Of a stretch of 64,000 nucleotides of DNA, positions 1 through 64,000 are shown piece by piece. The notes under the pieces are model-generated. The model did no database searches and had not been told where the DNA came from. It worked only from the letters and a program-made list of their open reading frames with translations. How positions within the stretch are numbered: position 1 is the first letter of the stretch; each line of letters opens with the position of its first letter. The stretch lies in assembly GCF_004010195.1 (NCBI RefSeq), contig NC_057758.1, forward strand, positions 5,632,936 through 5,696,935. The letters are read 5' to 3'. Both the position numbers and the translations under genes were made by a program. Source of the stretch: Chiloscyllium plagiosum. Lineage: Eukaryota.

Positions 1-2165
1 GTGATGGAGGGGGATAAGTGTGCACTGCAGGGCAAGAGTTATAGCTGGGGGCAGGGAAATTATGATGCGGTGAGGCATGACCTAGGATGCGTGGCTTGGA
101 AAAGTAGGCTTCAAGGCATGGGCACAATTGATATGTGGAGCTTGTTCAAGGAGCAACTATTGAGTGTCCTTGATAAGTATGTACCTGTCAGGCAGGGAGG
201 AAAGGGTCGTGTGAGGGAGCCGTGGTTTAATAAAGAATTGGAATCCCTTGTTAAATGGAAGAGGGCGGTTTATGTAAAGATGTGGCGTGAAGGTTCAATT
301 TGGGCGATTGAAGTTATAAGGTAGCCAGGAAGGATCTGAAGAGAGAGCTAAGAGCAGCAAGGAGGGGACATGAAAAGTCCTTAGTTGGTAGGATTAGGGA
401 AAACCCTAAGGCTTTCTATCAGTATGCCAGGAATAAAAGAATGACTCGGGTAGGAATAGGTCCAGTCAAGGATAATAGTGGGAAGTTGCGTGTGGAGGCT
501 GAAGAGATTGGGGAGACACTGAATGAGTACTTTTCATCAGTATTCACTCAGGAACAGGACATTGTTGCCGATGTGAATATTGAGTCACAATTAATTAGAA
601 TGGACGGCTTTGAGGTATGTCGGGAAGAGATGTTGGAAATTCTGGAAAGGGTGAAAATAGATAAGTCCCCAGGGCCTAATGGCATTTATCCTCGGATTGT
701 CTGGGAAGCAAGGGAGGAGATTGCAGAGGCATTGGCCTTAATTTTTATGTCCTCGTTGTCTACAGGAATAGTGCCAGTAGACTGGAGGATAGCAAATGTG
801 GTTCCCTTGTTCAAGAAAGGGAGTGGGGATAACCCTAGTAACTATAGGCCGGTGAGTCTCACTTCTGTTGTGGGCAAAGTCTTAGAGAGAATTGTGAGGG
901 ATAGGATTTATGAACATCTGGATAGGAATAATGTGATCAAGGATAGTCAGCAATGTTTTGTGAAGGGCAGGTCGTGCCTCACAACCCTTATTGAATTCTT
1001 TGAGAAGGTGACTAAGGAAGTAGACGAGGGTAAAGCGGTAGATGTGGTGTATATGGATTTTAGTAAGGCGTTTGATAAGGTTCCCCATGGTTGGCTACTG
1101 CAAAAAATACGGAGGTATGGCATTGAGGGTGAGTTGGAGGTTTGGATTAGGAATTGGCTGGCTGGAAGAAGACAGAAGGTAGGAGTTGATGGTAAAGGTT
1201 CATCTTGGAGTGTAGTTAATAGCGGTGTTCCGCAAGGATCTGTTTTGGGACCATTGCTGTTTGTCATTTTGATAAATGACCTGGTGGAGGGGCTAGAAGG
1301 TTGAGTGAGCAAGTTTGCGGATGATACGAAAGTCGGTGAAGTGGTTGACAGTGAAGAAGGATGTGTCAGGTTACAGCTGGATATAGATAAGTTGCAGAGC
1401 TTGGCAGAACGGTGGCAAACGGCGTTTAATGTCGGTAAGTATGAGGCGATTCACTTTGGTAAGAGTAACAAAAAGACGGTGTAGTGGGCTCATGGTCGGA
1501 TACTTGGTAGTGTGGATGAGCAGAGGGATCTTGGTGTCCATGTACACAGATCTCTGAAAGTTGCCACCCAGGTAAATAGTGCGGTGAAGGCGGCATATGG
1601 CGTACTGGCTTTTATTGGTAGAGGAATTGAGTTCCGGAACCCTGAGGTCATGTTGCAGTTTTATAAGACTCTGGTGCAGCCTCATCTGGAGTATTGTGTG
1701 CAGTTTTGGTCGCCATATTATAGGAAGGATGTGGAGGCACTGGGACGGGTGCAGAGGAGGTTTACCAGGATGTTGCCTGGTATGGTAGGAAGATCGTATG
1801 AGGAAAGGCTGAGGCACTTGGGGCTGTTTTCATTGGAGAAAAGAAGGTTTAGAGGTGACTTGATAGAGGTGTACAAGATGATTAGGGGTTTAGATAGGGT
1901 TGACTATGAGAACCTTTTACCACGTATGGAGTCAGCTATTACGAGGGGGCATAGCTTGAAATTTAGGGTTGGTAGGTATAGGACAGATGTTAGGGGTAGA
2001 TTCTTTCCTCAGCGAGTCGTGAGTTCATGGAATGCCCTGCCAGTAGCAATGGTGGACTCTTCCTCTTTATGGGCATTTAAACGGGCATTGGATAGGCATA
2101 TGGAGGATAGTGGGCTAGTGTAAGTTAGGTGGTCTTGGATCGGCGCAAGATCGAGGGCCAAAGGG
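1..2165 (+). mobile_element. CR1-clade LINE, ORF2 (RT and C-terminus) plus truncated 3'UTR; disrupted
   Basis: ORFs 1-324, 441-1304 and 1512-2123 give NYRPVSLTSVVGK, YMDFSKAFDKVPH, GVPQGSVLGPLLF and LVQPHLEYCVQFWSP; KFADD is read directly at ~1311-1325. Frameshift near 320, stop at 1302-1304. The 3'UTR stops at gagggccaaaggg without the (ttctatg)n tail. Confidence 0.95.
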
Positions 2166-2809
2166 TGTTAAATGAACCAACCGCCCAGAAATACTCACTT
2201 CCCCTCGTAATCTGTTAAACTTTGAGTGACATAGAACTCCCAAATTCCACCATTAAAAAAGAATGTATACTTTTACTCTAAATGTGAACAGGAACACAAC
2301 TATGCACAACTCTAATCACACCCATCAACCCTCACCTGCTTGTTATCTGCTTCCAAACCTATAATAATATACTGTTCCAATCCAATAAAACACTGACAAA
2401 AACTAACAGCAATTAATTGCAGAGACATACAGAGTGTGATCTTTGCTGTCTTTCTTCCTTTGGCAAGACGTTCTCCCTGGGTGGACTTCTGTCTTTTACT
2501 GTGAATACGTTTCATATGGAAAGATACCCTTGATAACGAGTATTTCATATGGCAGTTGCTCTGTCTGACTTTCAAACTGCTTATCTTTTTTTGATCCCGC
2601 AGAACTGGATTGTCTTATTGCTTCAATGCTGGCAAAATAATAAACGCAAACTCGATTGAGTTTTACTATCCGGGTGCATAGTTTCACCTGATTGGTTAAA
2701 TGTGTACTGTGTCAAAATTGCAACCAAATCAGGTGTTTATTTCACAGCCAAATGTTACATATTTTCAATTTTCCAGTACAATCTGGGACTGGAAGTCAAT
2801 CGCATGACA
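2166..2809 (-). mobile_element. Gypsy LTR, inverted copy of the LTR at 55317-55982, lacking its last ~26 bp
   Basis: Reverse complement matches 55317-55956 and starts TGTCATG at 2809. Confidence 0.75.
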
Positions 2810-3334
2810 AGTGCTTGTAAGCTCTCAGTCCTAAACACCATTCACTTTCTAAAAGCCACAGTACCCACCTTCAACTTCATATTGATACTCAGTAACCTGG
2901 CCTCCACAGTCTTCGGTGGCAATGAATTTATTGACTCAGTATTCTTTGGCTGATGAAGTTTCTCCTTATCTCCGTTACCTTCAGCTCAAACATCCTCCCT
3001 GATATCCCATGCTTCAACAATTTCCACTCCTGCCCATTCCCAGATATGACCCAGTTCACCATTTGTGGCATGCCTTCAGCATCCAGAGACGTCATCTGTA
3101 AATATCCCACCATTACACTATCTGTCACCCTCTCCTCTTCGAAAGCTGCCATGACTCGTGCCACTTCAAGAGAGCAGTTGGTCTCTTGCTCCTAATATCT
3201 ATTCCATTGATTCGCTATGAAAATCATCTTTCATGTATTACCACAACAAATCATTTGAGACATTATAACTTAATCATCAACGATTCGATTTATGCTAATC
3301 CCTTTTTATCCACTCACGTCTCATGTGACTTGGG

Positions 3335-4170
3335 CTGAGTACACTGGGAGAATTGTCTAACTTTCTTCGCCTTCCCCAGCTTTGATAGTCTCAAGGGGAA
3401 CATTGTGCACTTCTGTGGTTTCATTCTACCTTGGGCAGACCACACTAGCAGCAGTGTGCACTCCTCAGGTCCCAATCTGCATTGGACAGACCAAACTTGG
3501 AGCACTGTGTAATCGTCACTCACCAAACTATATTGAGAAAACCACACTGTGAGAACTATGTAATACTGAGTTCCCAACCTACTTTGAGCAGGCCACACTG
3601 GGAGAAGTTTGTAAATCTCACGTCCCAGTCTATATTGAACTGACCACATTGGGAGCACTGCGTAATCCTCAGTTCCAAACTGCATTTAGTAGAGCACATT
3701 GGGAGCAGTGTACGATTCTTATGTCCCTATCTACCTTGGAGAGATCACACTGGGAGCACTGCATAATCCTCAATTCCCAATCTACATTTAGCAGGCCACA
3801 CTCTGTGATCGTCATACACCAAAGTAGACGGAGAAAACCACACTGTGAGCAATGGGTAATCCTGAGGTCCAAACCTACTTTGAGCAGACCACACTGGGAG
3901 CAGTGTTTTGTCCCCACGTCCCAATCTTCATTGGACAGACAACAATGGGAGCAGTTTTCATTCCTCAGGTCCCAATCGATATTGTGCAGACCACACTGGG
4001 AGTACTGTGAATTTCTCAGGTCCCAATATCCGTTTGACAGTACACACTGGGAACACTCTGCACACTTTAGGTTCCAAATATATTATGCAGACCAGACCGC
4101 GAGCAGTGTGGATACCTCAGGCCCTAATCTACATCGGGCACAAAACACTGGGAGCACTGGACACTTCTCA
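3335..4170 (+). repeat. 51-bp minisatellite derived from the CR1 ORF2 'LVRPHLEYCVQFWSP' segment
   Basis: A ccacactgggagcactg-like motif recurs every 51 bp (~3593, 3644, 3695, 3746; 3889, 3940, 3991). The unit aligns by eye with the CR1 at 44363-44411. Confidence 0.85.
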
Positions 4171-4171
4171 C

Positions 4172-4407
4172 CTCCCAAAATCCATTCAGCAGCCGTATCC
4201 CTCAGGAAGATGTTGTTCTGTCGCATCCAACGGCGGATGAGAAGCCAAAGTATTTGCATGTTAGGATCGTTGCATGTTAGGATCGTTGCTGCATCAAGTA
4301 ATGAGTGGCGCAACACAGAGGGTGGCAAACCTCCCACCCCCTCCGCACACAGTGTGATCCCTTTAATCGTCTGAGTTATGGTGATAGCGATGTCTGTCAT
4401 TCAGGCA
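4172..4407 (-). pseudogene. Candidate antigen-receptor V-exon remnant (FR1-FR2), 3' part replaced by the minisatellite
   Basis: Reads TDIAITITQ. With one copy of a 16-bp tandem duplication (atcctaacatgcaacg) removed it gives TILTCKYFGFSSA, then after a frameshift WMRQ...AEWILG. This fits the V pattern LTC..GF..W.RQ..EW. Confidence 0.45.
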
Positions 4408-4509
4408 CTTATAGATCAGGTGTAACCGCAGCCCCTTGCTCCAGTGATTTCAGGATAAATTTAATAATGCTTACTGTATTAAATAGTGCCTTTTGATTAC
4501 CTTTACTTT

Positions 4510-5009
4510 NNNNNNNNNNNNNNNNNNNNNNNNNNNNNNNNNNNNNNNNNNNNNNNNNNNNNNNNNNNNNNNNNNNNNNNNNNNNNNNNNNNNNNNNNNN
4601 NNNNNNNNNNNNNNNNNNNNNNNNNNNNNNNNNNNNNNNNNNNNNNNNNNNNNNNNNNNNNNNNNNNNNNNNNNNNNNNNNNNNNNNNNNNNNNNNNNNN
4701 NNNNNNNNNNNNNNNNNNNNNNNNNNNNNNNNNNNNNNNNNNNNNNNNNNNNNNNNNNNNNNNNNNNNNNNNNNNNNNNNNNNNNNNNNNNNNNNNNNNN
4801 NNNNNNNNNNNNNNNNNNNNNNNNNNNNNNNNNNNNNNNNNNNNNNNNNNNNNNNNNNNNNNNNNNNNNNNNNNNNNNNNNNNNNNNNNNNNNNNNNNNN
4901 NNNNNNNNNNNNNNNNNNNNNNNNNNNNNNNNNNNNNNNNNNNNNNNNNNNNNNNNNNNNNNNNNNNNNNNNNNNNNNNNNNNNNNNNNNNNNNNNNNNN
5001 NNNNNNNNN
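4510..5009. other. Assembly gap (500 N)
   Basis: Run of N. Confidence 1.
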
Positions 5010-5012
5010 TGC

Positions 5013-5147
5013 AGATGGTACCTGTAACAAGGAGGGCGGTTCATTCTCGAATATCCAGGCAGGGGGCAGTTATTACGGCAAAGCCAAAATCATCGGGATA
5101 ATGCCAGATGAGAGGAAAACCACGCGGGTAGGGAATGTAGTTAATGA
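5013..5147 (+). repeat. ~135-bp inverted repeat, arm 1 (partner 6105-6239)
   Basis: agatggtacctgtaacaagg...aaaatcatcgggataatgccagat...ggaaaaccac matches the reverse complement of 6105-6239. Confidence 0.85.
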
Positions 5148-5539
5148 TGTTAAACCAAAATAGGAAGGCGGTCCACACGGTGTAGTGCGGCATATCAAGA
5201 GAAATATACTTCTGTGGGGAGGAAAATTACAAACGACATTTAAATCCCTAAATTAACAACAGTATGTTCCAGACTGTTTCAAGAGGTCAAAAATAAACAC
5301 CACCTTATAGTGACCGTCCAATCCTCACTGGATACGACGATGGTGTTTGACGACTGGAGAAGGGCAAACATTGCAGTTTTGTTTAATATAAATCAAGGGA
5401 GAGACTGAAGAGTTGAGGTTGTAATTCTGAGACAAAGGTAAAACGGTCGCTGAGGAAGTCTGAGAGACTCCACGACAGTCGGTTTGGATTTATTCAAGGA
5501 AGATCGTGTGCAATTAATCTGACTGCTGGTTTGAGACAG

Positions 5540-6600
5540 TTTCTCCAAACTTGATGTGACTTGGTTGGATTTGACAAGAGGTCACACTGCAGACTGTTTA
5601 GAAACAGAAACAATGGGGTCCAGGTGAAAGTAGCAAACCAGCCAGAGACATGAAACGCAAGACGTTTTGGGGACATCCACAACCGAGAGGAATGCACATT
5701 AAATGAGATTATGGTCAGTTTAGGCAGATCCAAAAAGGTAGCGGGACACATCAATCATCTCCTTAAGCAGAAATTTCATTAGTCCCTCTGTCAGCCAAAG
5801 TGGAGAATTTAAGAGCAGGAATGTTTTGTCAGAACTGCATAAATAATGAGTTCAGTTACAGCTTGTGTACTGTGTGCGGTCCTGGTTACCTCATCACATG
5901 CAAGGAGGGATTCTGACTGGAGAGAGTATAGAGGATATTAGTTACCCTGCGAAAGTGAAAGTGCAGTCATGAGGAAAGATTAGAATGCAGGATGCAGAAA
6001 GGGTGAGAGTGCACATATTTTCAGGGGCATCAGTAGAAAGGGAGTACCATATTCTTCCTGTGAATAAGAAGTGTGTTTTCTCATTACACCATCCCCAATC
6101 TCCCTCATTAGCTACCCTCCCTGCCCGTGTGGTTTTCCTCTGATCTGGCATTATCCCGATGATTTTCCCTTTGTTATATCAACAGCCCACTGCCTTGATT
6201 TCTCAGAATGAATCGGCCTCCCTGTTACAGGTGCCATCTCTAAAATTGTCAATGTGAAACCGCCATGAACATGGCAGAGGTGGACAAGCATCTAAGGTTC
6301 TGGTGGATGGCGTGGTGCAGCAGAGGGACATTACGTTCCTCCATGACACTAGACCAGCGGTGAATATTAAATGTAATTGTTTGAAACATTAGAGAAGCAG
6401 TGAGGAAAGTTGTCATTTCAGCTATAGTATGCCAGGGGTTTTGAAGTCATACACGGGAGCATAGGAGAGGCAGAAACTCTCAAACCAATTTTAACGGTGC
6501 CTAGATCGGCACCCGATGTGCGATAGTCTTCAGGGAGTAAGAACAAGGGCGTAAAAACAGTTTTTGTCCAATGCAGACAGTCTACAAAATGATCTCCTGT
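5540..6600 (+). mobile_element. Old, degenerate CR1 3' fragment
   Basis: Remnants such as cagcttgtgtactgtgtgcggtcctgg (QLEYCVQFW-like) and 3'UTR-like sequence; interrupted near 6060-6350. Confidence 0.55.
6105..6239 (-). repeat. ~135-bp inverted repeat, arm 2
   Basis: Reverse complement of 5013-5147 with scattered substitutions. Confidence 0.85.
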
Positions 6601-7494
6601 ATGTGGTGCGATTTCCTGAAGTCTTCAAAGGTTACCAATATCTGATCAATGTACAGGGATAAGGCAAGAGGGCAGGGAAGATCAGTGTGAAAAGTGATTA
6701 ACATCACCATAGTTCTGATTCCATCCTTTTCACACAATACTACTTCACTGTGTTGGCCTGTTAATCCTTGCTGTGTAAACATTGTAAACCCTTGAATATC
6801 CAGTTCTCAGCCTTGGCCACACTGCAGCCTCATCTTCATATGACAGCTACGTCTGACTTCGTTCATACTATTTTAAACTCTCATTTCATTGGCCTTGTTG
6901 AAAAGTTTGGGAGGAATTCAGGGTTGGCAGCAAATGATAGATAGCAGGATGGCTGTAGGGTACAGAGGAGATTGCAGAAACAGTGAAGGATGGGGGACAT
7001 TATTGGAATACGGATTTTTTTTAGGTGCTGAAGGAGATTCAAAAGACAAGTACTTTTTTGGTTTTGGTTCAAGTGAAAACTGAGCTGGACCAGCCAGATC
7101 AATATTTTGGCTACGAAACCATTTTGAACAGAAGCCGTTTACGAACGCTGACAAAAATGATACATGGAGAACCTCTCACATGATGCAGCCCTGAGTCTCT
7201 GTGCGCCAGAAATAAATGCAGCAGGGACAGGGACAGGGAATTCAGGCACATCAGTCCTGAGGATGGAGCCCACACAGTGACAGGGGAAGTGAACTTTCTA
7301 TCTTCACAGATTATGGTCAATGATGCAGAAGCAATTCACACGAGTTGAAACGTTGCTTTCAGTTGTAACATTTCGGGAAGTGAGAAGTTATTCTGATGTG
7401 AGGTTCTCGTGAGCTGACCGCTGTCATAAATTGATACCGAGAGCTTGTGATTGTGGGGCGTAACTTCCATTGTAATTGTTTCATTTCAGAATCA

Positions 7495-7850
7495 CATCGA
7501 GACACAAAGTATAGGGAAATACACTCAGAACTGTACAAACTCCAGCGTATTAGTTATTTATAGATCTCACAACCATTCCGGAAAATCGACTCGCAATGAG
7601 ATCAGGAAGGTACCAGGTTCCCTCTGTTGCCTGAACTGGACAGCTGTTATCTTCCATCCTGGAACCGAGCTCCAAAATCCCATCAGGAAGATCAAATACA
7701 ATCTGCCAAGCCTGTTCAGAGTCAACTACTGGTACTTATTCCAGTCCCGAGGCCCACAGTCAGAGTCGGTATATCCCATTCTATGCATTTGTAGGTCAAT
7801 TCAATATTTTCTTGAACCCCACAGCCAATCAGCCACACGTGCCTCTGTGG
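7495..7850 (-). pseudogene. Candidate antigen-receptor V-exon remnant, near full exon length
   Basis: Follows acceptor-like aatttgtag (7851). Reads VQENIELT..EWDIPTLTVGLGTGISTSS*, then in another frame TWYLPDLIASRFSGMVVRSINN (SRFSG at 7577-7591), then VQ/SECISLYF near 7500-7536. Motif order matches a V domain; stops and frameshifts are present and no convincing RSS was found. Confidence 0.45.
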
Positions 7851-8139
7851 CTACAAATTGCCACTCTCTGTAACATCTTTTACATTCGATAGCTCTTCCA
7901 ACCTCTGTAAATGTTCTAGTTTCTACACATTGTCCTCAATTTATAACATTCTTCCAAACTACATAGCACTAGTTTCAAACATATATTTTCCTCATGGAAA
8001 GGTTCACAAAAGTACGGGTGGATTGAGTTTTTGGAACAGATTACAGATAACAAGGAATATTCTTGGTGGAGAACGTTGAAAACGAGAGATTGCATAAAGC
8101 AGAAAGAAAAGCTTACATTGATGCTGCAGGGAATTAATA

Positions 8140-10790
8140 ACAGAAGTTTCTACAGAAAATGATGTGACTTTTCTTAAAGGCTTTTACAGAGATAGGGAGG
8201 ATTTAAGAAGATGGTGGATGTTTTAGAAAGTTGAGGATTTGAAGAAGATAATGGCGTATTAAAGTTACGTGAAGGATTTTAACATCTGGTAAAGATTAGA
8301 GATAGGGAGGGCGAGATGTTCCCACAGATAGGGAGTGATTTCGTTCTTGGAGTTTGCAGAGATACTGGGCTGTGAGGCAGCAGGAGGTGGCTACACCATC
8401 GGCAACGTTGTAGAGACTTGAGGATGTTAAACAGCTCGTTAGACATTGGAGGGGGTTACACAACAGGGAAACGTTTAGGGGAGGAGGAAGATATAGACAT
8501 TGATAGAGTTATACTTGCTGGAAAATGTTGCAGACATAACGCCCACTATTGACAGGAGGATGTTATAGAAATAATGAGATTTGTCAGGGCAGAAGGGAGT
8601 TAGCGATATTATTGGTTTTGTGGAAAGGAGCAGTCGCAAAGATTGGAAGGTTTGCATGGATCGGAGTTGTTACAGAGAATGGGCGAGCTGTAAGGACTTG
8701 AGAACCTCTCCAGAAAGAGGGAACATTGTTGGGGCTGGAGCAGATTCTAGACCAAGAATATGGCTTTACGTCTGTATGAGTTACAGAGATAAAGAGGGAT
8801 GTATTTGCTGATGGATAGTGTAGAGATTGGAATGGATCGCATGGAAGAGATAGGAGGTTATTCGAGTTAAAGGCTTCTCACGGCATCACACAGGACCACA
8901 CAGATGTCTTATGACACAGAAGGATGTCATTTAGCCCAATACGTTTACACCAGCTCTACAAATAAACGTATTACTGAGTAATTAGCTGGCAGGGCTTACA
9001 GACACGCGAACAACAATAGGGCCTGGAGACACTTACACAGATAGGGAGCATCGCACAAACTGGAGGAGATTCCTGCGGGAGGAAGGGTTGAACGGGCGAA
9101 TGACATTTACACAGACAGGGGTGTGAGAGCTGAAAAGGTTATGAAGATGAGTAGATGGATGTAGAGACAAGAGGAGCTCACATGTACAGGGTGGTTGACA
9201 ACACTAGATGGGAGTTAAATAAACATTGAGCCTTGGAGGAAAAGGATCGAAAGAATTGCAGGTTTTGGAGTGGGTTCTGCAGATCGGGAGTATTGCCGGG
9301 ATGGCAGAGGACAACACATCGGGAGGATTGTAGGGTCTCCACATTTTGAGAGCGTTTAAAAACTGGAGGAAGTTACACAAATGAGGAGAGATGTTGGAGC
9401 TGTTGGAGTTTACAGAGATGGGAGGGTTGCAACTGTTTACCGATCACGGGATATTTTGAGGAACAGTAACACGAAACTCTGAGGGAAGGGTGCAGAGAAC
9501 ACAAAGGAATAGGGTGTGAGGTACGGGTAGGGCTGTGGGGAGTGAAGGAGCAAAGAGAAATGTGGAGTGCTGTTGTGGCTGGAAAAATATACCGAATATA
9601 GGAGACTTGCAGGGCCCGGGGGAGGTGAGGGAGAGGGTGGGCTGCAGAGTCTGTGGGGATTGGAGTATGCCTAACAGATGGGGAGTGATATTGCGATTGG
9701 ATCAGTTACAACGAGATTTTCATACGGACCAAAGGAGGTTGCAAATGTAAGGAGGGTTATGGAGGCTGGAGGGTAAAGTAGAGGTAGAGCGGGCGGATGA
9801 ACTGCAGAGGATCATACAGACATGGAGGGCTGAAGGAGCAGGTGAAGGTAACAGAGACACAGAAGGTTTCAACTTTGGAAGAGGGATCAGTGTATGGGAA
9901 ATGGTTACAGAGGCAGGTACGGCGGTAGGGATTGGATAGGAACGCAAAGGTAGGGACGCTGTAGGATATTATTTTACAGATATATGTAGGTTCCAGCAGC
10001 TCGAGGAAGTTACAAAGATACAGTGGGTTATCGGCTGGAGGAGTAAATAGATTGGTAGAGCTCTCGGGACTGGAGTAGGTTTGACAGATATGGAGAATTC
10101 TGTGGTCTGAGAAAGTTCCAGTTGTAGGAGGTTGTGTAGTTTACAGAGATGGGAAAGGTAGCAGGGAATCAAGTAGATATAGAGATAGGGAGTGTTACAC
10201 AGAAACATAGTACAGAGGGGCATGGGGCAGGCCATTCAACTCCATGAGCCTGTTTCCACATTGATTATGATTACAGCGGACCTATTAACTCAGTGCAATG
10301 TTGCTGCTTTTGTCCCAAACATAGTCTGTCATAACTGGGGGAGTTTAAGAGAGAGCGAGGTATGGAGTGACTGGGGGAGTTTACAGAAATAGGAAGAGTT
10401 GGAATGAGTGGGGATATTCCAGAGATATGGAGGGTTGTAGTGACTGGAGGAATTTATGAAGATCGGAAGGATTGAAGTGACGGAAGGAGGTGACAGAAAA
10501 AGAAAGAATTGGAGGGACTGGAGGAGGTAATCGAGATCGGGAAGGTTGTGGATTCTGATCGATATTAAAGAGCATCATTCAGCCTGGCGAAGATTATGGA
10601 GACATGCAAAGATGTGGAGGCTGATGGGGATGACTGGAAAAGGAGGTACAGAGAAGCAGTTTTTGGAGAAGTTTACTCTGACTTGGATAAAACACAAAGT
10701 TTATTGAGTCAGAAACTTCCCAAGTACTTATGGTCGTCAGGGAAAAGATAGAATCGGAAAGTTGATTATTGCAGCGGGGATTACACATGG
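8140..10790 (+). repeat. Degenerate purine-rich ~36-bp minisatellite (gggctggaggaggttacagagatagggagggttgta)
   Basis: Dozens of variants of ttacagagatagggagg and ctggaggag. The antisense unit reads YNPPYLCNLLQP, like an L2 ORF2 C-terminus (track ORF 9720-9947: HNPPYICNLL). Confidence 0.85.
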
Positions 10791-11159
10791 AAAATAATAC
10801 TCAGTCCCTCAGAGATCTGGAAATTTCCAGTCTGCATCCCTGGACTGTGCAGTCCTGCCTGTCTGGAGTGGAGAATTCTGTTGTCTCGAGATCTGGAATG
10901 GCTGCAAGAGCCAGGGGCATTGATAGAGGCAAGGATTAACCTCACACAGTGAGGGACACCACATGGAGATATACTGAATGACAGCACCAGAATGTAGGAA
11001 GGTATCAGGTTAAAACAGTGGTCAGGCTGAAAGTGTTTTGACTCTTGGTGCAGTACTCAGGGATGTGTGAGGTATGAGTGGGACAGATAACGGCCCAGTA
11101 TCATTCTCACGAGACTGCTTATGGAGCATTTAATGCCGGTATCAGGGATACTCATCTGA

Positions 11160-11362
11160 TTGCTTAATATCCTTTGAGGAAGGAAATGTGTTTTCGGCAG
11201 CGCTCAGGCCTGCATATGACTCCAGAGCCAGAGCAATGGGGTTGACTTTCAACTGCCGTCTGAAATGGACGAGCAAGCCACTCAGCGCAAGGGCAGCTGT
11301 GGGTGGGCATGAAATTCTGGCCAGCTAGAAACGTCTGTATCTCACCAGTGAAGAAGAAAAAG
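11160..11362 (+). mobile_element. DeuSINE-like (SacSINE1/AmnSINE-type) fragment
   Basis: gaggaaggaaat...ggcctgcatatgactccagagccagagcaatggggttgact...ctgaaatggacgagcaagccactcag resembles the Deu domain (recognised from memory). Confidence 0.65.
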
Positions 11363-11439
11363 TCACATTGCACTGGGCACCAAGGAAACATGCTGGGACC
11401 TCTGTCCTGGCCAATCATGGCGGTAGGTTGAAGGACAGG

Positions 11440-12760
11440 GCTTTAAACTGACAGAGAGGATGCTGTGATATTGTTCAGGTGAAAGGATCTTCCCAAATCC
11501 AAAGAGAAAGTGTGAAGGATCGGAACAACACGGTGTTGTGGCTGAAGATAAACAGGAAGGAATGAACAGGAAGGTACAGAGTTTCACTAAAAATATACAT
11601 TAGCGAATAGGTTTGTGGCAGGAAATTATTGGGAAACCTAAATTGCAAAGTTCTTTTATGGAACGGACAGATTATCTACAATACCGTACATGGACAAGTG
11701 ACAAAGAGATAAATGCGATTCAACACTAGACAGATGTGGTTACGGAGCGACGAAAAGGTAGAACATACTTATGTAACAGTGAACAACCTTGCAGGGCCTC
11801 TGGCAGAATGGGAAAGCGGGATGAGTAAATCTGACAGTAATGGACAACAAAGGCATAATAGAAAAGAAAGCATTTGGCCTCCGATTATGCAGTTGAGTCA
11901 GCTGGAATCCAGATTCTGAGAACCATGTGTCCCAAATACAAGCAGGAGAATTGGTTTTCTGCTGCTTAGCAGCATTACATTGCTCAGCACTGCATGAAAC
12001 AGGAATTTATTCGAATTCGTAACAAATACATTGTGATAATTTTGGGAGACTTTAATCTTTACATAATTGGAAATGTCATGTTGAAAGAGGCTTTCGGAGA
12101 ATGTTTTTGCCAGTGTTTCTTTGAATAACATGTTGTGCAAATGGCTCTGGATGTAACTATTTCAAATCGACCGTTGGCGTAATATAGCTGAGTGAATGAG
12201 TAATGTCACATGGAGAGATCCTCCGGGAAATTGTAATATAGAGGAATGAATAGTGATTTAAAACCTCATATAGTGAACATAAATCACACACGACAATCAG
12301 AAACAAAGCCAATTCAAGGGTTTGCGAGGAGAACTGAACAAGGTAAACAAGTGAAACAGATTGAAAGGTATGTTATAAATGAACAGTGGAAATCATTTTA
12401 AGCAGCTGTGTAAAATATTGAACAAAAGGACAAAACCTCAGCAAGACATTCCTACCTGCACGTCACGCAGGGATGAAGGATCTGATTTGATTAAGGGATG
12501 CTGAAAAAGACAGAAAACCTAACAATTCTGAAAAACCAATGCTTTGGAGATATGGGAACATTTGTTAATTGGATCGCAACGAATCTCCTAATAGCAAGAG
12601 TGCAACAAGAAGAGGAAACAATGTCAGGTTTAAATGAGATGTTAGGAACAGGGAGACTTGAAGAAGATAGAGGTGGTGAGATTGATACCAAGAGGATCAA
12701 GGGACTAAAATCTTTTACACAGCCAGTTTGAATTGCTGTAGTTGGAGGCATTTACAGAGG
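11440..12760 (+). mobile_element. Very old CR1 endonuclease-region remnant (block copy 1)
   Basis: ETWL..-like (cagatgtggttac) and GDFN (ggagactttaat) remnants; collinear with 25290-26400 and 29180-29830. Confidence 0.6.
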
Positions 12761-12799
12761 TGGTGGAGGGTGGGAGGTGGGAGGATGGGGGACATATAT

Positions 12800-13015
12800 C
12801 GTTTTATTTATTAATTCATGGACTGAGTGTATCACCGATTGGACCACCATACATTTCCCATTGCTCATTGCCCGGAGGCGGCTCAGAGTCAGCCATATTG
12901 CTGTTGGTCTGATTTCACATGTAAGCAAGACCGGTTAAGAATGTCAGATATCCTTCCCTAATAGAAAGACATGAAACAGTTGAGTTTTTCGACATGATCA
13001 ACAATGCTTTTATGG
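12800..13015 (-). mobile_element. DeuSINE-like fragment
   Basis: agagtcagccatattgctgttggtctg...tccttccctaa is the antisense of the motif at 11160-11362. Confidence 0.6.
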
Positions 13016-14170
13016 TGGCTATACTAATGTTCTGTACAGCGATGACATGACGTCCAAATTTCTATTCTCAATGCTCTGGTCCATAAAGGAAAGCGGTCCA
13101 AATTCCCTCATCAACACCCTGTCCACATGTGACACAAATTTCAAAGAACTGTTTACCTGCATCTCTCGCTCTCTCTGTTTGACAACATTACCCAGGGCCC
13201 TAAAATTAACTGTACAAGTACTGCGCCGGTTTGCCTCATCAAAATACAGCATCGTGTATTTCCACACCTGCTATTCCTCAGCTTATTGGTACAGCAGTAC
13301 TGGTGACCCAATTCTACGCTTAGATAACACTTTTCACTGTCCATTTTCCGACCACATTCAGTGTTATTCACAAAATTCCTAACTATGACTCCTTTATTCT
13401 CCACCAAATTGTTGATATAAATGATGCACAACAGTGGACCCAGCACCGAATCTCGTGGCACACCATTGGTTACAGGTCTGCAGTTTTAGTCAAAACCATT
13501 TATGAACTCATTCTGTCTCCTACCGTCAATCCAATTTTGAATCCAGCTGTAAAGTGCTCCGTAATTATGTGTGATCTAAACATGTAAACCAGACTGCCAT
13601 GAAGGAGCTTGTCAAAGTCCTTGCTGAAGCCCATGTAGACATGTCTACTGCTCTCCCTTGATCTATCACTATTCTACTTCCTCAAAAACTCAATCAAGTT
13701 TGTGAGACATGATTGTCCACGCACAAAGCCATGCTATCGATGGCCAATCAGTCCTTGCCTTTCCAAATATTTGAAGACCCTGCCTCAGAAGCTCCTCCAA
13801 CAACCTACCTTTCACTGCCATCAGTCTCATTGGCCTATAGTGGCTGTAGATGATGCAAATATGTCGGCCAGGGTCCGTGCAATTTCTGCCCTGGCTTCTC
13901 ACAAGCTGTTGGGTTACATGTCACCTAGTGATACCAAGGTGTTTTCTACTTTTGTCGCATTTCAAGACATCCTAAACCTCATGTTCTCCAATGTGAGCAG
14001 TATTCAATACATCATTATTAATTTTACCACGTTCCCGAGCTTCGATGTCTTTCTCCGCAGTAAATCCTAATGCAATATATTACTTTGCGAACTCCCTCAT
14101 CAGCATTGGTTCCATATGGACAGCCTCATTGACTTTTAAGAGGCCCTATTCCTTCCCTCGGTAACCATTA
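13015..14170 (-). mobile_element. Old CR1 ORF2 RT fragment
   Basis: Minus-strand ORFs give SVLGPLLCIIYINNL and LYRTLV; DFSK-like remnant near 13620. Confidence 0.8.
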
Positions 14171-14599
14171 GTCCCTTGATAAACATCACAGAAGTGGGTA
14201 CTGCAGATTCTGGAGATTAGAGTTAAGGTGAGAGTGGTGCTGGAAAAACACAGCAGGTCAGGCAGTAGCCGAGGAACAGGAAAATAGACGTTTAAGGCAA
14301 AAGCCCTGCTTCTCCTGTTCCATGGACCCTGGCTTGTTGAAATCTGTCAAAATGCTTCTGTACCTTCAAATATCCCGCTACCACCACTCTCCTCCCCCAC
14401 CTTTATCTGTTCTGAAATTCATCCTTGCACAAAAATATAAAATCCAACAGATTTAAAAATATTCTCCTTTTATAAAATCATGCATCTTCCGTTGTTTGCC
14501 AGTGTCCAGTTATTGTTTATTGCCAACTCCTTTACAATGCCTTCCAGCATATTCCCAACATACACCCAGGCTGACACCGTTTGCTTTCAGACTGATTGC

Positions 14600-16520
14600 A
14601 CAAAGTGTTGTGGGAGTTTTTGTGTATCAATCTGAAAATGGTAGTTTACATTGTCAGCAGGTATTAGAGATGATACATCAAATGTTTGCATTTATGAAAA
14701 AGAGAATGCAGTCTCATATGGAGACGTCATGCTAAAACTATGCGAGGTGAGAGTCAGATCGCATTTCGAATATTATGAACAGTCGGAATGCCCGAAGGAA
14801 AGGTATCCTTGAATTGGAGGCAGGCCAAATAAGCTTCATTCAGCTAATGTTGGGAATGGAATTCTTTTATAATGTGAAGAGGTGAAGTAGACTGAGCTTG
14901 AATCCACCGGAAGTTTGCAGAATGAGGGAGAAATTTTATGAAACGTTCAAGAATCTGAGGAGCTTTGACAGGGTGGAGGCTGGGAAGTTAGAAAACAGAA
15001 TAGCACAGCACAGCAACAGGCCTTTCAGCATACCATGCCTGTGCTGACCATGATGTTATTCTAAACAACACCATCTGTCTCTACATGGTCCATACCCTTC
15101 TATGCTCTGCCTGTTCATGTTTCTGTCTAAATGCCACTTCAAAACGTTTCCATATTTCCGCTTCGACCACCTTCTGAGCAGATTCTAACCATACTGGAAA
15201 TATAAACCTTGCCTCATTCATCTCACTTGAAATTCCCACTCTGAAGCCGAGGCAACCTCGTATTTGACATTTGCACGTTGCAAATGAGATTTCGACTATT
15301 TACAGCATCCATGCCTTACATAAGGCAATATACCTGTACGTGGTCGCCCCACAGCCTCCGACACTCCCGCAAAACAATCCAACTGGGTCGAAACACTCAT
15401 TATAGTCAACACATTTACATCCAGGCAACAAGCTGGTAGATCATTCTTACACGCTCTCAACGCCTCCACACATCCTTCCCATGGTATAGTGACGAGAACA
15501 GCACACAGCATTCCAAACGTGGTCGATCTGATGTTTTATTCGGTTACAACATGGCATGCAAACATCGAAAGTCAATGCTGCGACCGCAGAAGGTAATCAC
15601 GACATATTCCTTCATTATCACCACATCCTGTTGTGTTGTTATTTTCAGGGAGCTATGGATTGCATTGAAGTTCCATCTGTATATTACTGTTTCAAAAGTT
15701 CTGGTCATTTTTAGTGTAACTTTCTCTTGCATTTGACTTCCAAAATGCATCATCTCACAATTGTCCCAATGAAATTCCATTCGCCATTTCTCAATAGTAC
15801 ATAGAACTTTAGTGCACAGTACAGGCTGTTCGTCCCTCGACGTTGTGTCGACCTGTGAAATTAATCTAAAGCCCCTCTAACCTGCACTATTCGATTTTAG
15901 GCCATATGTCTATCCAATGACCATTTAAACAGGCTTAAAGTTGTCGAGTCTTCTACTACTGCAGGTATGCTGTTCCATGCCCGTACTACTCTGAGTAAAG
16001 AAACTATCTCTGTCATCTGTGCTGTATGTATCACTCCGCAAATTAAAGCTTGTGCTCGCCATCCCCATCCGAGAGAAAAGCTTCTCACTGTCAAACCTGT
16101 CTAATCCTCTGATTACCTTGCATGTCTCTATTAAGTCTTTCCAATTGAACGATATTCGGCTGAACCTTTTAACATTCTTCCCTATTATTCACAATTCCCC
16201 TAACTATTCCTAATCACTATATGCCTTTCGAAACGTGGTCTTCAAGATTACTAATCAAGCCGCTGACATATACATCTTTATTATTGACGTAAATGTCAAA
16301 CGGAATTCGCAGAATTGATCCTTCTGAAGCACCACTGGCCACAGAGCTCCAATCAGAAATACATCCCTTCACATCCCTCTGTATGTTGTTCACAGGAAAA
16401 TTTTGCATCCAATTTGCCAATCCTCGTGGATAGCATGGATTGTGATTTTATTTTCTAGGCCAAGCTAATATTAGCAAATGCTTTAGTAAAGTCCATGTCT
16501 GCACCATACATAACCTTACC
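14600..16520. mobile_element. Nested old CR1 3' fragments (+ 14600-15000; - 15000-16520, with a younger 3' end at ~15800-16140)
   Basis: RVVRAWNSIP..FKWSLDRHM (15897-16094, minus) and WSSVASG..GSIL (16217-16420, minus). Confidence 0.7.
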
Positions 16521-17229
16521 CTCAATATTGATCTTTGCCACTTCGTTTGGTTTCCGTTGTGTGAGAATCCTGAACAAGGAGGCACGGAATTACATTTGGG
16601 ATCAGCCATGATCTCGTTGAATGGCGGAACAGACTCGATGGGCCAAATGGTCTAATTCCACTTCTCCATCTCATTGGCTGAACTAAATCACTTTTTAACT
16701 CAAACAATGACATAATATTGTGATTTTTCTGCTCACAAAGCAGCATTGCAATCAGACAATTTGATATTTCTCATTACACAACATTTCATCATGAATAGGC
16801 CACTCCCTTGATTGTTCCTTGACATGTTATTACAGAAAATCATCTCTTCCACAATCCAAGTTTCTATCCATGAACTCCCGATATTCAACATTTATCCAGT
16901 CGGGATGGACACTCCTGTCACACACAGTAACTGTACTCCCCTTGTTGCAAGCATATTCAGTTTCCTGACTGTAACCATATTTACATTACTATAACGCTCT
17001 GGTGTGCAGAAACGAATTCCTGCTCATGGTTGCTGCCCCTTGCGGCTTCTCAGTTCGACCTAAAAATGATTCGAAATCCTGACAACCCTTCAATGTTCAC
17101 CTCCCAGCCATTGTCATTCTGACCCATAAGTCCATAATGGCATTTCAATCATGTCTGATCACTTCAGTTAAGGTTGTCGTTCCAACTGACTTCTTGGAAA
17201 TGCACAGAGTGTCTTAGTGAGAGTCGGGG

Positions 17230-18900
17230 ATAAAGGAATAGGCAGTGGTTACAGAGTTAGAGAGTTGTTCACGGGCTCGAGGATGTTGCAACGTTAAGGA
17301 TACGAAAGAATGGTAGTGGGAGGCATTGGAGGATGTTCCACAGATCGAGGGTCCTGGATTACATTCCAGACATAGCGATGAGTACAGAGCTGTGGATCGT
17401 TACAGGGACGATATTGATCAAGGTGTCGAAATATTCGGAGGTAGCTCGGATGTGGTATATTATAACAGGAGTTGTGGAGTCTGGAGAATATCACAGTGAT
17501 AGCGAGCGTGGTATGTACTGAAGAATGTTACAGGGATAGGGAGTGTGGCATTGACTGGGGAATGTTACAAGTATAGGGAGGGTGGTCAGGACTGGAGATC
17601 ATTTTAAGGATAAGGATGGTGGTATGGACTGGAGAATATTACTGGGACAGCGTGGATTGTACGGACGAGGAAGTATAGTATGGACTGGAGAAAATCCAGG
17701 AGAGAGAAATTATTTATACACTGGAAGATATTTAAGAGAGTGAGTATTATGCATGCTGGAAGATGTGACAGGGATGGGAAGGCTTGTTGAATGTGGATAC
17801 AGTCATGAGGGGGTTGTGGTAGACTATTCACTTACGAACGAAGGATGGGCTACAGGGAGCTGTTTCCAGACAAATGGAAGGTATAGTGGCCTGAAAGCAG
17901 TTACACTTATAGCGAGGTATGCAGTAACTGCAGGGGTTTACACAGACAGGGAGTGTTGTTGGGATTTAAAAGGATACGCAGCTCGAGAATGCTGTAGGGA
18001 CTGGAGGAGATTACACTGATAGGGACGGTTTTAAAAACTGAACACTGTTAAAAGGGTAGGGAGGGTTGCATTGGTGAGAGCAAGTTTCAGCATTTGGGAG
18101 TATATGGGTCTGTGTGAGGTTATACAAATGGCGATGGCTCTCGGGTTTGGGGGTGGCAACATGGTAATGGGGATTGTACTTACACAGGCTTTACACAGAT
18201 CGGGCGAGTACGAGTGGAAGGAAATATTTGGACAGACATGGAGGATTCCGGGGGTTGCTGGGCACTACAGAAAAAGGAGAGTTATACCAATCCTTCTGAC
18301 GTACAGAAGCAGTGAAGATTGTGGGGATTGAAGCTGCTCAGCATGGTAGGGAGGGGCACAGCGACTGGAGATGTTACAGAATTGGGGAGGTTTCAAAATT
18401 CTGCAGGCAGTTACAGAGATAGCAAAGAGCTGTAAGGTCTGCTGGACGTTCCACAGATCAGGAGAGTTGAAGAGACTTGATGATGTTGTCCATGCAAATA
18501 GGGTTGTTGGGAAGTAAGATGGAAACAGAGATGGAGAGAACCGAAAGGGATCACAGAGACGTGGAGTGTTGTCTTCTCTCGTCGAAATTCCTGTGAGTGG
18601 GATTGGTTTCAGAACTGTAGGATCTGCCAGAGATAGGAGGCTTGAAGGAACAGAGTTGACATGGAGAAATGTAACGACTAGAGAATGCAGAGGTGGTGTG
18701 GGTTGTAGGACATGCAATGAATTGGGACGACTGTAGAAGCTGGAGCGGTCCCCACAGACAAGGATGGTTATCGGAATATGAGGAATTTTCAGGGGTAAGG
18801 GTGTTTTGGGCATTCCCAGTAATTAGCGGTTTGGAGTACTGCTCACTCAGGGGAAGGTTTCAAAATTAGAGAAGGATGGAGCAACAAGAAGTGTTTGCAG
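17230..18900 (+). repeat. Second array of the ~36-bp purine-rich minisatellite
   Basis: Repeated gactggagga..ttacagagatagggag variants. Confidence 0.8.
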
Positions 18901-19322
18901 AAAATAGAGTAATATCAACATGTCACTTCGGTGTTATACTGCTGATGGTCATTAGGTGGACCGTTGTTCTCTGCAAAATGTACAGATTCTCAGGAGAATG
19001 TACAGGGTGGATGCGAAACGATGCTTCCTTCCCCTTATGGATGAGAGATAAATAAGGAGGATTTGTAAGACTAACATAGAGAATGACAGAGTTATCTTGT
19101 TTTCACTGGCCCAAACATACTTCAGGTTTGCTTCCACACAGCTCAAAGCAATGCATTGTGATAACAAAGAACAAGGTCGGTAGGGAATGCAGTAGAGACG
19201 AGACGAAAGCCAGGTTGTAAGGGATGGAGGTAGTTAGAATGAAGGGAGATGTTCAACAGGTGGAAGGATTTGCAGTGAGTGTGGAATGATCCCTTCCCTC
19301 GACGGAATATTGACATACTGTT

Positions 19323-20960
19323 CTAGAAACTCTCCTGAACGCTTCTTACAAAGTCGATCCCATCCAGACATCTGACGTTAAGTGTATCCCAGTCAATGTT
19401 GGGAAAATTAAAATCTCCCATCACCACTAACGCATTGCCTCTGTATCTTTCCATAATCTCTTTAACTGTTTGTTCTTCCACCTCACGCTCACTGATCAGA
19501 GGACTGTAATGCAGCCCCAGTGTGACTGCACCTTTTGTATTTCTCTGGTCCACCCATAATGCCTCAATACCGAAGACCTCCATAGTGTACTCCCTTAGCA
19601 CAGCCATGATATCGTCCTTGACCAGCAATACAACTCCACTCCCCCCGCTTTTACTTCCCTCCCTTTCCTGTCTGAGGCGTCTGTATCCTGGAACATTTAA
19701 TTACCAATCATCATGCTGTTCCTTCAGCCAAGACTCTGTGATTGCAATATCATACTACCAGGCATCAATCCAAGCCCTAAGTTCATTTGCCTTACACACG
19801 AGACTCCTTGCATTAAGTAGCTGCATTTCATGGCACGAGTTGTTTTTTGCACTCATCTGCTCTCTGCATATTCTCCATTTATTAATGCTATCTTCATAAA
19901 TCTTACAGTCTCCAGTCTTCACCTCACTGCCTTTATGTTTTCTCTTCTGGTTCCCAGCACCCTGCCACATTAGTTTAAAACCTCTCCAAGAGGAGTAGCA
20001 AAAACTCCCCCAAGGTCATTGGTTTCAGTCTGGTTCAGATGTAGACCGTCCAATTTGTAATAGCCCCACCCTCCCCAGAACCTGTCCCAATGTCCAACAA
20101 ATCTGAACCCTTCCTTCCTACACCATCTCTCAAGCCACGTGTTCATCCTGCGTATTTTGTTATTTTTGCGCAAACTAGCACGTGACACTGGTAGTAATCC
20201 CGAGATCACTACCTTTGAGGTCCTCCTCTTTCACCACACTCTGTGCTTCCTGAATTCCTCTTTCAGGGCCTCATCTCGTTTTCTACTCGTATCGTTGGTG
20301 CCGATATGCACCAAGACAAATATCTGTTCATTCTCCCGTTTTAGAAAGCTCTGCAGCCGATCGGTGACATCCCTGATCCGAGCACAAGGGAGGCATCATA
20401 CCATTCTGGAATCCCATTTTCGGCCACAGAACCGCCTATCTACTCCCTGCACAACAGAATCCATGGTGACTACCGTCCTACGAGTCTTTTTCCCGCCCTT
20501 CTGAACAGTAGTGCCCGCCATCGTGCCATGATCCTGGCAACTGCTGCCCCCTCCTGATGTGCCATCTCCCCCAAAAGTATCCAGAACAGGATACCTGTTT
20601 TGGAGGGAGATGACCACAGGGGACACCTGCACTGATTTGCTTTCCTACTCATTTTCTGTCGATTGGTCACCCATTCTCTGTCTCCCTCAGCAACTCTAAC
20701 CTGCAGTGTGACCAGTTCACTAAACGTGCTATCTGCGACCTCCTCAGCATCACGAATGCTCCACAGTGAGTAAATCCGCAGCTCCAGAGCCGCCATACGG
20801 TCAAAAACGAGCAGAGCTGGACACATGTCCAGCAATTAAAAGAGGCAGGAACGTCAGACACGTCAAGGGAGAGGTACATGCCACGAGTCTGTGGTCCCCT
20901 ACCACTGTAAGCTTAGCTTTACAAGAAGAAAAACCAAACGCTTCACTCCACCTTCTCTCC
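19323..20960 (-). mobile_element. CR1 LINE 5' part: ORF1 (Zn/leucine zipper plus GDSL-like esterase) and ORF2 endonuclease; disrupted
   Basis: Minus-strand ORFs give LELRIYSLWSIRDAEE, DSVVQGVDRRFCG, WDRFWG..YKLDGLHLN, NARSLV.K..EL and VVMGDFNFPNIDW. Confidence 0.92.
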
Positions 20961-20978
20961 TCGCTGATCTGTCAAAAT

Positions 20979-21540
20979 CTAATCTAATCTAAAATCTCCA
21001 AGGAATACTACTCTCATATTCTTATAGGTATCTGTAATTTCGCGACACATCTGCTCCTCTAGTACTTGTTTGCTATTTGGTATTCTATAATACAGTCCTA
21101 ACAGAGTGAATATCATCGTTTTGTTTCTAAATTTTAAACACATGACCTCATTAAATGATTCCTTAAGTGTATCATCTCTTAGCACTGATGTTATTTACTC
21201 CCTTATCAAAAAGACAACATCCCCTCCTCACTTGCTTGTATTTCTGTCACGCCTGCAGCTTCTGCATCTTGGAAAACGGATCCACCAGTCCTACCCTTCT
21301 CTCAGACATCTTTTCGTTATGGCTATAGTATCCCCATCCCAGAGCCAATCCATGCTATGAGCTTGAATGCCTTATCAATCAGGCCGCGTGTGGTGAAATA
21401 AATACACCAGACGTCTTTTTCCTCCCTTTGCAGTGCTGCTGGATCTCCTGAACAGTCAACCTCCTCTCAATGGCTGATGTATTTTCCCCTCTCTTCTTCA
21501 GAGTCCCAACCCTCTGTCAAACTAGTTTCATGCTTCCTAG
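20979..21540 (-). mobile_element. Older CR1 endonuclease fragment
   Basis: TLLGLYYRIPNS...VFLGDF. Confidence 0.8.
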
Positions 21541-22939
21541 TTAATAATAGCAAATGTTGCCCCAGGTTGCCTCCGTGGTTCAAGTACAACCCGACACCCA
21601 CTTGAGGATAATCCTGGGGATCGCCCAGTGAAACCATTTAGTGGAACTGAGAAATGACAATGGATGATCTCTTTCACATGACTGTACGACAGGCCCCCAA
21701 CAGTCAGCGGGAATTTGAGCAGCAAACATGTCAGGAGATCTCAGATATCTATACGAATGAGAGCGTTGTAACATTCCAAATCGAGACTGGGAATGCGGTA
21801 GTATACAGAACTGGGATGGGAGGAATTTATTAATTATGGTCAAGAAAACTGCCTCAGTCAATATGGAAATAGGCGGACTGGAGAAAGGGCCAAAACTTGG
21901 CCTCCCCTTCGGAAACAATTCGGGAAAAGGGACTGAGGTATTAGTGCGCAAGCATTTTGTCAAAGAGACCACAATTCTATTAGATTGAAAATAGTTATGG
22001 AATTGAACAGGCCTGCTCCACAAGTTAAAGAGTAAAATTGGTGTTGCCGCAATCCAGAAATTATTAATCAAGACCTTTCAAACGTTAATTATTGGAGTTT
22101 ATTTGCAGTTAAAAGGACCTGTGGCAAGTGGGAAACTTTCAAAAGAGAGAAACAACGAGAGTTCAGGGCAAGAATATTCCTGTTAATATGAAGGATAATG
22201 CTGACACAGGGAGGAAATACTGGATGACTGTGCATATTGAGGCTCTGGTCAAGAAAAAGGGACACACAATATATATAGTCAGCAGGATGAAGTGAGTCAC
22301 TTGAATAACATTTCAGGTGTGGTAGTGCACGAAACGCGGTACGCAGGAGGGCAAACAGGGGGCCTGAGAAAGCGTTGGCGGATCGGGTTCATGAAAATCC
22401 AAAGAGAACCTGCATGCATATTAATAACTAAACATGAACTTTTGACCGCATGTAGTCCTTTAAAGATCAATGGGGCCATCAATGCGTGGAACCACATGAA
22501 ATGGGTGAGAACCTAATCGAAAATTTCACGCCATTGTGGAGAAAACCTGGGGAAGTCAGTGAAATAAAGAAAGATGTCTTCAAAAGAGTCTACATTACAG
22601 AACAGGACGTACTTGAGTTTTTGAAACGTATAAAGATAGCCAACTCCCTGGGAATTAATCAAGTACATCCCGGATCATTATGGAAAGCTCAGGAAGAAAT
22701 ATCGGAGCCCCTTAGAGATATTTCTACTGACCGCCACAGGTAAGCCTAGAGGTTGGCTAATGTTATGCCAGCAAGTTATTTGAAAAAAAAAGCCTGCAAG
22801 TGAAAGCCAGAGACCCAAACACCAATTATTTGATGTCAGTTGTCCGTGCTTTGTTGGAAGCGATTCAGCCGGACAGGAATAACGTACATTTGGAGAGGCA
22901 CGCATTGATAAGCGATAGTCGGCACAACTTTGTGCTTGG

Positions 22940-23755
22940 ATTGAGAGTGTGTTGTTGGAAAAGCACAGCAGGTCAGGCAGCATCCTCGAAGCAGGGAAAT
23001 TGACATTTCGGCTCAGAGCCCTTCATCAGGAATGAGGCTGGGAGACGCGGGGTGGAGAGATAAAAGGGAGGCTGCTGCGCTGGAGAGAAAGTAGTTGAGA
23101 GTGCAATAGGTCGATGGAGGCGGGTGTAAAGTAATAGAGAGGAGGGTGGAGTATAGAGGTGGGAAAGAAAATTGACAAGTGGGACAAGTCATAAGGGCGA
23201 TGTTGAGCTGCATGGTTGGAACTGGGGTAAAGGAAATGAGGAAAATGTTTAAGTCCACATTGATGCCCTCGATCTGGACAGTTCTGAGCCGGAAGATAAG
23301 GCATTCTTCCTCCAGGCGTCGGGTGGTGAGGGAGTGACGATGGAGGAGGTCCCGGACCTGCATTCCCTCGGAAAAATGAGAAGGGGAGTTGAAATGTTCA
23401 GACAGGGGGCGGTGGGGTTCTTTTGTGCAAGTGTCCTGGAGATGTTCTGTAAAGCACTCTGCGAGAAGGCGTCCAGTCTGCACAATGGAAAGGAGACTGA
23501 AACGAATACAATCAAGGACATATCTGGAAGTGCAGGTGAAACCTCTATGGATGTGGAAGGTTCTTTTCTGGCCTTGGACGGATGCTAAGGGGAGGTGTGG
23601 GGGCAGTTTTTACAATTCCTGCGGTGGCAGGGGAAAGTACCAGGCTTTGAGGTTGGCTTGTTATGGGGCAGAGAGAGAACCGTCTTTGCGGAAAGTGGAT
23701 AAGGTTGGGGAGGGAAATGTATTCCTGTGGTGGGGTCCATTTGTAGGTGTCGGTG
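22940..23755 (-). mobile_element. Penelope-like element 3' fragment (GIY-YIG region plus terminal repeat)
   Basis: TGRLLAECFTEHL..HFNSPSH..RRLEEECLIFRL..GINVD; terminal motif gctgcctgacctgctgtgcttttccaac. Confidence 0.9.
23001..23036 (-). ncRNA. Degenerate minimal type-I hammerhead ribozyme motif in the Penelope terminal repeat
   Basis: Minus strand reads cattc-CTGATGA-ag-ggct-ctg-agcc-GAAA-tgtca. The core boxes and stem II are present; the stem III/cleavage region shows CpG decay (acgtcg to atgtca). Confidence 0.55.
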
Positions 23756-23873
23756 GATACAAATTACTCTCTCATAAACATGATTGAGTTTGTTGATGAG
23801 CTCAACAAGAAGATAGATGATGGCAGAGCAGAAGACGTTCTCTATAATTAATTCAGCAAGGGCTTGGACAAGG

Positions 23874-24191
23874 TTTTCCAGGCAACACTGGTTAGTAAGG
23901 TTACAATTGCATACAAACTTGGCTAGAAAGTTGGAGCGAGGTGGTGGTGTTAGATGGTTGTTCATCAGACTGGAGGCCAACGACCAGCGGTGGATCCACT
24001 TCTGTTAATCTGTTACATGAAGGATTTTGTTCTTTTCCAGGCAACACTGGTTAGTAAGGTTACAAATGGATACAAACTTGGCTTGAAAGTTGGAGCGAGG
24101 TGGTGGTGTTAGATGGTTGTTCATCAGACTGGAGGCCAACGACCAGCGGTGGATCCACTTCTGTTAATCTGTTACATGAAGGATTTTGTTC
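23874..24191 (+). repeat. Tandem duplication, 2 x 159 bp, inside the old CR1
   Basis: 23874-24032 and 24033-24191 are nearly identical. Confidence 0.95.
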
Positions 24192-25289
24192 AGAATATCG
24201 GAGTCATTGTTAGTTTACGGATGCCAAAATTAGTGCTACAGTGGGAAGTGTATACAGGGGATCGTAATCATCTGTCCATAGGTCAAGGAATGAAAGATGG
24301 AGTTTTATTCAGGTGTAGGCTTTTGTAAAGATAGAACAGGGAGGACTCACGCAGAGAATGGTAGACGCAGCGCAGTTCTCTCGAATAGAGAGAGCCCAAG
24401 GGGCGCAGTTGCATTTCTCCTTGGAGGTGGAATCACATGTGGAAAAGGTGCTGAAAGCTGCATTTGGCACATTTGCCCTCATTGGTCAGAGGAATTTGGG
24501 CATGAGTTGATACCAGATATTGCTGGACCTCTCTTTGGAGTACTGAGTAGAATTCTGATCATCCTGCTGTACGAAGCATTCTCGGAAAATGCAAATGGAG
24601 CAAAGATTGACAAACGTGTTACTGACACTGGAGGATTTGACGTACAAGGAGAGGCTCCATAAGCTGAAAGCAAAACGGGAAATGAGATAGTTGTGGCAGA
24701 TAAGGTGAAGGAGAAAGCAAACAGATTCTGTCCGGATGCAAGTACAAAAAAGCAACTAGAGACGCAATTGGGCCCTCAAACTTCAATGAGGCCATCCATG
24801 TGTGGAATCACAAGAGTTGGGCGAGACCAGAAATGAATAATTCATGTCAGACTGTACTGTGGACAAAAACATTTAAACAAAGGGAAAGAAGCAGTGATGG
24901 CTTGTAAAGAGATTCCTTTGCCTGAAGAGCTGTTGTTGGAGGTCTTAAAACATGAAGGTAGAGAAAGCTCGTGGTTCTGAACAAGTGTATCCAGAACATT
25001 GTGGCAAAATAGTGGCGGGGAACGGAGCAGGATTTGTATCGTTGTCCTTCGTATTCTAGTGGGCGTACGTGACTGAGGGATGACATTATAAAGGTTTATA
25101 AAACCATGAGGGATATAAATAAGGGGAATAAATATGGTATCTACCGCTGGGTAGAGGAATCCATAACTAGAGGACATAGGTATGGAGTGAGAGAGGAGTA
25201 CTTAAAAGGGATTGGAGGAGAACATTATCCACAGAGAGGATGGTGCAAGTATTAAATGAGCGGCATAGAAGGCGATAGGTTTATGATAG

Positions 25290-27400
25290 GTTTGTAAACC
25301 GACAGAGAGAATGCAGAAACAGGGTTCACGTGAAAGGAGTTTTCCAAATTCAAAGAGAAAATGTGAAACATCGGGCAAACATGGGGATTTGGCTGAATAT
25401 GAGCACACAGGGTGGAGCGGAATTTAATTAAAATTGCGTATCAGCGCATAGGTTTGTGACGTGAAATTGTGGGAAAGAGTAAATTATGTGATTTCTCTGG
25501 AATGGACAAAATCTCTACAATAAGGTAGACTGATTTGTGCCACCTGAGATACACGGTTACAGGGTGAATAAAAGGTGGAACATAAATATTCAATGGCACA
25601 CAACGTTTTAGCGTCTTTGCCAGAATGAGAAAATCAGTATGGATAACACTGATAGTAATGTATAATAAAGATATGAGCGAGAAAGCATTTGGTCTCAGTT
25701 CATGAATTAATGTCAGTATGGATGTGAGTTCTGGCTCCTACCCGCCAAGGACTCACGCAGGAGAAAGGTTTTAGGGCATCTAACAGCATTTCATTGCTGA
25801 TCACTGCATTTAACTGGAATTCATTGGAATGTTTAACCATGGCATTGCAATAAGTTTGGGAATCCTCAATATTCGTATAATCTTGGACCATGACATTAGC
25901 AAGAGTAACATAGCTAAATGAGTTTTGGGAATGTTTCTGTCAGTGTCTCTTTGAATAACACATTGTGAAACTGGCTAGGGATGTAACTATCTCAGATCGA
26001 CCAATGTGTCATGAAACTGAGTGAATGAGTAATGTCACATGGTGAGATACCCTGGGAAAGTTTGATTACATGTAGTTTAAAGAAAAATAAAGTTTTAAAG
26101 AGAATCACAGAAAGCTACAACTAGAAATAAAATTGCCTTTTACACGAGTTTGAGGGGAAAACTGACGAAGGGAAACTGGCTAAACAGAGAAAAATGTATG
26201 TCTGCAAACGGGCAGTGGTAAAAATTTGAAGGAACAATGTAAATCACTCAACAAAATGATATTCCATTGAAGCAGACAAAACCTCAGCATGAAATTCCCA
26301 CTCGTCCCTCACTGACGCCAAAACGGATTCTCGTATATTATGAGGCTTGGAAGATCACCAAACATTAGATTAAAATCTGAAGTGAGGGAGTGTTTTAGGA
26401 ATAAATGTTAAAGGTATTGCATACCAGCAGGAGGAGGGTCGTGGCAAGAGTAATCATAGTCGGGGTATAATGACATACAGAGGAAAAGGTAGAAGTGAAG
26501 GTGCTGGCGGTGGTTTGAGTGTTACAGAGAGTCGCCAGGTCTGACGGTATTACAAAGCCAAAAGGAAATGCTGCAACTGGAGGTGTTTGCAGTGGTAGGG
26601 AAGGAAATATGTATTTTTATTTAAGCGTGTCACTGATTTTACCTGCCTTTTTTGCCCGAAAGCTAATCGCCCAGAGCGCAGCTCATTCGTGCCATATTGC
26701 TTTGGTCTGAGGTCACTGTGAGCCAGACCAGGTTAGAATGTCAGATGTCCATTTCTAAAGGAAGTAAGTGAACCAGATGAGTTCTTCCTACTGATCAACA
26801 ATGCTTTTATAGTGGCCCCAACAGAGTCTTGTTTAACCACAACATAATATCACAACTCCTACTCTCAATGCTCTGATCAAGGAAGAAACGGAACCCAAAT
26901 GCCCGCTTCACTACTCTATCCACCTGCAACGCCACTTCTAAAGAACTGTGCACCTGAAACCCGAGGTAACGTATTAACAACACGACCCTAATGCTAAAAC
27001 AAAACTGCCCTCGTTCCGTCCTGATTTGCTTCACTAAAATGGATCATTTCAAATTTATCGAATTGAACTCTGTCTGCTATTCTTCGTCCCCCTACTCCAA
27101 AAATGTTGTTAATCCTTATGGATCAAAGATAACCTTCTTCACTACCTACTATATTACCAATTTTAGTGTCACTCAAACTTACTTCCCAGGAAACCAAAAT
27201 TCTCATACAAATCATTTATCCAAAAGACAAATAACAATGGACCCACTACACCGCTAGGCACATGCCTCCAGTCAGCAAATCAAAACTTCTCGCACCACCC
27301 TCTGTCTCGACCTATCAAACCAATTTTATATCCGTTTGACTAGCTCCTCCTAGATGCCATCTCCTTTAACGTTGATCTGAACTGATTGCCCAGTCCTCCA
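25290..27400. repeat. Ancient duplicated block copy 2 (CR1-EN remnant, SINE, antisense CR1)
   Basis: Same order of parts and same SINE/CR1 junction (tgatcaacaatgcttttat.gtggc) as 11440-13620. Confidence 0.75.
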
Positions 27401-28480
27401 TACGGAACGTGAAACACGGAACACAGTACAATACAACCATTGATCCTACTCTAAGGTCAAACAAACCTGCATAGCTTTCATTTTACTATAATCTGTGTGC
27501 CGATCCAAGTGTCTATTAAATGTCCCTAACGTATCTGACTCTCCTCCCACCATTGACAGTGCAATTCAAATAAACACTACTCTGTGTAAAGAACAGAAAC
27601 CTGAAATCTCCCCGAAGCCTTCCAATAGTTATCTTCTTGTGAAATATATTTGTGCCATGGTATAAAATCGCTGACTACTCACTCTATCTGTACCTCTCAT
27701 CATCTTGTTCACCTCTATCAAGTGGCTCCAGAACCTTCCTCTCTTCAATCAGAATGGTCTTGGCTCCCTTAACCTTTCTCATAACAAATACCCCAGAGTC
27801 CAGGCAGCGTCATTGTAAAGCACGTCAGCACCCACTAAAAAGCTTCCACATCCTTTCTGTAATGAAGGAACTAGAACTGAAAGCAATTTTGCAAGTCTGG
27901 TCTTACCAGGTCTCGAGGGATCTACATCAAAACCACACCATTCTTAAACTCAGTCCCCCAGCTGATGAAAGCCAACACAGCATAAGCCTTCTCAACAACC
28001 CAATCCACTTGTGCGGCAATTTTGAGGGATCAATGTACATTAACCCCAAGATCCCTCTGTTACTACACACTATCAAGAATTCTGCCTTGAGCCCTGTAAT
28101 CTGGTTTCAAATTTGACCTTCCAAAATTAATCACTTCAACCTTTCCAACTGGAACTGCGTTTGCCACGTCTCAGCCCAGTTCTGCATCCTATCAATGCCC
28201 CGTTGCAACCTACAATAGCCCTACAAACTATCCACTACTTGATCCACCCTTATGTCATCAGCAAAATGACTAACCCACTCTTCCACATCTACATCCAAGT
28301 CATTTATAAAAATCACACAGCGCAGAGGTCCCAGAGCCGGTCCCTGCACACCACCACAGGTCATCGTGCTCCAGGCTGAATGCTTTCTCTCTGTTGCCAC
28401 TCTGTCATCTATAGGCCAGCTCGTTATGTATTCAGACAGCCAAATTTCCCTGTACCCCTTGCATCCGTAATTTCTGAACA
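27400..28480 (-). mobile_element. Old CR1 ORF2 3' half with 3'UTR
   Basis: Antisense QRDLG..VH.SLK and DVEA-like remnants; 3'UTR near 27410-27600. Confidence 0.75.
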
Positions 28481-30149
28481 GGCAATCAGCGTGTTTTGTA
28501 ACATTCTGAAAGAATTCAATATACAGACCCAGGAGGTTTTTTTTTTGGAGGAGGAGCTTACAGGGATAGACATGACCGTCGGAATTTACAGAGATAAAGA
28601 AAGGCAGTATCTACTGGCGACGTTTAGGGCTTAGAGTGTTAGGGATTTCTGAAGCTGACAGAGATAGGGAGCGTTCTGGAGGTGGTTACAAACAGAAGAA
28701 TGATCGAAAGGATATCACAAGGATCACTCATTCAGCACGGGGCAGGAGTGATGTATTGAATCCCCTATGCAGTCTCAGTAAAAACCAATCAACAGAGGTG
28801 AATGCATGTCCCTCACAAGCTGGTGGCAATGAAGCCGAGAGTGTTGCGTTTCCCTGCCAGTACTGTACCTATGCCCTGTTTTGTGGATCTGAATATAGCA
28901 GCCCGCTCACCTCCACATGCTGTCTCCTGTGAGTGATCTTACCGACTGCAGGATTTACTGAAGATTCCAGATGTCACTCTCCATCTCTCTTTGGCTGAAC
29001 AACCGTCTTCCATGAGGGGATGGACGAGATGTTTTTGGGAATTCTGTTGATTCAAGAACGTTTTATGTACAAGCCGGAGACTGAGAAATAGGAAGAGTCA
29101 GAAATTAGACTGATGCAGTGAGTATTACATATTCAATGAAGACTGCTAACAGTCCTCAGTGAGGAGTGAGCTATTACATCAGGATGGGCTCATCTGGAAC
29201 TGTGCTGGGGCCAGTGCTCTGGTCAAACATATGACCATAATTATGCAGAGTCGATTGGACTGACATCGATGAGGAGAAGCACGGCTCAGGTGAAAGCAAA
29301 TTCCAAAGTCCGCAGGGAAATTTTGAAATATTGGAACACCATGGGGATACGGCTGAAGAAAGAAACAGGAATGGCCTGAGTTTCACTAAAATTGTACATG
29401 AGCAAATAAAGTTTGTGACGGGAATTGTGGTGAAATAGTAAGCTACTGTTTCTTAATTTGAATCATGAAGTTTCTGTAAAAAGGTTAATATGTGTATTGT
29501 AATTTCTATCTAATCAGGGAGATGTGGTCACAGGGTGAACATAAAGGTTGGGTATTAATATGCATGGATAAACAGCATTGTGGAAAGTCAGGCAGAGTGG
29601 GAAGCAGGATGGGGAGCTCTCATACTTAGGGATAACAATGGGATGAACAAAAAATATGTGGCCTCAGATTATTAATGAATATGAACGCAAATTATGGCTC
29701 AAACGTGTCAGAACACAGAAGTAGAAGGACACTGTTAATGCCACTTTACAGCATTGTATTGAGGTACTGCATAAAAGGAAAATATTGGAACTTGTGACAG
29801 AGGCACTGTGATAATTGTGACAAGATCCACTCTTCCCATATCATCATCTCATTGACGCTGAGTCACAGACGATGCTGTCTGTTCCCACTCGCAGGCAGAG
29901 TCTGGAGTTGACTGATAGACGGATGAGGAGATCTTCTTCTCCTGCTCCTTTGATGCTGCCTGACCTGCTGCGCTTTTCCAGCAACACATTTTTAAGCTCT
30001 GATCGACGGATGATGTCTTCCATAAACTCTGCTACATTTGGGGCAAAAGGTAGCCATGGGAAGGGATGGGTGTGGCGTTGGTGTGCTAGCGCACTCCTTC
30101 TGCTGTTTGCTCCTGGATTTCCTTTTATCCCCAACAGCAAGTCTTAAAG

Positions 30150-30900
30150 TGATCATTGGATCCCAATGGTCCAATGGCCCTGTGATTCACAAATGTCGAT
30201 TGGAATGCTTCACTTGCCCACTGAAGCCTTGATGGTATTGCTGGAGCACTTCGTCTGTCCACCTGGGGCTCGCCGGCCGTTTCAGAACTGGGAGTAGAGC
30301 ACCTGCTTGGGAGTGTCTCGTGTCAGTAATGGAGACGATGCACCCAGCCCATTTCAGCTGATAGGCGGCGGTGTGTTAATGCCTCGATTTTGGGGATGAT
30401 GGCCTGGTCGAGGACGCTGGAGTTCGTCAATCTGTCTTTCCAAATGATTCACAAGCTCTTGCACGGGCAGCATTGGTGGGACTTCTTCAGCACCTTGAGT
30501 ACCTTGCTTCAGACAGTCCACCTCTCCGAACCACATAGGAGGTTGGGTATCTCCACAGCTCAGTATAATATGAGTTTGTGGTTGGATCTGCTATTGTTGT
30601 CCTCGAACGCCCTTTCCCTCAGACGGCAGAGGGCGGTACTAGCACATTGGAGGCAGTGTTCGATCTCTTTGCAACACCTGCTATGGTCGACACGGTACTC
30701 CGGAGGGGTTAGAAGGTCCAAAGTCTCCCCTTGGACATTGATAATCGGGGATTCACTCTGCGATGCCGATGCCAGGTTAATTGTGAGCCTGTTTTGTGGA
30801 TGTTCAGGACGAGACCCACGTTATCATATGACCCTGTAAAGGTGCTGACAATGGTCTTGAATACACCCTCAGATAGCATCCACACGTAAAAACACCATCT
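30150..30900 (-). mobile_element. RTE-clade LINE 3' fragment
   Basis: Minus strand gives a PKQVLYSQ..NGRRAPGGQ.K...TIKAS-like C-terminus typical of RTE/BovB-like ORF2. Confidence 0.75.
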
Positions 30901-31559
30901 CCGTACTGCAGCTCGATAACACTGATGGGGGGATTTTGGTTTTGGTTTTAAAGGTGTTGAGATTATGACTAATTCCTGTTAGGACTGGAGTTTATCATGA
31001 CTACAGCGGGAAGCTTGGGGGCGGTGACGTGAAGCATTGCAAAAAGGTAGATTGGGAACATTGATGGGACAATGCTTGACACTGGTCCAAACAGGGAATG
31101 GGTTGATGATGGAGCCATTGATCACTATTATTTATTCTCATTCATCATTAACACAAGACTTGGAGCGTTGGGTGATAAGATGGAATTCAAATCGACAATG
31201 AAGATTCACACTGAGCACTCCAAGCTTCTCTAAATATCTGAAATTAAAAGAAAGCAAGCTACATGGGGATGAGGGGAGAATTGCCCAAGGTTAAAAGGAT
31301 AACCGGACTGAAATGCATGGCTCTAAATTAACAGCAAGAAAATCTTCAACGGAAGGACATTCCAATGACACGGACTAAACTTCAGCAAGAAAGACAAATC
31401 ATTGGACTGCAGCAATAATCGGATGGATTATCACTTCTCAGCAAAGAGTTGCCATTGTCTCGACACTAAAGTTTTGACTTGAACTGTGAACCTCGTTTCC
31501 GTTTCACATGACGGTGCACCTCCTGTTAATGTATCGCTCCTGAGACCCTTAAAATAAGC

Positions 31560-32450
31560 TTGTCAAGCTGCTGACCTATTCCTTAACTTTTTAAAAAATA
31601 ATGTTTTCAGAAAGCATTGGATACACATTAAGATTTTTAATAAGATTACAGAAAGAGATGTTGGAGATAGTACCTTAGAACGGATCAAAGATATGGCTAA
31701 ATAATAAAAACCAGAGAGTCGGGACAAGGAGATAACTTCAGGGTGGAACACTGTAACTCGGGGGCTGCCACAGTGAACAGAGCTTGGGCTGTAATTACCT
31801 CAAGTCGACATTAATTATTTTAACGAGGGAGGCGAATGCACCTGAACCAAGTTTTCAATGGCATTATGATAGTCTGGAAGACAAATCGTTTGGATCATGT
31901 AAAGATACTACAGAGGGACATTGAGAACCTATGTGAATGTGAAAAAAAATGGAAGTTGCGACATAATGTGGGGAAATTTGATGTTGTGCATTTTGACAGG
32001 AAAAAGAGAGTAGGTCAATTTTATAAAGTGGAGAAAGAATGCAGAACATTCTTGAACCGGGTGATTAGCGGGGCTCCATCCATGAAGTTCGAAAATACAG
32101 CATCCATGTGCAATGTTTACGAGGGACAGCAACTGGAACGTGAGCTTTATTTCAAAAGGAATGTCGTGTATAATTCGTGTGGGTTTGCTGAAATCGTACA
32201 ATGGACTGGTCAAACTACGTCTGGACATGGCAAAACTATTTAACTCTATTTAACCACGCAAATACATATTGGCATTGGAAGCAGTATACAGAGGATCGAC
32301 TGCTTGGCCTGAGCATGGAGGAATTCTCGTCAAAGCCGTGATTAAGTTAATTGAGCATGCACGATTTGGAGTTAGATGAATGAAAGCAGATCTTATCCTA
32401 ATGTACAATATTCTGACAATCGAGCACAATTCCAGTATCGATTTCCCTCA
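31560..32450 (+). mobile_element. Old CR1 RT/C-terminal remnant
   Basis: LQRDIENLCE..KW....NVGK..VVHF in ORF 31836-32243. Confidence 0.8.
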
Positions 32451-32459
32451 GTCGAAATG

Positions 32460-32720
32460 ATTTGGAGCACTGTACAGAGTTCTGATCTGCATACCACATA
32501 TTGCGAACACTTTGGGAACTCAGCATGCAGTTCTGCTCACCATATCCCTCACTTACATACAAAATTAAGCACGCTGAACATTTCTGGTCTCCGTATCGCT
32601 CGGCTAGATCACAGTTGGATCTCTGTGCACAGTACTGGATCTCCATGATCCTCTGTCAGAGATTACTGCAGAGTTATCTTCTCTCCGTCCTTCCGTTGGT
32701 GCACACGTGGAGCACGCCGG
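32460..32720 (+). repeat. Short degenerate array of the CR1 'LEYCVQFWSP' motif
   Basis: 4-5 variants: ttggagcactgtacagagttctgatct, gcatgcagttctgctcaccat, gaacatttctggtctccgtat, gcacagtactggatctccat. Confidence 0.6.
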
Positions 32721-32934
32721 ATAATTCTGTTTTCAATATTCCTCTATTTGACAACACTGCACTGTTCTCTTCGATGTATCCTTGCTTCGGCCTATTTTGA
32801 GCACAGACTGTTTATAACAATGAATCCTAATAATAATGTTTTCTATTTTCCAGGTTTCTACAACGGATGTAAAAGTTCGGAGCAACGTGTAAGCATGCCT
32901 ATTGTAGCGGAAGTGAGACTACACTGAAAGGGTT

Positions 32935-33390
32935 ATGCATCTCCGGCATGTTCTACTGTTTGAAAAACTGAGTAAGAGAAAACAGAGTGTGTCACAGAGC
33001 GAGGCATTACTGAGGTCCGACTGATGCTCGCTGCCAAATCTATGATTCGGGTTCTGCTCCATTCCATCGAATCGATAGCATTATCATCCACTGCGTTCAA
33101 AAAGATTAAAATAAAGCTCGATGCATTGATCACTGCATCCTGTCTGACTCGTATTTCTCACTGGAATCAGGGTGTTCTCAGCATTATGTGGAGCGTTTGG
33201 GGTGTGGCTGGATGGTGGTAGTGTGGAGGGGAAATCAGTAAGTCGAAATTCCCTCGTTGATATCTTGTTTCTCGTTTTCCATTCCAATGACCGTGTTATC
33301 GCTCAGTGCCAAACTTCCAGAGGCAAGCAACAACATTGCTTCTTCTAACCAGCCAAAACTCGAAGGACACACTCATCACGACGTCGAGAG
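32935..33390 (-). pseudogene. Weak candidate Ig C1-like remnant
   Basis: Across frames: SNVVACL..., LEWKTRNK...TDFPST, SMEWSR and SVTHS. The span is longer than a normal domain. Confidence 0.25.
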
Positions 33391-33439
33391 ATATCGTGTC
33401 CCATCAGAGGGACGGTGTGTCTGCAACCCTTCGCACCGT

Positions 33440-34040
33440 TGAACATTCAGTACTAAAGAAAATGGCATTGTCAGAGTGCCAGGGAGAAAAGAGTGTCACA
33501 TGGTCGGTGTTAACGAAGTGGACTCTGTCAGAGGGTCCGACCTGACCTGTCAGAGACTTAGTGTTGACGATGGAAGCACTATTGCATGGTCAGCCCTGAG
33601 AATGTGGGCATTGTTCGAAGGTCATTGTTGAGGAAGTGGGCTCTGCCAGAGGGTTTGTGTTGAGGGAGTGTTGCATTGCTGGAGTGTCAGCGCTGAGGGA
33701 GTTCCATTGTCGGAAAGGCAGTGTTACAACAGTGCCACCCTGGAAAAAGGTCAGTTCCGAGAGAGTAACACACTGTCAGACGGTCCGTGCTAAGGGAGCT
33801 CTGCACTGTGGAGGGTCAGTGCTGAGGGATCTTCGCACTATCGGAGGTTCAGTGCTGAAGAATTGCAGTCATGTCAGAGGATTAACGCTGAGGAAGCTCC
33901 ACAATCGGAGGATCATTGCTGAAAGAGTGGGCCCTGTCACAGGATCAGGGCTGAATGAGTGGCACACTGTCGGAAAGTAAGTACTGAGGGAGTGCCGGAC
34001 ATTCGGAGGTTCAGTGCTGAAGGAGTGAGCACTATCTTGG
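33440..34040 (+). repeat. ~33-bp minisatellite (gtgctgagggagtgctgcactgtcggagggtca)
   Basis: Many degenerate tandem copies. Confidence 0.85.
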
Positions 34041-35294
34041 GAGGTGGGGGGCAGTCTTAATGGAGTACAAGACTGTTGGAGGGGCTGTGCTCCCAGTGGC
34101 GTGAATCTGTGGAATTGTTTACCACAAGGAGGAGTCGGGTCTGGGTCAGTCAGTACATTAAAGGCTGAGATGCAGAGACAGATGTTTAATCAGGAAGTGA
34201 ATCGTGGGTTAACGGATAGAAACAGAAACTGGAAGCAAGGATGATCAGATGAACCACGACACATTGAATGGCTGAGCAATCTTGATCGGCTGAATGGTCT
34301 ACTTCTGATTCGGTGTTCCTTCTCCGCAAGGAACACATGTATTTCCCAAATCTTTGTGTAGACATCTGCCTGTGATCCTGTGTAGGAATGGGTTTCATGA
34401 TCAGCAGTTTCAACCACTGAAATTCAGATGCAGATTTTGAAGTGCCAAGGTAGTAAGATGGAACATACCCAGATTGTATCAAATGTTAATGAAATAAGGA
34501 AGGCACTCAAATTCGTGGGACATACTCAAACCAATGATGCCCTTCCTTCTCTATCTTCATACGGCATCAACCAAAGTCCATAGAAGTTACACAATCAGCC
34601 CTTTGTCAAAGTGGGACAGCAGTGAGTTAACACTATGCAGGTATCGTGAGGAGAGTCATTGCATGTCAGCACCACATCTCACTTGGCATTGTACTGTTCT
34701 GAAACCCGATCGCAGAGTCAGTATTTCCAGTTCCTTAATCCGAGAAAGTAGAACTCGCTCATCTTGTTGCAAACGTATTCAGTTCGGAACAACTCAGTTC
34801 CAGCGTCTTCGGAATGATCTTGTGCAGAAGCGCTTATTGCAGGACCCCATTGCTGAATAGCACTGTGCAAGATGAGACTTCAGACAGGACCTGTTCGTCT
34901 ACAAGCAAACAAGGTTAAGAAGGATATTTCATTCAAGTGTCTGAGTCAAGAAGGTTTACGAGCGGATTGAAAAACTATTGGAGAAACGACCAGCGATGGA
35001 GAATCTGGGATCAAATTTCAAAATCAGTATGATTAGAGCCTGAAATGAATTCGGATGGATGGCGATCCAAGGCAGACAGAAACAGAGTGAGAGAAACTGA
35101 GCAGAAGACCAACTGAAAGAGGTAGACTGGCATATAGAGTAAGAGATACAGAGTTCCAGACAGAGACAGAGAGGCAGTGGTTGAGCTCAAGACACACTGT
35201 GTGAGTACCAGAGAAAGAGAGATGGAGAGAGAAGGTGGGACAGACGAAGAGAATCAGGGAATGAAACAAAAAGTATGAAATTCCCACACACGTA

Positions 35295-37065
35295 AGGGAC
35301 ATAACACACGTCCTCCACCTCCTCCAAGCCTTCCAGTTCCCCGCCCCAACGCCTCATCTTCACCATGGACTGATGTCCCACGAAACCTCTAACCGCCATG
35401 ACTAGGGCCTCCAAGCCTTCCGTTTCTCCGTCTCCAGATGCCACGGCAGAAAATTTTCACTGACAAACTCATTCGTTTGGCTGAATTGGTCCTCACACTC
35501 AACCATTTCTCCTTCCAATCCTCCCATTTCGTCCAGACGAAAGGGGTAGCCCTCTGCACCAGCATGGGCCTCAGCTATGCCTGTCTCTTCGTCAGCTGCG
35601 TAGAACAGCCCATCTTCCGGAGTTACACCGGCAACACTCCCCACCTCTTCCACTGCGACATTGATGACTCCATTGGCGCCATCTCGTGCTACCGTGAGGA
35701 GGTCGATCAGTTCATCCACTTCATCCACACATTCTACCCCGACCTTAAATTCACCTGGACTATCTCTGACACCTGCGTCCCCTTCCCAGACCCCTCTGGC
35801 TCCATCCGCGAAGGCTCACTCAACACTGACAGTTTTTATAAACACACCGACACCCACAGGTTCCTGGATTACACCTCATCCCACTCTACCTCTTTCAAGA
35901 ATGCCACGTGGTATTTCCCATTCCTCCACCTCTGCCGCATCTGCTCCCAGCAGGGCCAGGTCCACCACAGTAAACAAAAGATGACCTCATCCCTTGAAGG
36001 CTCATATTTCACCTACCATGTGTTTGAAGATGCCTTCCACAGCATCTCATCCACCATCCGTACCTATGATCTCGACGCCCACCCCGTCAACCGCAACAAG
36101 GACAGAACACACCCAGTCTTCACTTGCACTCCACCAACATCCGCATAATTCACATCATCCACCGAAATTTGCGCCACACACAAATAGACCTCACCACCAG
36201 GGATATATTTCCCTTCATACCGCTATCTGCGTTCTGCAAAGACCGTTCCCTCCGGGACTACTTTGTCAGGTCCATGCTCCCTAATAAGCTAAACTCCACT
36301 CCTGGCACATTCTCCTGCTACCTCAGGAATTGCAACCCCTCCTCCCACACCACGCTCCTTAGCTCCGTTCAAGGCCCCAGAGGAGCCTTCCACTTCCATC
36401 AAAGTTTTACCTGCAGTTCCACATGCCATTTTATGTATCCGTTGCTCCTGTTGCAGTCTCCTCTACATTGGCAAGACCGGGCGCCTTCTCGCAGAGTGCT
36501 TTAGAGAACATCTCTGGGACACCTGCACCAATCAATCCCACCACCCTGTGGCCGAACATCTCAACGCCCTGTCCCACTCCAACGAGTATATGCAGGTCCT
36601 GGGCCTCTTCCATCGCCACTCCCTCACCACCCGACGCCTGGAAGAAACACACCTTATATTTTGCCTCTGGACCATTCAAACCGAGGGCATCAATGTGGAT
36701 TTCACCTGTTTCATCATTTTCCCTGCCCACCACCTTACCCCAATTCCAAATGTCCAGCTCAGCAAAGCCCTCGTGATCTGTCCCACATGTCAATCTTCCT
36801 TCACACCCATCCGCACCACCATTGTCTCCGATCTATGAACTTTACACCCTCCTCTATCCAACTATTGCACTCTCAGCCACCTTCCCCTCAGCTCCAACTT
36901 GCTCTCATTTATCTCTGCACCTCCGAGGTTTCCAGTCTCATTCCTGACGGCTCCGAGCCGAAACGTCGATTTCCCTGTTCCCCGGATACTGCCTGACCTG
37001 CTGCGCTGTTCCAGCAATACACACTGAATTCTGATGTCCAGTATCTGCAGAACTCACTCTCTCCA
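35295..37065 (+). mobile_element. Penelope-like element (RT plus GIY-YIG), disrupted, inserted in a GA-rich tract
   Basis: LIRLAELVLTLNHFSF..QTKGVA..MG.SYACLFV, DIDD, LKFTW, YIG.TG..LAECFREHL; terminal repeat at 36940-37065. Confidence 0.93.
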
Positions 37066-37609
37066 ACAGACAAATAGTGACGGACAGAGAGAAAGGCAGA
37101 GTGAGTGACAAATTAAAGAGGGAGACACAAGATCAGAGAAAGATGGAAGATAAGAGAAAGGCAAGTGATAGACGAGAGAGTAGGAGATACCTAAAGTGAT
37201 AGAATGGGAAGATGGTACAAGACAGAATGAGAGAAACTAGGTGAGAGATATCGGATTCTTAGCTCATATGACCAGTCCATTTATTTCTGGTCTCTTCCTG
37301 GTACCAGGATGGAGGGCTCCACTTGTCACTTGACCCTTGCTGTGGAACTTTTGGAGATCATACCCGTGGACCTGGGATTGCAATTGGTGTCTGATTCATT
37401 TTACCCTTTATGCTGTCCAGTCTCGGAGGACCTGACAAGAACATGACGCTTATATTCTTTTTCGTCCTTGGACTCCTGGAACTGTTTCAGTTCATTGCTA
37501 TTTATTTGAAATGGCAATTCTCAGTTGGATTAGACCAATCGACCCATCGAACCTGAACAATCGCTCAGCCTGAAACTGGCAAGTTTAAAAAAAGGACAGA
37601 GAGAGGGAA

Positions 37610-37770
37610 ACACACACACACACATTGTCAACAGAATCACCACACACACAAGCACTCACACACCCACACCCAGACACAAACAGATACATACACATACACG
37701 CACACACACATCCATAAACACACACACACAAATACATACGCTCACACACATCCATACACGAACACCTACA
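37610..37770. repeat. Degenerate (CA)n microsatellite
   Basis: Direct inspection. Confidence 0.9.
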
Positions 37771-38339
37771 AACGTCAACAGCAGAAAAAGCTAACTTGGT
37801 CCATTGCACCGTCTTGAAACTTCGACATGATCAGTACTGATCCTGCCATTTATGGAATGACGGGCAGAGACACAAAAAAGACAGATGAAAATAATTGAAT
37901 TCGATATCTGCATGGAGACTGGAGAACAGAACACGTGAGAGACAGAGGTTTGTTGGAACAGCTCTGCAGCAGTTTAGAGTTTGTTCGCTTAACCCCTTTC
38001 ATTCTCAATCTGTCCTGTTCAAGAAATCATGCTCAGAACCAAAACCTTTGGACACTTTAATGGGTGTTTGTTTGTAAAGATGGGCCATCGAATCGTGTAA
38101 CTGCCACAGCTGAACCAAACAAGAACTAACTTGAACTGGAAAAAAATGACCCTTGCACTAAAAATGTTCAACTCGGATTTTCATGGTCTCAGCGGCACCT
38201 CTGCCTTCACGAGCTCTCTTTTAAGAAAAAAGACAAAACGACAGTCACGGAGTAGATCAGTGCGCCGCGGATGCAATCTTCCTTGCGGAAGGCTAACAAG
38301 GGACGGGAGGGTAACATGTAACTCGTGGTGACAACACTC

Positions 38340-39860
38340 TCACGTGGCGCAAACGGCGGTGAATGCTCCTCTTGACACTGATGCTGGTGAGTGAGGACAA
38401 GGCGGACTCTATCGATCCTGTCGGGCGAGGAGAAAGGTGATAAGGTTGAAGTGAGAGAAGGTCAGATCTGGACCCCAGTTGCAGTGCTGAGGAATTCTCG
38501 GTTGAGGATAAACATGCACACTCCGTAAGGCCTTCTTGTCGAAGGTGGCATAATCAGAAATGATGCAACAGAGATGGAGGAAATTGATCATGGAATAGCG
38601 TATTTATAGAAAGCAGTGAGTGAGGATGCACAGTTAAGGTAACTGTGCATATCAGTGGGCTTATACTGGCTGTTAGTGAACAATCTGTCATCATAAATTT
38701 AAATCGAGATTTCAACGAAGGCAACCGACCAGGTCAGTGGTGGAGCACCTGAAGATAAGAAAGGATAGAAATTGAAAGCAAAATAGGTAAACTTTTACAA
38801 TTCCCAATGAGAGAGAGAGAAGCAGTACTGATAATGTCGTTGATACCTCGCAGATAGATTTGTGGGTGGGGACCATAGTCAGACCGCAATAAGGAATGTC
38901 CCATGTACCTCACAAAGAGGAAGGCTGCACTTGGAACCATGCCTGAACAATGGCTTCCAGACCTCGCGATGTGAAGAAGGTAAGGGAACCTAAAGAACAG
39001 CTCTTCAGGGTGAGGCCAAGGTGGTCAAGGCAGAGGGATGGGTGGGGCATTTTGTTCAATAAAGTGTGGCACGCCTTCAGAACACCCTCATGTAGTGGTG
39101 ATGATTCGGCATTGCATGTCCCATTGCGAAGAGAAGCTGGGAGGAGCCCGACAACTGGAAGTTGTGAAACTGGAGTAAAGCGACAGAGGACTGGCAGATG
39201 TACGTCAGAATGAACCGATGAAGAGGAGAAAAACATTGAATCGATTTTGGAACAGACGTGCTCTACGGAGCAAGAGTGGACAGAAAACACAGATGGGCAG
39301 AAGAGTTTGTGAATTTTAGGAAGGAGGCAAATGCGCGCTTTAGCGGGGTTGTAGACTAAGAGCGTGGAAGCAGTGGACAGGAGATCACAGGATGGAATAT
39401 GTTTCGTGACCGTTATAGACACTATGGTCTGATGTTCCATGTTGGAGTCATTGTCCAGTTGGAGAAGGCAGACACTATCCAAAAGCTAACATCGAGCATC
39501 TGTAATGTTTGTTCAGTAGGCCAGACAATAACCGCACCATGCCTAGTGACAATCTTAAGAAAATAGTAGGGTTGGATCTGAGAGCACGAAATGCAGTCAG
39601 TTAAGAGGGAGATAGTCTAGAATGGAGAACGGGGAACAGACAATCTGAGGCGACGAATGTGAAGTTAAAAGATTGCAATGAAGAGGTCGACTACAGATGA
39701 AAGGTCAGAGGGCGTAGTCCAAGCACAGGTGGATTGTGGGAAGTCGGAAAAATACTTTGTGGAACAGGGAGAGAATTCTTGCCTAAAATAATTGATATGT
39801 AGGAATCCCGGAATATCAGAATTCACTGGGCGAAGACATGTGTGATGGTGCCATTCTTTA
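38340..39860 (-). mobile_element. Old Penelope-like RT fragment
   Basis: LLPKIHK, YLRGINDII and ACLFV-like remnants in minus-strand ORFs. Confidence 0.8.
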
Positions 39861-40383
39861 ACAAGGTAATGCTTTCCTTGTCTTTTCTCAGAGAGGTGGT
39901 AAATACACTGGTTCCCGGGTGTCTAGGTTCAAAGTTTTAAAGGGCCAACTTGTTTATAGCTATCCGAACCTGCCTCAGACAAAAGGCATTCAAGTTGAAG
40001 GAGTACACTTGGCCAACGAAAGAGGAGTGGGCAGTTCTCCCAACTCAGTTGGTCTCCCCTTGATTTTTGTTTAAAGCAGACAGTTATGAAGCAGCTGGAC
40101 CCAAAGAGGCAGATCCATGCTGATCCTTCCTCTGTCTGACATCACTCCTGAAAAAGACTCCTGTCTTTGATTCTTATTTTTTTTTTGTAAAGGCGTGTTC
40201 AAAGGGATTGGTGCAGGTATTTGGATCAGCTTCATTAAGTTGGGATAATCTGTTGGGTTTTCAGACCCGATCAGGCATTCCGCATTCTGGTTTGCTTTGT
40301 TTGTTTTCCTAATAATCTTGCAAATGCTTTCACTTTTCTTCAAAATGAAGCGGATGGTCCAGCTGCATTACTCCTAGAATATC

Positions 40384-40569
40384 CAGAGCTGAAAATGTGT
40401 TGCTGGAAAAGCGCAGCAGGTCAGGCAGCATCCAAGGAACAGGAGAATCGACGTTATGGGCATAAGCCCATCTTCAGGAAGAAGGGCTTATGCCCGAAAT
40501 GTCCATTCTCCTGTTCCTTGGATGCTGCCTGACCTGCTGCGCTTTTCCAGCAACACATTTTCAGCTCTG
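40384..40569. mobile_element. Palindromic non-autonomous Penelope-terminus derivative
   Basis: cagagctgaaaatgtgttgctggaaaagcgcagcaggtcaggcagcatccaaggaacaggagaat... is followed by its reverse complement. Confidence 0.9.
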
Positions 40570-40975
40570 ATCTCCAGTATCTGCAGTCCTCACGTTCTCC
40601 TCCGAGAATATCCACGCTACATCTGCTTAAAGGAACTGGAAAAGTTGATGGTCCAGGTTGTAAAATATTTTGAAGGCTTCTGGCCTAGTCCATAACACAT
40701 GGGTAAGTATAACGGTGAACATATTCAAAATACATGACATCTTTTACTGATAGCAATTGCATTCATACCAATAATGGAGATGAGCCGTGCAGGAAGATGC
40801 AGAACTGATGTAAACACAGCAGCACTGGAAGAATGGCTGAGAAACAGCTGCTGGACGAATAATTCTGGTAAACAAACAGAGGCACCATGTTTTTTTATAG
40901 TTATCCATTAGTAGAAATATTAAGTGCCTTAGGAGTATTTGAAGATGTGTGATTAGTTCACAAACTAATTTTTTT

Positions 40976-43900
40976 GCGGCAGAGAGCGTCAGGAGCTGGG
41001 CAGAAGTGAAGTCGGAGGGCAGAGCTGGGTGGGAAGGTAAGTGATTGTTATTTAAGAACTTACCTCGACGCCAACGGTCTTTTCACAGCAGAGAGCGGCG
41101 GGAGCTGGGCAGAAGCGAAGTCGGAGCGCAGAGCTGGTTGGGAAGTTAAGTGATTGTTATTTGAGTAGAGAAGGAACCCGATACACTACACATGTAGAGA
41201 CTAAGTGTAGAGTTATGGCAGCGTAGGCTGTGGAATGTTCCACCTGCAGGATGTTTGAGGTAAGGGTGACCACCAATGCTCCTGCTGACTTCATCTGTAG
41301 GAAGGGCAGCCAGCTCAAGCTCCTCACAGACCGCGTTAGGGAACTGGAGCTGGAGTTGCGTGAACTGATGATTATTCGAGAGGCTGACATGGTGATAGAT
41401 AGAAGCTACAGGGACATAGTTACGCCAGAGAACAGAGGTAGCTGCGTAACAGTTAGAGGTGGGAAGGGGAGGAAGCAGGCAGTGCAGGGATCCCCTGTGG
41501 TCGTTCCCCTCAACAATACGTATACCGCTTTGTATACTGTTGGGGGGTGCGGCCTAGCAGGGGTAAGCTGCAGTGACCGGATCTCCGGCACGAGGTCCAG
41601 CTCTGAGGCTCAGAAGGGAAAGGGGGAGAGGAGGAGAACGCTAGTTATAGGAGACTCTATAGTTAGAGGGACAGACGGGGGTTCTGTGGGCATGGGCGAG
41701 ACTCTCGGATGGTTCGTTGCCTCCCGGGTGCCAGGGTCCGTGACGTCTCAGACCGTGTCTTCAGAATCCTTAAGGGGGAGGGTGTGCAGCCAGAAGTCGT
41801 GGTGCACNNNNNNNNNNNNNNNNNNNNNNNNNNNNNNNNNNNNNNNNNNNNNNNNNNNNNNNNNNNNNNNNNNNNNNNNNNNNNNNNNNNNNNNNNNNNN
41901 NNNNNNNNNNNNNNNNNNNNNNNNNNNNNNNNNNNNNNNNNNNNNNNTCCAGCAAGTAGGCTAGCTGTTTGTCAGGATGTCCAAGTGTGTGGGGAGGCTG
42001 TGAAGAAGGTAGTACTGACAGGGAATACTTGCGGACACAGAGATGGGTTCAAATGCGTATACTTCAGCGCAAGGAGTATCAGAAATAAGGTGGGTGAACT
42101 TAAGGCGTGGATCGGTACCTGGGACTACGATGTTTTGGCCATCACGGAAACGTGGATAGAAGAGGGACAGGAATGGTTGTTGGAGGTTCCTGGTTACAGA
42201 TGTTTCAGTAAGATTAGGGAGGGTGGTAAAAAAAGGAGGTGGGGTGGCGTTGCTAATTAGAAATGGTATAACAGCTGCAGGAAGGCAGTTCGAGGGGGAT
42301 CTGCCTTTAGAGGTATTATGGGCTGAAGTCAGAAATAGGAAAGCTGCAGTCACCTTGTTGGGTGTTTACTATAGGCCCCCAATAGCAGCAGAGATGTGGA
42401 GAAACAGATTGGGAAACAGATTTTGGAAAGGTGCAGAAGTCACAGGGTAGTAGTCATGGGTGATTTCAACATCCCAAATATTGATTGGAAGCTCTTTAGA
42501 TCAAGTAGATTGGACGGGGCGGTGTTTGTGCAATGTGTCCAGGAAGCTTTTCTAACTCAGTATGTAGATTGTCCAACCAGAGGGGAGGCCATATTGGATT
42601 TGGTACTTGGTAACGAATCGGGACAAGTGATGGGCTTGTTAATGGGTGAGCATTTTGGTGATGGTGATCACAATTCTGTGACTTTCACCTTGATTATGGG
42701 GAGAGATAGGTGCGTGCAACAGGGTAGGTTTTACAATTGGGGGAAGGGTAAATAGGATGCTGCAAGACAAGATCTGAGGAGCATAAGTTGGGAGCATAGG
42801 CTTTCAGGAAAGGATGTCGTTGAAATGTGCAACTTTTTCAAGGAACAGATACGACGTGTCCTTGAGAGGTATGTACCTGTCAGGCAGGAAAGAGATGGTC
42901 GTGTGAGGGAACCTTGGTTGACGAGGGAGGTTGAATGTCTTGTAAAGAGGAAGAAGGAGGCTGACATAAGGTTGAGGAAACAAGGTTCAGACAGAGCATT
43001 GGAGGGATACAGGATAGCCAGGATGGAGCTGAAGAAAGGGATTAGGAGAGTTAAGAGAGGGCATGAAAAATCCTTGGCGGGTAGGATCAAGGATAACCCC
43101 AAGGCTTTTTATGCGTATGTGAGAAACATGAGAATGACGAGAACGAGGGAGGGTCCGATCAAGGACAGTAGTGGGAGACTGCGTATTGAGTCGGAAGAGA
43201 TAGGAAAGGTCTTGAATGAGTACTTTTCTTCAGTATTTACAAATGAGAGGGACCGTATTGTTGAAGAGGAGAGTATGAAACAGACTGGTAAGCTAGAGGA
43301 GATACTCGTGAGGAAGGAAGATGTGTTGGGCATTTTGAAAAACTTCAGGATAGACAAGTCCCCCGGGCCTGAGGGGATATATCCTAGTATTATGTGGGAA
43401 GCAAGAGACGAAATTGCAGAGCCGTTGGCAATGATCTTTTCGTCTTCACTGTCAACGGGGGTCGTACCAGGGGACTGGAGAGTGGCGAATGTTGTGCCCC
43501 TGTTCAAAAAAGGGAATAGGGATAACCCCGGGAATTACAGGCCAGTTGGTCTTACTTCGGTGGTAGGCAATGTAATGGAAAGGATGCCGAGGGATAGGAT
43601 TTATGAGTATCTGGAAAGACACTTTTTGGTTAGGGACAGCCATCACGGATTTGTGAGGGGCAGGTCCTGCCTTACAAATCTTATTGAATGCTTTGAGGAG
43701 GTGACCAAGCATGTGGATGAGGGTAGAGCAGTGGATGTAATGTACATGGATTTTAGTAAGGCATTTGATAAGTTTCCCCATGGTAGGCTTATGCAGAAAG
43801 TCAGGAGGCATGAGATAGTGGGAAATTTGGCCAGTTGGATAGAGAACTGGCTAACCAGTTGAAGTCAAAGACTGGTGGTAGAAGGTAAATATTCAGCCTG

Positions 43901-44740
43901 GAGGCCAGTTACAAAGGAGTTCCGCAGGGATACGTACTGGGTCCTCTGCTGTTTGTAATGTTTATTAATGATTTGGAAGAGGGAGTCGAAGTGTGGGTCA
44001 GTAAATTTGCATCCGATACGAATATTGGTGGAGTTATGGATAGTGAGGAGGGATGTTGTCGGCTGCAAAGGGACTTAGATATGATGCAGAGCTTGGCCGA
44101 GGAGTGGCAGATGGAGTTCAACCCTTTCAAGTGTGAGATTGTCCAGTTTGGAAGGACAATTAAGAATGAAGAATACAGGGTTAACGGTAGGGTTCTTAGT
44201 GAGGTGGAGGAGCAGAGGGATCTTGGAGTCTATGTTCATAGCTCTTTGAAAGTTGCCACTGAGGTGGATAGAGCTTGTAAGAAGGCCTGTGGTGTATTAG
44301 CGTTCATTAGCAGAGGGATTGAATTCAAAAGTCGTGAGATAATGTTGCAGATGTACAGGATCTTGGTAAGGCCACATTTGGAGTACTCTGTGCATTTCTG
44401 GTCCCCTCATTTTAGGAAAGATGTGGAGGCTTTGGAGAGGGTGCAGAGGAAATTTACCAGGATGTTGCGTGGAATGTAGAATAGGTCGTACAAGGATAGC
44501 TTGAGAGCGCAAGACCTTTTCTCATTACTACGGAGAAGGATGAGTGGTGACTTGATAGAGGTTTATAAGATGATCAGCGGGAATAGATAGAGTAGACAGT
44601 CAGAGACTTTTTCCCCGGGTACAACAGTGTTACAAGGGGACATAAATTTAAGGTGAAGGGTGGAAGGTTTCGGGGGGAATGTATATATCCGGGGCCGAAG
44701 GGCCTGTTCTGTGCTGTATTGTTCTATGTTCTATGTTCTA
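40976..44740 (+). mobile_element. Near full-length CR1 LINE (5'UTR repeats, ORF1, ORF2 EN+RT, (ttctatg)n tail); disrupted
   Basis: ORF1 CSTC.M..., LELEL, VIGDSIVRG. ORF2 ARSIRNK..EL, AITETW, GDFNIPNIDW, YMDFSKAFDK, LVRPHLEY. Tail at 44717-44740. Contains a gap at 41808-41947. Confidence 0.96.
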
Positions 44741-44741
44741 A

Positions 44742-44918
44742 ACATTTCGTTCTTGCAGATTTGTTCCCCATCTGTTAGCAATATTTTCTCTCAAAGTTCT
44801 CTTTTATCGCATAAGACGACATCTTATTATCATAAGATGTCGTCTTGTGCAATAAAATACGTTTGAAAGAAAATATTGCTTACAGATGGGAACCAAATTG
44901 AGCAATCAACGAATTTGT
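44742..44918. mobile_element. ~177-bp imperfect palindrome, MITE-like
   Basis: Arms cccatctgttagcaatattttc..ataagacgacatcttat and ataagatgtcgtcttgt..gaaaatattgcttacagatggg; loop ~4 nt. Confidence 0.8.
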
Positions 44919-44929
44919 GACAACAGAGG

Positions 44930-45184
44930 TTAGTGATGTTTGCTATGTGAGATAATATACATCTTTTCGCGATGACTACAGCAACTAAAACTTTCCTCAG
45001 TTGTATGCTTCTGTGAGTCAAGTTTCAGGACCATCGATTTGTTTCTCCAGAGAATCTTATCCGACCACACAGGTTGTGAGCTGACATCAACATTAGTGTG
45101 GGGAGATCTGGCAAAGAATTCACTTCGTGCATTCATGAACTTTTCTGTTGAATACTCTGAGATTCACGGAGGATGGTTCACATT
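44930..45184 (-). pseudogene. Ig C1-like exon remnant E
   Basis: Strong acceptor tatttctgctttcag. Phase-1 start (E)CEPSSVNL..*ILCQIS, then TNVDVS...SMVLKL...EESFSC. Confidence 0.45.
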
Positions 45185-45360
45185 CTGAAAGCAGAAATAT
45201 AACAGAAGAAAAAATCTACACCATTGCATAGCCAGCTGGACAAGTTTTCATTCTCAGCATTTTGTTTGGGAAGCTGCAATGAATAGGCAAAGTCATAACT
45301 GAGATCGGGAGACAGTGGTTATAAAGAATGCAATCAAAATATCAGAATATATTCACTTAC

Positions 45361-45706
45361 CCGTAAGACAGATCGTACACTTTTAGGCCCTGAGCAACTA
45401 TCAGAGGTGGTGAGTCACCATGTATCTCAAACACTCAGTTGTTAGTTAGTTGGCATGGGCAAAACTCAAATCAATTGATGAAGATGCATAAAGTGTTCCT
45501 GATACACAGGAGAAGGCGACATAGCCCAGAGAACAGTAATATCGCCAGCTTTCTTGAAATACTGAGACCAACATTGCCGAGTGAATGTCGGGACATGGGA
45601 CGTTTCGGAGTTCAGAGCAAGGACAACCACCACAGTGTGAGGTTCTCAAGATGCAGGAAAGGAACAGCTTAGATAGCTGCGAATTCTGTCGTAGTTCTGC
45701 TGCATT
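45361..45706 (-). pseudogene. Ig C1-like exon remnant D (346 bp)
   Basis: Acceptor tatgttacag, donor gtaagt (45355-45360). Reads (E)CSRT..ENLTLWWL and SGTLYASSSIDLS...RYMVTHH. Confidence 0.5.
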
Positions 45707-45967
45707 CTGTAACATATAGAATGCTCTCACCGTGTTGCAGTGAGAACATTCAGCTTTGTGCTGGCCTCACACTCGTGCAAAATCAATTGTATACCTTTTC
45801 TATTCGGGTCATGAAAGCTGTTCTGACCCACACAGTTCAGAAGTACATCAATTACATTAACAAAGAGAGTCAATGATGATAGAAAGGCAAATAACTTCCT
45901 GAGGCAACAGGTCTCTAAGAACTGGCATTTCCTCGGTTTGTTATAGTTTTCATAGTTTCCACATTAC

Positions 45968-46300
45968 TCTCATCTGCGGAAAGACGATCTATGTAAGTAA
46001 TTCGGACGAAAGGGCACCAATAATACGCTGGCAATTGCAAATATACGTTTAGTGTCGAAATACTCATATTTCCACATGCATACTGATCTGTGTAGTCTTA
46101 ATTGTAATTCTGCCTACGTAGCACTCTCTGGGCTCACGTAGTAACCTTTGGTTCCGTTTCATTCGCTGTGCTTGCTGAGATTGAGGAGCATGGGCTGTAT
46201 GCTCCAGGAAGAAAATTGCTTCCGCGCTGGTCAACCAGTTTTGTTGATATGTGCTTTAATCATGACTGGGTAAATGACCGAAATAATCTGAGGGAGTGCC
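45968..46300 (-). pseudogene. Ig C1-like exon remnant C
   Basis: PQIISVIYP and STKLV....SNFLP. The paralogous copy (62.8-63.0 kb) gives ATKAELQLRLHRSNTGSV..TC. Donor-like gtaatg at 45962-45967. Confidence 0.4.
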
Positions 46301-46611
46301 ATGTGGGAGAGTGTTAGATTGAAGATGACAAATTACTATATTTCGGAAGTGCATTCACTCAATCTCACAAACCCTCTGGTTTCGTGGTGGAACAATTAGT
46401 GTTATGTATTCTCGAGTTTGGTTCACAGTTTAGAATCTCCACCACATTCTAACCTCAAAACTACATCTCTCCCGGTTATGCTTCCCATTTTTTAAACATG
46501 AGAATCACTTTAATGACTAGAAAAAAATGAAGGAGTGTACGGTCTTACAGCGATGAAGAGAGTCAGAAAGAACCTGAAGTGTAATCCCAAGAATAAAAAA
46601 AAACATCTTAC

Positions 46612-46924
46612 TGTTTGTGATTGCGGGTAATTTTGACCTGGTGTGGTCAACATTCTCAGTGATACTTTTTGGTATCAGATGTATCGTTCGGAATGCCAGT
46701 CAATGTCATTACTTTGTGCCAGAATAGGGCTTCTTGCTGCAGATCCTCAGCTGCTGAACAGAGCCTGCGCTGTATGCTGTGACCCAGACTACATTCAGAC
46801 AGCAGCTGAAGATTGTGCTGAGTATCGTCAACTCAATCAATCGATCAAAAATCACAAATTTAATAATTAAATCCAGAAAAGTATGTATTTTAAAAAAAAG
46901 TTTGCAGCAATACGCTGCCTGTCG
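46612..46924 (-). pseudogene. Ig C1-like exon remnant B (313 bp)
   Basis: LNVVW...YSGT/KVMTLT...KKYH(C)/NVDHT, ending in phase 1 at donor gtaag (46607-46611). Resembles the Y.CNVDH end of CH domains. Confidence 0.55.
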
Positions 46925-47329
46925 CTGTATTAAACCTCTAAAGGTACTACTGGCTTGTTTCAATCTTCCAGCACAGATTATTTGGCACTTGTCGATCAGT
47001 CTGCCTACTCTGGGTTCAAAACAAAAGGAGGCATCATTCGATTGGTCTGCCATCGCGCACACTCTCACTCCCTAAAATCCTTCTGCTGTACAATTTGCTT
47101 GACTCTCTACATTCGTCTATTCCACTGGTCAACTGTATCTCTTCTTCCTTCCTGCCTTCCTCTCCATCATTGTTCACCAACTCGCTATCTCTCCATATCT
47201 CCATTGCTCTCTCTTCTTCCCTCTCGCTCTCTACTGTCTCGACAGTCAATTTTATCCAACAGCAAATAACAATTCAGAACAGGAACAACCCCTGCGCCCC
47301 CAAACCTGTGGTGATAAATTTTACATTGT

Positions 47330-48390
47330 CTTAACTTGCAGATTCTGTATTCATCCTTTCCCTTCCTAATCATGCATTCGTCCAGTGCTTCTTGAATGCT
47401 GCTGTTGTGTCTACATCCACACCTCCTCTGGTCGCCTGTTCCAGGCACTCAACACCATTTGCGTCAAAGACTTGCCTCGCAAATCTCTTTTAAAGCTACC
47501 AACAATCCCGAAACTCTCTCCACAGCACAGCCCCCACTTCCTCCAACGCCTGGAACTTGAGTCGCTTAGTAAACGGACTCTCCAAAATGTGAAAAAAGTG
47601 TCCTGAATTCCACACGATCCATGCATTCACAATTTGATAAACACCTATCAGGTCGCCCCTCAACCTCCTGCATTCCATTGAAAACAAAGCCAGTTTGCGC
47701 AAACATTCTTCACAGCTAACATTGCCAATCCCCCTAAACGTTATTGCACCGTCGGCAAAGCATTCTGGTAGTGCGGTGAAAAGAACTGTGCGCAATATTA
47801 CAAGTGTGACCTAACCAAATTTCGATAAAATTGCAGAATAACTTGTCTATACTTATATTCTTTGCCACTTCCAATGAAGGCAAGCACACCATGGGCCTTT
47901 GTCTTCAAGAATATGAAGGGCATGTTGGCGATAGAGCGAGTACAGTACAGGTTTACAGAAATGATGCATGTTCTTCCGGGTTACGGTATGAGGATTATAA
48001 AACTTAGCATTTTGACTCTAGAATTTAGAAAGGTAAAGGTTTGATGGAAATCTTCATACTGTCAATGGAGTCGGAGTGTGGGGAGGGGAAGGGTGGATAA
48101 ACATAAATTTATTTTGCGGATTGGTTATTATGGAAGTAGTGGACTTTGCGTGACATTTAGAGCCAGAGATGTTGCGAAGCACTTGTTCACATGGATGTTT
48201 GAAACGATCTTGCACAAACGAGAGTGAATTCTGGATGGGTTTTTCGACTTTTGTTGCCCAAAGACACTAGGGATTATGGGCAAAAAGCAGGAATTTGGAG
48301 TTCGGCAAGAGAGGCAACCAGTATGTCGGTAATGGTGGAATGTGCATGAAGAGCTCAACCGACTCCTCCTTTCTTGTGTTCATATGAAAC
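47330..48390. mobile_element. Old CR1 3' fragments (- 47330-47900; + 47900-48390)
   Basis: RRLRGDLIGVY, TQMVLSAWNR.PEEV and AIERVQYRFT. Confidence 0.75.
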
Positions 48391-48662
48391 TGTGCTTTAT
48401 GGCATGGAACCAGGAGTTTACTTTGTTACTTTTTCTCTCACCAATAACTGTTCTTTGACTTTCAGAGACCGGAGATAATTAACACACTGTGACCTGGAGC
48501 TGAAATCTTCAATCCATGCATTTTCGACAGAATTAGATTGGATAAGTCTCATCTGATCTTTGACATACTTATTTCAAAACCGTGAGATGACACATGAGCT
48601 CTATCCAAGTTTTATTCTTGACACTAGAGTTAGCATCGACATTTTCGGTGTGTATGCTTAAC

Positions 48663-48921
48663 CTCTGCATCAAAACCACCTATATCCAAACGACCCTACG
48701 AAGTCACAAATGCTGTGTCTGAAAAATTCCCAATTCTTCCAAGTTTCTTGTTTCCTTGAATCATTGGTCTTGAATGTCATCTTGACTTTAATTGGACCGT
48801 GCCCAATCTCTCTGCTATGGAAGTTTTCCATCGCTGGAATGGCTTTTTGTGAAGAAGCCGTTGCGACTGAACCAAACGATAGGTTCACTGACGTATGAAG
48901 AGTATTTGGAATCTTTGGTTT
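48663..48921 (-). pseudogene. Weak Ig C1-like exon remnant A
   Basis: Acceptor ctgttgtag. Reads NLSFGSVAT/GFFTK...MTFKTN.SR..ETWKN; the canonical cysteines are not retained. Confidence 0.3.
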
Positions 48922-49352
48922 CTACAACAGCCAATATGGAAAACATAATGTGGAGGTGGACTACCTTATAAATAATATAAAACACCAGCTTATAGTGCAA
49001 AAGGTTTATTTCAAAGAAACCTGTTGATCAACAACCAGGTGTTTGATGGTTAATTTTGTAAACATGGGAGAGATTGTAATGCTGATATCAATGCTGCCTT
49101 CCAGTTGCAGTTTGCATAATTCTCAATGCAGGGTTTCTGCAATTTCCACAGTTTGTGATAATCAGCCAGACTTCCACGGATCCTGATGAATTTTTTTAAA
49201 GATATGGGAGGGATTTCGTCATGGTACTGTTCTTCCGGGCCTATCCAGTAGTTGGAGGAATGATGGTGGGCAATGGATTTGAAATAGTGTCTTTTTCGCT
49301 GGCCTGGCATCGGGCTGATGTAGGTTAACTCCTGGTCTTCTCCCAAAGGGAT

Positions 49353-49955
49353 TGTTATGGTCCGGATCATACCAGACAATCGCCAAATAGTTTAAGGTTG
49401 CTGTCTAAACAGGATGGTTTCCTTATTTTAAGGCAAATGTAAGGCACCATGTTCCAGATACGAACTTAATGGTTCAATAACTCAACATTAAGCAAAACGC
49501 AATTTATTCAAACACTATCGTTAAAAGGCAAAGGCCAAATGGAGAGCTGAGGATCACTTTAATCCATTGGGAAATTTAACAGTGTGTTGGATACATTAAA
49601 TCTTACTGATGAACTGTTCTAATACAGTAACATGCCATGAACACACCTCTTCGCAAAAAACGCAAATTTAGAAGTCAGAGTTCCTCACATGCAACGTCTG
49701 CAGCAGAAAGGGAAACACCACCTTCTGGCTGTACACGCGAGCGGGTGAAAGATCTCTTCTACTTCTGCTGAATTTAAGAACTAAAAACAATCTAGAAATC
49801 CTAACCTGTGAGACCAGGACCCACCCATCCAGGCTACATATATTGTTCCAGCTATTTATAAAACCAACGCTTTACAAGCTATTTACAATACCACGGATAG
49901 TTCTGCGCCTCTGGTTCAATCTATTTCTAAACAGGCACAATGGTACAGTACACAA
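49353..49955. mobile_element. Probable solo LTR (related sequence at ~51990-52495)
   Basis: Begins TGTTATG and ends ...CA; shares an A-rich/acaccc..ggcaa..caaatt layout with 51990-52495. Confidence 0.4.
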
Positions 49956-50329
49956 GATGGTATTACTTTTCCTCGGGTGGTCTCACTCACAACCGTACCT
50001 CTCCATCCACATCACTGCCACAACGCAAATGCCCATATCCCTTTTTTATTGGGGGGTGGGGGTTTGGGGCGGTCATTTATACTTTCTCAATCACCTCTGT
50101 CAAACCTCTCCTCTGATGCCCAGAGGAAGCTACCCTTCCGAACATATGAGCTTGATCATTAGAAACCTGCTCTGCCATTCAGTAAGTTAATGGATCATCT
50201 AATTTCAAACTCATCCCTGCGCTCAGTAGCAGCAGTCTGTACAAATTAGGCTTGCAATATAAGAGGAGTGGCTACAAGAGCAGGTTGAAAATACAGAATC
50301 CTATAGCCACTCAGTCACTGCCTTTCAAC

Positions 50330-50830
50330 AGAGCCCAAGTAAGGAGTATGATGGAATATTCCCCAACTCCCTGGATGAGGGCAGCTCCAATAACACAAAA
50401 GAAGCGTTAGTATTCGGGACAAAGCAACCCAATTGTTTAGGAAACTCATTTACAAGCATCCATTCCCTACACCACCAACGCTCAGTCTCAACAAGAAATT
50501 CGCCAAACATCTTCAGATAGCATCTTCTGAAGCCACGACCACTTCACGTGATCTATCTCGAATGATGGGAATGGGAGATACATGTGAATATCTCCATCTA
50601 TACGTTCCCCTTCAAGTCATTCACCATTCCAACCTGGAAAAATATCACTGATCCTTCAGTGCCAGGAGAAACTACCCTGCAACTGCCTTCATAATTACAC
50701 AGTCCTTACACCACATGGACTGCAACTGCTTAAAAAGGCACCTCAGCACCACCTTCTAAAGGAGCAGTAACAGTGGGCCAATTCATATTGTTTCCAGCCA
50801 GTGGCACCCCCATCTGTGAATGAATAAGAT
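50330..50830 (+). mobile_element. LINE 3' end fragment (CR1/L2 superclade)
   Basis: RSMMEYSP..WM.AAP.T.KK-like reading; 3'UTR catggactgca..caccaccttct..tgaatgaataa. Confidence 0.6.
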
Positions 50831-51124
50831 CAAGGCTTGCTGCTCTGTTTATGTTGATCTATGTTGAGGACAATCAACTGTTTACTTGTTTGGACAACGA
50901 CATACTTACACATCTTCAGCCAGGATAGGTGAGCACCATGACTGTCCGACTAAGACATCTGCAACATGGATCATTTTTCACTTGGGAAAAATTAAACACC
51001 AAAAACATTGAAATGTCAGTCTTAAAAAAATGTCAGTATTTCATCCACCCTTGTAATGATATATGCAGCGTCGGATTGTTGAAGGTACATATCAGGAAGG
51101 TAGCCCAGACCTACCACTGGAGTG

Positions 51125-51985
51125 AAAGTGAGGACTGTGGCTGTTGGAGATTGCAGTCGTGCGAGTGGTGCTGAAAAGCACAGCAGGTCAAGGAAAAACA
51201 TTCGAGGAGCAGCAGAGTCGACGTTTTGGACAAAAGCCCTTCATCATGAATGAGGCTGTCGGGGGTGTAGAAGTCAATAGGAGGAGTTTGGGCTTGGGGA
51301 CGTTCTCTGAGAGTGTGAGAGTTAAATTGAGATGGGGTAATGGGGATAGGTCAGACGCGATGGTAGAGAGGATAGGTGAGAAGGAAGATGAACAGATAGT
51401 CCGGTCATGAGGGAGATGAAGTGTTTAACCACGGGGCGGTGGGTTTGGTTGCTGCGGGTGTTGCGGATATGTTCTCCGAAGGGCTTTTCGATTAGGCATC
51501 CTGTCTCCCCAGTGTAGAGCAGACGCATCTGGATCAATAGATGCAGTAACTGACATGTGCAGAAGAGCAGGTGAAACGTTGATGTATTCCAAAGGCTCCT
51601 TTGGAACATGGATGGAGATGAGGGAGAGGTTGGACGAAGGTTTTGCAAAAATTGCGGGAGCAGGAGAAGGTACCAGGAGGAGAGGATTGCTTGAGGTGTG
51701 AAAATAATGAGCGAATCGCAGAGCCAACATTCTTTATGGAAAGTGGCAAAAGGTTGTGCGGGAAAAATATATATGTTAGTGGCATCCGTTTGCAGGGGGC
51801 AGAAATGCTGGACGATGTTGCGATTGATACAGAGGTTGGCGAGTTGGAAGGGAAAGACCAGGGGGTTGTTTCCTTCGTGCAATCGGATGGTTAGTGTTTG
51901 TGGGCGGAGCTGCAGGAAGTGGATGAGATGCGCCGGAGGGATCATCATCCACGTCGGAGGGAAATTGCGGTCTTTAAAGGAGTGA
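51125..51985 (-). mobile_element. Penelope-like 3' fragment
   Basis: LYTGETG....FGEHI and PPGTFSC.R.FCKT; terminal repeat at 51125-51255. Confidence 0.88.
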
Positions 51986-52912
51986 TATAGCTGTCAAACC
52001 ACATATTTCTAAACAAAACAGATTTTTCGAGTGAAGCACAAAAGAAAAAAAACAACAGAATATAGAATATTTTGCCCTATCTAAAAACACAACCGAATCT
52101 ATCGCAGCTTAATGATAAAGTTCCAAATCCCAGCAACATCCCAATAACATACCCCATTGGCAAGAATTCAAATTCAAACACAGGTCCTTACAAGAGAGCT
52201 GTCGGAGAGAGAATCAGCATTTACATTCTTTTCACTGCAACTTTTGTTTGGATTCTCATCTAAAACATACACCAAAGCAGAAGCAGACATGATCTTGAAG
52301 AACTCGCCACTAACCTCCCATTGGACAAGTGTTTAAAAACACCTGAAAACGATTTCCCTGACGGTTAATTTGACTCGTATCTGATAGCCATTAGCAAAGA
52401 CCCAAAGCAAACAAATTGGATCCTCTGCCTTTTAAAACCCTGTTGAAAAATGAAAACGAGAAAAATGTAACCTTGCCCAAGGAACAGCATGAACAGATAT
52501 TCGACAGGCACATCAAACTCCTTGGTGAAAATGAAGTGCTGCTGGATGATTAAAAATACACTTGGAAATTTCTACTCCGCAGTTGGTACCTTGCATGTGG
52601 CTTGGGTTTTAAATGTTAATGAACAAAGATTGTTTGTCAGGTTAGGGCACACATTTAACCTAAATTTACTTGAATATCACCACAAGATATGCGGGTGTTG
52701 TATGTTCTCCACTTCTTCATCCATGCAAGAAGTCCCTGAACGTAAAGAGATACACTCACATTCAGTAAAGTATCTTGCACTCATACTCATCTTGCAGTAA
52801 TGGGTTGCATCGACAACAAGGTTCAAAGGAGTAAAAGCAAGGCTTTTGTTGAGCTCTTAGTTACCAGTTGTGTTCACTGGAAGGCAGAAGCTCTTTATTT
52901 TCTATCATTCAT

Positions 52913-53588
52913 TATCGCACTCTCCCTTACGGGCACATAGACACACTAACACAATCGTGCTCATGCACAAACACACACACACACGCAGAGGGCTAGCTCC
53001 AACGCGAATCTGTTAAAGGGACAGTTCTGTCACGGAGATCTGCAATCAAGGAATTCAAAGAAAACGTGGATCTTCCTCAGTTGAGGAAGTGGGTTGAACG
53101 GTATTCTGTGGGATGTCTGCTCTGAAACAGAACATCCCCAGGATGTTGACGAACGAGGACAATGCATTAGGTGTAAAATATTATTCCGCTACGAGGAATA
53201 GTAGAGCGACCACATTTCAAATGGGCCCTCAGAATCTCTGTGCTGCCATATCGCACTCTCCCTTACGGGCACATAGACACACTAACACAATCGTGCTCAT
53301 GCACAAACACACACACACACACACACACACGCAGAGGGCTAGCTCCAACGCAAATCTGTTAAAGGGACAGTTCTGTCACGGAGATCTGCAATCAACAATT
53401 CAAAGAAAACGTGGATCTTCCTCAGTTGAGGAAGTGGGTTGAACGGTATTTTGTGGGATGTCTGCTCTGAAACAGAACATCCCCAGGATGTTGACGAACG
53501 AGGACATTAGGTGTAAAATATTATTCCGCTACGAGGAATAGTAGAGCGACCACATTTCAAATGGGCCCTCAGAATCTCTGTGCTGCCA
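52913..53588 (+). promoter_or_regulatory. Tandem duplication (336 + 340 bp) of a candidate V-gene promoter/leader start
   Basis: Units 52913-53248 and 53249-53588. Each has (CA)n, the palindrome cttcctca-gt-tgaggaag (GAGGAAGT ETS-type motif), an ACCACA RUNX-type motif and an ATG (53221, 53561). The duplication is certain; the regulatory role is inferred. Confidence 0.5.
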
Positions 53589-53955
53589 CTCTCCTGTTCA
53601 TACAAAATACGTTGATCGGATTCAGAAAGTAAAGGTAATCAAGAGGCACTATTTAATGCAGTAAGCATTATTAAACTTATCCTGAAATCACTGGAGCAAG
53701 GGGCTGCGGTTCCATCTGATCTATAAGTGCCTGAATGACAGACGTTGTTATCACCATAACTCAGACGATTAAAGGGATCACCCTGTGTGCGGAGGGGGTG
53801 GGAGGTTTGCCATTTTCTGTGTTGCGCCACTCATTACTTGATGCAGCAACGAGCCTAACATGCAACGATCCTAACATGCAAACGGCTTCTCATCCGCCGT
53901 TGGATGCGACGGAACATCTTCCTGAGGGATACGGCTGCTGAATGGATTTTGGGAG
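53561..53955 (+). pseudogene. Candidate leader plus V-exon remnant (inverted paralog of 4172-4407)
   Basis: MGPQNLCAATLLFIQ (53561-), ~100-bp intron-sized spacer, AG at 53726-53727, then TDVVITITQ...LTC(K)/GFSSA/WMRR...EWILG. Confidence 0.45.
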
Positions 53956-55956
53956 GTGAGAATTGTACAGTGTTCCCAGTGTTTTCTGCCCGATGTAGAT
54001 TAGGGCCAGAGGTATCGAAACTGCTCCCGGTCTAGTCTGCATAATATATTTGGGACCTAAAGTGTGCAGAGTGTTCTCAGTGTGTACTGACAAACGTATA
54101 TTGGGACCTGAGAAGTTCACAGTACTCCCAGTGTGGTCTGCACAATGTCGATTAGGACCTGAGGAATGAAAAGTGCTCCCATTGTTGTGTGTCCAATGTA
54201 GATTGGGACGTCGGGACTATACAATGCTCCCAGTGTGGTCTGCTCAAAGTAGATTTGGACCTCAGGATTACCCATTGCTCACAGTGTGGTTTTCTCCGTC
54301 TACATTGGTGTATGACGATCACAGAGTGTGGCCTGCTAAATGTAGATTGGGAATTGAGGATTACGTTGTGCTCCCAGTGTGATCTCTCCAAGGTAGATAG
54401 GGACATAAGAATCGTACACTGCTGCCAATGTCCTCTACTAAATGTAGTTTGGAACTGAGGATTACGCAGTGCTCCCAATGTGGTGAGTCCTATGTAGACT
54501 GGGACGTAAGGTCTACAAACTTCTCCCAGTGTGGCCTGCTCAAAGTCGGTAGGGACCTCAGTATTACATAGTGCTCATAGTGTGGTTTTCTCAATATAGT
54601 TTGGTGCGTGACGATTACACAGTGCACCAAGTTTGGTCTGTCCAATGTAGATTGGGACCTGAGGAGTGCACACTGCTGCTAGTGTGGTCTGCCCAAGGTA
54701 GAATGAAACCACAGAAGTGCACAATGTTCCCCTTGAGACTATCAAAGCTGGGGAAAGCGAAGAAGGGTTGACAATTCCCCCAGTGTGCTCGGCCCAAGTC
54801 ACATGAGACTTGAGTGGATAAAAAGGGATTAAGAAAAATCGAATCGTTGATGATTTAGTTATAATGTATCAAATGACTTGTTGTGGTAATACATGAAAGA
54901 TGATTTTCATAGAGAATCAATGGAATAGATATGAGGAGCAAGAGACTAACTGCTCTCCTGAAGTGGCACGAGACGTGGCAGCTTTCAAAAAGGCGAGGGT
55001 GATAGATAGTGTGATGGTGGGATATTTACAGATGACGTCTCTGGATGCTGAAGGCATGCCACAAATGGTGAACTGGGTCAAATCTGGGAATGGGCAGGAG
55101 TGGAAATTGTTGAAGCATGGGATATCAGGGGGGATGTTGAGCTGAAGGTAACGGAGATAAGGAGAACCTTCATCAGCCAGCGAGTACTGAGTCAATGAAT
55201 TCATTGCCACCGAAGACTGTGGAGGCCAGGTCACTGAGTATCGATATGAAGTTGAAGGTGGGTACTGTGGCTTTTCGAAAGTGAATGGTGTTTTGTACTG
55301 AGAGCTTACAAGCACTTGTCATGCAATTGACCTCCAGTCCCAGATTGAACTGGAAAATTGAAAATATGTAACATTTGGCTGTGAAATAAACACCTGATTT
55401 GGTTGCTATTTTGACAACAGTACACATTTAACCAATCAGGTTAAACTATGCTCCCAGATAGTAAAACTCAATCGAGTTTGCGTTTATTGTTTTGCCAGCA
55501 TTGAAGCAATAAGACGATCGAGTTTTGCGGTAACAAACAAAGACAAACAGTTCGAAAGTCAGACAGAGCAACTGCCATATGAAATACTCGTTATCAAAGG
55601 TATCTTTCCATATGAAACGTATTCACAGTAAAAGACAGAAGTCGACCCAGGGAGAACCTCTTGCCAAAGGAAGAAAGACAGCAAATACCTCACTCTGTAT
55701 GGCTCTGCAATAAATTGCTGTTAGTTTTTGTCAGTGTTTTATTGGAACAGTATATTATTATAGGTTTGTAAGCAGATAACAAGCAGGTGAGGGTTGATGG
55801 GTGTGATTAGAATTGTGCATAGTTGTGTTCCTGTTCACATTTAGAGTGAAAGTATACATTCTTTTTTAATGATGGAATTTGGGAGTTCTATGTCACTCAA
55901 AGTTTAACAGATTACGAGCGGAAGTGAGTATTTCTGGGCGATTTGTTTATTTAACA
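53626..55956. repeat. Inverted segmental duplication, arm 2
   Basis: Reverse complement of 2166-4509. Confidence 0.95.
53960..54795 (-). repeat. 51-bp CR1-derived minisatellite (paralog of 3335-4170)
   Basis: ctcccagtgtgg recurs at a 51-bp period. Confidence 0.85.
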
Positions 55957-58900
55957 AAAGTGTTCACCACCATGTCATAACAGTTTGGTGGCTTGGGTCC
56001 GTGGCTTGGGCAGGTGTTGACACATACAGCCTGAGGTTTGGACAGATTTAAACATATTGGGAAACGAATAATCCCAGCAGATTTAAAGAATTGACGATTA
56101 GTGTCCTAGATCTTTAAGTAAAACGTAGGTGAATTATTTATTTAATCTCAGTTACTTGTGATTATTTAAGTGGAAAGTAAGCGAAATGGGTCCTAAGATC
56201 AGCGAGTTTTGAGATTATTTGTACCTCAGGTTGAAGTTCCGGATATAGGTTTGTTCGCTGAGCTGGACAGGTTCATGGTTAGACATTTTGTCAACCTCAA
56301 CGTGAGCGACAAATCTTCTCAAACTTCGCTGACATCTGTGTGCGGAATATGTTAAAACCGGACCGAAAATGGGAAACGAATGCCATCTGGCAGAGTGCCA
56401 CCCGCGAACAGCTGTTATTGCTGCACAAATGCCTAAGATAACAGGCACTACTTAAATGTCTTAAATACAAACATCCCCTTAAAATTCCTCGACCTGAAAG
56501 AATAGCAGATCAAAACTATCGCAGAATGCTTAGAGAAAGGATTAATGATGCCCACAACGGATTCCATAAAACCAACGGCGAAATTTTGCTCCAAAAACTT
56601 TACTCACTCGTGCAAAAGATCATGAATGGACAGACACAGTGCAAAAAAGCGACAGATAGCGACAAACACAGAAAACGAAATTAAAAGACCTGCAAAGAAA
56701 AAATGGACAAACTTTCACAAAAAGGAACAACACTGACAACATGGAAGCATGGATAAACAAATTCTCTGACAGACCCTTAACAAGCACAGATAAGGCCGTC
56801 TTAGTAAGAGAATTAAATTGCAACTTCCAGGATTCGGACAAGAAAGATTTATTTGCAGCATTAGGAACAACACTGAAAGGCAACCAACTCACAGAAGAAA
56901 CCCAGCAAATTATCAGACAGGTAGTCAGACCAACATTAAGTGGACAACAAAGCAAGGTAACACCCTCAATACGTAAAAAAAGAAAAAAAACTAGATAGAC
57001 TAAAAAGAGGTAAAATATTATTATTCAATGTGCGATATTATCCGATGTGCACACTACTTGCAGATACCAACACTAGCCAACAAGTGTCGATAGAACCGAC
57101 CTCACAATTAGCGAACCGAATCACAGCCCTACTCAAAAAATCTTTAGAAATCTGGAGAAATAAGTATGACCGACATCAGAAAAATGAAACCAAAGGATCC
57201 AGCCCGACATGCTTCGATGTATTACTCAAAATTCACAAACCAGGAGCCCCCATCAGACATGGAACACCAATTTACAGATTAGCCAAGCAGCTACACCAAA
57301 GATTAAAACACATAGTAGAAGACTCACACCACTCCATCCACTCTACCCAAGAATTCCTGAAGACAGTCAAAGGCACGAAAATGGAAGAGGTTGAAATAAT
57401 GGTCTGCTTTGATGGAATTGACCTGTTCACATCAATCAACATCAGCCTGGCCACGAAAACACTGCCTACACTATTAGAAGACCCGAAGACACACACACCA
57501 AACACTACTAACTTCATCAGCAAATTAAGTATCGGCAAGCTCGTGGACCTATTCCTTACCACCGACTTTACCTTCAACAACAAAACCGACAGACAAACCA
57601 ACGGAAACCCATGGGGTAACCACCATCAGGGTTCTTAGCAGGGTGCAGTTATGCAGAGAGTCGAACAAATTGCTCTGCCTACCATCCAACTCAAACATTG
57701 CGTTCGCCAGTGGATGACACCTTTGCCATCACTAAACGAAACAAATTAGTGGAAACCTTCAAGACCATCAATAATACCCTTACTGGCATAGAATGCAGTA
57801 AAGAGTAGGAAAACAACACCAAACTGCCTTTTCTAGAAATGCCAATAGAGCGAAAAGCCAATGGGGAACTTCAAACCACATGTACAGGAAAACAACACAT
57901 ACAGAATAAATATTGAACTGCAGAAGCAACCACCTGAACATCCATAAAGGAAGCTGCATCAGAACATTATTCCAAAGTGCCAATACACCCTGCCGTACAG
58001 AGAAACTACGCAGAGCAGAGGAAAATCGCCTATACAGTATATTCAAAAAGAGGTACCCAATGAACACGATATGTAGACTTCTCAGCAACAAACCCAAACA
58101 AGCAAACAAAATACGTCCTGAAACCATAGACACGCTCCCCTACAAGAAGGACGTGTCAGAAATGACTTCCAGACCACCCAGACGCCTTGGCGTCATGGTA
58201 GCCCAAAAACCCACCAACACTTGAACAGCAGCTAATGAACTTGAAAGACCCTATACAGACAACAAGCAAAACTAACATCCTTTACAAAATTCAGGGCAAC
58301 AAATGTAACACTACATTGTACAAACAGTGAGAATACTGGCCGCTGCGATACATGAACATCAACTAGCCAGAAACGACATGACATTCTTCACTAATATCTT
58401 CACACTTAGATGAGGAAGCACACCACTTTGACTGGAACAACTCATTCATCCTAAGACAAGCCAAGCAGAGACGCTCACGAAAATTACGAGAGGCATGACA
58501 TTTCAACCTCAACACTATCAACAAACACATTGCCATGGATCCCATTTACCCCTCCCTGAGAAAAAGAACAGGAATAGACATCACTGTAGGAAATGACAGC
58601 ACCACAGGAAATGACATCACCAACACAAAGAAACCCATCATTTAAATAAAATGCAGGAATCTTCAGCAATGTTTTGTCCGGAGACACGCTGAAGATGTTA
58701 CCTCGTGTGGTGACAAAGCATCCGAACATGGCATAGCGAGCAAGCCTACATCCGGGTTTGAGCATTGCCTAAGGATCCTCAGGTTTGCAGATGATCACTG
58801 AGTTTGCCAAGAACGCTTGCTAAGGCAGACGGCGGTCCGACTTATGAATTTCGCAAATAAATGAGAATTGAGTCTAACTAGGATCAAAATGAAAGCTGAA

Positions 58901-61562
58901 TACGTAATTGATTAGTCAAGCACTTACGTGCATCAGGGAAAGAGGCAAGGGCAGTTGTTTTAGAAATGTTTAAGATGCAGCTCAGGCAAATGGACTGAGA
59001 AGATAAAGAAACAGAGAGAGAGAGATGGGGAAGGAAACGAGGGAGAGAAAGATAGAGAAGAGCAAGAGAGAATAGGAGAGCAGAAACAAGGAGGGAAGAT
59101 TCTTAGCTGAGCAAACAGAACGAGAGAAGGAAGAGAGAGAATGGGAGAAAGAATTTGTACTTCAGAAGTTGGAAATTGTCAGGAAAGAGAAGTTACCAGA
59201 ATGGAGTTGATTAGAGAAGGTTGCGATCTCTAAAAATATCTTTAACTTGCCACATTGTGATGAGAATGATGTCAAAACCTTTCATTCGTTTGAAAACGTG
59301 ACTAGGCAGATGAAGTGGTCATAGGACATGAGGGTAATGATTATTCAGGCTAAGCTGGTCGGCAAAGCTATTAAAGTATTTGCAGCGCTTTGAGATGAGG
59401 GGTCAAGTGTTTTTGCAGATATCAAAAAGGCTACTTTGAATTATTATGAATTGATACCAGAAACCTACAGAAAGTGGTTCAGAAACATAAAGGAGGAACC
59501 AGGTCAGACTTACATTGAGTTCGCAAGAATTAAAAAATATAGTTTTCATAGATAGATGCAGATCTTAAAACTAGATAACAGTTTTGAGGATCTAAGAGAG
59601 ATTATTCTTCTCGAATTTTAAAAAAATCTCACTTCCAGAGGGGATAACAATTCACGTGGATGAACAGAAACTTTCAGAAATGAGCAGAGCAGCAGGGATG
59701 ATAGGTGAATATGCATTGATGCATAACGCAAATTTTAGATTTCGGGAAGAATTTCATCCTGTGAGGGATACAAATTGCGAGAACTGAAGATCCTCCAATA
59801 CTAAATAAAAATTAAAACACACTGGTAAAGAGTTTGCCACAGAAGTAAAACGAGGCCCAAGTCAGTGAAAAGGAGTTGAAAGATAGAGGTGTTTTCAATG
59901 TAATAATATGTGATGTGTAATGTCACAGTGCTTCACGCAAAATACATTGTCTTTGTGAAATGATGTGGTGAAGAGGCTTCTCCAATGGCAGGAGTGAAAG
60001 TAGTAAAGGAAATCCCAAGAGACATCGATTAGCTGTAGGAGAGTGCACGGCATAGGCAGAGGCACTATTTGAGGTAGTGCCTAATCACCATAAAGACATC
60101 AACTTCGGGATAAAGTTTGTTCAGAAAGAACAAGGATGAAGATAAATAAGATATAATTTTGAGAAATACAGGATATAATCAGGTTCAAATAGTAAGAGAT
60201 GAACACGTGCAATCTTTCTGACCTGTAAACTGAGAGAGTGTTAGTTTGTGGGATAGGTGTACAGTAATTTGGCGTTTCCCTATGTAAGATCAGATTGGAA
60301 AGCCAACACAATTCGGGCGAAATAACAGTGGGAATGAGTGACAGAGTGTCATTTCCGGGAATGTAATTTGTTCTTGTGAACGATGTATGAGGATCTATGA
60401 TGGGAGCGGCATCCGTTACTGTGGTGAAGCCAAAGGTAGACCAGAGAACTTAGGAGTTACAAGAAACAAACACTAGAAATCTGCCAGTCTGTGTATGAAC
60501 AAGATCCAACAATGATAGTTCACTGGAGGAAGCAAAACCTGAACGGAAAGACGACAGGCGTTGAGTGTTAGTTAGCGGACACACTGCTTGACGTAATACT
60601 GAAGGAAAAACCTGAACAGGCAGAGGATGAGGCAGAAGTGTTGAGGCCTTAAAACCTGTTGGATCTACATCAGAAAGACGGGACAATGAAAGTGGAGTGT
60701 ATGTGTGTGTGTGTGTGTGTAAGCATCACAGGAAATGATTCACATTGTATTCCTGAGGGGTTTTATGTGACACAGAGAATCTTAAGACGAAATTGGAAAC
60801 CACGGAATGTTAGCGGAGAGGGGGAATAGGCAAAGTGCACCAGGCTGTGTTGCCAGCAGCATACATTCAGGACGTGTTATTGTGGCACATGATTATTGAG
60901 AAGCAAGGCATCAAAGAATGAGAATGACTCAGTTCAGGTACAAACACATATTAATTGAGAAGGAATGCACAAGGATGTGGTGAAAAATTTGACGTGCATG
61001 TCATACTTGCCAACGGCTGTTTTGACAACAATTCGAAATTAACCAGTCAGCATAATGTATAGTCCAGATTACTAATACCCAATCAAGTTTGAATTAATTA
61101 TTTTGTCAATGTCGAACCAAGATGACCATCTGGTGTTGAGCATATTAAAAAAACAGACAGTTTGAAAGTCAGATAGAGTTGAAACACACCATATCAAAGG
61201 TAACTTTCCAAATAAAACACACTACCATGAAGACGACCCAGGGACATGTCAGATGAAGGAAGAAAGACACCAAAGACGACAGCTGCTGTTTGGATTCCAA
61301 TTAAGTTGACATAACTTTAATCAGTGTTTTATTGGATCAGTAAAATATTACAGAGTTAGAGGCAAATAATAAGCAGTGATGTGAGGGGGCAAGAGATGTG
61401 CATCGTTGTTGTTTAACAATCACTTTTAGAGATAAACAATGTATTATTGTTATTCTCATTAAATGGTGCAATTTGGAAGTTCTCTGTCACTCATACTTAA
61501 AAAAAATACTAGTAGAGCTGAATTTTCTGGGTGTTTGTTTTAAGTAACAGAAGTGTTCAAGG
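55317..61562 (+). mobile_element. Degenerate Gmr1-like Gypsy LTR retrotransposon with internal deletion
   Basis: 5' LTR 55317-55982 (TGTCATG...CATAACA) followed by PBS-like tggtggct..gtccg. gag FENVTRQMKW..IQAKLVGKA..YELIPETYRKWFR..GQTYIEFAR from 59268; zinc knuckle RCFQCN at ~59887; protease IILRNTG at ~60153; integrase Zn region VHQAVLP...KDV..CHTCQ at 60835-61013; diverged partial LTR from 61015 to the gap. Confidence 0.85.
56200..58765 (+). mobile_element. Penelope-like element (second family) nested in the Gypsy element; disrupted
   Basis: KIHKPGAP, GTPIYRLAK, CFD..DLFTSI, HKGSCIRTLF, IHEHQ; hammerhead-like ctgaaga-tgttacc..ggtgac-aaa at ~58689-58717. Confidence 0.92.
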
Positions 61563-62062
61563 NNNNNNNNNNNNNNNNNNNNNNNNNNNNNNNNNNNNNN
61601 NNNNNNNNNNNNNNNNNNNNNNNNNNNNNNNNNNNNNNNNNNNNNNNNNNNNNNNNNNNNNNNNNNNNNNNNNNNNNNNNNNNNNNNNNNNNNNNNNNNN
61701 NNNNNNNNNNNNNNNNNNNNNNNNNNNNNNNNNNNNNNNNNNNNNNNNNNNNNNNNNNNNNNNNNNNNNNNNNNNNNNNNNNNNNNNNNNNNNNNNNNNN
61801 NNNNNNNNNNNNNNNNNNNNNNNNNNNNNNNNNNNNNNNNNNNNNNNNNNNNNNNNNNNNNNNNNNNNNNNNNNNNNNNNNNNNNNNNNNNNNNNNNNNN
61901 NNNNNNNNNNNNNNNNNNNNNNNNNNNNNNNNNNNNNNNNNNNNNNNNNNNNNNNNNNNNNNNNNNNNNNNNNNNNNNNNNNNNNNNNNNNNNNNNNNNN
62001 NNNNNNNNNNNNNNNNNNNNNNNNNNNNNNNNNNNNNNNNNNNNNNNNNNNNNNNNNNNNNN
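61563..62062. other. Assembly gap (500 N)
   Basis: Run of N. Confidence 1.
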
Positions 62063-62476
62063 ACTATTACAACTCTAAGCAGGCAATTGAAGTGTGTAAA
62101 TCTGTTCCTTGGAGAAATACAGACAATCCAATGACGACAAAATTTTCAGAAACATGCTTTTACGTTAATTAGTTTCACTGCATGGATTATACTTTGCTGG
62201 CCAAATTGTCGGCGGGACTTTAAGAGTTAACCACGCTGCTGTGGATCTGGAGTCACAAGCAGAAAAAGACAAATTAAGCACACAGTTTCCACAAAGGATA
62301 TGAAAGACCGACGGTTTTTTTTTCAACAATAGTCCTGAATTTAAGATATTTACCCTCCTCACCCCCGACCACGACACCCACCTTGTCATCTCTGCGTAAT
62401 TGAGTTCAAATTCCCCAATGAGAATTGTGCTAAAGAAGGGTTACTGGACATAAAATATTAATATCTCTCCACAAAT

Positions 62477-64000
62477 GCTACGAATTCTGTCGTAGTTCTG
62501 CTGCATTCTGTAACATACAGAATGCTCTCACTGTGTTGCAGTGAGAACATTCAGCTTTGTGCTGGCCTTACACTCGTGCAAAATCAATTGTATATCTTTT
62601 CTATTCGGGTCATGAAAGCGGTTCTGATCCGCACAGTTCAGAAGTAAATCAATTACGTTACCAAAGAGAGTCAATGAAGTTAGAATTGCAAGTAACTTCC
62701 TGAGGCAACAGGTCTCTAAAAACTGGCATTTCCTCGGTTTGTTATAGTTTTCATAGTTTCTATATTACACTCATCTGCGGAAAGAGCATCTATGTAGGTA
62801 ATTCGGACGAAAGGGCACCAATAATACTCTGGCAATTGCAAACAGACGTTGAGAGTCGAAATACTCATATTTCCACATGTTTACATAGAGACGCTGCCAG
62901 TGTTTGATCTATGTAGTCTTAATTGCAATTCTGCCTTCGTAGCACTCTCGGGGCTCACGTAGTAACCTTGATGCTGTTTCATTTTGGTTCTGTTTAATTC
63001 GCTGTGCTTGATGACATTGAGGAGCATGAGCTGTATGGTCCCGGAAGAAAATGGCTCACGCGCTAGTCAACGAGTTTTGTTGATAGGTGCTTTAATCATG
63101 ACTGGGTAAATGACCCGAAATAATCTGAGGGAGTGCCATGTCGGAGGGGGTTAGATTGAAGATTTCAAAGTACTGTATTTTGGAAGTGCATTCACTCAAT
63201 TTCGCAAACCCTCTGATTTCGTGGTGGAACAATTAGTGTCATGTATTCTCGAGTTTGGTTCACAGTTTAGAATCTCCACCACATTCTAACCCCAAAGCTA
63301 CATCTCTCCCGTTTATGCTTCCCATTTTTTTAAACATGAGAAACACTTTAATGACGAGAAAAAACATGAAGGAGTGTACGGTCTTACAGCGATGAAGAGA
63401 GTCAGAGAGAACCTGAAGTGTAATCTCAAGAATAAAAAATGTCTTACTGTTTGTGATTGCGGGTAATTTTGACCTGGCATGGTCAACATTGTCAGTGATA
63501 TTTTTTGGTACCAGATGTATCGTTCGGAATGTCAGTCAATGTCATTACTTTGTGCCAGAATAGGGCTTCTTGCTGCAGATCCTCAGCTGCTGAACAGAGC
63601 CTGCGCTGTATGCTGTGACCCAGACTACATTCAGACAGCAGCTGAAGATTGTGCTGAGTATCGTCAAATCAATCAATCGTTCAAAAATCACAAATTTAAT
63701 AATTAAATCCAGAAACGTGTATTTGTTTTTAAAAATTGCAGCAATAACGCTGCCTGTCGCTGTATTAAATCTCTAAAGGTACTGCTGGCTTGTTTCAATC
63801 TTCCAGCACAGGTTATTTGGCACTTTTCGATCTGTCTGCCCACTCTGAGTTCAAAATAAAAGGGGGCATCATTCGGTAGGTCTGCCATCACGCACACTCT
63901 CACTCCCTAAAACAATCTGCTGTCCAATTTGCTTGACTCTCTGCATTCGTCTATTCCACTGGGCAACTGTATCGCTTCTTCCTTCCTGCCTTCCTCTCCA
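62477..64000 (-). pseudogene. Duplicated Ig C1-like exon remnants B' (63448-63759), C' (~62770-63140) and the 5' stub of D'
   Basis: Paralog of 45677-47166. KKYH(C)NVDHA is read from tatcactg(a)caatgttgaccatgcc. Confidence 0.5.

Follow-up and report, generated by a model that had tools for sequence, protein, structure and literature searches.

The question posed by this locus is whether the minus strand between 48.9 and 44.9 kb of the window (the whole 64-kb stretch of Chiloscyllium plagiosum DNA that was analyzed) holds the remains of an immunoglobulin heavy-chain (IgH) constant-region gene. A preliminary description had read four exon-sized segments there, and a weaker fifth, as C1-type exons of one old pseudogene. 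The peptide motifs it quoted were located in minus-strand translations near the positions given for them; the fossil of four or five exons did not survive analysis, as segments 1 and 2 lie antisense to what is very probably a class A GPCR exon and segments 1, 2, 4 and 5 are at chance in a C1 motif test. With moderate confidence, the region is read here as a mosaic of dead gene pieces, consisting of the GPCR exon and a C1 relic of one or two exons, set in a part of the shark genome where duplications abound. The window itself is vertebrate DNA full of repeats; it is interrupted by three gaps and contains several duplications of its own segments, and its features in and around the region are collected in Table 1.

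Table 1. Positions and strands of the features discussed, numbered from the first base of the window.
Feature	Position	Strand	Remarks
Decayed class A GPCR coding exon (very probable), copy A	~45870-46870	+	Many stops and frameshifts; ends approximate; best support at 46596-46850 (TM6-TM7-helix 8)
Duplicate of 45676-47166	62477-64000	+	90% identity; GPCR copy B at ~62670-63700; truncated by the window end
Segment 1 of the preliminary description	46924-46612	-	Antisense of GPCR TM6-helix 8 plus 3' flank
Segment 2 of the preliminary description	46300-45968	-	Antisense of the central part of the GPCR exon, putatively the TM2-TM4 region; inside the A/B unit
Segment 3, probable decayed Ig C1-type exon	45644-45361	-	Phase-1 acceptor; pins C25-W40-L70-W76-C84 in one frame; 4 stops
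Segment 4, possible second C1-type exon	45184-44884	-	301 nt; acceptor rich in pyrimidines; codon 25 is Cys; donor GTAAG; resembles C1 by eye
Fifth segment of the preliminary description	48921-48663	-	Multicopy flank; Ig-exon reading without support
LINE fragment, 3' of the GPCR exon	47390-47970	-	tblastn against the RT ORFs of the window, E down to 2e-15; read-depth peak
Palindrome, MITE-like	44759-44898		Adjoins the end of segment 4

Contigs from public runs of two organisms were aligned to the stretch at 80% likeness (the shares of its words in these runs were ~0.4 and ~0.1), and 44.8-49.1 kb was multicopy throughout in both. The LINE fragment is presumably CR1-type. RNA reads from 2% of one run gave 26 matches, 24 of which aligned partially and none of which reached 99% likeness, and a second RNA run, sampled at 6%, gave no reads matching the stretch. 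Neither the GPCR piece nor the probable Ig relic codes for protein at present, and nothing in the region gave an indication of function.

The plus strand at ~45.87-46.87 kb is very probably a class A GPCR pseudogene, an assignment on which several lines agree. The plus frame of the window, ILLFVIAGNFDLVWST ... GFLLQILSC*TEPALYAVTQTTFRQQLK, contains a TM6 aromatic motif, a TM7 motif of the N/D-P-x-x-Y type and a helix 8 at the correct spacing. When 46602-46850 was searched against the PDB, all seven matches were class A receptors over TM6-TM7-helix 8, with weak E-values (0.54-3.5) that stem from two distinct receptors, the octopamine beta2 receptor (E 0.54) and another represented by six chains (E 1.2-3.5); unrelated PDB matches for other segments reach E 0.33-1.8, and each GPCR E-value taken singly is at noise level. 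A PDB search with a profile of copies A and B returned class A GPCRs in two of three matches. With a generic TM6/TM7/helix-8 motif scan, composed after the sequence had been inspected, copies A and B ranked 1st and 3rd among 386 peaks, scoring 58 and 57 against a maximum of 56 across 20 shuffled windows. Hydrophobic stretches were found on the plus strand at 45922 (TM2-like), 46068-46126, 46217 and 46605-46690, although their count (7, against a background mean of 4.8) was not above background, and the 5' extent of the exon was judged by eye. The Pro of the putative TM5 (46455) was present in copy B and in every contig listed.

Other searches for the receptor were blank: neither 7tm nor any other Pfam family was matched by 16 plus-strand translations, the GPCR frame drew no match in two homolog searches, and metagenome and viral contigs yielded nothing when scanned by DNA pattern and by locus. 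No D/E-R-Y/F motif of TM3 was recognized in the exon, and no first exon was identified by eye within 44.9-45.9 kb. The pseudogene may be GPR139/142-like, from a subfamily known from annotated shark genomes, and may belong to a chondrichthyan expansion. No GPR139/142 chain was among the PDB matches to the GPCR frame, and no paper reporting a shark GPR139/142 expansion was found in the accessible literature; the available portions of PMC6504862, PMC8455134 and PMC11979771 do not mention one, and those of PMC8455134 describe cartilaginous fishes as relatively poor in GPCRs.

The receptor frame is also favored by the copies of this sequence. Summed contig depth at 46672-46815, which should not be taken for a copy number (individual contigs in this interval have depths of ~5-15), was 5048 and 4154, compared with 85-990 in non-repeat bins, and was similar to that of LINE bins. 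The core of this high-copy family, 46773-46821, coincides with TM7 of the GPCR exon. Translated by hand, the loose-end consensus flanking the core keeps the plus-strand frame and reads through it without a stop: before 46773 the TGA of the window is replaced by a Cys codon and a TM7 motif N-x-x-I-Y results, while the same consensus places a TAA in the minus-strand LNVVW frame of the preliminary description; after 46821 the consensus stays in the GPCR frame. Support is moderate to good for the exon being a dead member of a family with several hundred copies. The possibility that the high-copy core is a snoRNA or another kind of ncRNA was rejected, as four Rfam matches in 44.7-50 kb were all far below gathering thresholds.

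The second copy of the fossil announced in the preliminary description does exist: 45676-47166 and 62477-64000 are 90.4% identical on the same strand. It is, however, a copy of the GPCR unit, which covers segments 1 and 2 only and ends at 45676, 32 bases short of segment 3. Copies A and B have in-frame stops in common, and of 85 codons 2 show synonymous and 8 show replacement changes between them; gene death therefore preceded the duplication.

Segments 1 and 2 are ruled out as Ig exons, as both coincide with the antisense of the GPCR exon. The GTAAG donor of segment 1 at 46611 consists of Ile-Leu-Leu codons of TM6 read on the opposite strand, and the AG acceptor at 46924 is preceded by 9 pyrimidines in 17 positions. 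More generally, GTAAG donors are present as described at 46611, 45360 and 44883, but their abundance is near background: 10 GTRAG donors fall within 44.8-49.1 kb on the minus strand, where the strand mean is 1.73/kb. All five segments were scored with a frameshift-tolerant chain of five short C1 motifs, fixed before scoring, against a background of 273 tiles (median 36, 95th percentile 50). Segment 1 scored 42 and 43 and segment 2 scored 35 and 31 (copies A and B, respectively), segment 4 scored 35 and segment 3 scored 58, leaving four of five at background and segment 3 alone above the 95th percentile, in a test of limited power (simulated C1 exons with 30% substitutions exceeded that percentile in 14-34% of 200 trials). 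The fifth segment, proposed as a further Ig exon, scored 32, which is background, and its Ig reading, considered by eye, was dropped as unsupported. A secretory tailpiece after segment 4, also considered by eye, was likewise unsupported.

Library searches for Ig were single-frame searches on decayed sequence and are weak negatives. No Ig family was matched by 31 minus-strand translations in Pfam, where stray matches were to DUF5745 (E 0.12) and DUF4495 (E 0.011). No Ig chain was matched in eight minus-strand PDB searches, one of them in an unintended frame and none in the pin frame of segment 3 described below; the matches to SopA-like, GGA1, INPP5K, HKR3 and RNR beta chains were rejected as noise (E 0.33-7.9). 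A word-indexed homolog search and a complete HMMER search across 1.84 billion proteins, both using the earlier frame for segment 3, gave no Ig match, an ESM Atlas search gave no usable lead, and AlphaFold single-sequence models had pLDDT values of 36 and 45. At protein level, none of ten minus-strand segment pairs scored higher than the best shuffle; at DNA level one pair did, by a single point. With strict patterns, no RSS or V motif was found in the window, nor was a convincing J motif, and Pfam searches of six upstream minus frames, an insensitive scan, were blank. A run of at least three consecutive C1-set exons, as for an IgH gene, was not found, with segments 1, 2 and 5 at background.

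Segment 3 differs from the other four, and it is probably a real Ig C1 relic. Its acceptor was placed at 45644, where 15 of 17 positions are pyrimidines, and not at 45706 as described earlier (9 of 17); the boundaries of segment 4 were likewise corrected to those in Table 1. In the phase-1 frame, segment 3 reads EPHTVVVVLALNSETSHVPTFTRQCWSQYFKKAGDITVLW, followed, with four stops, by QLSV, Trp and Cys, and contains the pin residues of a C1-set domain, namely B-strand Cys, C-strand Trp, E-strand Leu, E-F Trp and F-strand Cys, in the canonical C1 geometry, with 59 residues from Cys to Cys. The anchored Ig tests and the pin pattern were devised after inspection of the exon. In the splice-anchored motif scan, segment 3 ranked first among 641 exon candidates (56, against a best score of 55 in 12 shuffled windows), and the C-W-L-W-C pattern behind a phase-1 acceptor occurred once in the window and was matched in 9 of 300 shuffled windows. 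An unanchored Ig score of 58 was reached by 18 of 20 shuffled windows, and a second, unanchored pin match, of which 0.25 are expected per window, lies at minus 49876. Pfam returned no family for the pin frame, searched as a single frame with stops as X. As an exon, segment 3 is short (284 nt, where ~300-330 nt are usual for C1); read in the pin frame, its donor falls in phase 0, with just 11 codons left beyond the second Cys and the His of V-x-H missing. The frame quoted earlier, with V-T-H and a phase-1 donor, is another one; decayed C1-type sequence is probably present in segment 3, in a frame other than that of GTLYASSSIDLS..MVTH, and maybe in segment 4. The C-terminal motif in that other frame may be due to chance or may be a sign of a deletion.

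Paralog contigs cover segment 3 at 85-94% identity in both organisms, one of them at a depth of 353. Among the 40 variants listed of 856 in total, that at 45466 turns a pin-frame stop into Cys in all paralog contigs listed, and that at 45614 places a Pro where the first strand closes, as read in the pin frame, and abolishes a stop of a different frame as well. In one of the two organisms, the alignment of a 503-base contig begins at 45364, at the donor edge of segment 3. The contig of depth 353 has an apparent one-base gap at 45524, which would break the pin frame.

For segment 4, the chances of its being a second C1-type exon on the minus strand are judged about even, mostly by virtue of its adjacency to segment 3. 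It ranked 213th of 1359 in the splice-anchored scan, its exon-like layout is common (such a pair occurred in 212 of 300 shuffled windows), and its C1 reading, with the Cys at codon 25, requires frameshifts. Segments 3 and 4 did not clearly resemble one another (their protein score of 38 was reached in 3 of 60 shuffles). Together they are possibly what is left, in two exons, of an Ig constant-region gene.

Against the mosaic stand three other readings. One of them, that there is no Ig sequence whatever but a GPCR pseudogene with multicopy intron or flank, in which segments 3 and 4 resemble C1 exons by chance, is rather unlikely. It would account for the blank result of every library search for Ig, for the pin match at minus 49876 and for the want of clear similarity between segments 3 and 4; it is also in line with the ease with which mutually exclusive Ig-like readings were made by eye on the same bases, as with segments 1 and 2. 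Read antisense, a decayed GPCR exon can pass for Ig sequence, both in its motifs and in its phase-1 splice sites, and this calls for caution. On the other side, the anchored pins, rare as they are among shuffled 64-kb windows, fell inside the very 4-kb minus-strand stretch that had been flagged, segment 3 came first among its exon candidates, and in paralogs a stop is reverted and an alignment edge meets the donor. The single IgH-like pseudogene with four or five consecutive C1 exons at 48.9-44.9 kb is very improbable. The motifs and phase-1 GTAAG donors on which it was built exist, segment 3 is C1-like and the motif test is weak for very old fossils, yet it is already strongly contradicted by the position of segments 1 and 2 within a plus-strand GPCR exon whose high-copy family has a stop in the Ig frame, by background chain scores for segments 1, 2, 4 and 5, by the lack of any RSS, V or J motif match that would support an Ig cluster, and by the failure of all ten minus-strand segment pairs to exceed the protein-level shuffle maximum.

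We also consider it improbable that segments 3 and 4 are a broken copy from a multicopy Ig-C1 family that is still alive or was so until recently, and that need not be IgM, IgW or IgNAR. The paralogs of segment 3 in both organisms, the depth of one of them, the contig alignment that ends at the donor and the common variants that remove a stop would fit such a family; the apparent gap at 45524, which breaks the pin frame in the deepest contig, does not, and introns and other flanks are multicopy too, as would hold for a plain duplicon. Likewise given a low probability is the proposal that the two segments are a broken copy from a carpet-shark Ig-C1 lineage that is multicopy and unannotated, separate from IgM, IgW and IgNAR and perhaps related to UrIg, and that intact members of it exist elsewhere or in other sharks; two related genomes contain tens of copies that are 82-94% identical.

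The preferred mosaic could have arisen as follows. Birth-and-death duplication in a very large receptor family would have left a dead GPCR copy, whose death came first and whose duplication to 62.5-64 kb followed. The Ig relic and the receptor piece may have been joined head to head near 45.68 kb by rearrangement or insertion, and the joined neighborhood may then have been amplified further via local segmental duplication, with LINE, Penelope-type and palindromic elements inserting around it. In the portions of PMC8692893 available, Chiloscyllium plagiosum is credited with 37 IgM clusters and 7 IgNAR clusters, and because 3 of the 7 IgNAR clusters in this bamboo shark are incomplete, orphan Ig pieces are to be expected in such genomes. 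As it stands, the locus matters little, being one further dead receptor copy and a small, probably real Ig-domain relic. Sharks are the key group for early antigen-receptor diversification, according to the part of PMC12227049 consulted, and if a two-exon relic of an undescribed Ig-C1 lineage were indeed present, it would bear on that diversification.

Compared with known class A GPCRs, the plus-strand exon shares the TM6 F-x-x-x-W, the TM7 N/P-x-x-x-Y and the helix-8 F-R in both pattern and spacing, and its TM7 core is present at very high copy in two shark-type genomes. Unlike living members of that class it is dead, with multiple stops and frameshifts. Compared with elasmobranch IgH constant genes, the Ig relic has at most two exons, and no V, J, RSS, TM or secretory exon was found with it; it abuts an unrelated GPCR piece. 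The incomplete Ig clusters of carpet sharks are, from what is available of PMC8692893, recognizable by homology, whereas the present relic is far more decayed. By eye, identity is about a quarter, which is the generic C1 level. In IgM, IgW, IgNAR and UrIg, each domain is encoded by one exon with a phase-1 acceptor, and segment 3 is likewise built. In fig. S3, the portion of PMC12227049 used for this comparison, three of three UrIg2 C domains have 59 residues from Cys to Cys by count; the pin spacing of UrIg2 C1-C3 is the same as that of segment 3, and short matches to UrIg2 C3 were seen by eye at the first Trp and in the E strand.

Copies A and B of the decayed plus-strand class A GPCR exon were compared, and across TM7-helix 8 they differed at 4 of 200 bases (46667-46866 in A, 63503-63702 in B), a divergence below that over their whole length (~7 per 100). 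On these sequences, gene conversion between the copies at TM7-helix 8, across the high-copy core (the multicopy family stretch on TM7 of copy A), is possible.

In the possible Ig C1-type exon at 45184-44884, the minus-strand peptide QPVWSDKILW (45067-45040) resembled the 5-phosphatase motif of INPP5K in a PDB search (E 0.33). Its second Trp was absent from paralogs (contigs from two organisms aligned at 80% likeness), and the resemblance was put down to chance. Another C-W-L-W-C pattern, the C1-type Ig pin arrangement, was seen on the minus strand at 49876-49690, with its first Trp within GTIYVAW and no qualifying splice acceptor; the expected number of such unanchored patterns was 0.25 per window.

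Repeats and palindromes in the window
Feature	Coordinates	Size	Identity	Remark
Inverted duplicate	2166-4509 and 53626-55956	2.3 kb	94%	
Tandem duplication	23874-24191	159 bp	98%	near-perfect
Tandem duplication	52913-53588	~340 bp	94%	near-perfect
Palindrome	44759-44898			flanks region under study (44930-48921)
Palindrome	48977-49047			second flanking palindrome; inside very high-depth bin, adjoins RT fragment 49050-49391

The inverted duplicate contains a 51-bp tandem array (~14.6 units) in which both strands have long open frames, and the duplicate's flank has an older, 67% copy at 61.0-61.5 kb. A short plus-strand open frame of coding-like appearance lies directly behind an assembly gap (5010-5163). 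Both tandem duplications may be assembly artefacts. The RT fragment is presumably Penelope-like.
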